A stretch of DNA of 62,855 nt, the filler included, from Candidatus Woesearchaeota archaeon (GTDB lineage: Archaea; Nanobdellota; Nanobdellia; Woesearchaeales; WJIZ01): NCBI GenBank assembly GCA_018221205.1. It is 8 parts of 8 records of this genome, joined end to end, with 100 filler letters (N's around TTAATTAATTAA, not from the genome) between each part and the next. Parts side by side here need not be neighbours in the genome. Positions count along the whole stretch, not along the records: positions 41,080 to 62,855 come from JAAOYF010000072.1; 7 more parts are not named here. One strand, written 5' to 3'. This document shows, one piece after another, positions 1-62,855 of the stretch. A program made the translations under genes and the position numbers. The notes beneath the pieces are model-generated. The model made no database searches. It was not told the DNA's origin and saw only the letters and a list, made by a program, of their open reading frames with translations. Positions within the stretch are counted from its first letter, which is position 1, and each line of letters opens with the position of its first letter.

Positions 1-29
1 ATAAGAAATTCTCTTATGAGATCGGCTTC

Positions 30-2399
30 ATGGAGCCGGGTGATAATGAGATATTACGTTTTAAAATTGATGTGAACGCGAAATTCGACACTGTCCTGCC
101 TACGCAGATCAATTCTGATATCATCATATCTGAAGAGCAAGAGATCTTCAACATCACTGAAGAGATCATTATCGAGGACAACAAAACAGTCATCAAAGTG
201 GATGTGGAATTCAATGAGAGTGTCCTTGCAGCAGAGGAAGTCCTGGTCAAACAGTATATCCCGAAATGTCTTCTGGAGGAGATCAATAACTTTGTGGCTA
301 AATCGAACAGGAAATTCACGATCATCAATGAAGATCCCGTTATTATGTGGCAATTTGAGAGCATTGTCTCTCCAGAACAGCTGCAGCTCGAGATCGACGC
401 TGTCGCTGATGAAGATTGCCTGAATAAGATCAGGACAGAGATCTTAGCGAAGAAATTATTGGCAGAACAGGATGAATTCGACTGGGGAAAAGCATCATTG
501 CAACTGATGATCCCTTTATTCTTGATCCTTGGCCTTGTGTATGGCATATCCAGGCTGAAAAAGAAAAAGACGTTCAAAAAAAGCTGGCATATCGGATTAC
601 TGATCTTCTCGATCTTCTTCATCGCCTATAATGTGATCGATGCACTGAGCCTATTGCCTGAAAGCCTTGACTTCCTGAAGAAGTTGTTGTCATGGACGTT
701 CATGATCGCTTTATTATATCATGTCTCTTTACGCGACTTGCTTTTCCATGGCAAGGCAAAATGGTTCGATATCTTATTGATCACCTCTTTCATCCTGCTT
801 TCTGTCAAGAATGTCATCTACATCGCGTTCAAGACCTATGGCAATGAGATGTTTTTTGGTGATTTAGCACTGGTCATCATCAAACACTCTGAATTCCTGG
901 AAAAAGAGCTGTTCTTTTTCGGCATGGTATTATTTATCGTTGCTATCTTAATAGCCTGGCTGTTCTTCAGATTAGATGAGCCTTCTTTCGCTGATCTTAT
1001 CAATAGGACTGAAAAAAGCTTGGTAAGTGCGAAGACGCAAAAATTGTTTGTTGTTTTCATCCTATTGAGCGGATTCTTCATCGTGTTCTTCAATCTTTTA
1101 TTTGGCTGGTTCTCGATCGCGTTTGACGGTCCTTTTTTAGTTGTCATCTTACTGTTTTCCATCGGCAAACTATCTTTAGAGAAGACTGCTGAAGAGCCAG
1201 ATATCTTCATCGAGAAGTTCTTGAAATTATTTACTCATCGTCGGAATAGACTGATCGCTTTTTCAGCCTTACCCGTCATTATCTTCATCGTCGAAAGCTA
1301 TAATTATCTTGCGTATATCTTATTCAAGATCAAAAGCATCTATTTTGAGGTCATCGAACAGAGAATGCCTATATTATTTGATTTGGTTGTGCAGGATCCT
1401 TCTCTGGCCGGCATCTATATCCTGCAGATCGCTGGCTTGATCAGCGCACTCACGCTTGCCTTCCTTTTTTGGTGGCATTTTTTCCTCAAACGGGAGAGAA
1501 AAGAGAAAGTTTTCATAAAGGATAGACCAGACCATCCTTTTCTCTTCTCTCTCTTATTGGGGGCTTTCATCAGCTATTTAGTAAGGCCTGTTTTTAGCAT
1601 CTCTCAGCTTAATAACAGCAAGATCTCGGGATTGTTCCTGATGTTAAAGGAGATCCCTGCAGATAATCTCTTAATAATTTATCTCGTCAGTTTTTTGCCT
1701 CTCTTGAGCTATTTCCTCTTCAGACATTACAAAAGAGCCAATATACTCCCTTATGGAATGGTCCTTTTCGCTATTGCCACCTTTACTGGCTTCTTTGCCT
1801 ATGGATTCGGTGCACGCATCTTAGGACAGCTGCAAGGGATTGCGCTTGACTTTGGATTGCTGCGGGTCGTTTTCATCGGCATACTGTTCCTTGTCTTTAT
1901 GGTTACGATCCTGTATTCATTGTATGCTTTGGCAAGGGAGCTATTCATGCTGTTCGAGGAGGAATTCGGGCATACGCTTCTGTATAGGAGATTAGCAAAG
2001 ATATTCCAGCATCATGTCAAGGTGAGCGAACATGAGGCCAAGAAAATCAATGCCTGGGCAGAGCATCTGTTCGCGAAAGGATTCGAGGAATATATCATCG
2101 TCGAGAGATTGGAGAAACATACTGGCCTTCGGGAAAAGCAACTGGTGGAGATATTGGATATCATGGAGGAGAAGAGGCATGACAGACTGAATCATGCGAT
2201 ACATCCTTCAAGGGATCTTATCAAATTGCATAAGAATATCAAAAAATTATACTTGCGGAAGAAGATGAGGATGGAAGACATCATCGAACACTGCTTAAAA
2301 CAAGGCTGGACGCAGGATGATATCGCTGCTGCTGCCTTGCACATGCACCATAAACACAAAGACAAAGCATTATTCCATGCTATGCGAAGAGCGCTTTAG
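30..2399 (+). CDS. Large polytopic membrane protein, function unknown (may be 5'-truncated by the window edge)
   Basis: 789-aa ORF with an acidic soluble N-domain, many hydrophobic segments and a His/Lys-rich cytoplasmic tail. Confidence 0.75.
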   Translation: MEPGDNEILRFKIDVNAKFDTVLPTQINSDIIISEEQEIFNITEEIIIEDNKTVIKVDVEFNESVLAAEEVLVKQYIPKCLLEEINNFVAKSNRKFTIINEDPVIMWQFESIVSPEQLQLEIDAVADEDCLNKIRTEILAKKLLAEQDEFDWGKASLQLMIPLFLILGLVYGISRLKKKKTFKKSWHIGLLIFSIFFIAYNVIDALSLLPESLDFLKKLLSWTFMIALLYHVSLRDLLFHGKAKWFDILLITSFILLSVKNVIYIAFKTYGNEMFFGDLALVIIKHSEFLEKELFFFGMVLFIVAILIAWLFFRLDEPSFADLINRTEKSLVSAKTQKLFVVFILLSGFFIVFFNLLFGWFSIAFDGPFLVVILLFSIGKLSLEKTAEEPDIFIEKFLKLFTHRRNRLIAFSALPVIIFIVESYNYLAYILFKIKSIYFEVIEQRMPILFDLVVQDPSLAGIYILQIAGLISALTLAFLFWWHFFLKRERKEKVFIKDRPDHPFLFSLLLGAFISYLVRPVFSISQLNNSKISGLFLMLKEIPADNLLIIYLVSFLPLLSYFLFRHYKRANILPYGMVLFAIATFTGFFAYGFGARILGQLQGIALDFGLLRVVFIGILFLVFMVTILYSLYALARELFMLFEEEFGHTLLYRRLAKIFQHHVKVSEHEAKKINAWAEHLFAKGFEEYIIVERLEKHTGLREKQLVEILDIMEEKRHDRLNHAIHPSRDLIKLHKNIKKLYLRKKMRMEDIIEHCLKQGWTQDDIAAAALHMHHKHKDKALFHAMRRAL

Positions 2400-3658
2400 T
2401 CGATAAATTCTTCTTTATACAATGTTCTTTCAGAAATCTCCCCTCTTAAATTTTCAGTGAGGAGCTCTTTTGCTTTTTCTGGGAAATTTCCCAATAACCA
2501 GGATAGTTTGATGTATGCTGTTTCGGGAAGCATGTCTTCGCAGAAGATGCAGCCGATATCTGACAGTCTTCTTAAATTAGAATAGACATCTGGATGGACC
2601 CTTCCATAGAGACATTGAGATGTTATTGCTATGATATGGCCTTTCTTGATGTATTTTTCCAGTAATTCGTAATTCTTCTCATTCTCTTTTGTATTTGTGG
2701 GCAGATGCCCTAAACCAGTGGCTTCTAGTACTAAAGCGTCGAAATGTTTTGTTGCAAATTGCAGAAGATCATGGCTAAAATTCGGATAGGTCTTGATCAA
2801 TCCAACTTTTTCAGAGAACTTATCCTTGATCTTGAGCTCTCCTTCTGATTCATAGAACTCTGCCAGGAATTCAATATTGCTCTTTTTGTCCACCAAAGCA
2901 AAGGGCTCTGAGTTAATTGCCTTGAATGCATCTCTTCTTGAGGTGTGCATCTTCCTTGTCTTGGTAGCCGGCAGGATCGCACAGACATCATCATTCGAGG
3001 AGTGGTGCATGCAGATAGCGACTCCCTTGAATTCGGTTTTTGCGATGAAGTGGGCTGCACAGAGAAGATTCATGGCTGCATCTGAGCTGCCTCGGTCTGA
3101 AGAGCGTTGAGAGCCTACCACTATGATGGGGACTGGAGGATTTTCAAAGACAAATGATAAAGCAGCTGCAGTGTAATGCAATGTATCGGTGCCATGTCCT
3201 ATGATGATGCCGTCACATCTGCCGAAGCATTTTTTCAGGTGGTTTATGATCTTCTTATAATCTGTAAAATTCATATCCTCTGACATCATGTTGGAGACGA
3301 AATCACATTCGATATTGGCGATATCTGCCAATTCAGGCACCATCTCTACCAATTCATCTACTGTAAATTTTGCTGAGACGCCTCCTGTCTCGTAATCCAC
3401 TTTAGAGGCTATTGTTCCGCCAGTATGGACAACAAGGATCTTCTTCTTTCCTTTCATCTGCTTGAGTGGCTTGGGTTTTGCTGCTTTTTCTTTCTTTTTT
3501 TCTATGACTTTCATTTCCTTGATGTTCTTCTTATCTATGCCGATATTATAGCCATCTTTTCTCTTGATGAAGACAGCACTGCCTTCTTGAGGCATGAGAA
3601 TTCCCTCGATCTCCTTGTCTTTGGTTATGAGTCTGACTTTGTCTCCTGGATTTGCCAT
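2396..3658 (-). CDS. gatD: Glutamyl-tRNA(Gln) amidotransferase subunit D
   Basis: N-terminal GatD domain (DGYNIGI) plus asparaginase motifs TGGTIAS, HGTDT, GSQRSSDRGSSD. Confidence 0.95.
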   Translation of the reverse strand: MANPGDKVRLITKDKEIEGILMPQEGSAVFIKRKDGYNIGIDKKNIKEMKVIEKKKEKAAKPKPLKQMKGKKKILVVHTGGTIASKVDYETGGVSAKFTVDELVEMVPELADIANIECDFVSNMMSEDMNFTDYKKIINHLKKCFGRCDGIIIGHGTDTLHYTAAALSFVFENPPVPIIVVGSQRSSDRGSSDAAMNLLCAAHFIAKTEFKGVAICMHHSSNDDVCAILPATKTRKMHTSRRDAFKAINSEPFALVDKKSNIEFLAEFYESEGELKIKDKFSEKVGLIKTYPNFSHDLLQFATKHFDALVLEATGLGHLPTNTKENEKNYELLEKYIKKGHIIAITSQCLYGRVHPDVYSNLRRLSDIGCIFCEDMLPETAYIKLSWLLGNFPEKAKELLTENLRGEISERTLYKEEFID

Positions 3659-3698
3659 GCCTCTCTGCAGCTGTGCTGTATATAAAAAACTTTTGCAA

Positions 3699-3853
3699 GA
3701 GGTCTTTCAAAGATGTCAGGAATCGAAGACTCCTGAGCACACCGGAAACTCAAAGAGTTTCCCAGTGCCTCGGAGAAGAGCACAAAGGGTATGCTCAGAA
3801 ATATTGTTTCTGGCACTAAGAGAGCTTCGCTCTCTTATGTTTCGCTACGCTCA
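3699..3853. repeat. Multi-hairpin intergenic palindromic element
   Basis: Stems TCAGGA/TCCTGA (3716-3736), GGAAACTC/GAGTTTCC (3744-3762), GAGCA/TGCTC, CAGAAAT/GTTTCTG and TAAGAGAGC/GCTCTCTTA (3817-3837); shares sequence with 11978-12005. Confidence 0.7.
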
Positions 3854-3934
3854 ATACCCTAAGGCAATTTATCTTCTTTTTGGCATAAGTTTTATATAAG
3901 GAAAATCCTGCATGAATAAAAAAAGAGGGAATGT

Positions 3935-4185
3935 ATGTTCTCGAGAAGAAAAGGACAGTATTTTGAGATAGATGCGTTGATAGCGATAGCCATCCTAGTG
4001 TCTGGATTGATCTATGTGAAGACAATCAATATCGAGCCCGGGAGTTTCGACAGGACCCAGATGTATGACCGGAATGCGATCAAGCTTCTTCGGACAAAAC
4101 AAGTCGGCGATCTGCCGATAAATTATATCATAGCGTTGGAGAACGGCAGCCTTGCTGCTTTCACTGACCGTGATTTCTCTATAGC
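3935..4185 (+). CDS. Pilin-like protein with class III signal peptide (partial, runs into gap)
   Basis: N-terminus SRRKGQ followed by the hydrophobic stretch DALIAIAILVSGLIYV. Confidence 0.6.
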
Positions 4186-4518
4186 NNNNNNNNNNNNNNN
4201 NNNNNNNNNNNNNNNNNNNNNNNNNNNNNTTAATTAATTAANNNNNNNNNNNNNNNNNNNNNNNNNNNNNNNNNNNNNNNNNNNNAAAATTTCCATTTCC
4301 TATAAATTCGAACGTAGTGAGTCTATATGTGCGTAGCACTGGGGAGTTCAGTTCCTTAAAAAGAGCGAATGCGATACATCAAGAACAAGTATCAAGGGGG
4401 AGTTCATTTCATCAAAGCCGAAGGCTTATAGTGTTAAAGAATAAAGGGGGAGTTTTGTCGTTTGAACAGCAACATTTATAAATATATGACCATATATGAA
4501 TTCATATGGGGGATAATT

Positions 4519-4665
4519 ATGGCTAGAAAAACTGTAGCATTGAGTTTAGACCAGGACATTTATGAACAATACCAAAAATACTGTGAAGAATATCATATGA
4601 TTTTATCTCGAAAAGTTGAATCCCTAATGAAAAAGGATTTAGAAGGCAAGAGGGGAAAGTCTTGA
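4519..4665 (+). CDS. Small ribbon-helix-helix-like DNA-binding protein
   Basis: MARKTVALSLDQDIYEQYQKYCEEYHMILSRKVESLMKK fits a beta-alpha-alpha pattern; TATA-like TTTATAAA upstream. Confidence 0.65.
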   Translation: MARKTVALSLDQDIYEQYQKYCEEYHMILSRKVESLMKKDLEGKRGKS

Positions 4666-4808
4666 AATTTATTGATTTGTTTTCTGGTTTAGGTGGATTT
4701 CATGTAGCTTTATCTAACTTAGGTCATGATTGTGTATTTGCTTCTGAGATGAATAAAAGTTTAGTTGAGACTTATGAAAAAAATTTTAAATCGCCTGCTG
4801 ATTCATAA
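4662..4808 (+). pseudogene. Truncated DNA (cytosine-5) methyltransferase, N-terminal fragment
   Basis: TTG-started MKFIDLFSGLGGFHVALSNLGHDCVFASEMNKSLVETYEKNF carries motifs I-II (FxGxGG); stops at 48 aa, before the catalytic PC motif. Confidence 0.8.
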
Positions 4809-4812
4809 GGCT

Positions 4813-7800
4813 ATGCGGGGTGCATTTGTTTTCATTGTCTTTATTCTCTTAGTTTTCAGTATGTCTTTCACCAGTCCTGCTGAGGAAGAAGTAGATGTCA
4901 TTGTCCTTCTTAAAGAACCTCCAAAGCCCAATCCAAAAGTGTTTCACGCCATGCAGGAAGATGTCGCTGAGGAAGTAGGAGGTACGAATAGGCGGCATTT
5001 CAGGAGCTTCAATGGGTATAGCACACGGGTGAATAGAAAGCAGCTTGAGGAGCTGAAGAACAATCCTCTAGTCGTGGGAGTGTATGAGAATGAGATCTAT
5101 CATACGATGCTTGATGAGAGCGCTCCCTTGATCAATGTCACTAAAGTATATGGTATCACCCAAAACTCATTCAACATCACGGGCTCTGGCGAGACAATCT
5201 GCGTGATCGATTCAGGCATCGATAGTGACCATTCTGCTTTTTCCGGGAGGATTTTAGATGAGGCCTGTTTCTGCTCTTTGACCAATGCAGATGATGGATT
5301 TCCTTGCTGTCCAGATAATAACGCAACTGATGATAGCGCAGAGGATGACTTTGGCCATGGAACGCATGTTGCTGGTATTGCAGCAGGAGATTATCCTGTC
5401 TACCGAGGAATTGCGCCGGACGCAGGAATTGTCGCTATGAAGGTATGCAACGCCTCTGGATCATGTGCGACAACTGATATTGTCTCAGCAATCGATTGGT
5501 GCGTGAGCAATTCTTCTCTGTTCAATATTTCAGTTATTTCGATGAGTTTAGGAGGGGGAAGATATTTCAGCACGTGTGATGCATCTCAGACTGCTTTCTC
5601 GACTGCTGTCAACAGTGCAGTGAATGCGAATATCTCAGTCGTCATCGCCTCTGGCAATGGTTATTGGAGTGACAGCATCTCCAGCCCAGGATGCATCAAT
5701 AAGGCAACCACCATAGGAGCAACAAACAGCACTGATAATATCTCTGCATTCTCAAACCGTGCTCCTTTTCTTGATCTGCTCGCTCCTGGCGGAACATCGA
5801 CCGGGAGTGGAACTTGTCCTGATTCGTCCAGAATATGCGCGCCCTGGTTTGACGGCCATAACAAATCACTTTCGGGAACGTCTATGGCAACTCCGCATGT
5901 TTCTGGAGCTATCGCATTACTTAGACAGTTCATCAGACTGCAAGACGGCACTGTGCTCACTCCTCGAGCAGCAGAAGTCGCCCTTAATGAGACAGGACTC
6001 AGAAAAAAAGATTCGTTTGAGTCCCAGAGCTTCACCCGGATTGATATCTATGAAGCATTGCTGCAGCTTGATACTCTCTCGCCTACACTCACTTTTACAT
6101 CCTCTTCTGTCGCCAATAACACGTTTTCTAAGGAAGTGAATGAGACGATCAACATCAGTTCGACTGAGATCTTAGTTGCTGCATGGATCGATTATAATTC
6201 TACCAATACCACTCTTACTGGTTCTGGGACCTCCTGGTACTTCATCGCCTCTGGCAATGGTGCGTTCAATTATACTGTCTATGGAAATGATTCTGCGGGT
6301 AATATGGGTGTGAGTGAGATGCGACTATTGGAATTCGGTAACTATCTTCCGCAGATCAGCAACCTTTCGATCGTCTCAAACGACAGCTCTAATCTGACCA
6401 ATGGTACCTTAACTGCTTTTTTCAGTGTTTCAGACCAAAATGGAGATAATTATACGAATGAGACGAGATGGTATAATAACAGCGTGCTGACGAGTTTCCT
6501 TAATACGAGCACAGTCCTTTATGATTATATACGAAAAAACGAGAACTGGACCTTCAGCATCCGTGCCTATGACGGCATGAACTTTACGAATTGGCAGAAT
6601 GTCACAATCATGATAAGGAATGCTGTTCCTGAGATCGAGCCGATCGATACTCATCTTCTAAATGAGAGCGCGCAGCTGAATATCAGCATCAATGCGTCTG
6701 ATATCGATAACGATGCATTCAGCTATACCATCAATAGTACTGATTTCTCGCTTTTCGGCACATCATTCGTGTGGAATACGACGGTGAATGATTCGGGATC
6801 TTATGCTTTTAACATCACCGTGAATGATTCTCAAGATGTTGCTTCTATTCTGGTGAATGTCACTATATTTGATTCACTCGACACTGACGGCGATGGCCAG
6901 CCTGATGATCAAGACCCTGATGATGATAATGACGGATTGAATGATACAGTGGATTATCTTTTAGGGAATGCTTCTGCTATCAACATCAGTGAGGAAGCTG
7001 TTGTGCTGGTGAATGGTTCTTCGAATACTTCTCAAGTATTCAATTCATCATTGATCGTCAATATCACGGATAATGTCACTCCGATCATCGAATTCAACTG
7101 GTCTTTTGATAAAGGCAATCTCAACTTCTACAATCTTACCATCATCAGAACAGATAATGGAAGCAATTCCTCTCTTTTGATCAAAGGACTGCCTTTAGCG
7201 CAGCAAAACAGTTCAAAAACAGTCTATCTCCGTCGGCTGCTCAATGGAACAGGGATCTGTTTCAAAGATGCTGACATCGATTCACTGGATGAGATCGGCA
7301 GTACGTGCACTGGAAGTGGAGAGATATGGATCGAATGTCCGGGGAGTGCTTCAGGGAGAGTATGCAGCTATTATGCGAATAATAGCTATTACCGCATCAC
7401 TAATCTCTCTTATACTGGATTGAAAGAACAGGCGACGTATTGCGGAGATGCAGTATGCAATGGTGCAGAGTCCTGCTCGACCTGCTCAACAGACTGCGGG
7501 GCGTGCTCTAGCACCCCTAGTTCTTCTAGTGGTGGAGGAGGAGGCGGAGGAGGAAGTTTCACCATTACGGTAATCGATGAGAACAAGACGTTGAAAGATT
7601 CATTCTTATTCATGAAACAAGGAGAAGTGTATGAGGTCAAGGGAAGTCCTTCTGAACTTAGCGTAACGAAGATGAGCTTCACGGTGAATGATTTCATCTC
7701 CAAAGGGAGCGTTGTCGTTAACTTGACTGACAGGCCTGAAGCAGTGTTGAGGAAGGCCCATCAATATTTCACCATCTCTGCAGGAGACCAACTTTCTTCA

Positions 7801-8220
7801 CCACAAGTTGAGACCGCTATCCTTGAGTTCAGGATTGAAAAGGGGAAATTGAGCAATAAGAGTACGGTGGCTGTCCATCGGTATACAGATGGATGGGAGC
7901 AGATCAATGCGAGCCGTTTTAAGCGAGATAGCCTCTATCACCATTACCGCGCAACTTTGCCTGGCTTTTCCTTGTTTGCGATCAGAATCACTGATAGAGC
8001 TGAAGAGCAGGAAGAGCAGATCATCGAAACAGTGGCTGCTGAAGAGGCTGTTGAGGAGGTGACAGCAGCTGAAGAGCAGAAATCTTATGCCTGGATATGG
8101 ATTATTGCTGGCATTGCTGTATTATATATAGGCATCACGATCTTTGTGAAGTATGAGTTCTCTCAATTTCTCCGTCCGAAAAAGGCAAAAAGGAGAAAAA
8201 AGCAAAAAAGATATAAATAA
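4813..8220 (+). CDS. Secreted, membrane-anchored S8 subtilisin-like serine protease with Ig-like, Ca-binding, Cys-rich and PGF-pre-PGF-like domains
   Basis: Signal peptide from ATG 4813; triad motifs VIDSGID, GHGTHVAG, SGTSMATPHV; DTDGDGQPDDQDPDDDNDG; CGDAVCNGAESCSTCSTDC; LPGFSLFAI; C-terminal TM plus basic tail. Confidence 0.92.
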   Translation: MRGAFVFIVFILLVFSMSFTSPAEEEVDVIVLLKEPPKPNPKVFHAMQEDVAEEVGGTNRRHFRSFNGYSTRVNRKQLEELKNNPLVVGVYENEIYHTMLDESAPLINVTKVYGITQNSFNITGSGETICVIDSGIDSDHSAFSGRILDEACFCSLTNADDGFPCCPDNNATDDSAEDDFGHGTHVAGIAAGDYPVYRGIAPDAGIVAMKVCNASGSCATTDIVSAIDWCVSNSSLFNISVISMSLGGGRYFSTCDASQTAFSTAVNSAVNANISVVIASGNGYWSDSISSPGCINKATTIGATNSTDNISAFSNRAPFLDLLAPGGTSTGSGTCPDSSRICAPWFDGHNKSLSGTSMATPHVSGAIALLRQFIRLQDGTVLTPRAAEVALNETGLRKKDSFESQSFTRIDIYEALLQLDTLSPTLTFTSSSVANNTFSKEVNETINISSTEILVAAWIDYNSTNTTLTGSGTSWYFIASGNGAFNYTVYGNDSAGNMGVSEMRLLEFGNYLPQISNLSIVSNDSSNLTNGTLTAFFSVSDQNGDNYTNETRWYNNSVLTSFLNTSTVLYDYIRKNENWTFSIRAYDGMNFTNWQNVTIMIRNAVPEIEPIDTHLLNESAQLNISINASDIDNDAFSYTINSTDFSLFGTSFVWNTTVNDSGSYAFNITVNDSQDVASILVNVTIFDSLDTDGDGQPDDQDPDDDNDGLNDTVDYLLGNASAINISEEAVVLVNGSSNTSQVFNSSLIVNITDNVTPIIEFNWSFDKGNLNFYNLTIIRTDNGSNSSLLIKGLPLAQQNSSKTVYLRRLLNGTGICFKDADIDSLDEIGSTCTGSGEIWIECPGSASGRVCSYYANNSYYRITNLSYTGLKEQATYCGDAVCNGAESCSTCSTDCGACSSTPSSSSGGGGGGGGSFTITVIDENKTLKDSFLFMKQGEVYEVKGSPSELSVTKMSFTVNDFISKGSVVVNLTDRPEAVLRKAHQYFTISAGDQLSSPQVETAILEFRIEKGKLSNKSTVAVHRYTDGWEQINASRFKRDSLYHHYRATLPGFSLFAIRITDRAEEQEEQIIETVAAEEAVEEVTAAEEQKSYAWIWIIAGIAVLYIGITIFVKYEFSQFLRPKKAKRRKKQKRYK

Positions 8221-8294
8221 GTACTCCAGTGTAGAAAAACATATAAAGAAAGAGTACTTAAAGTTTATATAAACTTTAAATAAGTGGGATCGAC

Positions 8295-9509
8295 GTGGGG
8301 AAAAGTAAGAGAAGAGTCGTATGGACCATGAGTGGTGGTCCGACACGTGTCAAGAATAGGACTTTTGTTGCTGCGATCAACGAAGCATATCAACATCAAG
8401 ATGAGATTCCTGAGTTCTGGGGTGCAGTGAATGGACCTGTCGGTGTTCTTCGAGGCAAATTCATGGATCTGTATCAGATTTCTCCAGGATTGCTGAGGCG
8501 GGTTGCACATACTCCAGGATCGGCTCTCGGCTCTACAAGGAAGAAGTTCAAAAAAGGAGATATCACGCCTGAAGAATTTGCGAAAGCGCTCATGACACAT
8601 GAGATTACTGATTATGTTGTACAAGGAGGCAATGGTTCTGCAGCTGCCGCCATTAAAATAAAGCAAATAGCTCAGGAAGCAGGTTATGAACTCCGTGTAT
8701 ATCATGTTCCTAAGACCATTGATAATGATCTTGTAGGCAGCGATCATACACCTGGTTATGGTTCGGCTGCAAGATATGTCATTTTGAGGACAATGGGAGA
8801 TGATACTGATACTCATTCGTTGCCAGGAGTTAAGATTAATGTTGTGCAAGGCAGAGATGCAGGATGGTTGGCAGCATCTTCTCGATTGGCACGTGAGTTC
8901 GGAAGTGATTCTCCACATTTAATTTATGTTCCTGAAGTTTCATTTTACACTGATAAATTCTTGGAAGATATTGCAGAAATAGCAGGAAGGTATGGCAGGG
9001 CAGTAGTTACTGTTGCAGAAGGGATAAGATATCATGACGGAAACATGGTTGCAAGTGAGATAGGCGGAAATGGTAACGGTAACGGTAACGGAGAAAAGGG
9101 TAAGGCTAAGCTCGCCCATTATCTTGAGGATTTGGCTCAAGACAATATGGGTAGTGATATCAGGGTGAGATCAGATACATTCGGATATTCTTCACGCACT
9201 ATGCCAGGTGTTGTGTCTGAGCAAGATGGCATTGAGGCAGATATGGTAGGCGGGAGAGTGATTGAACTCGTTCTCGCTAAAGCAGACGGCCAAAGCGTCA
9301 CGCTTCAACGAGGATCCGATTTGTTCGGTTACATACCTGTTATTGGATCTATTTCACTCGAGGAGATTGCTGGCAGAACGAGACAGCTTGATAAAAGATC
9401 CATCGCCCAATCTGGCAATGACATCAATGCCACTTTTGTTGAATATATTAGACCTCTTGTGGGAGAGATACCACCTCTAGGAAAATTGAATCTTACAGAT
9501 ACTATCTAA
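8295..9509 (+). CDS. PfkA-family phosphofructokinase (Pfp-like, divergent)
   Basis: SGGP, GSALGSTR, GGNGS, PKTIDNDL, PGYGSAA, GRDAGWLA, VAEG motifs. Confidence 0.85.
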   Translation: MGKSKRRVVWTMSGGPTRVKNRTFVAAINEAYQHQDEIPEFWGAVNGPVGVLRGKFMDLYQISPGLLRRVAHTPGSALGSTRKKFKKGDITPEEFAKALMTHEITDYVVQGGNGSAAAAIKIKQIAQEAGYELRVYHVPKTIDNDLVGSDHTPGYGSAARYVILRTMGDDTDTHSLPGVKINVVQGRDAGWLAASSRLAREFGSDSPHLIYVPEVSFYTDKFLEDIAEIAGRYGRAVVTVAEGIRYHDGNMVASEIGGNGNGNGNGEKGKAKLAHYLEDLAQDNMGSDIRVRSDTFGYSSRTMPGVVSEQDGIEADMVGGRVIELVLAKADGQSVTLQRGSDLFGYIPVIGSISLEEIAGRTRQLDKRSIAQSGNDINATFVEYIRPLVGEIPPLGKLNLTDTI

Positions 9510-9567
9510 CTTCACCACTTTCTAATAAACCCAATTATTTATATAATAACTTGCTCAAAGATGCCTT

Positions 9568-11460
9568 ATGGCTGAATTAAAGAAGGTATTGAACTATCCT
9601 GTGCTACTGCTCATTGTCATCAATTCTATCATGGGGACCGGGATATTCTTCCTTCCTGCTATCGGTGCGATGCATGCAGGTCCTAGCTCTATCTTCTCCT
9701 GGCTGATATTGAGCGTCATCGCCATCTATATTGCTATGGTCTTTGGAGAGTTGACAAGCATGTTTCCGAAGGCTGGCGGCGTATATGAGTTTGCAAAGCA
9801 AGCATATGGCAGAGTTCCTTCATTCATAGTCGGCTGGATTACATTAATTGGAGGAAACATCACTATCGCTATGCTCATCATCGGCGCCATCTCTTATCTA
9901 TTGCCTCCTTCTCTGCCCCAACTGGAGATCGTCATCATGTTGATATCAGCAGTGTTCATCTTTGCATTCAATATGGTCGCCTATCGCGGCATGAAGACCT
10001 CTGCGACTATGCTGGTTACATTTTCTTTTGTCACACTCATCACCTTGTTTGCGCTGATTGTGCCTTCTGCATTGAATTTCAATCCTGGCAACTTCTCAAA
10101 CCTGTTTGACCAACCCGTAGTCATCTTTTTGGCCATCTTTTTTATTGCAGAGACGTTTTTTGGGTGGGAAAGCCCTACTTTTCTGGCTGGAGAGACAAAG
10201 GACGGCCATAAAGTCGTTCCAAAGGCATTGGTCCATGGTACAATCATCATCAGCATCATCTCATTATTGTTTGTGTTTTTTGCCATCGGTGCTATGGGTC
10301 CTGTAGCACTCGGAGAGAGCGCTGCGCCTTTGTCTGATCTGGCACAATTCAATTTCGGAGACTTAGGAAGGCAAGTGTTCATGCTTTTGGTATATCTTGC
10401 TATCATCGGTTCTGTGGCTGATTGGGTCGTCTCTGCTCCTCGTCTGATATTGAGCATGGCAAAAGACAAGTTATTCCTGCCACAGTTCGGCAGGATCCAT
10501 CCCAAGTTCCATACTCCGCATATGGCAATCATCTTCCAGGCTGTCGTGAGCATCATCTTTATCTTTCTCGGATTGGGATCCTATACTGCTTTATTGCACC
10601 TCTTGGTCCCTATCCTGCTCGTCATGTACTCTTTAGTCATGTTTGCGTTGGTAAGGTTGAGATATACACGGCCACATCTCAAAAGATATTATAAAGTGCC
10701 GTTCGGAAAAGTCGGTCCTTTGATCATCATCCTGTTTTTCTTCGGCCTGCTTATCACTTGGGTGTCTTTGACTCCCCATGCGTACGTCATTCTTCTACGG
10801 GGAGTCACTCTCATGCTGTTCGGCATCCCTCTTTACTTTTTACTTGAGATGTATTATAATCCACGGGCGATCCGTTTTGTAGAAGATGCCTTGGCGTATT
10901 TCTCTCTGCTCACTGAACGATTTGCGCTTCCTGTAAAAGTAAGGAAAGAAATCGTACGCATTCTTGGAAATATCAAAGGCAAAGTTGTCCTTGATTTTGG
11001 ATGCAGTGTGGGAACGATGACTATGCATCTTGCAGAGGAAGTAGGCAAGAACGGAAAGATCTGGGCGACTGACCTCTCCAAGAAAGAAGTCCTCATTACG
11101 AGAAAGAGAGTCATGAAAAAAAGGCACCATCATGTCAGGGTGCTTCATGACCTCGAACATACTTCACGGCTGCATCCTGATGTGCCGAATGTCCATACCA
11201 TCGTCTCTGTCGGAAGTCTAGGTTATCTGCAGGATCCAATCCATGTCCTCAAGCAGATGAATAAAAGGTTACGCAGAGGAAGCAAGATCTGTTTTGTGGA
11301 TTATGACAAGTTCTTTGATATCATACCTAATAAGGAATGGCTGCGGAATGATGCCAAGATAAAACAACTCTTCAGAAAAGCAGGTTTTAATGTCCAGGTG
11401 ATGAGAAAACAAGGGTTCGCTTGGCAGTACATATATATTTATGGTGTAAAAGAAAAATAA
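9568..11460 (+). CDS. APC-family amino acid permease fused to a C-terminal class I SAM-dependent methyltransferase domain
   Basis: GTGIFFLP, PKAGGVYEF, about 12 TM segments; C-terminal VVLDFGCSVGT motif I and DLS motif II. Confidence 0.85.
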   Translation: MAELKKVLNYPVLLLIVINSIMGTGIFFLPAIGAMHAGPSSIFSWLILSVIAIYIAMVFGELTSMFPKAGGVYEFAKQAYGRVPSFIVGWITLIGGNITIAMLIIGAISYLLPPSLPQLEIVIMLISAVFIFAFNMVAYRGMKTSATMLVTFSFVTLITLFALIVPSALNFNPGNFSNLFDQPVVIFLAIFFIAETFFGWESPTFLAGETKDGHKVVPKALVHGTIIISIISLLFVFFAIGAMGPVALGESAAPLSDLAQFNFGDLGRQVFMLLVYLAIIGSVADWVVSAPRLILSMAKDKLFLPQFGRIHPKFHTPHMAIIFQAVVSIIFIFLGLGSYTALLHLLVPILLVMYSLVMFALVRLRYTRPHLKRYYKVPFGKVGPLIIILFFFGLLITWVSLTPHAYVILLRGVTLMLFGIPLYFLLEMYYNPRAIRFVEDALAYFSLLTERFALPVKVRKEIVRILGNIKGKVVLDFGCSVGTMTMHLAEEVGKNGKIWATDLSKKEVLITRKRVMKKRHHHVRVLHDLEHTSRLHPDVPNVHTIVSVGSLGYLQDPIHVLKQMNKRLRRGSKICFVDYDKFFDIIPNKEWLRNDAKIKQLFRKAGFNVQVMRKQGFAWQYIYIYGVKEK

Positions 11461-11471
11461 AAAGAAGAGAA

Positions 11472-11585
11472 TTATCGTCTCTTCTTTTTCTTCTTGGCCT
11501 TTTTCTTTGTTTTCTTTTTAGCCTTCTTTCTTTTAGCTTTCTTCTTTACAACTCGTTTCTTTTTTCTTTTTGCGATTTTATTCAC
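11472..11585 (-). CDS. Very small Lys/Arg-rich basic protein
   Basis: Open frame (V)NKIAKRKKKRVVKKKAKRKKAKKKTKKKAKKKKKRR with a GGAGGTGA Shine-Dalgarno-like motif at its 5' end. Confidence 0.6.
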   Translation of the reverse strand: MNKIAKRKKKRVVKKKAKRKKAKKKTKKKAKKKKKRR

Positions 11586-11782
11586 CTCCAATTGGAGAAT
11601 TGTTTAATATCTTACTGAGAAACTTTATATTTAAATGTTTCTATTTTAATCTTTTATAGACGAGAAAACTAACGCGTTTTTCTTGAAACTAACGCGTTTT
11701 TGCAGTCACTTTTTTCATGAAAATACTACAAGACGCTTTCTCGACGAGAAAACAAAGAAAATTTTTCTTAGAAAATTCAAAA

Positions 11783-11944
11783 TTAAAATTTTTTTAATAG
11801 ATTCTCTAAGAATTTTTCATACTCTTTTTCTGCTTCAAGAAAATTTATCGGTACATCTCTTTTTACTTCTTCTTTCTTGAACTGTTCCAACTGTCTTTCT
11901 AGAATAAATTTTATGGTCTGTTGTTCTTCTTTTGTCAATTCCAT
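11783..11944 (-). CDS. Small hypothetical helical protein (53 aa)
   Basis: MELTKEEQQTIKFILERQ...; GAAGGTGA RBS upstream of ATG 11944. Confidence 0.65.
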   Translation of the reverse strand: MELTKEEQQTIKFILERQLEQFKKEEVKRDVPINFLEAEKEYEKFLENLLKKF

Positions 11945-12039
11945 TTTTTTCACCTTCAAATGCATGAATGCTCCCGCGAGGTCTTTCAAAGACCTCGGAG
12001 AAGAGTACGACATCCTCATTACATTCGGAGTCGCACGAA

Positions 12040-12114
12040 TGCTCCCGCCGAGATTCGAACTCGGGTCGTTGCCTCGAGAGGGCAACATGATTGGCCGGAC
12101 TACACCACAGGAGC
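12040..12114 (-). tRNA. tRNA-Glu(CTC)
   Basis: GCTCCTG/CGGGAGC acceptor stem, TTGCC-CTCTCGA-GGCAA anticodon arm, GTTCGAAT T-loop. Confidence 0.95.
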
Positions 12115-12189
12115 TTAAGTGTGAGAGTATATGGGGAGTTTTTAAATCTTAGCATACTTTTTTAAAGTAAAAATCAATTCTCTACTTAT

Positions 12190-12273
12190 GCCGCGGTTGG
12201 ACAATCTGGCTGTCCGGCTGCCTCGAAAGCAGCTTTCCTCACGGATCTCTCGGTTCAAATCCGAGCCGCGGCG
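12190..12273 (+). tRNA. tRNA-Ser(CGA)
   Basis: GCCGCGG/CCGCGGC acceptor stem, GCTGC-CTCGAAA-GCAGC anticodon arm, long variable arm, G discriminator. Confidence 0.93.
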
Positions 12274-12313
12274 TTTCCATAACATATTTATAATATGAAT
12301 CGAATGACCTTCT

Positions 12314-13285
12314 ATGGCCATCACCTTTATCCGTTGGAAGCCACTCATCACAACAACCATTGTGATGTATATATTGGTTCTTCTCTTCTGGGCGATCTAT
12401 CAGCCTATCGCGACCATCCTTCTCATCTCTATCCTTTGTTTATGGAGCAGAGTGCCTGCTATGGTGAGTTGGTTCACGAAAGATACTGATGTCATTGACT
12501 TTTTTACAGTCTTCATCGCGCTCAATGTCGGTGGACTGTGGGGAGGAGTATTTGCCTGGACTGTCTTTATGTTCTCCCGTTTTTTTGGGCCGGTAGAGGA
12601 TTTTGAATATACCATCAAAGATGCGAATGCTTTTTTTATCGGCGGCCTGCTCACTCCTTTCTTCTTCACCATCACAGGAGGGAATCTTCTCCTTACGATC
12701 TATTTCTTCACTATCTTCGGCCGTTATGCGGTCTATCTGTTCCAGGACCTTGTGTTTACACCTGCTAAAATAATCCTAGATGCAGGACTGATCCTTGTTG
12801 GCATACCTATCGCCTATTTCAGCAACACTTTTCTCGTGACTGCTTTCGGTGATACACTGAATGATATCTTCAGGACAGGGATGAAAGTGAATATAGGATT
12901 GTTCTTGACGGTCACGGGGTTGGTGCTCTTTTTCTTCATCATCACACGCTTCATCGAGAAGGGGGAGCAGAAGATCCAAAGCAAAGTGAAATATGAGAAG
13001 GCCCTGAAGCCGCATTTCATCCAGGAGCCGCATGAAGTATTCTTCTCTTATTTCAACCTTGATCATCTTCCTGCATTGATAACCGGCAGCTTCCGCTATT
13101 TCAAGCTTAAATTGTTCTTGGTCACGTTTTCCTTGATGGCTGCTGCGTTTATTTATTACGAATACGTGCCGAAATGGTATGAAGTCATTTTCCTTGTCTT
13201 CATACTCTTTATCGCCATCAACATCTTAGTGTATCTTTCCTATCTTCTTCTAGGCAAGGATGAAGCTAAACAGAATATGAAATGA
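12314..13285 (+). CDS. Hypothetical polytopic membrane protein
   Basis: 323 aa with about 8 hydrophobic segments. Confidence 0.75.
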   Translation: MAITFIRWKPLITTTIVMYILVLLFWAIYQPIATILLISILCLWSRVPAMVSWFTKDTDVIDFFTVFIALNVGGLWGGVFAWTVFMFSRFFGPVEDFEYTIKDANAFFIGGLLTPFFFTITGGNLLLTIYFFTIFGRYAVYLFQDLVFTPAKIILDAGLILVGIPIAYFSNTFLVTAFGDTLNDIFRTGMKVNIGLFLTVTGLVLFFFIITRFIEKGEQKIQSKVKYEKALKPHFIQEPHEVFFSYFNLDHLPALITGSFRYFKLKLFLVTFSLMAAAFIYYEYVPKWYEVIFLVFILFIAINILVYLSYLLLGKDEAKQNMK

Positions 13286-13497
13286 AAAAAGAGAACATGA
13301 AAGTCAATTACGCGCATGAAATCCAACAGATATTTAGATATCATTACAAAGATGAATGGGTAAATCAAGCATTCATCAATTCTCACAGCAGATTATGNNN
13401 NNNNNNNNNNNNNNNNNNNNNNNNNNNNNNNNNNNNNNNNNTTAATTAATTAANNNNNNNNNNNNNNNNNNNNNNNNNNNNNNNNNNNNNNNNNNNN

Positions 13498-13577
13498 TCA
13501 AGTACATAGTAAATCAAGAACAACACCACGCAGAAGCTTAAGCGGATACCCCGACTTTCAAGTCGGGGAGGAGGTCA
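13498..13577 (+). mobile_element. Right end of an IS200/IS605-type (TnpB-associated) element
   Basis: Hairpin CCCCGACTT-TC-AAGTCGGGG followed by AGGAGGTCA; lies at a contig edge and interrupts a CDS. Confidence 0.65.
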
Positions 13578-13783
13578 TTCGGCTCATCACTACAAACCGT
13601 ATGATTATAATATTGAATGCATTCACCAAAAACATTCTCGGTTTCATTCCAATAGGAAGTCTTACAGTCCTGCACCTCTTCAAGGGTGATGTCATTCGCA
13701 ACAGTCGTGATTTTATTCACGCTGAAAGCAACCAGAGATAGTAAAACAAAAACAAGCAGGCTAATTAAGATATTTTTTTTCAT
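13578..13783 (-). pseudogene. 5' part of a secreted Cys-containing protein interrupted by the IS end
   Basis: Signal peptide MKKNILISLLVFVLLSLVAFS; after ...CSDEPN the frame runs into the IS hairpin and stops. Confidence 0.6.
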
Positions 13784-14040
13784 GTTTTCGACCTCCACTA
13801 TGGCAAGAGAAATAACAAGAAGATAACAACGCTATTTTGTGCAAAAACATTAATTCCCCCAAATATGGGAAGGTGAGCTACAATATAAAGCACAAGATAT
13901 TTTTGGGATAAATTCTGATGATTTCTTATCCCATTTTACTCTAATACATCATTAATTCCCATTTCTTAGCACCAAAAGGAATAGATATTTGGCTAGGGCG
14001 GCTTCTATAAATAGGCCATGCCCACAAAAAATGTCCTGTG

Positions 14041-14952
14041 CTATTGAATAACATGAGAATAAACAATCTCTGAGATATTACTCATGACACTGTCAGCAGC
14101 AACCTGGCCAAATCCTTTGGTCATGATGCAAAGAATATAAGGATCATCTGTATAGACGATTCCACAATCATGATACTCTTTGTTTTCTTCGACAATAGCA
14201 ATCTTATGCGCAACAGCGATATCTTCTGGGACTCCGGCAGGAATCTGAGAGAGGAATATTGATGAGGACAACAGCTGCAGCAGGTATTCTGAACCTTCTT
14301 TCTCAAGGTAGCTGGATTGATAAAGTCCCCTAAAGAGTTTGCTGTATGCTTTAGGTGTTATCAAAGGAGTGGCTAGCGCTGATTCCTCTATCCCCACTCC
14401 ACGAAGAACAGCGACGATACTTCCAACTGACACTATTCTCATTTGGACTTGCATTGCCGTATTATCGCTAAGCAGAGCAGTGGCAGTAAGCAATTCCTCG
14501 ACGTTTATCTCATAACCGCTTCCTTTCCAGCCGAGAGGCCCGAACCGGGTGTCGATATCTGATTCCTCTACCCGTATTTTCGTCGATAAGGACAATGATC
14601 CATTTTCAATGTGATGGATGATAGACATCATGATAGGCAGCTTCGATAGGCTGCCGGCATGATAACCTTCATTCTCATGGTACCCAATCCACACCCCAGA
14701 TTCCAGATGCTCGACATAGACACTAATCTGTTCTGAAAGCGGATCACCATACTCCTCAAGAGCAGTTTCTATAGCAGCAAATCTTTCTTCATATACTGCC
14801 CGTTTCTCGGCAATATCCCCGAGCTTTACAACCATACCAGTGAAGACACTATCATGACCCGCCTGGTAGAATAATATGCCGTTCAGTATGAGGGACAGGA
14901 CCAGGACCAGCAACAACATCTGGAGAAGCCGTTTTTTGGAGACCCTCATCAA
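14041..14952 (-). CDS. Serine hydrolase of the class A beta-lactamase/PBP fold, membrane-anchored
   Basis: N-terminal TM; SxxK (GSLSKL), SDN (SDNTA), KTG-like HKIA, HDCGIV. Confidence 0.85.
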   Translation of the reverse strand: MMRVSKKRLLQMLLLVLVLSLILNGILFYQAGHDSVFTGMVVKLGDIAEKRAVYEERFAAIETALEEYGDPLSEQISVYVEHLESGVWIGYHENEGYHAGSLSKLPIMMSIIHHIENGSLSLSTKIRVEESDIDTRFGPLGWKGSGYEINVEELLTATALLSDNTAMQVQMRIVSVGSIVAVLRGVGIEESALATPLITPKAYSKLFRGLYQSSYLEKEGSEYLLQLLSSSIFLSQIPAGVPEDIAVAHKIAIVEENKEYHDCGIVYTDDPYILCIMTKGFGQVAADSVMSNISEIVYSHVIQ

Positions 14953-15052
14953 TAGACATACTGCTATACAATCTTAAATACCTGACGAATCCACGTCGAG
15001 AAAAGGGATATTTTTCTAGAAAATTTATCCCAAAATAAGAAAAGTTATCCCA

Positions 15053-16918
15053 TCACAATTCTTCTTCCATCCTAAGATTCTGCACTTCCTCGATCCTATC
15101 CATCAACACACGAGAGACAGCATCCTTATCTTTAAGAGGATACATTCTGTCTGCTAGTGTTTCATCCTTGAGGGCATGCTGGATCCATTCAGCGAAATGA
15201 TTGTTATCATCAGTGACATAACTATGGAAGACCGAGTCTTTCATGTCGATGACATACGAAAGAAGCTGGTAGACATTTGAGATATGCTCTCCATTATGCG
15301 CAACAAACTCATGTTCACTATCAACATTGTCTAACGTGGTCGGTCCTTCGATGATAGGTTCAACAGGCTCTGCAGGCTTTTCAATCTGGCCCTCCATGAT
15401 AACAGGTTTGTCCTCGATAGGCGGAGCGACCTGATGTTCCATAGGCTCAACGGTCTGAGGCCCTTCCTGTATCTGGGATTTGATATGGTCTACTGTTGAC
15501 TGTTCGGTAACAGGCTTTTGTTCAGCGATTATCTCTTCAGTCTGCAGAGCAGATTCATCCACACCAGCTGGCTTGGTCTCTTCTACAGGCATGAATTCAC
15601 TATAATTAGTCCCTTCATTCGGAGCAAATTCAGGCTCTTCTTCCTGGCCTTTATGCAGCTCTATGGTCTCAAGCCCGTCTCCTTTCTCTTCAGCCGGCTC
15701 GTCCTTTTTCTCCAAATGTTCTAGCCCGTCTTCATCATCCTGCTTCACATCTTTTTCCTTTTTCTTTTCTTTAAGGGGCTCTAAAGGTGCTGTTCCATCC
15801 TCTGGTTCTGCATTCTTGATCTCAGGAACTACAATGCTCTCCTTGATCTCTTCCTGCAGCGCACTATCGACAGTAGTGCTCATGCCCAACCTGTTCTTCA
15901 CTTGCCCAAGCTGCGTGGTAAGGCTGTCCGTGATGCTGATGATGCTCGCTAACCAATTCTCATAGTTACTCACTTCCGGAACAGAATCATCACCTAACCG
16001 CATAGCCATATTCGTCAGATTATCCTTATTCTTTCTCGAGAGCAACAACGCCATTTCAATGGTCTGCTTGATATCTTCTTGATCTTTTTGGACTCGAGGA
16101 AGGGCATCCAACGCAGTCTCGAATTGTATCAATCGCTGATTGATAGTCTTCTTCAGTTCTGAAATATCCTTATCTCTCACCACAGTCTTATGATCCAGCC
16201 TTACTTGCTCGATAGATTTTCTCATCTCTCCGAATGAGCTGTCCAGCGTATCGACGATGGCATGTAATTTATCTTTCTCAGCCATTCCTCTGGTGAACTC
16301 AGTGAACATCTGCTCTGATTTGTCAGCATGCAGCTGCACCCTGTTGCCCAATTTCTTCAGCACGATGAGGTCTTTCTTCACTTCATCATTCAGTTTCAGT
16401 ATGTTATCAGTGCCCATGAACACTTCTGACCCTCTCCGAAGGTCTTTCATCTCATCCTGCAGGGTCTCAGTGAATTGCTTATGGCCTTCCAGTCTTCCAG
16501 AGAATGCACTGAATTTATTCTCTAGTTTTTGATAATCCAATCGCAGCTGGTCAGGCTGAACTGTTCTGACCATCTCAATGGCAGTGGAGGAGTCCTTGCT
16601 GTTTTGTACGAGCTTCTTTTCGTTCTCCAAAGACATATTCCTCAGTTCACCGATCTGTTCACTCACAAGAGAAAGCCTTTCTCCGACTCCTTTGATAGAA
16701 CCGGTCAAAACCTCTATTTTCCCCTTCAATTTCTCCATATCAAGGAGATACTGCTCATTTACTGGCTGGCCGGCTACCGGAACAGCTTTGGAATCGGATT
16801 CAGGAGTCTCGATCGTAGACATCTCAGCAGTGTCTTGAGAAGATTCATTCTCTTCTTGCACTTCCACTTCCTGTCCTACATCTGGAGGGACATCTTTATT
16901 CTTTCCGAATAATCTCAT
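15053..16918 (-). CDS. Coiled-coil protein with acidic linker and C-terminal DUF5752-like domain
   Basis: Long heptad region; C-terminal FVAHNGEHISNVYQL...NHFAEWIQHAL. Confidence 0.7.
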   Translation of the reverse strand: MRLFGKNKDVPPDVGQEVEVQEENESSQDTAEMSTIETPESDSKAVPVAGQPVNEQYLLDMEKLKGKIEVLTGSIKGVGERLSLVSEQIGELRNMSLENEKKLVQNSKDSSTAIEMVRTVQPDQLRLDYQKLENKFSAFSGRLEGHKQFTETLQDEMKDLRRGSEVFMGTDNILKLNDEVKKDLIVLKKLGNRVQLHADKSEQMFTEFTRGMAEKDKLHAIVDTLDSSFGEMRKSIEQVRLDHKTVVRDKDISELKKTINQRLIQFETALDALPRVQKDQEDIKQTIEMALLLSRKNKDNLTNMAMRLGDDSVPEVSNYENWLASIISITDSLTTQLGQVKNRLGMSTTVDSALQEEIKESIVVPEIKNAEPEDGTAPLEPLKEKKKEKDVKQDDEDGLEHLEKKDEPAEEKGDGLETIELHKGQEEEPEFAPNEGTNYSEFMPVEETKPAGVDESALQTEEIIAEQKPVTEQSTVDHIKSQIQEGPQTVEPMEHQVAPPIEDKPVIMEGQIEKPAEPVEPIIEGPTTLDNVDSEHEFVAHNGEHISNVYQLLSYVIDMKDSVFHSYVTDDNNHFAEWIQHALKDETLADRMYPLKDKDAVSRVLMDRIEEVQNLRMEEEL

Positions 16919-17748
16919 TTTAATCTCTCTTGTATGCTTTTGATTTTATCTTCAAACACCTGTGCCTTGATTCTTTTCTCCACTAATTTATCAGGCGCCT
17001 CTTGTTTAAGGTAATTCGTGACATCCATCTTCTGCTTGAGCATCCTGCCTTGGAAGATGATCACACCGCCGATGAATAACGCGAGCATGAATATCAGGCT
17101 CCAGAGCACAGTGGTCATTTTTGGAGGCGTGAATAATTCTGCAGGCCCATCAGAGACAATCTCGGTCGTAACCTGTTCTGTATTGGCATCGCAGCCGCAT
17201 TGATCCTCGTACTCTCTAGGGGTCAGGCAGATTAAATCACTGTCAGAAGGGACAAATTCAGCTGGCTCTTTCGTCGTAAGGGTCGTGCCTCCAGTAGTAG
17301 TGAACTGTTTGCTGCCCGAAATGACCGAGACTATGGTAACAGATAATCGTACTCTTCCAACATAGAGTGTATCAAAGATGACCTTTTCAATGCCTTCTGA
17401 TTCCGCATCCAAAGTGATTCTCTTCTGGCCGCTATCCAGGATACTGCCTGTGTCTTGGTTGGTGGCGATCCAGTTAAGGATTGCTTGTGCATCCACAGTG
17501 GCCTTATTGGATAATCCTAGGTAAACACTGGGTCTGGGCACATGCGCATTATCCACCCTTATGAAATCAATAGTGACAATGCCAGGATCTTCTTCCTCAG
17601 TTTCTGCTATGGCTAATCCAGTAAGCTTCTCCACTTGAGAAGCTATCCCGAATTGGTAAGCTATGACTATTCCAGAAGTTATGAAAGCAGCTAAGATGAC
17701 TATCAGAATGCCGACTTTGAATTCCTTCTTGTAAAATAGCCTATTCAT
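16915..17748 (-). CDS. Membrane protein with two TM segments flanking an extracellular domain
   Basis: Hydrophobic segments near both ends; start overlaps the upstream small gene and stop overlaps the next gene. Confidence 0.7.
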   Translation of the reverse strand: MNRLFYKKEFKVGILIVILAAFITSGIVIAYQFGIASQVEKLTGLAIAETEEEDPGIVTIDFIRVDNAHVPRPSVYLGLSNKATVDAQAILNWIATNQDTGSILDSGQKRITLDAESEGIEKVIFDTLYVGRVRLSVTIVSVISGSKQFTTTGGTTLTTKEPAEFVPSDSDLICLTPREYEDQCGCDANTEQVTTEIVSDGPAELFTPPKMTTVLWSLIFMLALFIGGVIIFQGRMLKQKMDVTNYLKQEAPDKLVEKRIKAQVFEDKIKSIQERLK

Positions 17749-17890
17749 TTTTCTTTCTCTTGATGACCAATTCATTATCTTTGATGATGAAATCTACTTC
17801 TTCCTTATGTTGCAATTGCAGAGCATCAGCTAGAGCTTTAGGAATAGTAACACGAACTTGCCCATTCTTACTCAAGAATACCTTTACCAT
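17741..17890 (-). CDS. AbrB/MazE/SpoVT-type small DNA-binding protein
   Basis: MVKVFLSKNGQVRVTIPKALADALQLQHKEEVDFIIKDNELVIKRK matches the G-Q-x-T-I-P...V-x-F...L-x-I pattern; not in the ORF track. Confidence 0.8.
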   Translation of the reverse strand: MVKVFLSKNGQVRVTIPKALADALQLQHKEEVDFIIKDNELVIKRKKNE

Positions 17891-17898
17891 TTGCCCAT

Positions 17899-18005
17899 AT
17901 TAGTACTAATTCTAGTACATTTATTCATACTATTTAAAACCTTATCCCTAGTCCATATCCTAGCATAGTAGATAACCATAGTAGTAGCATTAAATTTAGT
18001 ACTAA
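17899..18005. promoter_or_regulatory. Candidate operator palindromes upstream of the AbrB-like gene
   Basis: ATTAGTACTAAT (17899-17910) and TTAGTACTAA (17996-18005), with several TAGTA half-sites between them. Confidence 0.5.
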
Positions 18006-18237
18006 TATATATAAATGTTTCGTTCAGAAATCAAAAAAGAAATGAATAGCAAAGAATAGAAAATTATTTATACTCATTATGCAATTACATCATTATAAAT
18101 TATATAAAATGAGATCAGACCAATTGTTTAATGTCGGCTTATACCTAGTTTTCGGTCTGTTGATTATCCTATAGACTTCCCGCACACTATTTCTCGGGAA
18201 GCAGATAATTCTTGAGGAGTAGTTGTGCGCAACAACA

Positions 18238-19011
18238 ATGATAGCGCAAAACTACAATGCCAGAGTGACTGAAGTTGTTCCTAAAGGGGACAATCTACAG
18301 AGAGTCTACATCCGTCCAGATAATGGCTTCCATGTCAAAAGGGGCCAATTTACACATGTTGCTGCAAACGGAACCTCTGAAAATATCGAACAAAGAGTGC
18401 TAAGATGTACGGGAAGGGCCGTACCTCATCAAGAAGGAAGTGGCTTTGGTTTTATTCCGGTCCAGCACGAACCCTCAACAAGATACGTGAGAAACCAGCG
18501 TGTCTATGTTCCAGAAGGAGTCGATGACATCACAAAAGGAATCCCCCTTAGGGGGACTAAAACAGACATACTGGTGTATGTTTCTTCAACACCCGATGGC
18601 CATGTTGCAAACGGCATGTCTGCAATGCATAAGCTAAATGATAGTCACCCTTACCATATTGTTGTTGTTGCGATTGGAGAGGATCAAAACGAATTTGTCC
18701 TTGAAGCCGCACTTAAAGAACTCGCTATGCATGAAAGGTTCCATTATATCCAAGAAGTGTCAGGTGATCGCTATGCAACCCTGTCACAATTATTGGAATT
18801 GGAAGCCAATGAGATTGAGTCAAGGACTGATGTATTGGTAGATAGAGATAACACACATTTCTTCTTTTATGGAGATAGAAAGACTATTGGGCAGTTCAGG
18901 TGGAAGGAAAGGAATGGTAGGAGATTCCGATTCGAAGGTACAAGGTTAGTAGGCGAGCTCATCAACGAGGGAACGTTCTTCCCGAGCAATATCACGAAAC
19001 GATATGGATGA
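18238..19011 (+). CDS. Highly divergent ferredoxin-NADP reductase-like protein
   Basis: N-terminal NARVTEVV...IRPD..F..GQF beta-barrel pattern; architecture parallels the downstream paralog. Confidence 0.55.
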   Translation: MIAQNYNARVTEVVPKGDNLQRVYIRPDNGFHVKRGQFTHVAANGTSENIEQRVLRCTGRAVPHQEGSGFGFIPVQHEPSTRYVRNQRVYVPEGVDDITKGIPLRGTKTDILVYVSSTPDGHVANGMSAMHKLNDSHPYHIVVVAIGEDQNEFVLEAALKELAMHERFHYIQEVSGDRYATLSQLLELEANEIESRTDVLVDRDNTHFFFYGDRKTIGQFRWKERNGRRFRFEGTRLVGELINEGTFFPSNITKRYG

Positions 19012-19847
19012 TTTTTATGGTAAAAGGTAATGCAACAGTCTCTAGGGTTGATTTATTTGAATATGCTCGGCCAGAGATGGCAGTATTAAGAGTCGAACCA
19101 GATAACCCCATTCTTTATGCACCTGGTCAGTCAATGGAAGTAGCAAAAGTGAATGGTGCTGATACCTTAGATGCCAGGTTCTTCACCCCTACATGGGTAA
19201 CAGAAAAAGGTTGTGAAAGTCTGAGTCCTGGTCCCAATCAAGAATTAGAGTTCATCATTGCATTACGTGGTCACGTATCTGCAAAACTTGTCGCAGCAAA
19301 TCCTGGAGAGAGGGTGCAAGTAGGAGAACCTTCGGGAAAGTTTACAAGAGCAAGCTACAAACCTAAGCCAGATGATACGCTGGTCTATGTCTCTACAGGC
19401 ACTGGCCAGACGCAAAATCTTCTGGCATACCACGATCTTATGAATGGTCACAGAGGCAATGTAGTGGTAGTGGTCAGTGGCTTTAATTCGTTCGGGCATC
19501 CCTATCACGAATTGCATAACGATATACAAGACACAAGAGCTAATTACCGTTACATTCCCCTCACTACAGGGGTGGATAGGCCTGATTTCTATCATACCCT
19601 TATACAGGACTTGTTCGATGGTAATGGGTTTCACTTCACTCAGCTGACTGGCATTGAACTGGATCCAACAAACACGCAGGTGATTCTGCGCGGAAATCCC
19701 TCTATGATTCTCGGATCAGAGAGCGGACAACCAAATCTTGACCCAGAAGACAGAGGGATGGTCCAATTATTAGAAGCACAAGGTTTTCAGAAAGGCGTAA
19801 ACATCCACTACGAAAACAGATTCCCAAAATATTCTGGAAGAAGATAG
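19008..19847 (+). CDS. Ferredoxin-NADP reductase-like protein
   Basis: PGQS, VGEPSGKFT, VSTGTG, GNPSMI, IHYE motifs. Confidence 0.75.
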   Translation: MIFMVKGNATVSRVDLFEYARPEMAVLRVEPDNPILYAPGQSMEVAKVNGADTLDARFFTPTWVTEKGCESLSPGPNQELEFIIALRGHVSAKLVAANPGERVQVGEPSGKFTRASYKPKPDDTLVYVSTGTGQTQNLLAYHDLMNGHRGNVVVVVSGFNSFGHPYHELHNDIQDTRANYRYIPLTTGVDRPDFYHTLIQDLFDGNGFHFTQLTGIELDPTNTQVILRGNPSMILGSESGQPNLDPEDRGMVQLLEAQGFQKGVNIHYENRFPKYSGRR

Positions 19848-19882
19848 ACAACGCTTTTAAACAGCAATCTCATTCCCTTTTC

Positions 19883-21733
19883 ATGCAAGATATTCTTTTT
19901 CCTTATGAAAGGATCCGGCCAGAGCAGAATAAACTGATCGAGGATGTCCAAAAAACGCTAGAAGAGCAGAAAAACCTTCTCGCCCACGCACCGACTGGAT
20001 TAGGAAAGACCATAGCAGTATTAGGGCCTACCTTAAAATATGCAGTAGACAACAAAAAAACAGTCTTCTTCTTGACCTCAAGACACACGCAGCATACCTT
20101 AGCCATCAAAACAATAGAAGACATCAACAAGAAATTCAACATAAAGATAAAAGTCTGTGATATGATCTCAAAACAGAATCTCTGTGCCCAACAGAATGCC
20201 GAAAACATTCCGAGAGCAGAGTTCCATGAGTATTGCAAAGCATTACGAGAGGATAAATTATGCGAATTCTATGAGCACACCAAGCATAAAGGAAACCCCT
20301 CTCCAAAAGCAACCCAACTCATAAACATCCTCAACAACCAGATGCCTGTAGATACAGAACAGATCAACACTTTCTCGAAAAATGATAAGCTGTGCCCGTA
20401 TGAGATAGCCACCTTGTTGGGAAAAGAAGCAGATATCATCATCGGAGACTATAATTATCTTTTTGACTTTGGCGTGAGAGAATCTTTCCTAAGACGCACC
20501 GGAAAAAAGATAGAAGACTCGATCATAATCATCGACGAAGGCCATAATCTACCGTCCAGATGCAGGGAGATGCTCTCATTACAATTATCAACAATACAAT
20601 TACAGAGAGCAATGAAAGAAGCAGAGAAGTATGAATACATAGAATTGAAGGATCATCTAGAAGATATCCTAAAGATACTCAAAGAACTAGGAAAAGACAT
20701 GGAGAATAATGAGGATTTTGTTTTCAAGAATGAACTTCTCAAAAAGATCAAAGATGTAGATATATTGATCGAAAAGATGCAGAAAGCAGCCATCTTTATC
20801 AGAGAACAGCAGCGCCAATCTTTTGTAGGATCAGTAGCTTTCTTCCTGGAGATGTGGCAAGGCCCTGATAATGGCTTTTGCAGGACAATAAACAGATACG
20901 ACTCAAAACAAGGGACCATCTATCAATTAAAATACCGTTGCTTGGACCCATCTATCGCGACAAAAGACATTGTCAATAACTCAGTCTCAACAATCCTCAT
21001 GTCAGGAACACTCTTTCCGACAGCGATGTATGCAGATATTCTTGGATTCAGGAATTATGATATCAAAGAATATGATAATCCGTTCTCAAAAGAGAACAGG
21101 CAGACATTGGTCATAGAAGAGGTGACAACAAAGTTTACCCATAGGAACGAGGAGCAATATAGAAAGATAGCCTCGATATTGGCAGATATAACAAATGCAG
21201 TTCCAGGAAACACTTTTGTCTTCTTCCCCAGCTATCAATTCAGGGATACAGTAGAACGATTCTATGAAAAGCAATCAAAAAAATCAATTTTCCCAGAGAT
21301 CCAGGGCATGAATAAGGAAGAAAAAAAGATTTTTATCGAGAAATTCAAGAAACAAAAAGACCAAGGAGCAGTCATGTTAGGAGTTGCCCAAGGAAGTTTC
21401 GGAGAAGGAGTTGATTTGCCTGGAGATCTGTTGAAATGCGTTGTCGTAGTCGGTATCCCACTCCAAAAACCAGACTTAGAGACAAAAGAACTGATAGAAT
21501 ACTATGAAGATAAGTATGGTCAGGGCATGAACTACGGCTATATCTATCCAGCCATAACCCGAACAATGCAGAATGCCGGAAGATGCATAAGAACAGAAAA
21601 AGACCGAGGAATAATAGTCCTCATGGATCAAAGATATACTTGGGAGAATTATGCAAACTGCCTTCCTCCAGAATGGAATACAAGATTAACGAAAACATGG
21701 ACTGATAGAATAAGTAAGTTCTTCACTTCTTGA
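19883..21733 (+). CDS. xpd: XPD/Rad3/DinG-family Fe-S DNA helicase
   Basis: Q motif, APTGLGKT, four Cys of the Fe-S domain (including LCPYE), DEGHN, SGT, QNAGRCIR. Confidence 0.92.
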   Translation: MQDILFPYERIRPEQNKLIEDVQKTLEEQKNLLAHAPTGLGKTIAVLGPTLKYAVDNKKTVFFLTSRHTQHTLAIKTIEDINKKFNIKIKVCDMISKQNLCAQQNAENIPRAEFHEYCKALREDKLCEFYEHTKHKGNPSPKATQLINILNNQMPVDTEQINTFSKNDKLCPYEIATLLGKEADIIIGDYNYLFDFGVRESFLRRTGKKIEDSIIIIDEGHNLPSRCREMLSLQLSTIQLQRAMKEAEKYEYIELKDHLEDILKILKELGKDMENNEDFVFKNELLKKIKDVDILIEKMQKAAIFIREQQRQSFVGSVAFFLEMWQGPDNGFCRTINRYDSKQGTIYQLKYRCLDPSIATKDIVNNSVSTILMSGTLFPTAMYADILGFRNYDIKEYDNPFSKENRQTLVIEEVTTKFTHRNEEQYRKIASILADITNAVPGNTFVFFPSYQFRDTVERFYEKQSKKSIFPEIQGMNKEEKKIFIEKFKKQKDQGAVMLGVAQGSFGEGVDLPGDLLKCVVVVGIPLQKPDLETKELIEYYEDKYGQGMNYGYIYPAITRTMQNAGRCIRTEKDRGIIVLMDQRYTWENYANCLPPEWNTRLTKTWTDRISKFFTS

Positions 21734-22121
21734 ATACATGCAGACGATACTGTGGCTCAACTCCAGGATGAGCAACAGGCATATATCTTCTGTCACCATC
21801 GATAGCCATAAAATAATCAGTAGGCCTTTCCCTCACTGCAATAATGACATAGGACCCGAGTTCTTTTTTCATATACTCAGGAACAAAACGTGCAGTGAAG
21901 GGATGCGTTCCTGTACCAGAACGCTCATGAATATGGAAGCCCTGCCTACTTGGCTCAAAGCTATTTTGCTCCAACCAGGTCAATTTGTTGGTGAGACCGT
22001 CTAAAATCTGAGCATATTGCCTGGGTACTTTCTCCAAATAAGCAGGCGATAGTTCTGCAACGGCGCACATATCAAGAGAATGAAGGATCTGCTCAATCTG
22101 ACGAGGATTAGGAACGAGCAA
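21723..22121 (-). CDS. Hypothetical protein
   Basis: 132-aa ORF filling the space up to an AT-rich promoter-like region. Confidence 0.5.
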   Translation of the reverse strand: MLVPNPRQIEQILHSLDMCAVAELSPAYLEKVPRQYAQILDGLTNKLTWLEQNSFEPSRQGFHIHERSGTGTHPFTARFVPEYMKKELGSYVIIAVRERPTDYFMAIDGDRRYMPVAHPGVEPQYRLHVFKK

Positions 22122-22406
22122 TTTAATTAATCATCAATTTTTATCTTTATATACTTTTTTATGATATTAAAATATCAATATACAAAACCCTATACTAGTC
22201 TAGAGAATAGAAANNNNNNNNNNNNNNNNNNNNNNNNNNNNNNNNNNNNNNNNNNNNTTAATTAATTAANNNNNNNNNNNNNNNNNNNNNNNNNNNNNNN
22301 NNNNNNNNNNNNNAAGAGACCCAAAGCTTTAAATAAGATGAGTGATTCCCCTTTATAAAGTTTTATATAATAAACTTATCATATTGCTAAATTTTGGGTG
22401 GTAGAA

Positions 22407-23330
22407 ATGTCGGAAATGGTGAAAAAGTGTCCAGAATGTGGTGGCATAAACCTCTTCTGGAACCGGGAAAAAGGAGAAATTATCTGCCGTGATTGTGGTT
22501 TGGTCATCGAAGACAAGATGGTCGATTTTACACAGGAATGGCGTGAGTTTGATTCTTCAGAATCTGAATCTAGGCGAAGAACAGGTGCACCTATGACCTT
22601 TACCCAGTTCGATCAAGGACTGGGGACTGAAGTAGGCCAGAAATCAGATCTATTCAAATTAGATGGTGCTGATAGAAATAAGTTCTTCAGATTGAGAAAA
22701 TGGCAATACAGAATCTCAACAGCTATCGAAAGAAACCTAAAATTAGCTCTAGCTGAGCTGAAAAGAGTCTCTTCATTCCTTAAACTGCCTAAATCAGTTG
22801 AGGAAGAAGCTGCACGGATCTACACTCTAGCTGTCCAGAGAGGGCTTGTTAGAGGACGTTCAATGGAATCTGTTGTTGCAGGAGCTTTATACGCTGCTTG
22901 CCGAAGACATGAAGTTCCGAGAACGTTAGATGAATTAAGTGAAGCTTCCGGAATCGAGAAAAAGGAGATCGGAAGAACCTATAGATTTGTCACCAGAGAA
23001 CTCGGCTTGACAATACTTCCTTCAAATCCAGCTGATTATATAGCGAGATTCGCTTCAGCATTGAAGCTTTCAGCAGAGACTCAGTCAAAGGCTATCGAGA
23101 TTCTCGAAAAAGCCCAGAAGATTGAGCTGACATCTGGAAGAGGACCGACAGGAATCGCATCAGCAGCATTATACGTCTCTGCATTGATACACGGCGAGAA
23201 GAGAACACAGAGAGAAGTCGCCGATGTCGCTGGAGTAACAGAAGTCACGATCAGAAACCGTTACAAAGAGCTTCTTGAAGAGCTTAAACTAGAGAAAGAG
23301 ATCAAGAAGACCAAGAAGAAGAAGCGGTAA
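22407..23330 (+). CDS. tfb: Transcription initiation factor IIB
   Basis: Zn ribbon CPEC...CRDC, EWREF, cyclin repeats, TQREVADVAGVTEVTIRNRYKEL. Confidence 0.97.
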   Translation: MSEMVKKCPECGGINLFWNREKGEIICRDCGLVIEDKMVDFTQEWREFDSSESESRRRTGAPMTFTQFDQGLGTEVGQKSDLFKLDGADRNKFFRLRKWQYRISTAIERNLKLALAELKRVSSFLKLPKSVEEEAARIYTLAVQRGLVRGRSMESVVAGALYAACRRHEVPRTLDELSEASGIEKKEIGRTYRFVTRELGLTILPSNPADYIARFASALKLSAETQSKAIEILEKAQKIELTSGRGPTGIASAALYVSALIHGEKRTQREVADVAGVTEVTIRNRYKELLEELKLEKEIKKTKKKKR

Positions 23331-23357
23331 TTCTAAAAAAAGGGCTGAGGTAATGAT

Positions 23358-24170
23358 ATGGTTAGAATAGCCCTTATTTCAGATGTACATGGAAACATAG
23401 AAGCACTAGAAGCAGTACTGAGAGATATCGAAAAACAACATGTTGACGAGATTTATTTTTTAGGGGATGCAGTAGGCTATGGACCCAAACCTGCAGATGC
23501 GCTCGAACGAGTACTCGATGTTGCACGCCTTAAAGTAATGGGAAATCATGACGCAGCAATTGCAGCAAGTCTTGATGACAGTGAACTAAAAAGATATACA
23601 CCAAAAGCATTGGAGTTACTGACATGGACAAATACTCAATTAACAGACGCTCAAAGAGAAAAATTAAAAAACTTTCAGACCGATTTTGTTATTGACGGTA
23701 TCTGGGGATTTCATGGTACACCATGGAGTTATATGGATTACTTACAATTCAATTCAGAACTACCTAGTGCCGTTCAAGAGGACGATTATGATGCATTTAA
23801 ATTCATTTTTTACAACATGGAAAAGGAAGGTATATCCATAGGAGCAGGTGGCCATTCCCATATTCCCATCATTTCTTCGAGAAAAAAAGGAAACACCTTG
23901 GTGATCCATGGCCTTATGCCAGCAGATATTCATGATTATCGAGTAGAATTAGATGATAACAGGCCTGTTATTGTCAATGTAGGATCAGTCGGACAACCAA
24001 GAGACGGAGACCCGAGAGCGTGTTACGTCATCTATGGTACAAGCGGAGAAATGTTCTACAGAAGAGTGCCTTATGATATTGGTAAGGTACAACAAGATAT
24101 CATGAGTATTACTGATCTATCGATTGATGTGAGAAACCACCAAGCCAAAAGGCTAGAGCTTGGAAAATAA
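23358..24170 (+). CDS. Calcineurin-like metallophosphoesterase (YfcE/MJ0912-like)
   Basis: SDVHGN, GDAVGYG, GNHD, GHSH, NVGSVGQPRDGDPRA. Confidence 0.9.
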   Translation: MVRIALISDVHGNIEALEAVLRDIEKQHVDEIYFLGDAVGYGPKPADALERVLDVARLKVMGNHDAAIAASLDDSELKRYTPKALELLTWTNTQLTDAQREKLKNFQTDFVIDGIWGFHGTPWSYMDYLQFNSELPSAVQEDDYDAFKFIFYNMEKEGISIGAGGHSHIPIISSRKKGNTLVIHGLMPADIHDYRVELDDNRPVIVNVGSVGQPRDGDPRACYVIYGTSGEMFYRRVPYDIGKVQQDIMSITDLSIDVRNHQAKRLELGK

Positions 24171-24455
24171 GGCCTTAAAATGTTTTATTTTGCCTTTACT
24201 GACTAAAACTCCTTCCTTCTTCAACATCTCAATCTTTTTTTGAGAGCTTTTCTTTCCTTGATAACCACCAACTCGTCCATCAGAACAAACAACCCGATGG
24301 CAAGGAACAGTAGGTGCATAAGGATTCCGCGATAATGCCTGCCCTACAGCCCTATATGCTTTAGTATCTAAAGCTTTAGCGATCTCTTTATAGGTCGATA
24401 CTTTTCCTTTAGGGATCTTTTTGCAAATTTTCCAGACCTTTTCTTCGAACTTCAT
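24153..24455 (-). CDS. ogt: Methylated-DNA--protein-cysteine methyltransferase (short form)
   Basis: IPKGKVSTY, RAVGQAL, PCHRVV active site. Confidence 0.9.
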   Translation of the reverse strand: MKFEEKVWKICKKIPKGKVSTYKEIAKALDTKAYRAVGQALSRNPYAPTVPCHRVVCSDGRVGGYQGKKSSQKKIEMLKKEGVLVSKGKIKHFKALFSKL

Positions 24456-24488
24456 ATTCAAAGTAAATGCATAAGGTTTAAAAAATGT

Positions 24489-24863
24489 ATGTCATTTTAC
24501 TCAATGATGGAATATTCTCATCTTACAGAACCAGACGGAATCAACCTCTGCGAAAGACTGGCAAAAGAATTCTTCACGAAATCGCTGGCCCATTCAAGAG
24601 AAGGACAGGCTTATGAATCTTTTGTATCTTTACTCTACGCAAGAGGATTTGCATCCATTATTCCAAACCCCATTTTATGGGATAACATCACTACTTTTGA
24701 GCGAATTCTCACGAGAAAAGGGGCTTTCGATAGTGATTTGGCCAGCGAACATAGAGAGACTATTGCTGCCCATTGCAGATCACAGTTACACCACGAAACA
24801 AATCAATATCGCTTCCAAGATTTTGGCATCGTATCAGCTTATTTCAACCAGGATATGTTTTAA
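24489..24863 (+). CDS. Hypothetical protein
   Basis: 124-aa ORF between recognised genes; TATA-like sequence upstream. Confidence 0.55.
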   Translation: MSFYSMMEYSHLTEPDGINLCERLAKEFFTKSLAHSREGQAYESFVSLLYARGFASIIPNPILWDNITTFERILTRKGAFDSDLASEHRETIAAHCRSQLHHETNQYRFQDFGIVSAYFNQDMF

Positions 24864-25409
24864 TGATGTGAGTGTTTGTTCTTTTTTATACTTCTTGGCC
24901 TTATCAAGGATAGTATGGCTGACCCGAACATCTTTCTCCGAAAGCTGAGGAGAAAGCTTCACCAGATATTGGACAAATTGAGTGATATTCTGAGGTTTTT
25001 CAGTATAATGGCAACGTTCAAAATCAATAAGATAAGGCTTGTCCTTTCGGACAAGGATGTGTTTTACTGGCCGATGCATCTCTTCTTTATTGATCTTCAA
25101 CTGATCCATCACAAACAATTGATTGAACAGATCAACAAGAACAGAAAGGATCTCTTCTTTAGTATGTGAAGCAAGATAGTCCTCAAACATCTCGCCATCG
25201 ATGAACTCTCTTCCTAATTCGTCATCTTTAAAATAATAGAATCGAGGACCGATCCCTTTCTCATTCAATTTCTTCAAGAAATCAGCTTCAATCGCTATCC
25301 TTCCAGCAGCCTGAGAAGAAGGATTCTTCACCTTGACGATGATCCGTTCGCCTTTATAATCGTCGAGATACACCACCCCTCTTTTGCCTTTAGCAAACAA
25401 TTCTCTCAT
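24834..25409 (-). CDS. Atypical (RIO/Bud32-like) protein kinase-fold protein
   Basis: AKGKRGVVY P-loop, VKVK, helix-C Glu, IDFE. Confidence 0.75.
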   Translation of the reverse strand: MRELFAKGKRGVVYLDDYKGERIIVKVKNPSSQAAGRIAIEADFLKKLNEKGIGPRFYYFKDDELGREFIDGEMFEDYLASHTKEEILSVLVDLFNQLFVMDQLKINKEEMHRPVKHILVRKDKPYLIDFERCHYTEKPQNITQFVQYLVKLSPQLSEKDVRVSHTILDKAKKYKKEQTLTSLKHILVEIS

Positions 25410-25999
25410 TTTGAAATCTTATAGCAATGCATATCCTCAAAAGAAATATGTCTCTTTCCTAATGCTTCAAACCTGAATCCATTCTCAACAATAATCGAAT
25501 CTATCTTCTCCTTGCCGGCAATAGAAGAAAAGATGAGCAAGATGACTCCCTTATCAGCAAGATATTCTCCTGCCTGCCTCAAAAAACGCTCAATAATCTC
25601 ATACCCATGCTTGCCACCATCTAAAGCAACATCTGGGTCGCGTTCATCAGTAGGCAAGTAAGGAGGATTGAAGATGATGACATCAAATTTGTTTCCTTCA
25701 TCTTTCCTATCGGCAAAACCTTTGAATTTCTTATCCCTGATGACAACAAATTTCTTTTCAAAAAAAGAGAACAGATCAGATTTCAGGCAAAAGATCTTAT
25801 TGGATGTCATAACTGAATTGCAATGCTCTAATGCTTTCTGGTTGACATCAGTAGCGATGACAAAATCAGCTTTTTTAGAGGCAGCCATTGCCTGGATGCC
25901 CGAGCCAGTCCCCATATCCAGACAGATACCATGGGCAAATTCCATCACATATTTCTCTAACAGGTGTGAATCTTCACGTGCTTCATAGACTTCGTCCAT
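25406..25999 (-). CDS. HemK2/PrmC-like (release factor Gln) methyltransferase
   Basis: VYEAREDS, LDMGTGSG, FNPPY. Confidence 0.88.
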   Translation of the reverse strand: MDEVYEAREDSHLLEKYVMEFAHGICLDMGTGSGIQAMAASKKADFVIATDVNQKALEHCNSVMTSNKIFCLKSDLFSFFEKKFVVIRDKKFKGFADRKDEGNKFDVIIFNPPYLPTDERDPDVALDGGKHGYEIIERFLRQAGEYLADKGVILLIFSSIAGKEKIDSIIVENGFRFEALGKRHISFEDMHCYKISK

Positions 26000-26031
26000 A
26001 CAGGAAGAAAAAAGAATCAGCTATAAAAGAG

Positions 26032-26967
26032 TTATGGATCAAAGCATTTGACATCTGCTTTCTCGACATAATTATAGACATTGAACGCAGCCGTTACACC
26101 TTCTGCAACACCAGTTATCGCTTGCTTGAAGTCAGTATCAATAACATCCCCTGCAGCAAACACACCTTCCATATTCGTGAAGCCATGCCGATCTACAATG
26201 ATCTCTCCTTTCTTGTTCAATGCAACACCCAAATCTTTAGCCAGTCCAGATAAGGCAATATGGCCGATATCGATGAATAATCCCTCAATAGGAAATTCTG
26301 TTGAGCCGTTATACTCTTTATCTAAGATGACCTTATTCACGAATTTATCACCTTTGATTTCTAGGACATTGGTGTTAGGGATAACCTCTATCTTATCACT
26401 CTGCTCAACCCTTCGTTTATTGATAGGCTCAGCCCGGATATTCTCTTTCCGATAGATGATATATACTTTTTTAGCATATTTAGCAAGTAAAAGGGCATCT
26501 TTGGCAGCAGAGTCACTCCCTCCGACTAAAGCAGCAACCTTCTCCTTATAGAAAGCACCATCACACAAAGCACAATAGTGGACTCCTTTGCCTGTAAACT
26601 CTTTCTCTCCAGGAACACCTAACTTTCTCCATTCAGTTCCCGTAGCAAAGATGACAGTCTTTCCTTTGAAGGATTCATCATTAGTGGAAACAGTGAAACA
26701 ATCACCAGTCTTCTCTACCTTGACAACCCTGCCATTCTTTTGGGTGATGTTATACTCCTCAGCATGTTCCCGCAACTTATCAGCAAGATCCATGCCAGTG
26801 ATCATCTTGAAGCCAGGATAATTAGCCACATCATCGGTGTTGACAATAGTGCCGCCAGGAAGCTCTCCGATCATAAGTGTCTTTATCTCGAACCTTCCTG
26901 CATACATCGCAGCGCCATAAGCACTAACACCTGCTCCGATTATGATAGTATCCCACAGTTCAGTCAT
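26032..26967 (-). CDS. trxB: Thioredoxin-disulfide reductase
   Basis: IIGAG, ATG, CALCDG redox motif, GGSDSA, FAAGD. Confidence 0.92.
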   Translation of the reverse strand: MTELWDTIIIGAGVSAYGAAMYAGRFEIKTLMIGELPGGTIVNTDDVANYPGFKMITGMDLADKLREHAEEYNITQKNGRVVKVEKTGDCFTVSTNDESFKGKTVIFATGTEWRKLGVPGEKEFTGKGVHYCALCDGAFYKEKVAALVGGSDSAAKDALLLAKYAKKVYIIYRKENIRAEPINKRRVEQSDKIEVIPNTNVLEIKGDKFVNKVILDKEYNGSTEFPIEGLFIDIGHIALSGLAKDLGVALNKKGEIIVDRHGFTNMEGVFAAGDVIDTDFKQAITGVAEGVTAAFNVYNYVEKADVKCFDP

Positions 26968-27148
26968 GTTGAATCACCTTAATCGCATGGAGAATGTGCA
27001 ACTTATAAAGATTATGTTTAATGCGAGCGTAGCGAGCACAGGGGTTTANNNNNNNNNNNNNNNNNNNNNNNNNNNNNNNNNNNNNNNNNNNNTTAATTAA
27101 TTAANNNNNNNNNNNNNNNNNNNNNNNNNNNNNNNNNNNNNNNNNNNN

Positions 27149-27514
<366 letters not shown>

Positions 27515-27670
27515 TTTGTTTGTTTGGTCGCAATTTATTGGTTGAACACTTCCTTTTCCATACTTGATATTACTATCAAGTACACATGAATATTCCTATG
27601 TTGTTTGGTTGTTTGTTAGAATAAAATATATCTAATCAATGGAGGCGAGAGCTTTTTAGGTAGCGCAGGT

Positions 27671-27690
27671 TATTTATAAAGCTTTTGCTC
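27671..27690 (-). promoter_or_regulatory. Likely rRNA promoter (BRE + TATA)
   Basis: Minus strand GAGCAAAAGCTTTATAAATA about 160 nt upstream of the 16S 5' end. Confidence 0.55.
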
Positions 27691-27789
27691 ATAAAGAATA
27701 CCTTTGCCACATAAGATTTTTTGATATTTACTACCATATGATAGTTATAAAACAATAGCTTTAAATAGGGTAAAAAATTCACTCATGCT

Positions 27790-28890
27790 ATGAGAAAAAG
27801 AATTGCTACACTAGGAGTTCTTCTAGCAGCAGCTGGAGCATATGTAGCATTGCATAAGGCAGATACACCAAAACAAGTAGATCAACCACTAGAATCTCTC
27901 CCCGCAAAACCAGAGATATCAGCATTTGAACAATTACGTTCTGCTTACAAAGCAGCAGGATATGAGATTGATGATAAACTCTCATTTGATACCGAATCAA
28001 AGAATGTTAAGGTTATCTATGCGAACAAAAATCATGACATAAATATAGACGGAAAAGTTAACCAACTATTGGAACTAAGGGATATTGCAGAAAGAACACT
28101 CCAGACTGAAGTTCCCATCAAGATTGAAGGAAATCTGCAAGATGTACCAATTCCTTCTCAGGCTGAAGTCCAGAGAAGAGTAGTAAAGAATACCGAAGGA
28201 ATAGTGGAGAAAAATAAACAAATTGAGGATGAAATTTTTCAGCTCCATAAAGAATATGCACAGATATTAGCTGGCATACTCCATGATAATGATCAGCCGC
28301 TTTCTGTAGGCGCGACTATTGAAAAACCATATCGTGGACTGCTTGAAGAGATAAGGGCTGCCCGACAAATTGAAGAATTGATCAATCTGCCCCATACAAA
28401 TGAGACACCCTATAGTGCAAAATTACGTGGAAAAGCAATAGTGTCTGGATTGGATACTGAAAGGAGCTATCGCCTTGCACAGATCGCGAAACATTATTCA
28501 AATCTCAAGAGTATATTTGATGATATGAAATCGGCTATGGAGACCGGTGCAGAAAATTGGAACCTTGAGCTTGACAAAAACAATGAAAAAAGAGCAGTTC
28601 AGTACGCAACAGCAAGACGGGACGGCATTCTTGCACAAGTATCAACACTGAATGTATATGACCAAGTACTTGATCGATTCAAAGCCGAGTTAAAGAAAGC
28701 CGGAGTAGATCCGAACGATCACAATCAAGTACGAAATTTGTATAATGTACAGAGAAGTCTGGGTTGGAGCACTTATGCAGGTACAAAAGATGGAAATGAG
28801 ATTTTAAAAATTGGAGATCTTCATGCTCGCACTGTTGCCCATGGGATAAGAGACCAGGGAGTATCAGTACTGACGTTGAAACCAAAGTAA
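27790..28890 (+). CDS. Hypothetical secreted or membrane-anchored protein
   Basis: N-terminal basic plus hydrophobic signal; 366 aa. Confidence 0.7.
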   Translation: MRKRIATLGVLLAAAGAYVALHKADTPKQVDQPLESLPAKPEISAFEQLRSAYKAAGYEIDDKLSFDTESKNVKVIYANKNHDINIDGKVNQLLELRDIAERTLQTEVPIKIEGNLQDVPIPSQAEVQRRVVKNTEGIVEKNKQIEDEIFQLHKEYAQILAGILHDNDQPLSVGATIEKPYRGLLEEIRAARQIEELINLPHTNETPYSAKLRGKAIVSGLDTERSYRLAQIAKHYSNLKSIFDDMKSAMETGAENWNLELDKNNEKRAVQYATARRDGILAQVSTLNVYDQVLDRFKAELKKAGVDPNDHNQVRNLYNVQRSLGWSTYAGTKDGNEILKIGDLHARTVAHGIRDQGVSVLTLKPK

Positions 28891-28899
28891 GAATAAGAA

Positions 28900-29001
28900 T
28901 TATTTCTTAGCTCTCTTTCGTTTTTCCTTCTTCATACGTTTACGCTGCCACTTCCAGCGCATCTGACGCTTTTTTTTCCAGCGCCGTGAACTTCTTTTCA
29001 T
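28900..29001 (-). CDS. rpl41e: Ribosomal protein eL41 (eS32)-like
   Basis: MKRSSRRWKKKRQMRWKWQRKRMKKEKRKRAKK contains the MRWKW-x-K-K-R-M-like motif; not in the ORF track. Confidence 0.8.
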   Translation of the reverse strand: MKRSSRRWKKKRQMRWKWQRKRMKKEKRKRAKK

Positions 29002-29276
29002 ATTGTGTTGCTTCCCCAAAGATGGGTTAATTGACCTCCTTATCGTTTTAAAATCTGAAACTTTACTTACTTTAAAAAGCTTCCCATAAACGACAGTGGT
29101 TACTTATCATCAATAAGTTACTGGCTTAAGATTGAGTAAAATCTCAATTAATGTCAAGAATCGATTCCTTTTCANNNNNNNNNNNNNNNNNNNNNNNNNN
29201 NNNNNNNNNNNNNNNNNNTTAATTAATTAANNNNNNNNNNNNNNNNNNNNNNNNNNNNNNNNNNNNNNNNNNNNTA

Positions 29277-29867
29277 AACGGCGAAAAGATGTCAAAAAGC
29301 AAGGGCAATTTCTTCACTTTGAGAGATCTACTAAAGAAAAAATACGACCCGTTAGCCATAAGATACGAGTTACTAGCAACCCATTACCGGCAGCAGATGG
29401 ATTTCAGAGAAAAAGACCTAGAAAGTGTAAAAAACACCTTAAAAAAATTCAAAGAACTATTCATAACTCTAGAAAATGTCAAAGGACAAGGCCATAAGAA
29501 AGTAACAAAGCTGGTAGAAGACGTAAAATATGATTTTGAAGCTAGCTTAGACGACGATCTGAACATCGCAGGCGCGTTAGCAGCAATCTATTCCTTCATC
29601 AGAGAAATCCATAAGATATCAGAACAATTATCTAAAGAGCAGGCAGAAGAGATAAAAGAAACCTTGCTGAAATTCAACGACGTTCTAGGAGTCATGACAG
29701 TAGAGAAGACAGACATCCCTCATGAGATAAAGAGACTGGCAGAACAACGGCAGAAAGCACGAGAACAAAAAGACTGGCAGAAATCAGATGAATTACGGGC
29801 GATCATAAAGCAGAAAGGCTATTCTATAGACGATACAAAAGAAGGATACATAATAAAGAAAATATAA
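29277..29867 (+). CDS. cysS: Cysteine--tRNA ligase, C-terminal part (5' end lost in gap)
   Basis: NGEKMSKSKGNF, THYR, DDDLN, C-terminal R..AR..KDW..SDELR. Confidence 0.93.
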   Translation, partial: NGEKMSKSKGNFFTLRDLLKKKYDPLAIRYELLATHYRQQMDFREKDLESVKNTLKKFKELFITLENVKGQGHKKVTKLVEDVKYDFEASLDDDLNIAGALAAIYSFIREIHKISEQLSKEQAEEIKETLLKFNDVLGVMTVEKTDIPHEIKRLAEQRQKAREQKDWQKSDELRAIIKQKGYSIDDTKEGYIIKKI

Positions 29868-30776
29868 TTAAAGGTTTACCTTCATAGTTCTGACTTGAGA
29901 AGCCAAGTCTTGATAAATTGTTCTTGTTTGTTTTCTAGCATCGCCAGTCAAAAAATGGGGTTCATCCAAGGCTTCCTTGACTGCATTCCTCTCTTCTACA
30001 AGTCTTCCGAATTGGAGCAGTGGAGAGCATCCATACTTAACACCCTCTTTCAATTGGGCAACAGTATCAGGAGGCATCCAAGAATTGTCCACATGCGGAA
30101 GTTCTTTCTTTTTATTTCTGGGACCCTCTCCAATATACTCAGGCTGCTTGTTATGAGGAGTTCCATCGTTGAAAGCGACATGCCCCCTATCAACACTCCA
30201 ACCCGAAGGCGCTCCATGTTTATGGAATCTCCGTTCTAAAGTATATCCAGGATCCTGTTCAACAAATCTCCATTCATTCTCCTTCCCGTGAGCATATTGA
30301 TCAATGCGTTCACTTTTCCCATCCCATAAAGGAGCAGCATCAGCTGAAAATGCTTCAGCAGCACTTAATTCCCTATAAGTAGTTTCAGGAAAAGCAGATC
30401 CAAAGTCGAATCCAGCTATAACTTCAGCCATCTCTTTGCCGACATTATCCATCCAATTATAAGCAGCCCACGGACTAGTGAACCTGGTCACAGGAACAGG
30501 CTCTGCTTCTGCCATTGCCCGTATAACTTGCCCGGTTGCTACGTAGTCTGCAGCATCGCGTCTGTGCTCATCTCGAGATCGCAATCTCCTTCGTTTTCTT
30601 TCTTTCGCAGCCTCATGGGCTCCTAATACGGGTTCCATTTGGAATATTGGCGCCGGATCACCCACTTGACCATCAATAGATTCAGCTTCTTCAGTATTAA
30701 GTTTATGATAAAGCTCCCAAGCAAGTCCCTTATGCTTCTTCAAAGCTTCTGTATTGATATGTACTGGTTCTGTCAT
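29868..30776 (-). CDS. Hypothetical protein
   Basis: 302-aa ORF with GGAGG RBS and TATA upstream; no recognised motif. Confidence 0.7.
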   Translation of the reverse strand: MTEPVHINTEALKKHKGLAWELYHKLNTEEAESIDGQVGDPAPIFQMEPVLGAHEAAKERKRRRLRSRDEHRRDAADYVATGQVIRAMAEAEPVPVTRFTSPWAAYNWMDNVGKEMAEVIAGFDFGSAFPETTYRELSAAEAFSADAAPLWDGKSERIDQYAHGKENEWRFVEQDPGYTLERRFHKHGAPSGWSVDRGHVAFNDGTPHNKQPEYIGEGPRNKKKELPHVDNSWMPPDTVAQLKEGVKYGCSPLLQFGRLVEERNAVKEALDEPHFLTGDARKQTRTIYQDLASQVRTMKVNL

Positions 30777-30827
30777 TTTAAACCTCCACGATTATCCTAT
30801 TTCTTATATAATTTATAAATTTTTTGA

Positions 30828-31094
30828 TTATTTGCTCAGATTTCCAGCATATTCGTTTCTATAGATTTCCCTTGCAGTTGCTTGCTCTTCAGCAGAAAAA
30901 TGAGACGCATAATTCTTGGTCCCATCTCTTGTCCTGAAACAGCCATTATGGTTAAAAAGAATCGCAACAGCAATCTCAAGCCTTTCGTCAGCTATTCTTG
31001 CATCGTGTTCTTCATGTCGTCTATGGGAGCTTCTTCGCAAAGCTTCTTCTCTAGCCAAACTAGGTCTTGAAAATTCTCGGTCTCTATCATGCAT
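30828..31094 (-). CDS. Small hypothetical protein
   Basis: 88-aa ORF with TATA-like TTTATAA upstream. Confidence 0.55.
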   Translation of the reverse strand: MHDRDREFSRPSLAREEALRRSSHRRHEEHDARIADERLEIAVAILFNHNGCFRTRDGTKNYASHFSAEEQATAREIYRNEYAGNLSK

Positions 31095-31154
31095 TTTTGA
31101 TCACAATACAAGAAAAAGCAACCCACTTATAAATGTTTCTATTCATAACCACTA

Positions 31155-32765
31155 TTAAGTGACAACTTTATTGTGTTCAGGCGTCCATAGGTCGTCACCA
31201 AGGCAGGCAGCACAGGCATCATCTCTACCATAAGCTTCGAGCACTTCTTCAAGAGTCAAGAAAGCTACGCTCACTCGCGAAGGGCTGAAATCATTACCAT
31301 GGAAGACTTCATCTCTCAGCTCCCCACCATCAAACAGAAAATTCCTTCCTTCGAGGATACTCTGATCGACAAGTCCCTTGATGCGTTCCGAATCCAATGG
31401 CTCCCCTACTAGATCGATAACCCTATCTAATGAGTAGCCCAAGCCAAAGAACCGGAGTGTCAAGACATCATCGATGCCTCTGATGAAATCCTCTCCTAGT
31501 CTGTCCTGCATCCGTGCAGCGATAAGCTCATCCCTGCTTCTGATTGCCATACCATATCTACACTTGTCGATTACGGGTGCAGAAGCATTCCTGACATGCA
31601 CCTCATCCGCTCCAGAAAGCCGAAGTGCAGGGATGACTCGATAATACATGGTATCAAGCCTCACGGTGGAATCATCAACAACAACCAGTTTCCTGCTCTG
31701 GATTTCAGTAGGTTTTCCTACAAAACCTTTGGTGCCTCTCCTCTCCTCTCTGCTTCGAGCAAGAAAATGCCTGATCTCGCGGTATTTCTTCTGCAATCCG
31801 AAACTCAGCCTACTTTGTGTCCCGGTAACTCTCTTAACCTCAGCAAGATACCCTACTGCTGAATATAGCCCCCCACCCATCACAGGGACAATGGCAAATT
31901 CATCAACAGGCAGTCCTTGACTCATATCATGCCGTGCCAATATCTTTCCAGCCATCACCCTGTCATCGACGATACCTTCTCCATACACAGTAGGCACGAG
32001 ATGTTCGAGCTTAGGCCTGTTGAAATAGATCCTCTGGAATATGCACTTCTTGGAATCACCCGAGTATAACTTCCATTGATGGATGTCCTCTCCTTTCCTG
32101 AATCGAAGTAAGGTTCCTGGCTCAACCTCCTTGATATCTTCTGGTTTCGCACCCATGAGAAGCAATGACTGATCCTCAGACGCCACCACATATCCTTCCC
32201 CGATCTTTGCATAGAACAGGTCCCAGACGCCATGCGGGTCTCGAGCAGCATACAAAGTATTTTCATGCTGGACAACAAGTGAATACGTCGGCAATGCCTT
32301 GTCAAGGGCAGCGATGACCGCGTTATCGATGCTCTCTTGCTTTTTCCCTTCTTCTTCAAGAATGCTCGAGAACAGCCTCGTATCCGAGGGATTTTTATAA
32401 GGATAATCAGGGTCTGATTGAAGAACAAGATCAAACAGTCCAGTATAGTTCCACATCTGCCCATTATGGGCGACAGCAAATTTCTCTACCATTGGTTGAG
32501 GATACTGGTCTCCGCCAGAGACGACATATCTCACTTGGAACAGGCCTGCATCGCCATCCATACTATTCCTTCTATGTTCCGGAAGTGCTTTGTCGATAAG
32601 ACCTTCGCCAGTGAGCAAGTGATACTTGCCATCAAAGGTCTCCAGGCCAGCGCTATCCTGCCCTCGATGTTGTATGCCTCTGGCTCCATGAGTTAAATAT
32701 TCTCCTAGAGTCCGGAATCCCAAATCCTGGAACCGTACACCTACTTCACCGATTTCACCACACAT
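31155..32765 (-). CDS. purF: Amidophosphoribosyltransferase-like protein (divergent)
   Basis: N-terminal MCG, QHRGQDSAG, AHNG, ARDPHG, ASE, PRT motif VVVDDSTVR, C-terminal CAAC. Confidence 0.8.
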   Translation of the reverse strand: MCGEIGEVGVRFQDLGFRTLGEYLTHGARGIQHRGQDSAGLETFDGKYHLLTGEGLIDKALPEHRRNSMDGDAGLFQVRYVVSGGDQYPQPMVEKFAVAHNGQMWNYTGLFDLVLQSDPDYPYKNPSDTRLFSSILEEEGKKQESIDNAVIAALDKALPTYSLVVQHENTLYAARDPHGVWDLFYAKIGEGYVVASEDQSLLLMGAKPEDIKEVEPGTLLRFRKGEDIHQWKLYSGDSKKCIFQRIYFNRPKLEHLVPTVYGEGIVDDRVMAGKILARHDMSQGLPVDEFAIVPVMGGGLYSAVGYLAEVKRVTGTQSRLSFGLQKKYREIRHFLARSREERRGTKGFVGKPTEIQSRKLVVVDDSTVRLDTMYYRVIPALRLSGADEVHVRNASAPVIDKCRYGMAIRSRDELIAARMQDRLGEDFIRGIDDVLTLRFFGLGYSLDRVIDLVGEPLDSERIKGLVDQSILEGRNFLFDGGELRDEVFHGNDFSPSRVSVAFLTLEEVLEAYGRDDACAACLGDDLWTPEHNKVVT

Positions 32766-32811
32766 ACCTAAAGAGAAGCTTTCCAGTCTTAAAAAGCTTA
32801 CTACTGCACGA

Positions 32812-35226
32812 TTACAACTCTATCTCGCAGCCAAAACCCACATCAGAATCAGCAGAAAGCTGCTCATAATTGATCAATTCAGCCTTGGAAGCATTCTTCA
32901 GCTCTTCTTCAATAAGAGAAAACTCAGAAGCACTTAACTTCGCTTTCAAGAACATCTGTTTGATCGGCGTTTTAAGTGAAACCTTCTTCTCAGATTTTGC
33001 CCGACGAGCATGCTCTACAGCATCAATAAGCACTTGACCGATCCGTTCAGCATCCTCATCCACCATAGAAGTAGTTGGCCATGAAGAAATATGGATACTT
33101 TTCTTCTTCTCTTTGGAAGCATAGAACAAGTGATATATTTCCTCTGTTATATGCGGCATGATAGGTGCCATCATCTTAAGGACAGCTAAAAGAGTATGAT
33201 ACAATCCATATTGTGCAGATTTCCGATGATCTTTTCCTCGCCTATCAGGATTATACAATCTATCCTTCACGATCTCCAGATAATAATCGCAGAAATCCTT
33301 CCAGAAAAATTTCTCAACATCTAATTTAGTCTTGAAATACTCATACTCATCAAAGCCAGCAGTAGAATCTGCAACAATCCGACTAAGCTTACTCAAGATC
33401 CATCTGTCAGTAAGATCCAACTCCATTTTTGAGTCAGAATAATCTTCTAGATGCATAAAACAGAATTTAGAAGCATTCCATAATTTAGTAGAGAATTTCT
33501 GACCGGTAACTAAATCCTTCTCCTGGAACGGAAGATCATCTCCTAAACGGCTTCCTGCAGACCAAAAACGCAGAGCATCTGCAGAATATTTTGCAATCAT
33601 CTTCTCAGGCTCGACCACATTTCCTTTTGACTTAGACATCTTCTTTCCTTTCGGATCAAGTGCATGTCCCGAGATAACACAATCTTTCCACGGATTGACC
33701 TTATTATGTAATCTAGACTTAACAACAGTATTGAACAGCCAAAAAGTGATGATATCATGGGCTTGAGGCCTTAAACTCATAGGATACAGTTTTTTCTGCA
33801 TCTCTTCATCCTTGATCAACTCAACAGCCAACTGAGGAGTCAAAGACGAAGTAGCCCACGTATCCAGAACATCTCGTTCAGGAACAAACTCTTTGCTTTT
33901 ACATTTTGGACATTCTTTGACAGGAGGCTTGTCTTTCAGAGGATCAACTGGTAATTTTGAAGCCAAGATGACCTCATCACATTTCTTGCAATACCAGACA
34001 GGAAAAGGTACTCCAAAGAATCTCTGACGAGAGATCATCCAATCCCACTGCAATCCTTTTACCCAGTGATCATATCTATGCCTCATATGTTCAGGATACC
34101 ATGCAAGCTTCTTTCCCCAAGCAAGCATATCCTCTTTAAGATCAAGATACTTGATGAACCATTGCTTTGATTTGATGATCTCAACCTCAGTCCCACAACG
34201 TTCATGCACATTGACAACATGCTTGATAGGACGAGACTCAATTAACAATCCTTTCTCTTTCATATCAGAAAGGATTTTTTTTCGGGTCTCCACAACATTC
34301 ATGCCTTCATAAGAACCAGCAACAGATGTCATCTTACCATTCTTGCCGATAGCCATCCTGATAGGCAGCTTAAATGCTTTCTGCCATTCCATATCGACTT
34401 GATCGCCGAAAGTGCAGCACATAACAATACCAGTTCCTTTTTCAGGATCAACGCGTTTATCCTCCATGATAGGAACATCATAATCAAAAAGAGGAACTGA
34501 AGCCTTTTTCCCTTTCAGTTTATTATATCTTTTATCCCCAGGAGAATAGAACACAGCGACACACGCAGGAATAAGCTCAGGCCTAGTGGTAGCGATGACT
34601 AGATCTTCTCCATCAACTTTGAAGACAATATCATTGAACGTAGAATCTTTCTCCTTATCTTCGCATTCAACTTGAGATATACCTGTTTCACAGCGAGGAC
34701 ACCACATCGAAGGAGCATCTTTTCGATACTCTCTTCCTGCTTTATACAAGTCAATGAAACTTCTTTGGGAGATCGCTTGAGAATGCTTATCGATAGTATC
34801 ATAGAAGATGTCAAAGTCACAACTCAATCCCAGTCTTTTCATGTCTTGAACATACTGAGGTTTCAGAGTAGAATTGACAGTATCTAAACATAATTTCACA
34901 AACTCATCCCGATCCATATCTCGGGCCTTGACTTTCTTCATCTTCTCAATCAAGCGTTCAGTAGCAACTCCATTATTATCTGTGCCGAAAGGATAGAACA
35001 CGTTCTTTCCCCTCATCCTATGGTAACGGACCATATAATCTTGCTGACTATAGCTGAAAGCATGCCCGAGATGCATCTTTCCAGAGACAGTAGGAGGAGG
35101 AGTATCTACAGAATACACTTCTCTTTCCTTATCTTTGGCATCAAAAGCATAGATCTTCTCTTTTTCCCAGTACTTCTGCCACCTTTTCTCAGCTTCCTGG
35201 ACATCATAACGCTTAGGTAATTCCAT
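32812..35226 (-). CDS. valS: Valine--tRNA ligase
   Basis: DTPPPTVSG, HLGH, TTRPE, GTGIVMCCTFGD, DWMISRQR, KMSKS. Confidence 0.97.
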   Translation of the reverse strand: MELPKRYDVQEAEKRWQKYWEKEKIYAFDAKDKEREVYSVDTPPPTVSGKMHLGHAFSYSQQDYMVRYHRMRGKNVFYPFGTDNNGVATERLIEKMKKVKARDMDRDEFVKLCLDTVNSTLKPQYVQDMKRLGLSCDFDIFYDTIDKHSQAISQRSFIDLYKAGREYRKDAPSMWCPRCETGISQVECEDKEKDSTFNDIVFKVDGEDLVIATTRPELIPACVAVFYSPGDKRYNKLKGKKASVPLFDYDVPIMEDKRVDPEKGTGIVMCCTFGDQVDMEWQKAFKLPIRMAIGKNGKMTSVAGSYEGMNVVETRKKILSDMKEKGLLIESRPIKHVVNVHERCGTEVEIIKSKQWFIKYLDLKEDMLAWGKKLAWYPEHMRHRYDHWVKGLQWDWMISRQRFFGVPFPVWYCKKCDEVILASKLPVDPLKDKPPVKECPKCKSKEFVPERDVLDTWATSSLTPQLAVELIKDEEMQKKLYPMSLRPQAHDIITFWLFNTVVKSRLHNKVNPWKDCVISGHALDPKGKKMSKSKGNVVEPEKMIAKYSADALRFWSAGSRLGDDLPFQEKDLVTGQKFSTKLWNASKFCFMHLEDYSDSKMELDLTDRWILSKLSRIVADSTAGFDEYEYFKTKLDVEKFFWKDFCDYYLEIVKDRLYNPDRRGKDHRKSAQYGLYHTLLAVLKMMAPIMPHITEEIYHLFYASKEKKKSIHISSWPTTSMVDEDAERIGQVLIDAVEHARRAKSEKKVSLKTPIKQMFLKAKLSASEFSLIEEELKNASKAELINYEQLSADSDVGFGCEIEL

Positions 35227-35282
35227 GTCTCTAAGAATTGACAGAGTGTATTTAAATGTTACTTACAGAGGATTTATAAATC

Positions 35283-35621
35283 ATGATTGAATCCAAAAAA
35301 AAGATGTTAGAAAAACGTATACCTGATGAGTCAGTGGTCACATTGAGCGGGAGCGGTGCAGAAAGAAGGATGGGCGTAAAATATGGCAGTGATATCCTTC
35401 TCATTGATAAGGTAGAGAGAAAAGGCAGAGAGATGGGTGGGACATATTGGTTGCACCCCATAGACCCTTCTGTCATGAGACCATGGGACCCGATAGTAGC
35501 AGAAAGAAACGGCGATCCTGCCCATACCGAAGCCAGTCAGATCTTGAGTATCCTAAAGGACATGCGCAGAACAATGCCGAACGGATACGAAGTAAAGTTT
35601 TCTTCAGGCTATCGACCATAA
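35283..35621 (+). CDS. Hypothetical protein
   Basis: 112-aa ORF divergent from valS. Confidence 0.5.
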   Translation: MIESKKKMLEKRIPDESVVTLSGSGAERRMGVKYGSDILLIDKVERKGREMGGTYWLHPIDPSVMRPWDPIVAERNGDPAHTEASQILSILKDMRRTMPNGYEVKFSSGYRP

Positions 35622-35652
35622 ACTATAAATACCAACAAATGCTCCTTTTATT

Positions 35653-36849
35653 ATGCCGCCATTGATCAAGAAATTCTCTCCAAAAAACATAAAAGAGATT
35701 ATTGGCCAGGATGAAGCAATAAAGCAGCTGCATGAATACATTCTCAGCTATAAGAGACAGAAGAAGAAAGCAGCTTTGCTCTACGGTCCCACAGGGACAG
35801 GAAAGACTTCCTCAGCGCATGCATTGGCAAAAGAACTCAATTTAGAGATCTATGAACTGAATGCATCAGATTTCCGCAATAAAGAGCAGATCAATCAAAA
35901 GCTAGGGGCTGCCATCAACCAGCATTCGTTGTTCTCAAAAGGAAAGCTCATCTTAGTGGATGAGATAGATGGATTGTCAGGAAGAAAAGATAGGGGCGCA
36001 GTGCAAGAGGTCATAAGGCTCATGGAAAAAAGCACTTTTCCGGTTATTTTGACTATCGAAAATCCTTATGACCATAAATACTCCAAGATCAGATCGAAAG
36101 CGATCATGATCGAGTACAATCCAGTTGAGGTGAAAGACATAGCAGCGCATCTTGAAAAGATAGTCAAGAAAGAAAAACTTTCAATAAAAGAAGATGTCCT
36201 GAAATCAATAGCAAGAAAAGCAGGAGGAGACTTGAGAGCAGCGATAAACGACTTAGAGATACTCTCCTCATTGAAAGATATCACCCTGAAATCACTCGAA
36301 GATCTCGGCATGAGGGAAAAAGAAGATACTATAATCAACGCTTTAATAAAAATCTTCAAGACAACCGACCCAAAAATCGCCATAAGGGCTTTCGACACAG
36401 TAAATGAGGACTTCAATCAAAGGATGCTCTGGCTCGACGCAAATCTCCCTAAGGAATACGAAAGACCAGAGGATTTGGCAAGAGCATACGATAAATTATC
36501 AAAAGCAGACATCTTCAACAGAAGGATAAGAAGGTGGCAGCACTGGAGATTTTTAGTCTATATCAACGCACTCATAACAGCAGGCATAGCAGTCTCAAAA
36601 GATAAAAAATACGAAAAATTCGTCCAGTACAAGCCGACTGGAAGGATATTGAAGCTATGGTGGGCAAAGCAGAAATCGATGAAAAAGAGGGCAATAGCAG
36701 AACGCATAGCCCATCTCACCCACACCTCGATAAAGAGAGCGATCCACACCATCCCTTATTTCCAGGCCATGTACAAGAAAGACCCCATGGAAAATCTGAC
36801 CGATTATCTCGAATTAGACAAGGAACAGGTGGCTTGGCTCAGGAAGTAG
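35653..36849 (+). CDS. rfcL: Replication factor C large subunit
   Basis: GPTGTGKT, ELNASDFR, LVDEIDG, GDLRAAINDL. Confidence 0.93.
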   Translation: MPPLIKKFSPKNIKEIIGQDEAIKQLHEYILSYKRQKKKAALLYGPTGTGKTSSAHALAKELNLEIYELNASDFRNKEQINQKLGAAINQHSLFSKGKLILVDEIDGLSGRKDRGAVQEVIRLMEKSTFPVILTIENPYDHKYSKIRSKAIMIEYNPVEVKDIAAHLEKIVKKEKLSIKEDVLKSIARKAGGDLRAAINDLEILSSLKDITLKSLEDLGMREKEDTIINALIKIFKTTDPKIAIRAFDTVNEDFNQRMLWLDANLPKEYERPEDLARAYDKLSKADIFNRRIRRWQHWRFLVYINALITAGIAVSKDKKYEKFVQYKPTGRILKLWWAKQKSMKKRAIAERIAHLTHTSIKRAIHTIPYFQAMYKKDPMENLTDYLELDKEQVAWLRK

Positions 36850-36887
36850 CCAAAATGTTTAAAAAGCATCTTTGAAACTGATTTCTC

Positions 36888-38275
36888 ATGACACTTTCGA
36901 TAGAGGATATGGCCGCATTCTGCAAAAGAAAGGGTTTTGTCTACCCTTCAGCAGAGATATATGGAGGCATTTCAGGATTCTTTGACTTCGCTCACTTAGG
37001 GGTAGAATTAAAGAATAACATCAAGAGAGAATGGTGGCTTTCCCATGTTCACCAGAGAGAGGATATCGTCGGCATTGACGGCGCTATAATCACCAATCCA
37101 AAAGTCTGGCAAGCCTCTGGCCATACAACGGAATTCGAAGATCTCATGCTCACCTGTAAAAAATGCAGAGACAAGCTGAGAGCAGACACCTTTATTGAAG
37201 ACACGCTAAAAATCTCAGCAGACAATCTGACTGAAGACAGGATAAATGAATTAATAGAAAAAAAAGGCCTGAAATGCCCGAAGTGCAAAGCTGATTTCGA
37301 GCCTATTGAACATTTTAACTTGATGTTCTCCACAACAGTCGGAGCAAAAAGCCAACTAAAATCATACTTAAGGCCAGAGACAGCCCAACTCATCTTCACC
37401 AATTTCAAATTAGTAGCAGATAATGCCAGATTGAAACTTCCTTTCGGCATCGCGCAAGTAGGAAAGGCTTTCAGGAATGAGATTTCGCCAAGAGATTTTA
37501 TCTTTAGAAGCCGAGAGTTTGAGCAGATGGAGATAGAATATTTTATCCATCCCAAAAAGACACAAGAGTGCCCTTTTCTCAATGATTTCATGGATTACGA
37601 ACTACAGATCTATTCAGCAGAGATGCAGGAGAAGAAAGACAAGCCGAAAGATATGAAGATCAAGGATGTCCTGAAGAAAGGCATCATAAAGACAGCCTGG
37701 CAGGGCTATTGGTTGGCTTTTGAACATAGATGGTTCATAAACCTAGGCGCAAAAAAAGAAAATTTCAGGATAAGGCAGCATACCAAAGAGGAGATCTCTC
37801 ATTATGCAGAAGACACATGGGATCTGGAGTATAAATTCCCTTTCGGCTGGAAAGAGCTCCAGGGAATCTCAAACAGGACTGATTTCGACTTGAAACAGCA
37901 CATAAAGCATTCAAAGAAAGACCTCTCGATCTTCGACGAAGAATCCAAAGAGAAGGTCATCCCTTATGTCATAGCCGAACCTTCATTAGGGGTAGAACGT
38001 TCCTTTTTAGTCTTCATGTTCGACGCATACAATGATGATAAGGAACGAGGAAACGTCGTCTTGCACTTATCTCCAAGATTGGCCCCGGTCAAAGTGGGGA
38101 TATTTCCATTGGTCAACAAGCTGAAAGACGACGCAAAGAAAGTCTATGATAATCTAAAAGCACAGTTTACTTGTTTCTTCGACTCTTCAGGCTCGATCGG
38201 CAGAAGATATGCCAGAGCAGATGAATCCGGCATTCCTTTTTGCGTCACGATAGATTTTGATTCTTTGAAAGACAA
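36888..38275 (+). CDS. glyS: Glycine--tRNA ligase (3' end lost in gap)
   Basis: YLRPETAQ, GKAFRNEISPR, REFEQME, SIGRRYARADE. Confidence 0.96.
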
Positions 38276-38420
38276 NNNNNNNNNNNNNNNNNNNNNNNNN
38301 NNNNNNNNNNNNNNNNNNNTTAATTAATTAANNNNNNNNNNNNNNNNNNNNNNNNNNNNNNNNNNNNNNNNNNNNCAGAGAATCAATAACTTTTTAAGAG
38401 ACTATTTCTTCTTATTTCAT

Positions 38421-38984
38421 ATGATAATCGCGATAACAGGAAACATCGGCTCAGGAAAATCAACAGCTGCAGCCCTGTTCGAGAATTATGGCAGAGAAAT
38501 ACTTCGCGCAGATCTGATCGGCCATGAGATGTATCATAGGGAAGATATCAAAGGGGCTGTCATCAAGAGGTTTGGAGAAAAGATATTGACAGATGGAGAG
38601 GTTGACAGGAGAAAGCTAAAAGAGATTGTCTTCAGTGACCCTGATGAATTGAAAGCGCTCAATGCGATAGTCCATCCGGAGATAGTCCAATACATCTCGC
38701 AGAAAGCAAAAGAATTCACTCATGTGGTTGTAGAGGGAGCATTGCTCATCGAAGCAGGCTTTAAAGACCATGATGTGATGATTTTATTGACTATTGATAA
38801 GGATATCCAGATAAAACGTCTGCTCGAAAGGGGAAAATATAATAAAGAGGAGATACTTAACATCATCGCTGCCCAGATGCCGCAAGAAGACAAGATAGCC
38901 TATGCAGATTATGTTGTTGACAATTCGGGCACGGTAGAAGAATTCAAAGAAAACCTCATCAAGATCATCAGGAGTTTAGAATGA
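38421..38984 (+). CDS. coaE: Dephospho-CoA kinase (bacterial type)
   Basis: ITGNIGSGKST, AD.IGH, DRRKL..IVF, LNAIVHP, QMP. Confidence 0.92.
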   Translation: MIIAITGNIGSGKSTAAALFENYGREILRADLIGHEMYHREDIKGAVIKRFGEKILTDGEVDRRKLKEIVFSDPDELKALNAIVHPEIVQYISQKAKEFTHVVVEGALLIEAGFKDHDVMILLTIDKDIQIKRLLERGKYNKEEILNIIAAQMPQEDKIAYADYVVDNSGTVEEFKENLIKIIRSLE

Positions 38985-39463
38985 AGATAGGCATATACCC
39001 AGGAAGCTTTGATCCCATCACCATGGGCCATATCGATGTCATCGAAAGAGCCTTGAAGATGTTCGATAAAGTCATTGTCGCTGTAGGAGAGCATACAGAT
39101 AAGAAATGCCTCTTCCCTAAAGACAAGCGCATCGAGATGATTAAAGAGGCTTTGGATGAGAAGAATATTGAAGTAGAATCTTTTTCTGGATTGGTCATCG
39201 AGTACGCGAAAAAGAAGCAGGCAACTGCTTTGATCCGTGGTTTGAGAGCAGTTTCAGATTTCGACTATGAATTCCAATTCGCTTTGATGAACAGGAAACT
39301 TGATTCTGATATCGAGACCATATTCATCATGACGCGCGGCATGTACTGCTACTTATCTTCTTCAATTGTCAAAGAAGTCGCCTCGTTAGGCGGTAAATTG
39401 AAAGACTTAGTGCCTGAGAATGTTGAAAAAGAGATGAAAAATATTTATTCTGCCAAGACATAG
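38981..39463 (+). CDS. coaD: Phosphopantetheine adenylyltransferase (bacterial type)
   Basis: YPGSFDPITMGH, RGLRAVSDFDYE, SSSIVKE. Confidence 0.95.
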   Translation: MKIGIYPGSFDPITMGHIDVIERALKMFDKVIVAVGEHTDKKCLFPKDKRIEMIKEALDEKNIEVESFSGLVIEYAKKKQATALIRGLRAVSDFDYEFQFALMNRKLDSDIETIFIMTRGMYCYLSSSIVKEVASLGGKLKDLVPENVEKEMKNIYSAKT

Positions 39464-40434
39464 GCAAAAATCAACGGCGCGACAATGGTTGCATCGCTTT
39501 CTATCACAAATTTGGGCGTTTTCTCGTCTAATTTTCCCCAGGTGATCTTCTCATTCGGAACAGCTCCTGAATAGCCGCCATAAGAGGTAACGGCATCTGA
39601 GATCTGACAGAAATAACCCCAGTAAGGCACTTCTTCAAACAGATCCTGAATTATCAAAGGCACAACACAGATAGGGAAATCGCCAGCAATGCCTCCTCCG
39701 ATCTGGAAAAAACCGATTGAGCTGTCACAGTTTTTCTTATACCAATGAACTAAAGATTCCATCACTTCCAAACCCGATTTGACACAGGAAAAACTTTTGA
39801 TATGTCCATGTGGATTTTTCGGATTCAATTTTCCGGCAACAACTTCATTTCCTAATGTAGAATCCTCCCATCCTGGAACAAAGATAGGGATATTATGTTC
39901 ACAGGCCGCAACCATCCATGAATCCTTTGGATCGATCTGATAGAATTCCTTGAGCGAACCATTCTTTATCATCTGGAACATGTATTCAAAAGGAAAGTAT
40001 CGTTCATTGTTACCATGTGCTTTCATCAGCAGTGGCCAGGAGCATTTTTCGATCCTTCTCATCGCCTCTTCTTCCGGGATGCACGTATCGGTAACCCGAT
40101 TGAATTTTGTTTCTCTCAATTTCACTTCATCAGCCGGACTCAAATCACGGTAATGAGGTATCCTTTTGTAATGATCATGCGCAACAAGGTTGAAAAGATC
40201 TTCCTCAAGGTTTGCACCTGTGCACGTGATGGCATGAACCTTCCCTTGCCTGATCATCTCCGCTAGTGTAATGCCTAATTCAGCAGTGCTCATGGCCCCT
40301 GCTAAAGTGATCATCATCTTTCCTCCTTTTTTGATATGCTTGACATAGGCTTCTGCAGCATCAACAACTGACGCAGCATTGAAATGTCGATAATTGTGCT
40401 TTATGAATTCCTTAACAGCATTGAAATCGTTCAT
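39445..40434 (-). CDS. Deoxyhypusine synthase-like protein (bacterial-type, putative homospermidine synthase)
   Basis: TLAGAMSTAELG, GANLEED, GGGIAGDF, SYGGYSGAVPNEKITWGK, DAT. Confidence 0.85.
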   Translation of the reverse strand: MNDFNAVKEFIKHNYRHFNAASVVDAAEAYVKHIKKGGKMMITLAGAMSTAELGITLAEMIRQGKVHAITCTGANLEEDLFNLVAHDHYKRIPHYRDLSPADEVKLRETKFNRVTDTCIPEEEAMRRIEKCSWPLLMKAHGNNERYFPFEYMFQMIKNGSLKEFYQIDPKDSWMVAACEHNIPIFVPGWEDSTLGNEVVAGKLNPKNPHGHIKSFSCVKSGLEVMESLVHWYKKNCDSSIGFFQIGGGIAGDFPICVVPLIIQDLFEEVPYWGYFCQISDAVTSYGGYSGAVPNEKITWGKLDEKTPKFVIESDATIVAPLIFAYVLAE

Positions 40435-40979
40435 TTTTTTCCTCCAAAACGGTAACTGAGCATTTTATAGACGAGCTTTGCTGCCAGAAAATCTGGTGCA
40501 TGATTCTCTTTATGGGGAGACAACTCAACAACATCAAAACCCACTACATTCTTTTCAGCAAAGACTTTCTTCAGGAAAGGCATGATGTCTCGCCAGAACA
40601 GACCACCAGGCTCTGGTGTGCCTGTAGCAGGCATCAATGAGCTGTCAAAGGCATCAAGATCAAACGTGATATAGACATTCTTGGACAATTTTCCAATAGC
40701 CTTGTCAATCCATCCAGTATTATCATGGATATCTTTCATGAAAAACACCTTATCTTTATCCATGAACTCTTTCTCGATAACATCCATGCTTCGTATGCCC
40801 ACTTGGACAATAGGACAATGCTCCTTAGCACGCGACATCACACAAGCATGATTAAATTTCGAGCCAAGATACTCAGGTCGGAGATCAGAATGTGCGTCGA
40901 TCTGCAACACAGAAAGATCATCAAACTTCTCAGCATGCGCCTGGATCGTGCCGTTGCTCACTGAATGCTCTCCACCGAG
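40431..40979 (-). CDS. speB: Agmatinase (5' end lost in gap)
   Basis: GGEHS, DAHSDLR, DLDAFD, TGTPEPGG, DVVE. Confidence 0.9.
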   Translation of the reverse strand, partial: LGGEHSVSNGTIQAHAEKFDDLSVLQIDAHSDLRPEYLGSKFNHACVMSRAKEHCPIVQVGIRSMDVIEKEFMDKDKVFFMKDIHDNTGWIDKAIGKLSKNVYITFDLDAFDSSLMPATGTPEPGGLFWRDIMPFLKKVFAEKNVVGFDVVELSPHKENHAPDFLAAKLVYKMLSYRFGGKK

Positions 40980-41079
40980 NNNNNNNNNNNNNNNNNNNNN
41001 NNNNNNNNNNNNNNNNNNNNNNNTTAATTAATTAANNNNNNNNNNNNNNNNNNNNNNNNNNNNNNNNNNNNNNNNNNNN

Positions 41080-41751
41080 ATGTTTTTTAGAATTTACCAG
41101 TTTATAGATTATTTCAGCAGCAGTTTGTCCTGAAATCGCATAATGGAATTTATTCTGTATTGTTGCATAAAAATCTCTTGTAATGTCTGAAGTTCTATCA
41201 TAATCAATACTACATTCTGCAAATATATCTGTAATTTGTTGATAAATTCTTCTTTCACTTGCTCTGATTGAGCGGACTCTTTCAAGAAGTTCTTTGAAAT
41301 AATCTTTACCGAAATATTTACCATTCTTTAATCTTTCATCATCAAGAGTAAACCCTTTGATAACATACTCTTTAAGGATTTTAGTTGCCCATATTCTGAA
41401 TTGAGTTGCTCTTTTTGAATTAACTCTATATCCTACTGAGATAATTGCATCAAGATTGTAGAAGAATTGATCCCTTTTTACTTCTCTACCACCTTCTTTT
41501 TGAACTATTCGAATTTTTCGAATAGTTGAACTTTCATCAAGTTCTTTAGTTTTGAAAATCTCTTTTAAGTGGTAATTTATCGTATTTACTTCAATATCAA
41601 ATAGTTCAGCCATCTTCTTTTGTGTAAGCCAAACATTTTCATTATGTAGAAATACATCTACTCTGATCTTGCCATCTGGAGAATTATAAAGTAAAAAGTC
41701 AGTTACTTCATCTTTTGTAGTAAGTTCTTTAGTTATTTTTTTACCTCCCAT
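41080..41751 (-). CDS. RhuM-family protein (3' end lost in gap)
   Basis: WLTQKKMAELF, YNLDAIISVGYRVNS.RATQFRIWAT, IRASERR.YQ.ITD. Confidence 0.9.
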
Positions 41752-41752
41752 C

Positions 41753-42352
41753 TTAAAGTACCACAATTCTCCCATAATCTGTTAGTTGAAGACCATCTTT
41801 AGTATTTTCAATAACATCCATATCTTTAAGTTCTTTGATATGTTTGTAGAGCATGGCTCTACTTATGTCTATCTTGTTTGCAAGATCAATCATTGAAACA
41901 ATAGAATTTTTATGTAAATAATGAACTATTTTATTTTGTCCTGGAGTAATAGCATAAGATAATTTTGGAAGACTTATAATAGACTTATCCTCTTCTTTTA
42001 CATACATAATCCTCTTTACCCTGTCAGTTCTAGCATATGAACCAAACAATAATCCTAAAGCTTTTGTCTTACGACCTGCAGTTATATCAATATAAATTTC
42101 ATCTTTATCAGAAAGAAGATCGATAATCTTAACAGTCTCTTTTGCCACTTTAACAATATCACATACTTCAGTTTCAATAGTAGTTATTTCCATGACTGAA
42201 CCAAGTGATTTTTTTAGTATTTCTAACGATTCTAATTGCTTTTTATCGGGTTTTTTATCAATAAGTAGAATGAGTCTATCAGCACTCATTTTCGTTGCAG
42301 AAGCTATTATAGGCTCGAATACATAGAGTGTAGCAATGAGTATCTTTGTCAT
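41753..42352 (-). CDS. CARF-wHTH (Csa3-like) transcriptional regulator
   Basis: Rossmann-like N-domain with DITAGRK, followed by a winged HTH (DLANKIDISRAMLYKHIKEL...LTDYGR). Confidence 0.8.
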   Translation of the reverse strand: MTKILIATLYVFEPIIASATKMSADRLILLIDKKPDKKQLESLEILKKSLGSVMEITTIETEVCDIVKVAKETVKIIDLLSDKDEIYIDITAGRKTKALGLLFGSYARTDRVKRIMYVKEEDKSIISLPKLSYAITPGQNKIVHYLHKNSIVSMIDLANKIDISRAMLYKHIKELKDMDVIENTKDGLQLTDYGRIVVL

Positions 42353-42558
42353 GGATGTGGTAAAGTTATGCTAGTTTATAAATATTACTCAATTAGCGGA
42401 ATTATCTCATGAAAAATAGAATTGGTATAAAATAATGTATAAAACATAAAAACTTTGTTTTTGAATATTTACAGTTGAATTTTGTGATTTTATCACAAAA
42501 ATAAGACTTAAATCCTTAATTTTGAGGTTTTAATATACAGTGCCAAATACAATGTCAT

Positions 42559-42936
42559 TTGCAATATGAGAGAGATTTCTGTAATCTTATGCAATCAGAA
42601 GGGTACCATTCTGAAAGGGTTGCTGCTTCTGGCAGTAGGCGGGGAAGTTTTTGTGATGCTGTATTGTTCACTCCTGGTAATTCTTATCTTGTCGAGGTGA
42701 AAAGCACCAAAACTAAGAGTTGTTCCTTGAAAAAGGGTCTCCATGGCCTTGTAGAGCGGTGCGAGGGCTTGCACATCTTGCCTCTGGTGGCTGTTTATTT
42801 CAAAAGCAGCCATAGTAGCCATATCAAGATCACTAAAAAGCCTCGTAGAAAAAAAGCTTGTAGACGCACACGATTTTGGAGGTCAAAGGCATGTGTCACT
42901 TACCAGGATAGGCTACAAAAGATACTTAGAAATTAA
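42559..42936 (+). CDS. Hjc-like PD-(D/E)xK nuclease, possibly degenerate
   Basis: ER..CNL, RVAASGS, CD, LVEVKST motifs; start and C-terminus look disrupted. Confidence 0.65.
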   Translation: MQYERDFCNLMQSEGYHSERVAASGSRRGSFCDAVLFTPGNSYLVEVKSTKTKSCSLKKGLHGLVERCEGLHILPLVAVYFKSSHSSHIKITKKPRRKKACRRTRFWRSKACVTYQDRLQKILRN

Positions 42937-43008
42937 GAAACAAATATACCCCTACATAGGCTTATACATGGGCTTCAAAGACGATCCAAGATCACCCATT
43001 CTCTAAAA

Positions 43009-43545
43009 TCAAGAATCTAAAATAGAACTGATTCTTTCTTTGCAAGCATCAATATCTGTTGAGTCAATGCACGAAACATCCTTTTCAGGAAATAATTCAA
43101 ACAGCTTTTTTTCTTTTAAAAATAATAATATGTCTTGAATGACTTTATCAAGATCAACTATTTTATAGATAGGACCTCCCCCAATTCCCTTGTTTGTGGA
43201 CAGAGGCATATGATTTAATCCATTAGGATAGTTGCCAATAAATATTTTCTTAAAGAGTTCATCAGAAGTCTCTTCTGATTTCCAATCAATATTTAGATGT
43301 AGAGGTTGATTAGGAGTGTGATTTTTCATATCTACACAAAGAGTAATGGCATTTTCAGATTTATCGGCAAATATATGACTTACCCCCATTAATGCAGGTC
43401 TTTTATCCTTGCTTGTAGCTTCATGTAAGCTCCATGCTTGAATGATGATTTGCTCAGACTTATCATCCCATATTTGTAAAGTAAACCCTTTTGCAAAAGG
43501 AAGGTAATGAGTTTCAACTCCATCAGATTTGTCTAAAAGATTCAT
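43009..43545 (-). CDS. Hypothetical protein
   Basis: 178-aa AT-rich ORF. Confidence 0.6.
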   Translation of the reverse strand: MNLLDKSDGVETHYLPFAKGFTLQIWDDKSEQIIIQAWSLHEATSKDKRPALMGVSHIFADKSENAITLCVDMKNHTPNQPLHLNIDWKSEETSDELFKKIFIGNYPNGLNHMPLSTNKGIGGGPIYKIVDLDKVIQDILLFLKEKKLFELFPEKDVSCIDSTDIDACKERISSILDS

Positions 43546-43694
43546 AATATTCGATAATAGCCTAAGAATATAAAGATTTACCCTTCAAATGGCCACAACG
43601 TTTTTAAAACATTAAGAACACTAAGTAGTGTACTAAGAAAACCAATAAAAGGACACACTAAAACACAGGTTCATACTGGCTGTGAGTCAGGGTG

Positions 43695-44438
43695 TTAATC
43701 GTTCTCTACTCTTGGAGCAAGAACAAAACTCAATGAAACCTTATCAAGTTCTTTATAGTCGAGTTTCAGCGGATAGTCCTTGTTGAAATGGACATCCACT
43801 TTTTCTGACAGCTTAGAAGCGCCCATCATCTTCTTCAGATATTCAATAGAGTATTTTGACCTGATCTTTGATGTGCCCTGGACTGTTATCTTCACATTGT
43901 CCTCTTCCTTTATCTCGACCTTGACTTGAGAAAGATCCCCTTCTGCGAGTATGTTGAGCTTTTTCGGCTCTGCCTCGAGTGCCATGGACTCTGCCACTAT
44001 GGAAGCGTCTTCCACTGCTTCATTCAAGATAGAACAAGGCATCTCGATATGGACAGGAAACTTCAATTCCGGAATTTTCTGCTCTTTTTCCTCAATATCG
44101 ATGATAGGAAGGTTGAATGTCCTGGTTGTGTTGCTTTTCAGCTGTATCTTGAGCTTGCTTTCCTCTAATTCTAAGGTTATGGCGTCGTTTGCTTTCGCCC
44201 TTCTCAAGATCTGCTTCAGGTTGTTGAGGTTTATTGAAAGCTCAATATCCTCTTTGATATTATATTCTGTGAAAGCGGAGCTCAATAGCTTAAAGATGAC
44301 CATGGCCACGTTAGCAGGATCCATCGCCACGAGTTCAAGGCCGTTCTTGCTCACTTTAAAACGTGCTTCATTGACCAGCTCCGAGATTATTGCGATAGAA
44401 TCCTTAAGATAACTTGGTTCTGCTAAGGTTAATTTCAT
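43695..44438 (-). CDS. pcn: DNA polymerase sliding clamp PCNA
   Basis: AMDPANVAMV, YSIEYLKK, DYPL, LAPR. Confidence 0.96.
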   Translation of the reverse strand: MKLTLAEPSYLKDSIAIISELVNEARFKVSKNGLELVAMDPANVAMVIFKLLSSAFTEYNIKEDIELSINLNNLKQILRRAKANDAITLELEESKLKIQLKSNTTRTFNLPIIDIEEKEQKIPELKFPVHIEMPCSILNEAVEDASIVAESMALEAEPKKLNILAEGDLSQVKVEIKEEDNVKITVQGTSKIRSKYSIEYLKKMMGASKLSEKVDVHFNKDYPLKLDYKELDKVSLSFVLAPRVEND

Positions 44439-44482
44439 AGTTCATACCCCCAGAAAGTGTATTCTTTCCGCATATAAAAATC

Positions 44483-45814
44483 TTATCGTTTTATCTCTAG
44501 CATCTGGCCGTCTTTGAGAATATGGATGTTCTTGTCCATCTTGTAGCCTTTTTCAATGCCTAGGTTTGCTAATGAGAGTTTCATCTCCTCTTGGCCGTGG
44601 GCAGGGATCAGATGGTGCGGTTTGAGCATGATCAAGAGGTCTCTTAAGTCTTCCTTGGCTGCATGGCCGGAGACGTGGATTCCCCGAAATATCCTCACGC
44701 CGAAATGAAGGAGCTCTTCTTCTAGATTATGTCGATTGGATATATTTGTCTCTGTCGGAATTATGGTGCAGGAGAAGATGACGTGATCTTCTGGCTTGAA
44801 CTTGAATTGGAACTCTTTTCTTGCCATCTTTGACAATGTGGCTTTCGGCTCTCCTTGATGGCCAGTCACCACCATGATATATTTTTCAGGTGATTTGGAG
44901 ATCTCTCTCAGTTTCTTCTTTATCTTGCCGCCGTATCTGACGATCTCTACGTCTTTTGAGAAGTCGACCATCTTGATATTCTCGGCTGCCTCTGTATATT
45001 TTGCAAGACTTCTCCCTAAAAAGACAATCTTTCTGTTGAGCTTTTTTCCGAATTCTATTATTGATTTCAATCTGGCTATATGTGAAGAGAATGTTGTGAC
45101 AATAATAGCGCGTCCTTCTGATTCTACGCCCAGCATGACGTCTCTGAGCATCTCTTTAGCTACGGTCTCTGAAGGTGTTTTAGCTGGTCTGTTTGCTCTG
45201 GTTGAGTCGCAGATCAATGCTTTGACTCCTTGATCCCCTAAAGCTTTCAGTCTCTCATAATTAGGTTTTTTTCCTAAGACTGGCTGGTTATCGAACTTGA
45301 AATCATTGGCATAGACTACAATACCATCTTGCGTATGCAAGGCGATCATCGCTGTATGAGGAGTAGAGTGGGTTACGTTGATGAATTCTATTGTTAATGT
45401 CTTTGAGAGGACATATTTTGAATTTGGGTTGACAGAAAGGATCTTGTTCTTCAGATTGATCTTTTCATCCTTGATAATTGCTTTGATGACTTCTGCGGTG
45501 AAGGGGGTGCAGATTATTGGACAGTCATACTGATTTGAAAGATAGGGGATGGCGCCGATATGATCCAGATGAGCGTGGCTTGGCACTATTGCTTTGATCT
45601 TTTTCTTTATCGGATCTAAGACTGTTATGTTAGGGACTGCTCCAACTTTAAGAAGTTCTTTCACATTGATATTCTGGATATCTTCATCGTCTGTATACTT
45701 GATGTAGGGCTCTAGATGGATACCCATGTCGAGAATGATCGCTTCATCTCCTACTTCGACGCAGGACATGTTCTTGCCGATCTCATTATAACCGCCGACA
45801 GCGTATATTTTCAT
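44483..45814 (-). CDS. rnj: Ribonuclease J (beta-CASP)
   Basis: GGYNEIGKN, HAHLDH, HSTP, DFKFD, HVSGH, PAHG; true start taken as MKIYAV at 45814. Confidence 0.93.
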   Translation of the reverse strand: MKIYAVGGYNEIGKNMSCVEVGDEAIILDMGIHLEPYIKYTDDEDIQNINVKELLKVGAVPNITVLDPIKKKIKAIVPSHAHLDHIGAIPYLSNQYDCPIICTPFTAEVIKAIIKDEKINLKNKILSVNPNSKYVLSKTLTIEFINVTHSTPHTAMIALHTQDGIVVYANDFKFDNQPVLGKKPNYERLKALGDQGVKALICDSTRANRPAKTPSETVAKEMLRDVMLGVESEGRAIIVTTFSSHIARLKSIIEFGKKLNRKIVFLGRSLAKYTEAAENIKMVDFSKDVEIVRYGGKIKKKLREISKSPEKYIMVVTGHQGEPKATLSKMARKEFQFKFKPEDHVIFSCTIIPTETNISNRHNLEEELLHFGVRIFRGIHVSGHAAKEDLRDLLIMLKPHHLIPAHGQEEMKLSLANLGIEKGYKMDKNIHILKDGQMLEIKR

Positions 45815-45886
45815 ATTTGATTTTTTCCGAATGTTCTTTATTAAGTTATTGGAAAAATCTATAAAGAAATCGGCATACATCTGTTC

Positions 45887-46597
45887 ATGGACATCATAAT
45901 CATTCTTATTGCAGTTTTCATCGGTTTTTTCGTACAAGGTATTCTTGGATTCGGTGGAGGATTAGTGGCTATGCCTTTACTTGTTATCTCACTAAGTGTT
46001 GTTGATTCAGTTGCTGTTCTTTCTGGACTGATGGCTGTCCATAGTGTTTGGTTCACCTACACTCTCCGAAGAAAAACTGAATGGAAGATAGCTCTGCCGC
46101 TTGGATTGGGAGGTATTTTGGGCATTATCGTGGGAGTAGCTTTGCTCTTGCTCTCTCCTCCTCTTTTACTTCGTAAATTATTGGGAGCATATCTTCTCCT
46201 CTATATCGGCTATTATTTTTGGAGTGCACACAAATTCAGGATTGCGAAAGGAAGCAGTATTATTTTTGGTTTTATCGGTGGAATATTCTCGGGGTTGTTT
46301 GCGAATGGTGGGCCGTTCTATGCTACCTATATCCATCATGCCATCAAGAAAGCAGATATCATTCGAGCGACTATCTTTGGAGCGTTAGTGTGGGGTAATG
46401 TTTTGAGATTCCTTATGCTCATTATCGCAGGATCATATACTCAGCCACTTATCTGGTCAGTAGTTCTTGCTTTGCCTGTCTTTATTGTTGCGGGTTTGCT
46501 TGCTCGTTCAATCGCCAAGCGTATCAATCAGAAAGCGTTTGAGGGAATGGTTCTTGTTGTATTGATTATCTCTGGATTGTTGTTAGTTCTTAGTTGA
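45887..46597 (+). CDS. TauE/SafE-family exporter
   Basis: GFGGG and GLFANGGP repeats, about 8 TM segments. Confidence 0.85.
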   Translation: MDIIIILIAVFIGFFVQGILGFGGGLVAMPLLVISLSVVDSVAVLSGLMAVHSVWFTYTLRRKTEWKIALPLGLGGILGIIVGVALLLLSPPLLLRKLLGAYLLLYIGYYFWSAHKFRIAKGSSIIFGFIGGIFSGLFANGGPFYATYIHHAIKKADIIRATIFGALVWGNVLRFLMLIIAGSYTQPLIWSVVLALPVFIVAGLLARSIAKRINQKAFEGMVLVVLIISGLLLVLS

Positions 46598-46719
46598 AAA
46601 GAATGTTGCGTGATGATTCCCACCTAAGGGTAGACTGCCCTTAGAAACCCTCAAAAATAAATAAGTGAGGAGTGTAAGAAGTTTTGAGTGAAATATTATT
46701 ATCTAATTTTTTAATTAGT

Positions 46720-47319
46720 TTACTTTGAAAAAAAAGTTTCTCGCCCGGGTGATCCGTTAAAAGCGATTTCAAATATTTCTCTGGCTCGATGTTCAATCCC
46801 ATCACTATTACTACACAAAAGAATTCCGTCCAGGGGAATTACTCTTTTAGCTTCTTCTGCTACTCTGGCAGCATAGTCATATGGGATAACACATCCATCA
46901 AGGGCATTAACAAGTATATTTGCACTGCTTGTCCCCTGATCAAGTAGAAAGGATAGGGCATCTCTGCCATCGTATCTGATTTTTGACATATCTCTTGATT
47001 GCTCTGCCCAAGCCCTCATTAATTCTTCATTATGAAATGGATCAACAGCAATCACTTCTACTACACCTAGGTCAAGATATTCGTCACTACCGTCTATGGG
47101 AATAGCACCTAATAGTTGTTGAGCAGCACGAAATCCAAGCTTTCCACTAGCTAGATCAATTAATGGATGTCCTGAAAGGTATTGATTTAAATCCTCTTGC
47201 CTATAAACCAGTTCTCTAAGCACATACTCCACAACTCCATTAAACATTACAACAGGCTCTCTTTTTACTGATCTCTGTATTAATAATTGATCCTGATCGG
47301 ATATTGTTTTTTTAGCCAT
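46720..47319 (-). CDS. Hypothetical protein, possibly a degenerate SAM-MTase fold
   Basis: LIDLASG, AVDP, DALSFL, RVIP.DG patterns. Confidence 0.55.
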   Translation of the reverse strand: MAKKTISDQDQLLIQRSVKREPVVMFNGVVEYVLRELVYRQEDLNQYLSGHPLIDLASGKLGFRAAQQLLGAIPIDGSDEYLDLGVVEVIAVDPFHNEELMRAWAEQSRDMSKIRYDGRDALSFLLDQGTSSANILVNALDGCVIPYDYAARVAEEAKRVIPLDGILLCSNSDGIEHRAREIFEIAFNGSPGRETFFSK

Positions 47320-47450
47320 TTTAAATCAAGTGTAAGTAGAAGAATGGTTTTAAATTTATAAACAATGGGATTTCAAAACATATAACCCATATTATCTTGT
47401 CGAGAAATAGAGAAGAATATCTGAGATTCGAAATGCTCAAATGAAAAGAA

Positions 47451-47611
47451 TGCGGGAAGCAGGACTCGAACCTGCGAAGGCACTAAGCCAATAGATGGCT
47501 CACGGAGCACTTCATCGACCTTGTGGGTCTCGTTACTCAAACGACTTGAGTTTGGATGTTTAGCGCCTCTGCGGTAAACTCTATCCCGTTTGACCGCTCC
47601 GGCATTCCCGC
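47451..47611 (-). tRNA. tRNA-Leu(CAA) with two introns (47552-47580 at 30/31; 47497-47544 at 37/38)
   Basis: Acceptor GCGGGAA/TTCCCGC, Leu-type variable arm; removing both BHB introns restores ATAGA-CTCAAGA-TCTAT and an 84-nt tRNA. Confidence 0.85.
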
Positions 47612-47646
47612 ATTATGCTAAACAAATAAGAATTCTTTTTTAAGGA

Positions 47647-48045
47647 TTACGAAAGATGCGCAAGCTTTGATTCGATATCTGCTAATCCGTCCTCGATCCT
47701 ATCTAACTCAGACCTAGGTTTTGGAGGGAGAGTGGCAGGCTTTTTCTCTATCTGCACTATCTTCTTCACTGGCTTTGGCTTTGGCTCAGAAGGTAAATTG
47801 ATATGAGGCATTGTCTTCTTGATCTTGTTTATCGTGGCAGAGATATGCTTCAGATTCTTCCTTAATTTTGATTTCTCATGGATCTTCTGCTTCCGTAATT
47901 CCTTCAATTCCTGGAAGACTCTCATCGACTCAAGTGTCTTCCTTCTTGCTTCTAATAAAGAAACCCTCGTGACATGTGGATCATTCATCGCGACAAAGAA
48001 TTCCTCTTTCGGAGCTGCTTTTTTCTTTGCCTTTTTTGCCATCAT
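47647..48045 (-). CDS. Hypothetical coiled-coil protein
   Basis: FFV strand followed by a long helix; C-terminal ELDRIEDGLADIESKL. Confidence 0.75.
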   Translation of the reverse strand: MMAKKAKKKAAPKEEFFVAMNDPHVTRVSLLEARRKTLESMRVFQELKELRKQKIHEKSKLRKNLKHISATINKIKKTMPHINLPSEPKPKPVKKIVQIEKKPATLPPKPRSELDRIEDGLADIESKLAHLS

Positions 48046-48269
48046 ATCCTCTCGGGTTCTAATAAGGTATTGGTCACGACAGAAATCTTATCTCTTGTTT
48101 CTGCAAAATTTGAGCGCCATGCATCTATTTTCTCTGCTTCCTGCTTTGAGAGCCCATCGATAGTAGTGAGGATCTCTCTTGTCTCGTGGATCGCATTCCT
48201 CAGCTCGTCAACTAGCTGATTTATTTCACTCGGGTCGTGAATCCTTACAAAAACAGGCATTTGGTCCAT
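48042..48269 (-). CDS. Small coiled-coil protein
   Basis: PVFVRI followed by a helical hairpin; ATGA overlap with the next gene. Confidence 0.75.
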   Translation of the reverse strand: MDQMPVFVRIHDPSEINQLVDELRNAIHETREILTTIDGLSKQEAEKIDAWRSNFAETRDKISVVTNTLLEPERI

Positions 48270-48271
48270 TT

Positions 48272-49024
48272 TTACTGGAATAATGAGCTTTCAAGCTCAT
48301 CGAGCTTTCTATCGATCTCTGTAAGATCCTCATGTAATTTTGAGAAGGTCTCTTCTTCATCGCTCATGTCCTGGGCAATCTCTGCAATCTCCAAGTCTGA
48401 GTCTTTCAAGGATTTCTTAATGGTATTCAATTCCCGCAACGCTTTCTTGTACTTGCCCACTTCCACAAAGACTGGTTTGTGGCCTCCCGAAAATAGATGG
48501 GGATGCTCAGGTATGGGTGCAGACTCTTCGAACAGTCTCTTGGTATCGAACGACTCCTTTTCTATCGGAGGCAGCTCGTGATGCTCTGCGTGCTCGGGCA
48601 TAGGGAATTTAGGCTCGGGAAACATTGAAGGTGCTTCTTCCATGGGGGGCATAGGGAAATTCTCCTTTGGAGGCTGCATCGGAGGCATTGCCTTAGGTTT
48701 CATCGACGGCATCCTCGGCTCCATAGGTGGAGGCATAGGGAAATCTTCATGTTTATTAAGAGGTGGAAAATCTGTGTGATGATCCATGGATGGGTGTGGT
48801 GGGAAATCCTTAGTCTTCGCATCAGGTGGAGGAAAATCTAACGTAGGCTCTGGTGGAAGATCAGGAATACTGGGACCTGGAGGACTAGGAGGAGTCATAT
48901 CTTGAGAAGGTGCACCTTCCATAGGTGGGGGCGGGGGGATATCTAAGCTATCTTCTGTTTTTGCTTGTTTTTTCCTCATGAATTTCATGAAACCAATCAT
49001 TCCCCTTTTTTGTATGAAATACAT
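48272..49024 (-). CDS. Proline-rich protein with C-terminal coiled coil
   Basis: FPPP/FPMPP repeats, then PVFVEV and a helical hairpin. Confidence 0.75.
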   Translation of the reverse strand: MYFIQKRGMIGFMKFMRKKQAKTEDSLDIPPPPPMEGAPSQDMTPPSPPGPSIPDLPPEPTLDFPPPDAKTKDFPPHPSMDHHTDFPPLNKHEDFPMPPPMEPRMPSMKPKAMPPMQPPKENFPMPPMEEAPSMFPEPKFPMPEHAEHHELPPIEKESFDTKRLFEESAPIPEHPHLFSGGHKPVFVEVGKYKKALRELNTIKKSLKDSDLEIAEIAQDMSDEEETFSKLHEDLTEIDRKLDELESSLFQ

Positions 49025-49124
49025 ATTAGGCTTATTAAAGTTTTGGGACTATTTTAAAATAGTAAAAAAGCGAAAATCTTTCGATTAAAAAGTTAGTAGG
49101 CTTAAATTTCCTTATCCGTTCTTT

Positions 49125-50708
49125 ATGATCATGAAAAAAATTTTGTTGTTGCTCCTGTTCGTTCCCTTTGCTGAAGGGGTGATCATCAATGAAATCATGT
49201 ACAATCCTAGCGGCAATGAATTTGATTTTGAATATCTGGAATTGTACGGTCAGGGAAATCTTTCTGGATGGATGTTCGAGGGAATAGATCTTGTTTTCCC
49301 TGAGAACAGTTCGATAGACGGCCATATGGTGATTGCCAACACCCTATTTGATGAAGGCGGTGGTGATTTCTTCGATAGATATGGCTTCAATGCGAGTTTT
49401 GAATATAAAGGAAGCCTGCATAATGATGGTGAAACGATCATCTTGAGAGATGGGAAGAATAAGATTGTAGATATTGTTACCTATGATGATCTGGTCGAAG
49501 AGAATCATTCATTAGAAAGGATCGATATCGAGAAAGAAAGTTATGACCTATCAAACTGGGCAGAAAGTGTGAATGGGGGCACTCCGGGAAAAGAGAACAG
49601 TGTTTCTATGCAGAATGGATGTGACTGGGAACTTGCTTTGTTGATGAATTCCAGCATTGCTGCTGATTTCAAGCTACAGGCTAGAAGGATCAAGGGAAAG
49701 GGGAAGACGAATCTCTCTATTGCCCTCTGGATAGAGGATACATTTGGGAATATCATCAAGAAGTATATGGATATCAAAGCTGAAGCAGTGACGAAGAAGA
49801 CTTCTTCGAGCTATAGGCCTTCTTTAGGGAGCGGATTCGGCTATATCATCAATGCAAACCTTACTCTGGACTGTGAAGATAGTACTGATAATAATGCCCT
49901 CTCTGAGTTGATATTCATCCCTGAAGAAAGGGTAGAAGGTTCTTCTCTTGAGATCTTGGGCGTCAGTAAAGCAGAGTATGGAAAGGAGATAAAAGTCAGA
50001 TTAAAGGTGTACAAAGGCAATACGAGCAAATATGCTGTCCATATCTATGCAGAGAATGGGGAACGGATAAGCGAGACCAGCTCATTGCATTTCAGAGATA
50101 AGTATCAGAGTTATTCATTGACCGTCCCTCTGCTGCTGGAAAAATGCGGTGAAGAAGATGCTTCTGTTGTCGTCGAGGGCCTGGGAATGGAGACAAGGAA
50201 AGATATCTCGATAGAGAAAAAGGAATGTGAAAAGACTGCTTCGCAGAAGTTCTCCTTCGATATCTATGAGATGCCTATGAGGGTGAGGGTCGATGAACCT
50301 TTTGAGATCAAAGTGTATATGGATAATTATGAAGGTAAGATTGGGGTTGAGAGTTATGTATATAAGGGGAAGACGCGCTATTCCGAGGCAAAGAAGACTG
50401 TTTTCCTTAATGGAGGAAGGATAATCTTGTTAGAACATGTTGTTTCAGAGGGAAAAGAGGGAGACTATAGCGTAAAAGTGAGGGTGATGAGAGAAGGCTA
50501 TAAGACTGCATCGGAGAAGATACAAAAGATATTCCTGGAAGTTCCGGTTGTTGAGGAAAAGGTCAAGATTATCGAGAGAAAAATTGACGTTCCTTTAAGA
50601 GAATGCAACGAGGTCATCTATGAATCTGAGAACTCAAAGGAATTGGTGCCCCTGTTCCTTCTTGGATTGTTTGTTTTGGCTGCCTTCTTATCTGTCCTAA
50701 GAAAATAA
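49125..50708 (+). CDS. Lamin-tail-domain surface protein
   Basis: Signal peptide, IINEIMYNP, EYLELY, L.NDGE.I.L, GTPG.ENS, C-terminal TM. Confidence 0.85.
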   Translation: MIMKKILLLLLFVPFAEGVIINEIMYNPSGNEFDFEYLELYGQGNLSGWMFEGIDLVFPENSSIDGHMVIANTLFDEGGGDFFDRYGFNASFEYKGSLHNDGETIILRDGKNKIVDIVTYDDLVEENHSLERIDIEKESYDLSNWAESVNGGTPGKENSVSMQNGCDWELALLMNSSIAADFKLQARRIKGKGKTNLSIALWIEDTFGNIIKKYMDIKAEAVTKKTSSSYRPSLGSGFGYIINANLTLDCEDSTDNNALSELIFIPEERVEGSSLEILGVSKAEYGKEIKVRLKVYKGNTSKYAVHIYAENGERISETSSLHFRDKYQSYSLTVPLLLEKCGEEDASVVVEGLGMETRKDISIEKKECEKTASQKFSFDIYEMPMRVRVDEPFEIKVYMDNYEGKIGVESYVYKGKTRYSEAKKTVFLNGGRIILLEHVVSEGKEGDYSVKVRVMREGYKTASEKIQKIFLEVPVVEEKVKIIERKIDVPLRECNEVIYESENSKELVPLFLLGLFVLAAFLSVLRK

Positions 50709-50736
50709 TATAAACCAGCGAGGTTTCTTATCGGGT

Positions 50737-51306
50737 ATGGAAACGGAGAAAGCACATATCAGGGTCAGGGCGATATTGGACATTGTCGGCAAGCCAAAGG
50801 AGTTTGTTGAGAAGAAACTAAAGGAGTATATCGATCATATCAAGGAAGATGTCAACCTTATGGTGATGGATGAGAAGATCTCTCCTGCTATCGAACAGGA
50901 CAATTACTTCAGCGCCATAGCAGAGCTGGAAGTGGTCATCAAGGGTGTGCAGAATCTTGTTGGGTTTTGTATAGACTATATGCCTGCTTCCATCGATATC
51001 ATCAAGCCAGATACTATCACCTTTGCCCAGCGTGATTTCACGGGATTTGTGAACGATATGCTCGGGAAGCTGCATAATGTCGATATGGCCGCAAAACAGA
51101 GCGGGTCTGAGAATGAGCTGTTGAAGAAGAACATGACCAGCGTCATCAGGAATAATATACTGGTCCTTCTGAAATTCAAGATCAATACGATTGATGGGAT
51201 GTGCAAGGCAACAGGCATCCCTGAAGATGAACTGAAGAGGTTCCTGGAGCTGTTGAAGAAAGAAGGGCGGATCGTTGAAAAAGAAGAGGGATATGATTTA
51301 GCATGA
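50737..51306 (+). CDS. Hypothetical protein with C-terminal wHTH-like region
   Basis: 189 aa; overlaps the scpB start (ATGA). Confidence 0.7.
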   Translation: METEKAHIRVRAILDIVGKPKEFVEKKLKEYIDHIKEDVNLMVMDEKISPAIEQDNYFSAIAELEVVIKGVQNLVGFCIDYMPASIDIIKPDTITFAQRDFTGFVNDMLGKLHNVDMAAKQSGSENELLKKNMTSVIRNNILVLLKFKINTIDGMCKATGIPEDELKRFLELLKKEGRIVEKEEGYDLA

Positions 51307-52136
51307 CCTTGAAGAAGAAAGTCGAGGCGATTCTTTTCTCAGTCGGGAAATTCATCTCCATTGAGGAGATGGCCAAGCTCTGCAGGACAGAGGAACAGAA
51401 AATAAAGGAAGTATTATTGAGCTTGATGGCTGATTATGAGAACAATGAACATAGCTCCTTGGTTATTCTGCAAGACGGCAATAGCTGGAAGATGGCTACC
51501 AGGGAGGAATTCGGTCATGTTGTAAGGAAGGTTGTCTCTGAGACTGAACTGACGAAAAGCCAGATGGAAACATTGGCTGTTATCGCTTTCAAATATCCTA
51601 TCAAGCAGAGCGATCTGATCAAGATCCGGACGAACAAGGCCTATGAGCACCTTGCTGAGCTGGAAAAGGGTAGCTTCATCACCCGTCAGAGATATGGAAG
51701 ATCACGGCTTATCAAACTGACAGACAAATTCTTTGATTATTTTGACCTTCCCCATGAGAAACTGAAAGAGAGATTCAAGGGCTTTGAAGACCTGGCCAAG
51801 ACGATCGAAGAGAAAGAGGACAAGATAGATAAAACCCGTGAAGAGTTGAAGGAAGTTGCCAAAGAAGCAAAAGAGCATGAAGAGAAAGAGAGGAAAGTGA
51901 TGGAGGGGGAAATTGAATTGGTTGATGACAGGGGTGAGGAGCATCCTTTAGAGGTTGTTGAAGAAGAGCCAAAAATTGAGCCCATCAAAGAACAGCTCAG
52001 CAATCTGGAGATTGTGGATGTTGAGAAAAAAGAAAATGAGGAAAAATCAGAAGATGATGATTCTAGTCCAGTGTCCGAAGTGCAAGAATCGGATGAAGTA
52101 CCAAGGAAAGACGAAGATCCTGACCGGGAAACGTAA
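51303..52136 (+). CDS. scpB: SMC-Scp complex subunit ScpB
   Basis: VEAILF, METLAVIA..PI.QS, T.KF.DYF; acidic tail. Confidence 0.9.
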   Translation: MTLKKKVEAILFSVGKFISIEEMAKLCRTEEQKIKEVLLSLMADYENNEHSSLVILQDGNSWKMATREEFGHVVRKVVSETELTKSQMETLAVIAFKYPIKQSDLIKIRTNKAYEHLAELEKGSFITRQRYGRSRLIKLTDKFFDYFDLPHEKLKERFKGFEDLAKTIEEKEDKIDKTREELKEVAKEAKEHEEKERKVMEGEIELVDDRGEEHPLEVVEEEPKIEPIKEQLSNLEIVDVEKKENEEKSEDDDSSPVSEVQESDEVPRKDEDPDRET

Positions 52137-52200
52137 GAGCTGTGTTTATTGCGGCCGGTCGTTTAAAATCAGGGATCAATTAGTAAAAAAGCTTGGTTAA
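52054..52200 (+). CDS. Small Zn-ribbon protein
   Basis: MMILVQCPKC...CVYCG, two CxxC motifs; overlaps the scpB acidic tail. Confidence 0.6.
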   Translation: MMILVQCPKCKNRMKYQGKTKILTGKRKSCVYCGRSFKIRDQLVKKLG

Positions 52201-52303
52201 ATTCTTTTGAGTCAAAGCTTAATTCCTCGATATTTCATCGATAGCTTTATAAACAAAAAATCATTCTTTTTATTGAAAGAGAGGCTGATTTCTCGACGAG
52301 AAA

Positions 52304-54760
52304 ATGGACGAAAAGAAAGAAGAAAACAAGACAACGGAACAAGTAGTTCCGAGGGAGATTGAGCAGGAGATGCGGGAAAGCTATCTCAATTATGCCATGT
52401 CTGTCATCATTGGTCGGGCTCTTCCAGACGTACGGGATGGCCTCAAACCAGTGCATAGAAGAATCCTTTATGCCATGAACCAGATGGGTATGTTCCATAA
52501 CAAGCCCTATAAGAAATCTGCCCGAATCGTAGGAGAGGTTCTGGGAAAATATCATCCCCATGGTGATACTGCTGTCTATGATACCTTAGTCCGATTGGCA
52601 CAGCCCTTCTCTATGAGATATATGCTCATCCAAGGCCAAGGAAATTTTGGCAGTGTTGACGGAGATTCTCCTGCAGCCATGAGATATACTGAAGCACGGC
52701 TGAATAAGCTCTCTGAGGAGCTGCTTGCTGATATCGATAAGGATACTGTTGCGTTTGTCGATAATTTTGACGGCAGCCTGCAGGAGCCATCTGTTCTGCC
52801 TTCTAAGCTGCCTAATCTGCTGATCAATGGCAGCTCTGGCATTGCTGTAGGCATGGCCACTAACATACCTCCCCACAATATGGGAGAGGTCATCGATGGG
52901 ACCATGGCTTTGATTGATAATCCTGAAATCAATGTCGATGAGTTGATGACGTCCATCACAGGCCCTGATTTCCCTACTGGGGGCACGATATGCGGCAAGA
53001 ACGGCATCATCAATGCCTATTCTACAGGACGAGGAAAGATCATTGTCAGGGCAAAATATCGTGTTGAGGAGAAAGGGAAGAAAAAAGCCATCATCATCGA
53101 TGAAATTCCTTATATGGTGAATAAGGCAGAGATGATCCAGCAAATAGCAGATCTTGTCCGTGATAAGAAAGTCCAGGGCATCTCTGATCTGCGTGATGAA
53201 TCTGACCGAGATGGAATGAGGGGCGTGATTGAGCTGAGGGATGATGCCAATCCTGAAGTTGTCATCAATCAGCTGTTCAAGCATACTCGATTGCAGACCA
53301 CTTTCGGTATCACTCTTCTCGCTTTGGTGGACAATAAGCCTCGTGTCTTGACGATCAAGGAAGCGCTGCAGCATTATGTTGACCATAGAAAAGAGGTCGT
53401 CATCAAAAGAACCAACTTTGAACTGAAGAAAAGCGAGGAAAGGGCGCATATTCTTGAAGGGATAATCAAGGCCTTAGATAATGTCGATGCTGCTGTGAAG
53501 ATCATCCGTCGGGCAAAGACAGTCGCAGATGCCCGTGCATCATTAATCTCTGAGTTCACCATCACTGAAAAGCAAGCCAATGCTATCCTTGATCTACGAT
53601 TGCAGAAATTAGCCAGCCTAGAGCAGGAGAAAATCAAGAAAGAGCATAGTGATCTGCTTATATGGATCCAGAAACTTCGGGGAATCCTTTCCAGTGAGGA
53701 GAAGATCTTCAATATCATCAAGAATGAGCTTGCTGAATTGAAGAAAAATTACAATGATGAACGAAGGACTACTATCAGCGGTGAAGAGATGACTGAACTG
53801 GATATGGAAGACCTTGTTGAGAAGGAGGATGTTGTCATCACCATCACTTCGAAAGGATATATCAAGAGGCAGAGCATCGACAGCTATAGGCAACAGAAAC
53901 GAGGTGGGGTCGGCATCATCGCCACCAATGCCCGCGAAGAGGATTTCGTCAAGCAGATCTTCGTCGCCAATACCCATAGCTACCTGCTGTTTTTTACTGA
54001 TAAAGGCAAAGTGTATTGGTTGAAGGCCTATTATGTCCCCGAAGGTAGACGGCAGGGACAGGGCAAAGCCATTGTCAATCTGTTACAGCTTGCTAAAGAT
54101 GAGAAGATAACTGCCTCAATCCCTATCCATGAATTCACCAAGGGAAGCTATCTGATCATGGCCACTTCCAAGGGAACAGTGAAGAAGACAAGCTTAGAAG
54201 CATACTCAAATCCCCGTCGTGGAGGCATCATCGCCATCAATCTTCGGCAGGGAGATAAACTCGTCAACGTCATGCTGACAGACGGCAGCCAGCAGATCCT
54301 TTTGGCTACAGCCAAGGGAAAAGCGGTCAAATTCAAGGAAGAAGATGCCCGTGCTGTTGGAAGAAGTGCAGCTGGTGTCCGAGGGATCAGATTGAAAGGA
54401 GATGACAAGGTCATCGGCATGGTCGATGCTGATGATACCAAGACTTTGTTGACCCTGACTGAAAACGGATATGGGAAACGGACACGGATCTCTGATTATC
54501 GACTGATCAATCGTGGAGGAAGCGGTGTGATCAACATCATCCACAGTCCGCGGAATGGAGAGGTTGTTTCAGTGCTGCCTGTCGATGATTCAGATGAACT
54601 GATGACCATCACCAAAAAAGGCATAGCGATGAGGACCCAATGCAATGGCATTTCTATCATAGGCCGCAATACACAAGGCGTTAGGGTGATGAAATTAAGA
54701 GATAATGATAAATTAGTTTCCGCTACAAAGATTGTCCAGGAGAATGGGGAGGAAGTGTAG
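52304..54760 (+). CDS. gyrA: DNA gyrase subunit A
   Basis: [28 protein letters not shown], GyrA box QKRGGVG, beta-pinwheel repeats. Confidence 0.97.
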
Positions 54761-55753
54761 TTGGAAGCTTTAGTTCTTTGCCATAAGGGCATTGAAGATA
54801 TTGTCTGTCAGGATGTAAAGGAACTCCTTGGGAAGAAGGCTGTTTCTGGAGAGGGCAGGGTTACGTTTTCTGTTGATTCAAAAGAAGAGTTATGTACATT
54901 ATGCTATCTCTGCCAGTCAATCCAGAAAGTCATCCTTATCGATGATTTAAAAAGATGGATGAAAGGAAGCTTCAAGGTTGGGGCTGGGCATGAGATTGGG
55001 AAGGAGATCGGCGCAGAGCTTGTTGAGAACTATAAGGCTAAAGTCGATCTTGAGAATCCTGATGTGATCGTATATGTATTCGATAGTAAGCGAGGCATTG
55101 ATTTCTCTGGAAAGGATCTGAGCAAAAGGAACTTCAGGATCTTTCCTTCTCCCCGTAATCTGAAAGCTCCTTTGGCTTATGCCATGGTCAGGTTGTCTGA
55201 ATTCAAGGATGGAGAGACACTTGTAGATCCTTTCTGTGGTGCAGGAAGCATCATCCTTGAAGCTACTCATTTTTCCAAAAAAAGGAGTGTCCACTTCTTT
55301 GAGAAGGATGATTTTGCATTCTTAAAGTTTATATCCTACAAATTTGAGGATAAGGAGGAGAAGATTGCCTCTAAGATCTATGCATTTGACAGCCAGTTCA
55401 AACATGTTGATTCTGCCAAGAAGAACGCGAAGATCGCTGGTGTGCATAAGGAGATCAATTTCTCACGGCTTAATATCGAATGGCTGGATACAAAATTCGG
55501 GAAGGAGAGTGTTGATAGGATTGTCAGCTATATACCTGATATGAGCAAGCATTCCCTCCCTAAAGTGATGCAGAAGATCTATAAGGAGTTCTTCCATCAG
55601 GCTGCATTTGTGTTGAAAAAGAAAGGGAAAATGGTGTTGTGTACGAGAAATCCTAAAGAGATAAAGGGTGCTGCCAAAGAATTTGGTTTTTCTCTTGAAC
55701 AGCGAGAAGTGTGGCAGGGTAAAGAGAAATTGTCTTTTCTTACTACCGTCTGA
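54761..55753 (+). CDS. THUMP-domain RNA methyltransferase (Trm14-like)
   Basis: KVDLENPD, IDFSG.DLSKR, DPFCGAGSI..E. Confidence 0.8.
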   Translation: MEALVLCHKGIEDIVCQDVKELLGKKAVSGEGRVTFSVDSKEELCTLCYLCQSIQKVILIDDLKRWMKGSFKVGAGHEIGKEIGAELVENYKAKVDLENPDVIVYVFDSKRGIDFSGKDLSKRNFRIFPSPRNLKAPLAYAMVRLSEFKDGETLVDPFCGAGSIILEATHFSKKRSVHFFEKDDFAFLKFISYKFEDKEEKIASKIYAFDSQFKHVDSAKKNAKIAGVHKEINFSRLNIEWLDTKFGKESVDRIVSYIPDMSKHSLPKVMQKIYKEFFHQAAFVLKKKGKMVLCTRNPKEIKGAAKEFGFSLEQREVWQGKEKLSFLTTV

Positions 55754-55789
55754 GGGCAAGATTTATAAGGTCTTCAGCATTCATCAAGC

Positions 55790-56120
55790 GTGCAGGATAG
55801 GTACTTAGCTCACGGTGAGTGCGTTGACTCCGGTCTTCGACTCTCATTGAGGAAAGTCCGCCCACCAACTTTGGCTGCCCTTTGGGATCCAGTAATGGAT
55901 GGCAACCACGCAGAAACGAGACCACCTTTGTTTAGGATGATGTGTGAGAGGGCCTGGGCAACTAGGCTTAGATAACCCACAGACGTTTTCAAAGGAATGG
56001 GTGAAACGGTGAGTCCCAGTCGGTGCAAGTCAGTATGACGCTTAGTTAAATGCTAGGGAGGCCATCGAAGCAATGCTTAGTAATGGGCCTTACAGAAGGC
56101 GGCTTATTCCTATCCTGCAC
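55790..56120 (+). ncRNA. rnpB: RNase P RNA (archaeal)
   Basis: P1 GTGCAGGATAGG/CCTATCCTGCAC; GAGGAAAGTCC; GCAGAAA; GGTGAAACGG; GGTGCAAG; ACAGAAGGCGGCTTA; upstream TTTATAA and downstream T-run. Confidence 0.93.
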
Positions 56121-56163
56121 TTTTTCCAAAAATTTTTAAACAAGCTGGAGATAACAAACAACA

Positions 56164-56337
56164 ATGGCACGAGACAAGATTTCAATGCCTTCTGGCATCG
56201 GTGGATTAGTTCGGTACTTCGACGAGTATAAGAGCAAGATTGAGTTCAAACCTGGCCATATCATCGTGCTGACGGTCATCGTTATTCTTATTATGGTATT
56301 TCTCTACACCTATGGTAATAGGTTACTAGGCATATGA
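56164..56337 (+). CDS. secG: Preprotein translocase subunit Sec61beta/SecG
   Basis: MPSGIGGLVRYFDE..SKIEFKP plus a single TM; not in the ORF track. Confidence 0.9.
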   Translation: MARDKISMPSGIGGLVRYFDEYKSKIEFKPGHIIVLTVIVILIMVFLYTYGNRLLGI

Positions 56338-56672
56338 TTCCTGGCATGAATCCCCGGATGATGAAGCAGGCCATGAAGAAGATGGGCATGCAGCAGGAAG
56401 ACATAGAGGCTTCTGAGGTCATCATCAAGTGTCCTGATAAAGAAATAATTATTCCTAATCCTTCTGTGGCTAAAGTGAAGATGATGGGCCAGGAGACGTG
56501 GCAGATAACAGGAGAGGCTCAAGAGAAGGCTTTAGATGTTGCTGCTGAGATCAATGATGAAGATATCAAGACTGTTTCTGAGCAGACTGGTGCTTCGGAA
56601 GAAGACGCTAAGGCTGCTATTGAAAAGCATGATGGTGACTTGGCTGCTGCTATCATGGAACTGAAGAATTAA
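56334..56672 (+). CDS. nac: Nascent polypeptide-associated complex protein
   Basis: MNPRMMKQAMKKMG, UBA-like GDLAAAIMEL. Confidence 0.93.
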   Translation: MIPGMNPRMMKQAMKKMGMQQEDIEASEVIIKCPDKEIIIPNPSVAKVKMMGQETWQITGEAQEKALDVAAEINDEDIKTVSEQTGASEEDAKAAIEKHDGDLAAAIMELKN

Positions 56673-57628
56673 GCTGCTTCGAGATGATCTGCGTAGAGAA
56701 GGAGAGTTCCGGCTCCCATTCCAGATAGGACTTTATGGTTTCTCGTAACCCATTCTCTTATGGCATCTGGATCATTATCAATGCTTCGTAATTTCTTATA
56801 ATTATGGGCTTCTCTTGGATAAAACTCTTTCATTTCTCGAATCGCTTGACTTTTATTTCCTTCTGCCATGACGGTGAGGAGTCTTCTCGTGAGAGCAATG
56901 TCTCTATGCTTGTTTCGAATATCCTCAAATGTCGTGTGTGCACGAAATAATGCCACGAACCTTGTTCCTTTCGTATTTGGTCCTAAAGATTCGATAATCC
57001 CAATCAAACCTTGTGGGGTCAATTCTTCTGCCCTAAATTCATCTCTAAATCTTGTTTCAAGTGCATCTGAGACCGGGTCTGTATTATAGGATTCCTGTAC
57101 TGGAACAACACTCGTAGAGAGGGTTTTGTATCTTCCTACTGGGATTCCGGTCACTCTTCGGTGACTTACAATGTCTGATCTCCTGCCCAGAATGACTTTA
57201 TCATCTTCTGTAACGAGCACTGCTGTTCCTTTTAGTGGATACACTGCATCTTTAGGAATAATGTTGAGGTAAGCTGCCATCGCGTCATAGCTTGTGATGG
57301 TGTTTCCTTGCACAATTTGTCCACCTGCTTTAACAATTGCAAGATTAGTCAGATTGATGACTTCCCACATTGAATAAGCAGCCCTATCTTCCCAATCGTC
57401 AAACCATCCAGGAAGGCCGTATTTGTCTGCTATTTGATTCCATTGAATCCTTGGTTCGTAGAAGGACATACTTCCATTTTGCGCATTTCCATTAGAGCTT
57501 GATGGATTGGATTCTGCAGTGGGTTGTGGTCTTCCTTTGAAACGGGCTTTCTCACCTGTAATCTCGAATGTTGGCTGTTCAGAAAAGAGTCTTACTACCT
57601 CACAATTATCGTATTTTTGCGCTCCCAT
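56669..57628 (-). CDS. Hypothetical protein with Nudix-like fold features
   Basis: AVLVTEDDKVILGRRS resembles a Nudix N-strand, but the Nudix box is degenerate. Confidence 0.55.
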   Translation of the reverse strand: MGAQKYDNCEVVRLFSEQPTFEITGEKARFKGRPQPTAESNPSSSNGNAQNGSMSFYEPRIQWNQIADKYGLPGWFDDWEDRAAYSMWEVINLTNLAIVKAGGQIVQGNTITSYDAMAAYLNIIPKDAVYPLKGTAVLVTEDDKVILGRRSDIVSHRRVTGIPVGRYKTLSTSVVPVQESYNTDPVSDALETRFRDEFRAEELTPQGLIGIIESLGPNTKGTRFVALFRAHTTFEDIRNKHRDIALTRRLLTVMAEGNKSQAIREMKEFYPREAHNYKKLRSIDNDPDAIREWVTRNHKVLSGMGAGTLLLYADHLEAA

Positions 57629-57786
57629 AACTATTTGGGATTCTTTTGCTGGTTATAAAATTTGCCCGGTACAGGCACTTTTTCCGGAAGATTTAAATAG
57701 TATTATACCTAATTGAGGTATTTAAGAGGTATAATTATACCTAATAAATACTTAATTATACCCTGGCAACACCTAGTGCCTAACCA

Positions 57787-57924
57787 ATGAAAGTAGAGAT
57801 CGATGATGTTGAAGAGGTAGTGGATGGTTATGTAGAGAGCTATGCCACTTCCACAAGAGTTTCTATTCCAAAGAAATATGCGAAGAAAAGGGTGAAGATC
57901 ATCATATTGAAAGAGGAGAAATGA
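57787..57924 (+). CDS. DUF2080-like small protein
   Basis: MKVEIDDVEEVVDGYVESYATSTRVSIPKKYAKKRVKIIILKEEK; ATGA overlap with the next gene; not in the ORF track. Confidence 0.65.
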   Translation: MKVEIDDVEEVVDGYVESYATSTRVSIPKKYAKKRVKIIILKEEK

Positions 57925-58397
57925 TGGAGAAGTATCAGGAACTGATGGAAACAGCAAAGAAAAGAATAGGGGTTGCGGACCATATCGTGACACAGACCTT
58001 TCCCTTGGTGAAAGATAGCAAGCTGCTTTTAGCTGGTCTGGAGCATGTCTTCCTTGCTTTGACCAATTCGATGGAAGCTGTGCTGCATTATGAGCGTACG
58101 TATAAGCGCATCCCCCCTTTTCAGGACAGTTTTGACTCAAGATTTACGATGTTCCAGACCAGGCTGATGAAGAACTATCCAGATGGCCAACGTTATGCCC
58201 ATCTCATCAAGGAAGTGAGGGATATCATCATCAAGCATAGGCAAAGTCCGATGGAGTTTCCCCGGAAGGACCGATTCGTGATCTGCAACGGCAACTATAA
58301 GATGAAAACTGTCTCGGTCGAGAATATGAAGGATTATATCAGCCAAACGAGGAGATTCATTGAGCATACGGAAGGTATGCTGAAGGTATTACTATGA
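57921..58397 (+). CDS. Hypothetical helical (HEPN-like) protein
   Basis: All-helical pattern, ADH motif; resembles the next ORF. Confidence 0.7.
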   Translation: MMEKYQELMETAKKRIGVADHIVTQTFPLVKDSKLLLAGLEHVFLALTNSMEAVLHYERTYKRIPPFQDSFDSRFTMFQTRLMKNYPDGQRYAHLIKEVRDIIIKHRQSPMEFPRKDRFVICNGNYKMKTVSVENMKDYISQTRRFIEHTEGMLKVLL

Positions 58398-58861
58398 TAG
58401 AAAGCTACAAACAAGCAATAGAGGAATTTAAGAGAGTTGACCACCTATATTTTGTTACGTTGAAATATACCCGGACAGTCGATGTCCTCAGGAGCACTGT
58501 TGAACGTCTGATATCTACCTATCAACATGCTGTTGATGCAGTGCTGAAATGCATGAAAGAGGAAAAGGCCATCCCGGAGCTGCCGGACAGCCCTGTAGCC
58601 AGGGCTGAGCTCCTTAAGGAAAAGGTGACAGAAGAGAATATCGTGAATTATCTTGATACCTACCTTATGCTGAGAAGATTGATGAGGTTCGGCTATACAA
58701 AAAGAGAGGAATATCGAAGGCATGTCACGATGGTCGTTGATTTTGAAGGAGAGCCGCTGAATGTCGATATCGATCTGCTGAAAGAATATTATGACCAAGC
58801 AAGAGATATGCTTCGCTATGTCAAGAGCAAAGTGGAAAGCTATGTGGATGAACCAACATGA
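58394..58861 (+). CDS. Hypothetical helical (HEPN-like) protein
   Basis: RVDH..FVTLKYTRT, EYRRHVTM. Confidence 0.7.
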   Translation: MIESYKQAIEEFKRVDHLYFVTLKYTRTVDVLRSTVERLISTYQHAVDAVLKCMKEEKAIPELPDSPVARAELLKEKVTEENIVNYLDTYLMLRRLMRFGYTKREEYRRHVTMVVDFEGEPLNVDIDLLKEYYDQARDMLRYVKSKVESYVDEPT

Positions 58862-59556
58862 CGAGAGTTATACATATTGCAGGAACGAGCGGAAGCGGTA
58901 AGTCGCTGATAACCTTGAATCTGGCCATTGCGCTGCAGCAGCGCGGCAGAGATGTCTTGGTATTGGACTCAAATATCTACCAGCCTGACCTGTTCAATTA
59001 TGCCAACGGAACAAGCGACGTCTATCTGAATGATTATCTCCGGGGAGAACGGCGTATAGAGGATGCTATCGTACATCATCCGTCTGGTATAAAGATCATC
59101 CCTAGTCTTATGGAAGAAGAATATGATCCTCATCATTCTGTAAAAATCAATCAGGCTCTTTTATCTTTAATGGGGAAGGCTGAGATCATCCTGGTGGATT
59201 CGTTCTCCCATAATCCTGCCTTTTCCTCGATTTTTGACCATTCGGACGAGATCATATTTGTGATGAATGATGATGCCCATAATGTGGTGAAGAGCAAAGA
59301 ACTCATCAGGAAAGTTGAAGAGAGAGGAATGGGTGTTATAGGTACCATATTGAACAAGAAGAGAAAGCAGACAAACAGTAGACATGTCCAGACCATCTTA
59401 GATAAACCTGTCCTGGCAGAGATCCCTCATGACGATCAAGTTATTGAATCTATCAACATGAGAGTGCCTGCATTCATCCATTATCCCAAATCAGCACTTT
59501 CTCGAGCGATGAAAGGGTTGGCAGAGACGTTGGACCATGGCAAAACCACTAGATAA
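58858..59556 (+). CDS. MinD/ParA-family ATPase (degenerate)
   Basis: GTSGSGKS, NLAIAL, VLVLD, ILVD, ILNK, EIPHD. Confidence 0.8.
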   Translation: MTRVIHIAGTSGSGKSLITLNLAIALQQRGRDVLVLDSNIYQPDLFNYANGTSDVYLNDYLRGERRIEDAIVHHPSGIKIIPSLMEEEYDPHHSVKINQALLSLMGKAEIILVDSFSHNPAFSSIFDHSDEIIFVMNDDAHNVVKSKELIRKVEERGMGVIGTILNKKRKQTNSRHVQTILDKPVLAEIPHDDQVIESINMRVPAFIHYPKSALSRAMKGLAETLDHGKTTR

Positions 59557-60049
59557 AAAGAGATGGAGCAAGGAAGATATCAAGAAAGCGGCAAAGATAT
59601 TCCTTGAATCTGAGAAATCGAAAGGGTTGGGTATCCGGTTATTAGATGAATTTGTCCATTGGATGACTATCCTCTTGGTGTTCACCGGCAATTCCCTGCT
59701 GGCTGTCTTCCTCGTTTTCTTCTCTGGATTTGTGACGGAAATCTATTTTCATATGGGGACCATCCTCTTGGGTTTTGTCTTTGGATTGATGATCGACACC
59801 CCTGTACAAGATATTGAGAAGCTGCATAAAGGCAAACATTTTCTTCTGACTGTCGGAGTTCCGTTATTGGCTGTCGTGAACATCCCCATCCTTATAGGCA
59901 TCAAATCCCTTATCGAATTCTATAGCGGGACAGTCTTTGATTTCAATCCTTTGGTAACAGGCACCATCTACGGGATTTCGTTTTTGATCCCTCTTGCTTT
60001 TGGTCGTCTGAGAAAAAGGGTACAGTCATCTCGAAAGAAGAAAGGGTAG
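59537..60049 (+). CDS. Hypothetical membrane protein (4 TM)
   Basis: Four hydrophobic segments; overlaps the MinD-like gene. Confidence 0.75.
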   Translation: MAKPLDKKRWSKEDIKKAAKIFLESEKSKGLGIRLLDEFVHWMTILLVFTGNSLLAVFLVFFSGFVTEIYFHMGTILLGFVFGLMIDTPVQDIEKLHKGKHFLLTVGVPLLAVVNIPILIGIKSLIEFYSGTVFDFNPLVTGTIYGISFLIPLAFGRLRKRVQSSRKKKG

Positions 60050-60119
60050 CCCGCGGGATTTGAACCCGCCCCAGCAGATCCACAGTCTACTATGCTAACC
60101 AAGCTACACTAGGGCCACC
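60045..60119 (-). tRNA. tRNA-His(GTG) with encoded G-1
   Basis: G-GTGGCCC/GGGCTAC-C acceptor, GTAGA-CTGTGGA-TCTGC anticodon arm, GTTCAAAT. Confidence 0.92.
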
Positions 60120-60257
60120 ATGTATTCTGAGAAATAATCATAGCTTATAAAGATTATTAAAACCGTTAGCTTTATATAGCGAATTCGTTTCCTCAAAGAA
60201 GCCCGAGTCGAATGGCGAGGATAGGGTTCATTGAGGATTCTATTTGGGTTTAATAAA

Positions 60258-60716
60258 ATGGCAGAATTCAGAGAAATCATAAGGATTGCGAGTGTTGATA
60301 TGAACGGCCACAAACCCGTCCATCATCAGCTTTCACGAGTAAAAGGAGTAGGCTCCAGTTTCTCGAGCATGGTATTGAAATTGGCGAACGTCCCTGGGAA
60401 GAAAAAATGCGGGGATCTGAGTGATTCTGAGATCAAGAAAATAGAAGGTGTCATCATCGACCCTGCCAAAAATGGAGCTCCCAGCTGGATATACAACCGG
60501 AGAAAAGATCCTGATACCGGAGAAGATAAGCATATTTCCGGCAGTGATATCCGGTTTGTCCAAGGTAATGATGTCAAGATGATGAAGAAGTCCAAGTCCT
60601 ATAGGGGCATGAGACATGCTGCCGGTTTACCAGTGAGGGGCCAGCGGACCAAATCCAACTTCAGAAAGAACAAGGGAAAAGTCACTGGCGTCAAGAAAAA
60701 AGGAAAGGGTAAATAA
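60258..60716 (+). CDS. rps13: 30S ribosomal protein uS13
   Basis: KGVG, WIYNRRKD, YRGMRH..GLPVRGQRTKSN. Confidence 0.96.
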   Translation: MAEFREIIRIASVDMNGHKPVHHQLSRVKGVGSSFSSMVLKLANVPGKKKCGDLSDSEIKKIEGVIIDPAKNGAPSWIYNRRKDPDTGEDKHISGSDIRFVQGNDVKMMKKSKSYRGMRHAAGLPVRGQRTKSNFRKNKGKVTGVKKKGKGK

Positions 60717-60718
60717 AT

Positions 60719-61294
60719 ATGGGTGACCCACGAAAAACAAGGAGAAAATACAGCTCACCTAGTCATCCCTGGGAAAAAACCAGGATAGAGCATGAAAGCC
60801 AGTTGATTGCGAGTTATTCCTTAAAAAACAAGAAAGAGATCTGGAAGATGAATTCCTTGCTGAAAGGATTCAAGCACCAGGCAAAAAAATTAGGGTCATT
60901 GAACACGAAGCAGTCAGAAAAAGAGAAGCAGCAGCTGCTGGCTAGGCTTGTATCATATAATCTTTTGACTCAAGAGAATATGGGTATGGAGGTCATCCTT
61001 AACCTAAAACTTGAGGATATCATGGAACGAAGATTGCAGACTCTCACCTTCAAGAAAGGCCTGGCACGAAGTGTCAAACAAGCACGGCAATTCATCACCC
61101 ATGGTCATATCAGTGTGGGTGGAAAAGTGATCACTTCTCCTTCCTATATTGTCCTAGGAAAAGAAGAGGGTATGTTAAGTTTTCACCAGCATTCAGCTAT
61201 TGCAAGCGCGGATCACCCTGAGAGGCAGATCGCAAAACCAGTCGAGGTAAAAGCAGATGGAGAGAAGAACACAAAGGCCACCCATAAGGAGTGA
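60719..61294 (+). CDS. rps4: 30S ribosomal protein uS4
   Basis: [24 protein letters not shown]. Confidence 0.96.
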
Positions 61295-61679
61295 TCTCCG
61301 ATGGGGAATCGCGCATATCTATTCTTCCTATAATAATACTATCATCCATATCAGTGATATCACTGGTTCTGAGACCGTCGCTGTCTCAAGCGGCGGCCAA
61401 GTCGTCAAAGCAGACAGGATGGAAAGCTCTCCGACTGCAGCGATGATCGCCGCTAAAAAATGTGGTGAGATCGCCAGGGATAAGGGAATAAACGCCTTGC
61501 ATGTCAAGATTAAAGCACCTGGAGGGCATAACGGCCCCAATAACCCAGGATCAGGTGCACAAGCTGCTGTTAGATCATTATCACGAATGGGATTCAGAAT
61601 AGGCATCATTGAAGATGTAACGCCGTTGCCTCATGACGGCTGCCGGAAGAAAGGCGGCAAAAGAGGCAGGAGAGTGTAA
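61257..61679 (+). CDS. rps11: 30S ribosomal protein uS11
   Basis: [25 protein letters not shown]. Confidence 0.96.
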
Positions 61680-61681
61680 GA

Positions 61682-62458
61682 ATGGAAGTGAGGCTGTTAG
61701 AGAAAAGCAAAGACGGCTTGAAGATCAAATTCTTGGTGAAGGGTGTTACTGATTACTTCGCCAATACCCTCAGGAGATCCATCCTGGAAGAAGTGCCTAC
61801 TATGGCTATCGAGGATGTTGACTTCAAGAAGAACAATTCTATCCTCTATGATGAAATTGTCTCCCACCGTCTTGGATTACTGCCTCTGAAGACCAATCTC
61901 AAAAGCTACAACCTTCCTGCTGAATGTAAATGCAAAGGTGAGGGTTGCGCGAGATGCCAGGCTGTCATCACATTACGGACAAGCAAGGTCGGAAATGTCA
62001 CTGCTGCCGACTTAAAGAGCAAGGACACCTCTATTGTGCCTATCTATCCTGAGATGATCATCACTAAGCTATTGAAAGGCCAGAACCTTGAATTTGAAGC
62101 GAAAGCTGTTCTCGGCAAAGGAAAAGTGCATAGCAAATGGAGCCCTGGCCTTATCTTTTACTATAATGAAGCAAAGATCACCGTGAATAATGATGATAAA
62201 TTATTGGAGAAATTCAAGGAAAAGTATCCCCCTCATGTTTTCGACAATAATGGAAAGATCGATCGCAACAGGATAAACACTTCAGAATTAATCGATGCTT
62301 GCGAAGGAGTATCAAGGCTGGTTGTGGTCGAGAGAAAAGAAGACAGCTTTGTGTTTGTCTTAGAATCATGGGGCCAATTACCTCCGAAAGTCATAATCCA
62401 GGAAGCAATCAGTCAGGTACAGAATCAGCTTGACGAGCTCGCTGGACTAATGAAATAA
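61682..62458 (+). CDS. rpoD: DNA-directed RNA polymerase subunit D (Rpo3)
   Basis: ANTLRR..EVPTMAI, HRLGLLPL, HSKWSP; conserved archaeal operon context. Confidence 0.95.
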   Translation: MEVRLLEKSKDGLKIKFLVKGVTDYFANTLRRSILEEVPTMAIEDVDFKKNNSILYDEIVSHRLGLLPLKTNLKSYNLPAECKCKGEGCARCQAVITLRTSKVGNVTAADLKSKDTSIVPIYPEMIITKLLKGQNLEFEAKAVLGKGKVHSKWSPGLIFYYNEAKITVNNDDKLLEKFKEKYPPHVFDNNGKIDRNRINTSELIDACEGVSRLVVVERKEDSFVFVLESWGQLPPKVIIQEAISQVQNQLDELAGLMK

Positions 62459-62460
62459 GC

Positions 62461-62564
62461 GCGGGGGTGGCAGAGCCTGGTCAAATGCGCAAGGTTGAGG
62501 TTTGCATTGCAATCAAATGCCTTGTCCCTTAGTGGGTGCGCGCGTTCGAATCGCGTCCCCCGCA
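62461..62564 (+). tRNA. tRNA-Leu(GAG) with an 18-nt canonical intron (62501-62518)
   Basis: CAAGG-TTGAGG|intron|G-CCTTG; BHB central helix TTGA/TCAA, intron stem TTGC/GCAA. Confidence 0.92.
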
Positions 62565-62571
62565 TTCAACA

Positions 62572-62855
62572 ATGGAAAAAGCAAGAATCATCGAGCAGTT
62601 GAGACAGAACGAGAGCAAGTTACTGCAAAGAGTGGCCTCTGATCTTGAGAATAGAAAAAGAGAGGTCAACCTATCTCGAATAAACCATTTTACCAAGGAA
62701 GATGATATGATCATCGTTCCAGGCAAGGTTCTCGGTGGTGGAGAATTGTCTCATAAAGTCACTATCGCCGCTTATAAATTTTCAGACTCTGCAAAGGAGA
62801 AGCTTGTTAAAAACGGCTCTAAGATCATTCCGATGAATGAGATCACCAAAGATGC
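62572..62855 (+). CDS. rpl18e: 50S ribosomal protein eL18 (partial, runs off window)
   Basis: EVNLSRIN, IVPGKVLGGG, AAYKFS..A..K. Confidence 0.9.
   Translation, partial: MEKARIIEQLRQNESKLLQRVASDLENRKREVNLSRINHFTKEDDMIIVPGKVLGGGELSHKVTIAAYKFSDSAKEKLVKNGSKIIPMNEITKD

Follow-up and report, generated by a model that had tools for sequence, protein, structure and literature searches.

What could a tRNA gene gain from introns that set its whole anticodon apart on an exon of only seven nucleotides? This question is raised by a tRNA-Leu(CAA) gene of 161 nt with two short introns, which lies on the minus strand at positions 47451-47611 of the window, the whole stretch of 62,855 nt that was analysed. 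An earlier note on this DNA described the gene and its splice motifs. The main feature was missed there: intron 2 carries a guide-like sequence that is complementary to the anticodon exon, together with a predicted kink-turn, and, judged from its sequence, self-guided 2'-O-methylation of the wobble base C34 (Cm34) is the likely function of this intron.

Structure, detection and orthologs of the tRNA-Leu(CAA) gene

The 29-nt intron at position 30/31, the exon ACTCAAG and the 48-nt intron at 37/38 proposed in the earlier note are all present on the minus strand, in the following arrangement:

47581-47611, minus strand: exon 1, 31 nt, tRNA positions 1-30
47552-47580, minus strand: intron 1, 29 nt, position 30/31, relaxed HBh' motif
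47554-47557, minus strand: ATCC of intron 1, pairs with exon positions 25-28
47545-47551, minus strand: exon 2, ACTCAAG, 7 nt, positions 31-37, with the whole CAA anticodon
47548, minus strand: wobble C34, within exon 2
47497-47544, minus strand: intron 2, 48 nt, canonical position 37/38
47451-47496, minus strand: exon 3, 46 nt, positions 38-73, includes the variable and T arms; no encoded CCA
47636-47643, minus strand: TATA-like TTAAAAAA, 25-32 nt upstream of G1, found by eye; predicted, likely promoter
47439-47450, minus strand: pyrimidine-rich trailer, found by eye; possible terminator

When joined, the exons give the expected normal tRNA of 84 nt, which folds into a type II cloverleaf with a long variable arm and a valid anticodon loop; intronless orthologs also measure 84 nt. 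The gene is almost certainly real. A scan for sigma-70 promoters and terminators, which is ill-suited to archaea, found nothing on its strand. One sequencing run, probably of DNA and available as contigs, did not cover the full gene and showed no joints, which bears neither way on its expression. The flanking open reading frames at window positions 46720-47319, 47647-48045 and 48272-49024 (minus) had no NCBIfam match, and the one of 250 aa is very proline-rich. Elsewhere in the window we found an archaeal RNase P RNA (55819-56118, plus) and a partial SSU rRNA (27147-27473, minus).

Both introns have a 4-bp central helix with 3-nt bulges at every junction. In intron 1, helix H is GGAT/ATCC and helix h' has 5 bp; since the outer helix comprises only 1 bp by inspection, the motif is a relaxed HBh'. 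Intron 2 has CTCA/TGAG as its helix H, flanked by the bulges AG^T and CC^A, as the note had described. Because A flanks both ends of intron 1, this gene taken alone would also permit a 31/32 position. This reading was ruled out by orthologous copies of intron 1 that start with T or C and end with a base other than A, which fix the site at 30/31.

The suspicion that standard scanners would miscall the gene was well founded: ARAGORN misses it by default and labels it Lys(ttt) when introns are allowed, and no Rfam family covers it at gathering score. We found no second Leu(CAA) gene in the 1.28-Mb, 94.8% complete assembly; an intact one was among the conditions that the note had named as refuting its reading. 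The 15- and 18-mers across the spliced junction had no match in the genome, and 20-mers from the 5' and 3' ends match this locus only. Two Leu(caa) calls by ARAGORN were rejected: we read the one at C26:18670-18782 as a Thr(GGT) gene whose intron is canonical, and a low-scoring one on contig C6 was not recovered by a scan for acceptor and T arm. TTG codons are common (5,411 in long open frames), although they could also be read by wobble, through the tRNA of a Leu(TAA) gene present in the genome.

Other tRNA genes of this genome are also interrupted. We observed introns in about 21 of the 30 tRNA genes found, several of them outside 37/38. Genes for Met, Cys and Asp were not recognised by the scan; these may be hidden by introns or unassembled. 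Further apparent multi-intron genes miscalled by ARAGORN lie at C74:13881-13984 (minus), C60:151-324 (plus) and C63:38515-38654 (minus), the first of which reads as Asn(GTT) with a 7-nt anticodon exon between two introns. At C12:16541-16725 and C44:17564-17783, partial copies of a tRNA 5' end lie just upstream of Val(GAC) and Ser(TGA) genes with hairpin inserts. According to the available text of a recent preprint, many Nanobdellota genomes still have missing tRNAs after a search with tRNAscan-SE (bioRxiv 10.64898/2026.05.13.725050).

In order to survey orthologs, genome contigs were scanned with a 3'-exon pattern blind to intron content, which gave at least 120 loci (about 430 estimated). Together with 30 loci from 60 relatives, and after bacterial and truncated entries were dropped, 123 Leu(CAA)-type entries were parsed; two (L010 and L027) were corrected by hand, and two more (L082 and L125), which come from genomes flagged as unpublished, were counted in the tallies, with no claim resting on either alone. 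Among the matches listed, records with the same architecture are titled mostly Woesearchaeota, Nanoarchaeota or Nanoarchaeia; some carry the title 'uncultured Methanosarcinales' and are presumably mislabelled. The 99 fully parsed entries outside Micrarchaeota, among the matches listed, comprise 37 with both introns, 33 with only that at 37/38, 4 with only that at 30/31 and 25 with neither, so the earlier view that such layouts occur mainly in Thermoproteales and some ARMAN lineages was too narrow. An extra insert in the D arm (D-loop) was found in 19 of the matches listed, ten of which also have both other introns. With orthologs in Woesearchaeota-type genomes ranging from zero to three introns, this layout is shared across the lineage and is of a kind already known.

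Introns at 30/31 are 25-35 nt long among the matches listed. All four H pairs are kept in 39 of the 41 distinct ones listed, with exon and intron co-varying in several combinations, and the BHB-like motif that the note saw in intron 1 is thus not due to chance. In one further Leu(CAA) copy (L080), a piece of the anticodon stem and exon is missing, which looks like a deletion of intron 1 together with flanking exon bases; this suggests an artefact or pseudogene, and the copy was left unparsed.

A guide-like module in intron 2 and in other tRNA introns

Read from its 5' end, intron 2 consists of 4 nt, TTTGAGT, 1 nt, ACGA, a 4-bp hairpin, G, ATGAAGT, an anti-guide, TGAG and CC. Its elements are:

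47535-47541, minus strand: guide-like 7-mer TTTGAGT, a complement of exon 2, with C34 paired to the fifth base before D'
47530-47533, minus strand: D'-like box ACGA (mostly ATGA or CTGA in orthologs)
47517-47529, minus strand: hairpin, with the 4-bp stem I of the predicted kink-turn
47509-47516, minus strand: 3-nt bulge GAT and C'-like box ATGAAGT (47509-47515)
47505-47509, minus strand: anti-guide, can pair with the guide in the splice fold of the intron
47499-47502, minus strand: TGAG, 3' strand of the central BHB helix, pairs with positions 32-35

Box C has the consensus RUGAUGA and box D the consensus CUGA; the target base of a box C/D guide pairs with the fifth base before D or D' (the D+5 rule), and the usual archaeal guide duplex spans roughly 9-12 nt. 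By this consensus we take the elements of intron 2 to be a D' box followed by stem I, a bulge of 3 nt and a C' box, which make up one kink-turn, and by the D+5 rule the guided base is presumably C34. Against the consensus, the C'-like box of this gene has two mismatches and the D' box one. The stem, the 3-nt bulge and the tandem GA of an internal D'/C' kink-turn are all found, as a sequence pattern only. The guide duplex has 7 bp (six Watson-Crick and one G-U), and mostly 6-7 bp in orthologs. Terminal C and D boxes or a second kink-turn are absent from intron 2, where only about 4 nt precede the guide. Because of the missing second kink-turn and the short duplex, intron 2 is guide-like without being a full member of the box C/D family. 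The 3' TGAG varies in orthologs in the manner of an H-helix partner (TGAG, TAAG, TGGG, GGAG).

The module with a guide in C34 register was found in 44 of 72 distinct 37/38 introns outside Micrarchaeota among the matches listed, and in 19 of 14,400 dinucleotide shuffles; since the relatives are not independent, the shuffle counts and Fisher values are overstated, and such counts show a pattern rather than a probability. None of 16 Micrarchaeota-type introns among the matches listed has the module. The first module score itself used stem pairing, which biased its stem statistics, and these were replaced by an anchored test in which introns were selected by guide and ATGA only, with pairing unused. 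Among the matches listed, 47 of the 72 introns pass this selection (22 lack the exact guide word and 3 lack ATGA). In this listed set, GA occurs at the place of D' in 42 of 47 introns. With a 3-nt bulge, stem pairs 1-3 form in 43, 42 and 44 of these 47 listed introns, and with bulges of 1, 2, 4 or 5 nt in at most 28 of them. Of 5000 partner shuffles, none reached the observed level for pairs 2 and 3 and 27 did so for pair 1. Up to five pair types occur per stem position in the anchored set of listed matches.

A scored set of 57 modules, again from the matches listed, links the two boxes to each other: where D' starts with C, the partner in the C' box is G in 17 of 17, and in the others in 14 of 40. 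The base at -5 opposite C34 is G in 54 of these 57. Six of six guide bases match the anticodon exon in 40 of 53 listed introns; among the same matches, 46 of 53 have a guide that begins 3-5 nt beyond G37. The D-loop (C20a) was tried as a target on account of an 8-bp run in this gene; the bases adjacent to D' are unpaired there, and none of the listed introns reaches 6/6 against the D-loop. GTGATGA in the 5' strand was rejected as a C box since its GA positions vary across orthologs. A nested mini-intron of 11 nt, with the TGAG of the guide as H partner, has no outer helix by inspection and would leave the conserved boxes unexplained.

Modules of D', hairpin and C' also occur in three other tRNA introns of this genome, with guides aimed at C34 in Trp(CCA) (C20:1189-1304, minus; 7 bp), at U39 in Phe(GAA) (C9:24517-24644, minus; 8 bp) and at C39 in Leu(TAG) (C26:8483-8606, plus; 5 bp). 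Among 21 Trp loci, 16 introns were parsed, of which 13 aim at C34, two at neither site and one has no module. The 30 Phe loci gave 14 parsed genes, ten with introns: six aim at U39 (6-10 bp), one does so with 5 bp and three have no module. For Leu(TAG), 31 loci were scanned and nine genes parsed; of the eight with introns, two aim at C39 (7-8 bp), the copy of this genome has 5 bp and five have no module. Guides for position 39 extend their pairing to the last two bases of the intron and track changes in these, so that their target is the unspliced precursor. In two Phe loci (L170 and L181), the guide lies so near the 5' splice site that the U39 duplex partly uses exon bases 36-37; alternatively, part of that duplex could come from the junction of a circular intron.

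Proposed methylation, splicing and competing explanations

Genes for fibrillarin and Nop5 are adjacent on contig C5 of this genome, which also encodes RtcB and an L7Ae-like protein of 100 aa. The latter scored 121 bits, below the TIGR03677 cut-off of 134.6, and its gene lies upstream of open reading frames read by eye as S28e and ndk. No SpoU/TrmL-family match was found in this genome, and no FtsJ match over the cut-off. A full-length fibrillarin match was found in 80 of 103 genomes searched; of the parsed fibrillarin-positive genomes, 71 of 79 have the 37/38 intron, versus 1 of 23 negatives, a link that is confounded by lineage, genome size and completeness. Eight of these 23 negatives are named Pacearchaeota, most are small, and 22 lack the 37/38 intron. 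Among the 71 introns in fibrillarin-positive genomes, 47 have module and guide and nine have the module but a degenerate guide; the other 15 fall short of the module rule, some of them as near misses. The sole intron-bearing genome without a fibrillarin match (L110) has ATAA in place of the D' GA; another (L107) also has ATAA at D', yet encodes fibrillarin.

The earlier note held that introns of this kind need an EndA of relaxed specificity. This view is weakened, as the genome has no (alpha-beta)2 or epsilon2 enzyme: a single PF01974 match was found, an open reading frame of 184 aa of alpha type, and no beta subunit or fused three-unit EndA was found with PF01974, which a very divergent beta could escape. 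With its catalytic residues, acidic L10 loop and C-terminal strand (read by eye), this protein appears alpha4-like. EndA matches were found in 59 of 61 genomes searched, with exactly one match in 58 of the 59. The specificity loop L3 is a Lys-rich insert of the N. equitans/ARMAN type before the catalytic His. The segment from Tyr to His before the catalytic His measures 9 aa in 30 of 30 examined, equal to that of M. jannaschii and 6 shorter than that of N. equitans, and carries Lys in 29 of 30; the insert of the N. equitans type appears to be absent from the EndA of this genome. As reported in the available text of Kaneta 2018 (PMC5829648), DPANN alpha4 enzymes with an L3 loop are linked to more disrupted tRNA genes, and thus the pairing of an alpha4 EndA with relaxed introns is already in print.

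In the unconstrained minimum-energy fold of the precursor, exon 2 is paired with the guide. This fold lies 7-8 kcal/mol below the BHB fold, in energies that leave out kink-turn and protein terms, and the two are mutually exclusive. The H helix of intron 2 can be forced on the full precursor at a cost of 7.3 kcal/mol, which becomes 8.3 kcal/mol once intron 1 is removed; forcing the helix of intron 1 costs 2.9 kcal/mol and does not disturb the guide hairpin. In the computed folds, the canonical BHB gains its full outer helix only after removal of intron 1. The expectation that intron 1 must go first holds to that extent, for the completion of this outer helix; it does not hold beyond that, since an EndA able to cut a relaxed motif could cut intron 2 first. 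As modelled, the folding supports an order with methylation first and intron 2 last.

That intron 2 has a guide function, in cis or in trans, appears quite probable. Our preferred reading is that it forms a minimal box C'/D' guide with one kink-turn, which would direct 2'-O-methylation of C34 in cis before splicing; we give it a probability of about 0.68. The short duplex, the single kink-turn, the mismatches in both boxes, the degenerate guides and missing modules in some fibrillarin-positive genomes and the trans action of the Haloferax Trp intron speak against it. The anatomy of the sequence, its conservation, the register of the pairing and the presence of the genes are observed and the folds are computed; protein binding, methylation, cis action and order are inferred, in the following pathway. 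The precursor would fold into a short hairpin between its 7-nt exon and the guide. L7Ae would bind the kink-turn and recruit Nop5-fibrillarin, and C34 would be methylated by the D+5 rule, most likely in cis. The alpha4-type EndA encoded by a single gene would then cut the 30/31 intron, whose motif can coexist with the guide hairpin, and RtcB would ligate the ends. Finally, refolding would pair positions 32-35 with TGAG to give the full canonical BHB, and intron 2 would be removed.

The same elements could instead act as a switch of folding or timing, in which the kink-turn binds L7Ae for the sake of intron stability or splice gating and the complement of the anticodon only sequesters the micro-exon, with no methyl group added. 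Such a role would account for the mutually exclusive folds, for the anti-guide, which pairs at 4-5 of its 5 bases in 43 of 57 introns among the matches listed, for the short duplex and missing second kink-turn, and for the nine introns that keep the kink-turn with a degenerate guide. We consider it unlikely, because sequestration needs no fixed spacing of the D'-5 base on C34 (Leu, Trp) or 39 (Phe, Leu-TAG), and 34 and 39 are the two positions reported, in the available text, to be methylated through the known Trp intron (PMC7994747). If the module does guide Cm34, it could also do so in trans, as an excised (circular) intron or as a second precursor acting on other molecules. Trans action has been reported for the Trp intron, including that of Haloferax, in the accessible portions of the sources (PMC11408192, PMC4090602), and in one ortholog (L085) the guide sits 13 nt from G37. 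We regard this as quite unlikely here, as a 7-bp duplex would be weak in trans, the usual start of the guide 3-5 nt after G37 in the listed matches suits a cis hairpin, and the use of the last two intron bases by position-39 guides points to an unspliced target.

A very improbable explanation sees in the module the decaying remnant of an ancestral guide intron, or of the transposition of introns between tRNA genes, kept only through the need for a BHB fold. Intron or module has been lost in many orthologs, and intron transposition has been reported in Thermoproteales, as far as the available text shows (PMC4090602); but every guide matches its own host tRNA and not a donor, the hairpin sequence is free to vary while its pairs and the 3-nt bulge are kept, and the guide is still conserved where the anti-guide is poor.

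A broader extension of the cis guide reading is tentative and probably too wide as a whole. It holds that tRNA introns of Woesearchaeales form a family of half-guides acting in cis, each with one kink-turn and a tethered guide of 6-10 nt aimed at C34 (Leu-CAA, Trp) or 39 (Phe, Leu-TAG). As the folds for methylation and splicing exclude each other, methylation would be a checkpoint before splicing. The 30/31 intron would free the 7-nt exon by keeping the anticodon stem open, and a plain alpha4 EndA, without known specificity insert, would cut all of these introns.

Significance and comparison with known systems

Our search of the openly searchable literature turned up no description of a guide within the introns of Leu(CAA), Phe or Leu(TAG), and none from Woesearchaeales. 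If our reading is true, intron-encoded guides are no longer limited to tRNA-Trp and the Met intron proposed for N. equitans, but also serve Leu(CAA), Phe and Leu(TAG); this extension would span a large uncultured order and give some tRNA introns a concrete function. It would also provide a natural single-kink-turn substrate for probing the half box C/D RNP and cis action. A half-mer C/D RNA bound to its target has been crystallised, according to the available text of PMC6239191. A title cited in PMC7994747 states that efficient methylation needs both C/D and C'/D' RNPs, which speaks against a guide with one kink-turn. The gene would further make it possible to test directly whether relaxed motifs are cut by an alpha4 EndA that has none of the known inserts. 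The finding corrects tRNA annotation in these genomes, and the two-intron layout alone amounts to such an annotation fix.

The closest known system is the intron of euryarchaeal pre-tRNA-Trp (Haloferax volcanii; Pyrococcus sR50), which lies at 37/38 like intron 2 and carries a guide aimed at C34 of its own tRNA (PMC7994747, PMC11408192, PMC4090602). As far as the accessible text of these papers describes it, the Trp-intron RNA has two guides, for C34 and U39, and acts in trans, whereas intron 2 of Leu(CAA) has 48 nt, one kink-turn and a single 7-bp guide adjoining its target, and related introns aim at either 34 or 39. A second similarity is found within DPANN: the intron RNA (66 nt) of the elongator tRNA-Met of Nanoarchaeum equitans has a box D, a degenerate box C and a hairpin, and has been proposed as a C/D sRNA (PMC3491384). 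That RNA belongs to another tRNA and was seen by RNA-seq, according to the available text, which names no target for it. The same tRNA and the same base, C34 of tRNA-Leu(CAA), are the predicted target of a free-standing Pyrococcus sRNA in the parts available of PMC7994747 and PMC7668247; it is encoded apart from the tRNA gene, whereas the putative guide described here lies inside intron 2. With respect to its two-intron layout, the gene is a member of the known multi-intron BHB tRNA genes. The accessible text of PMC3239211 and PMC5829648 likewise describes tRNA genes with several BHB introns, relaxed HBh' motifs and missed calls by scanners in Thermoproteales, ARMAN-2 and M. kandleri; these use an (alpha-beta)2 or epsilon2 EndA, in contrast to the single alpha-type enzyme of this genome.
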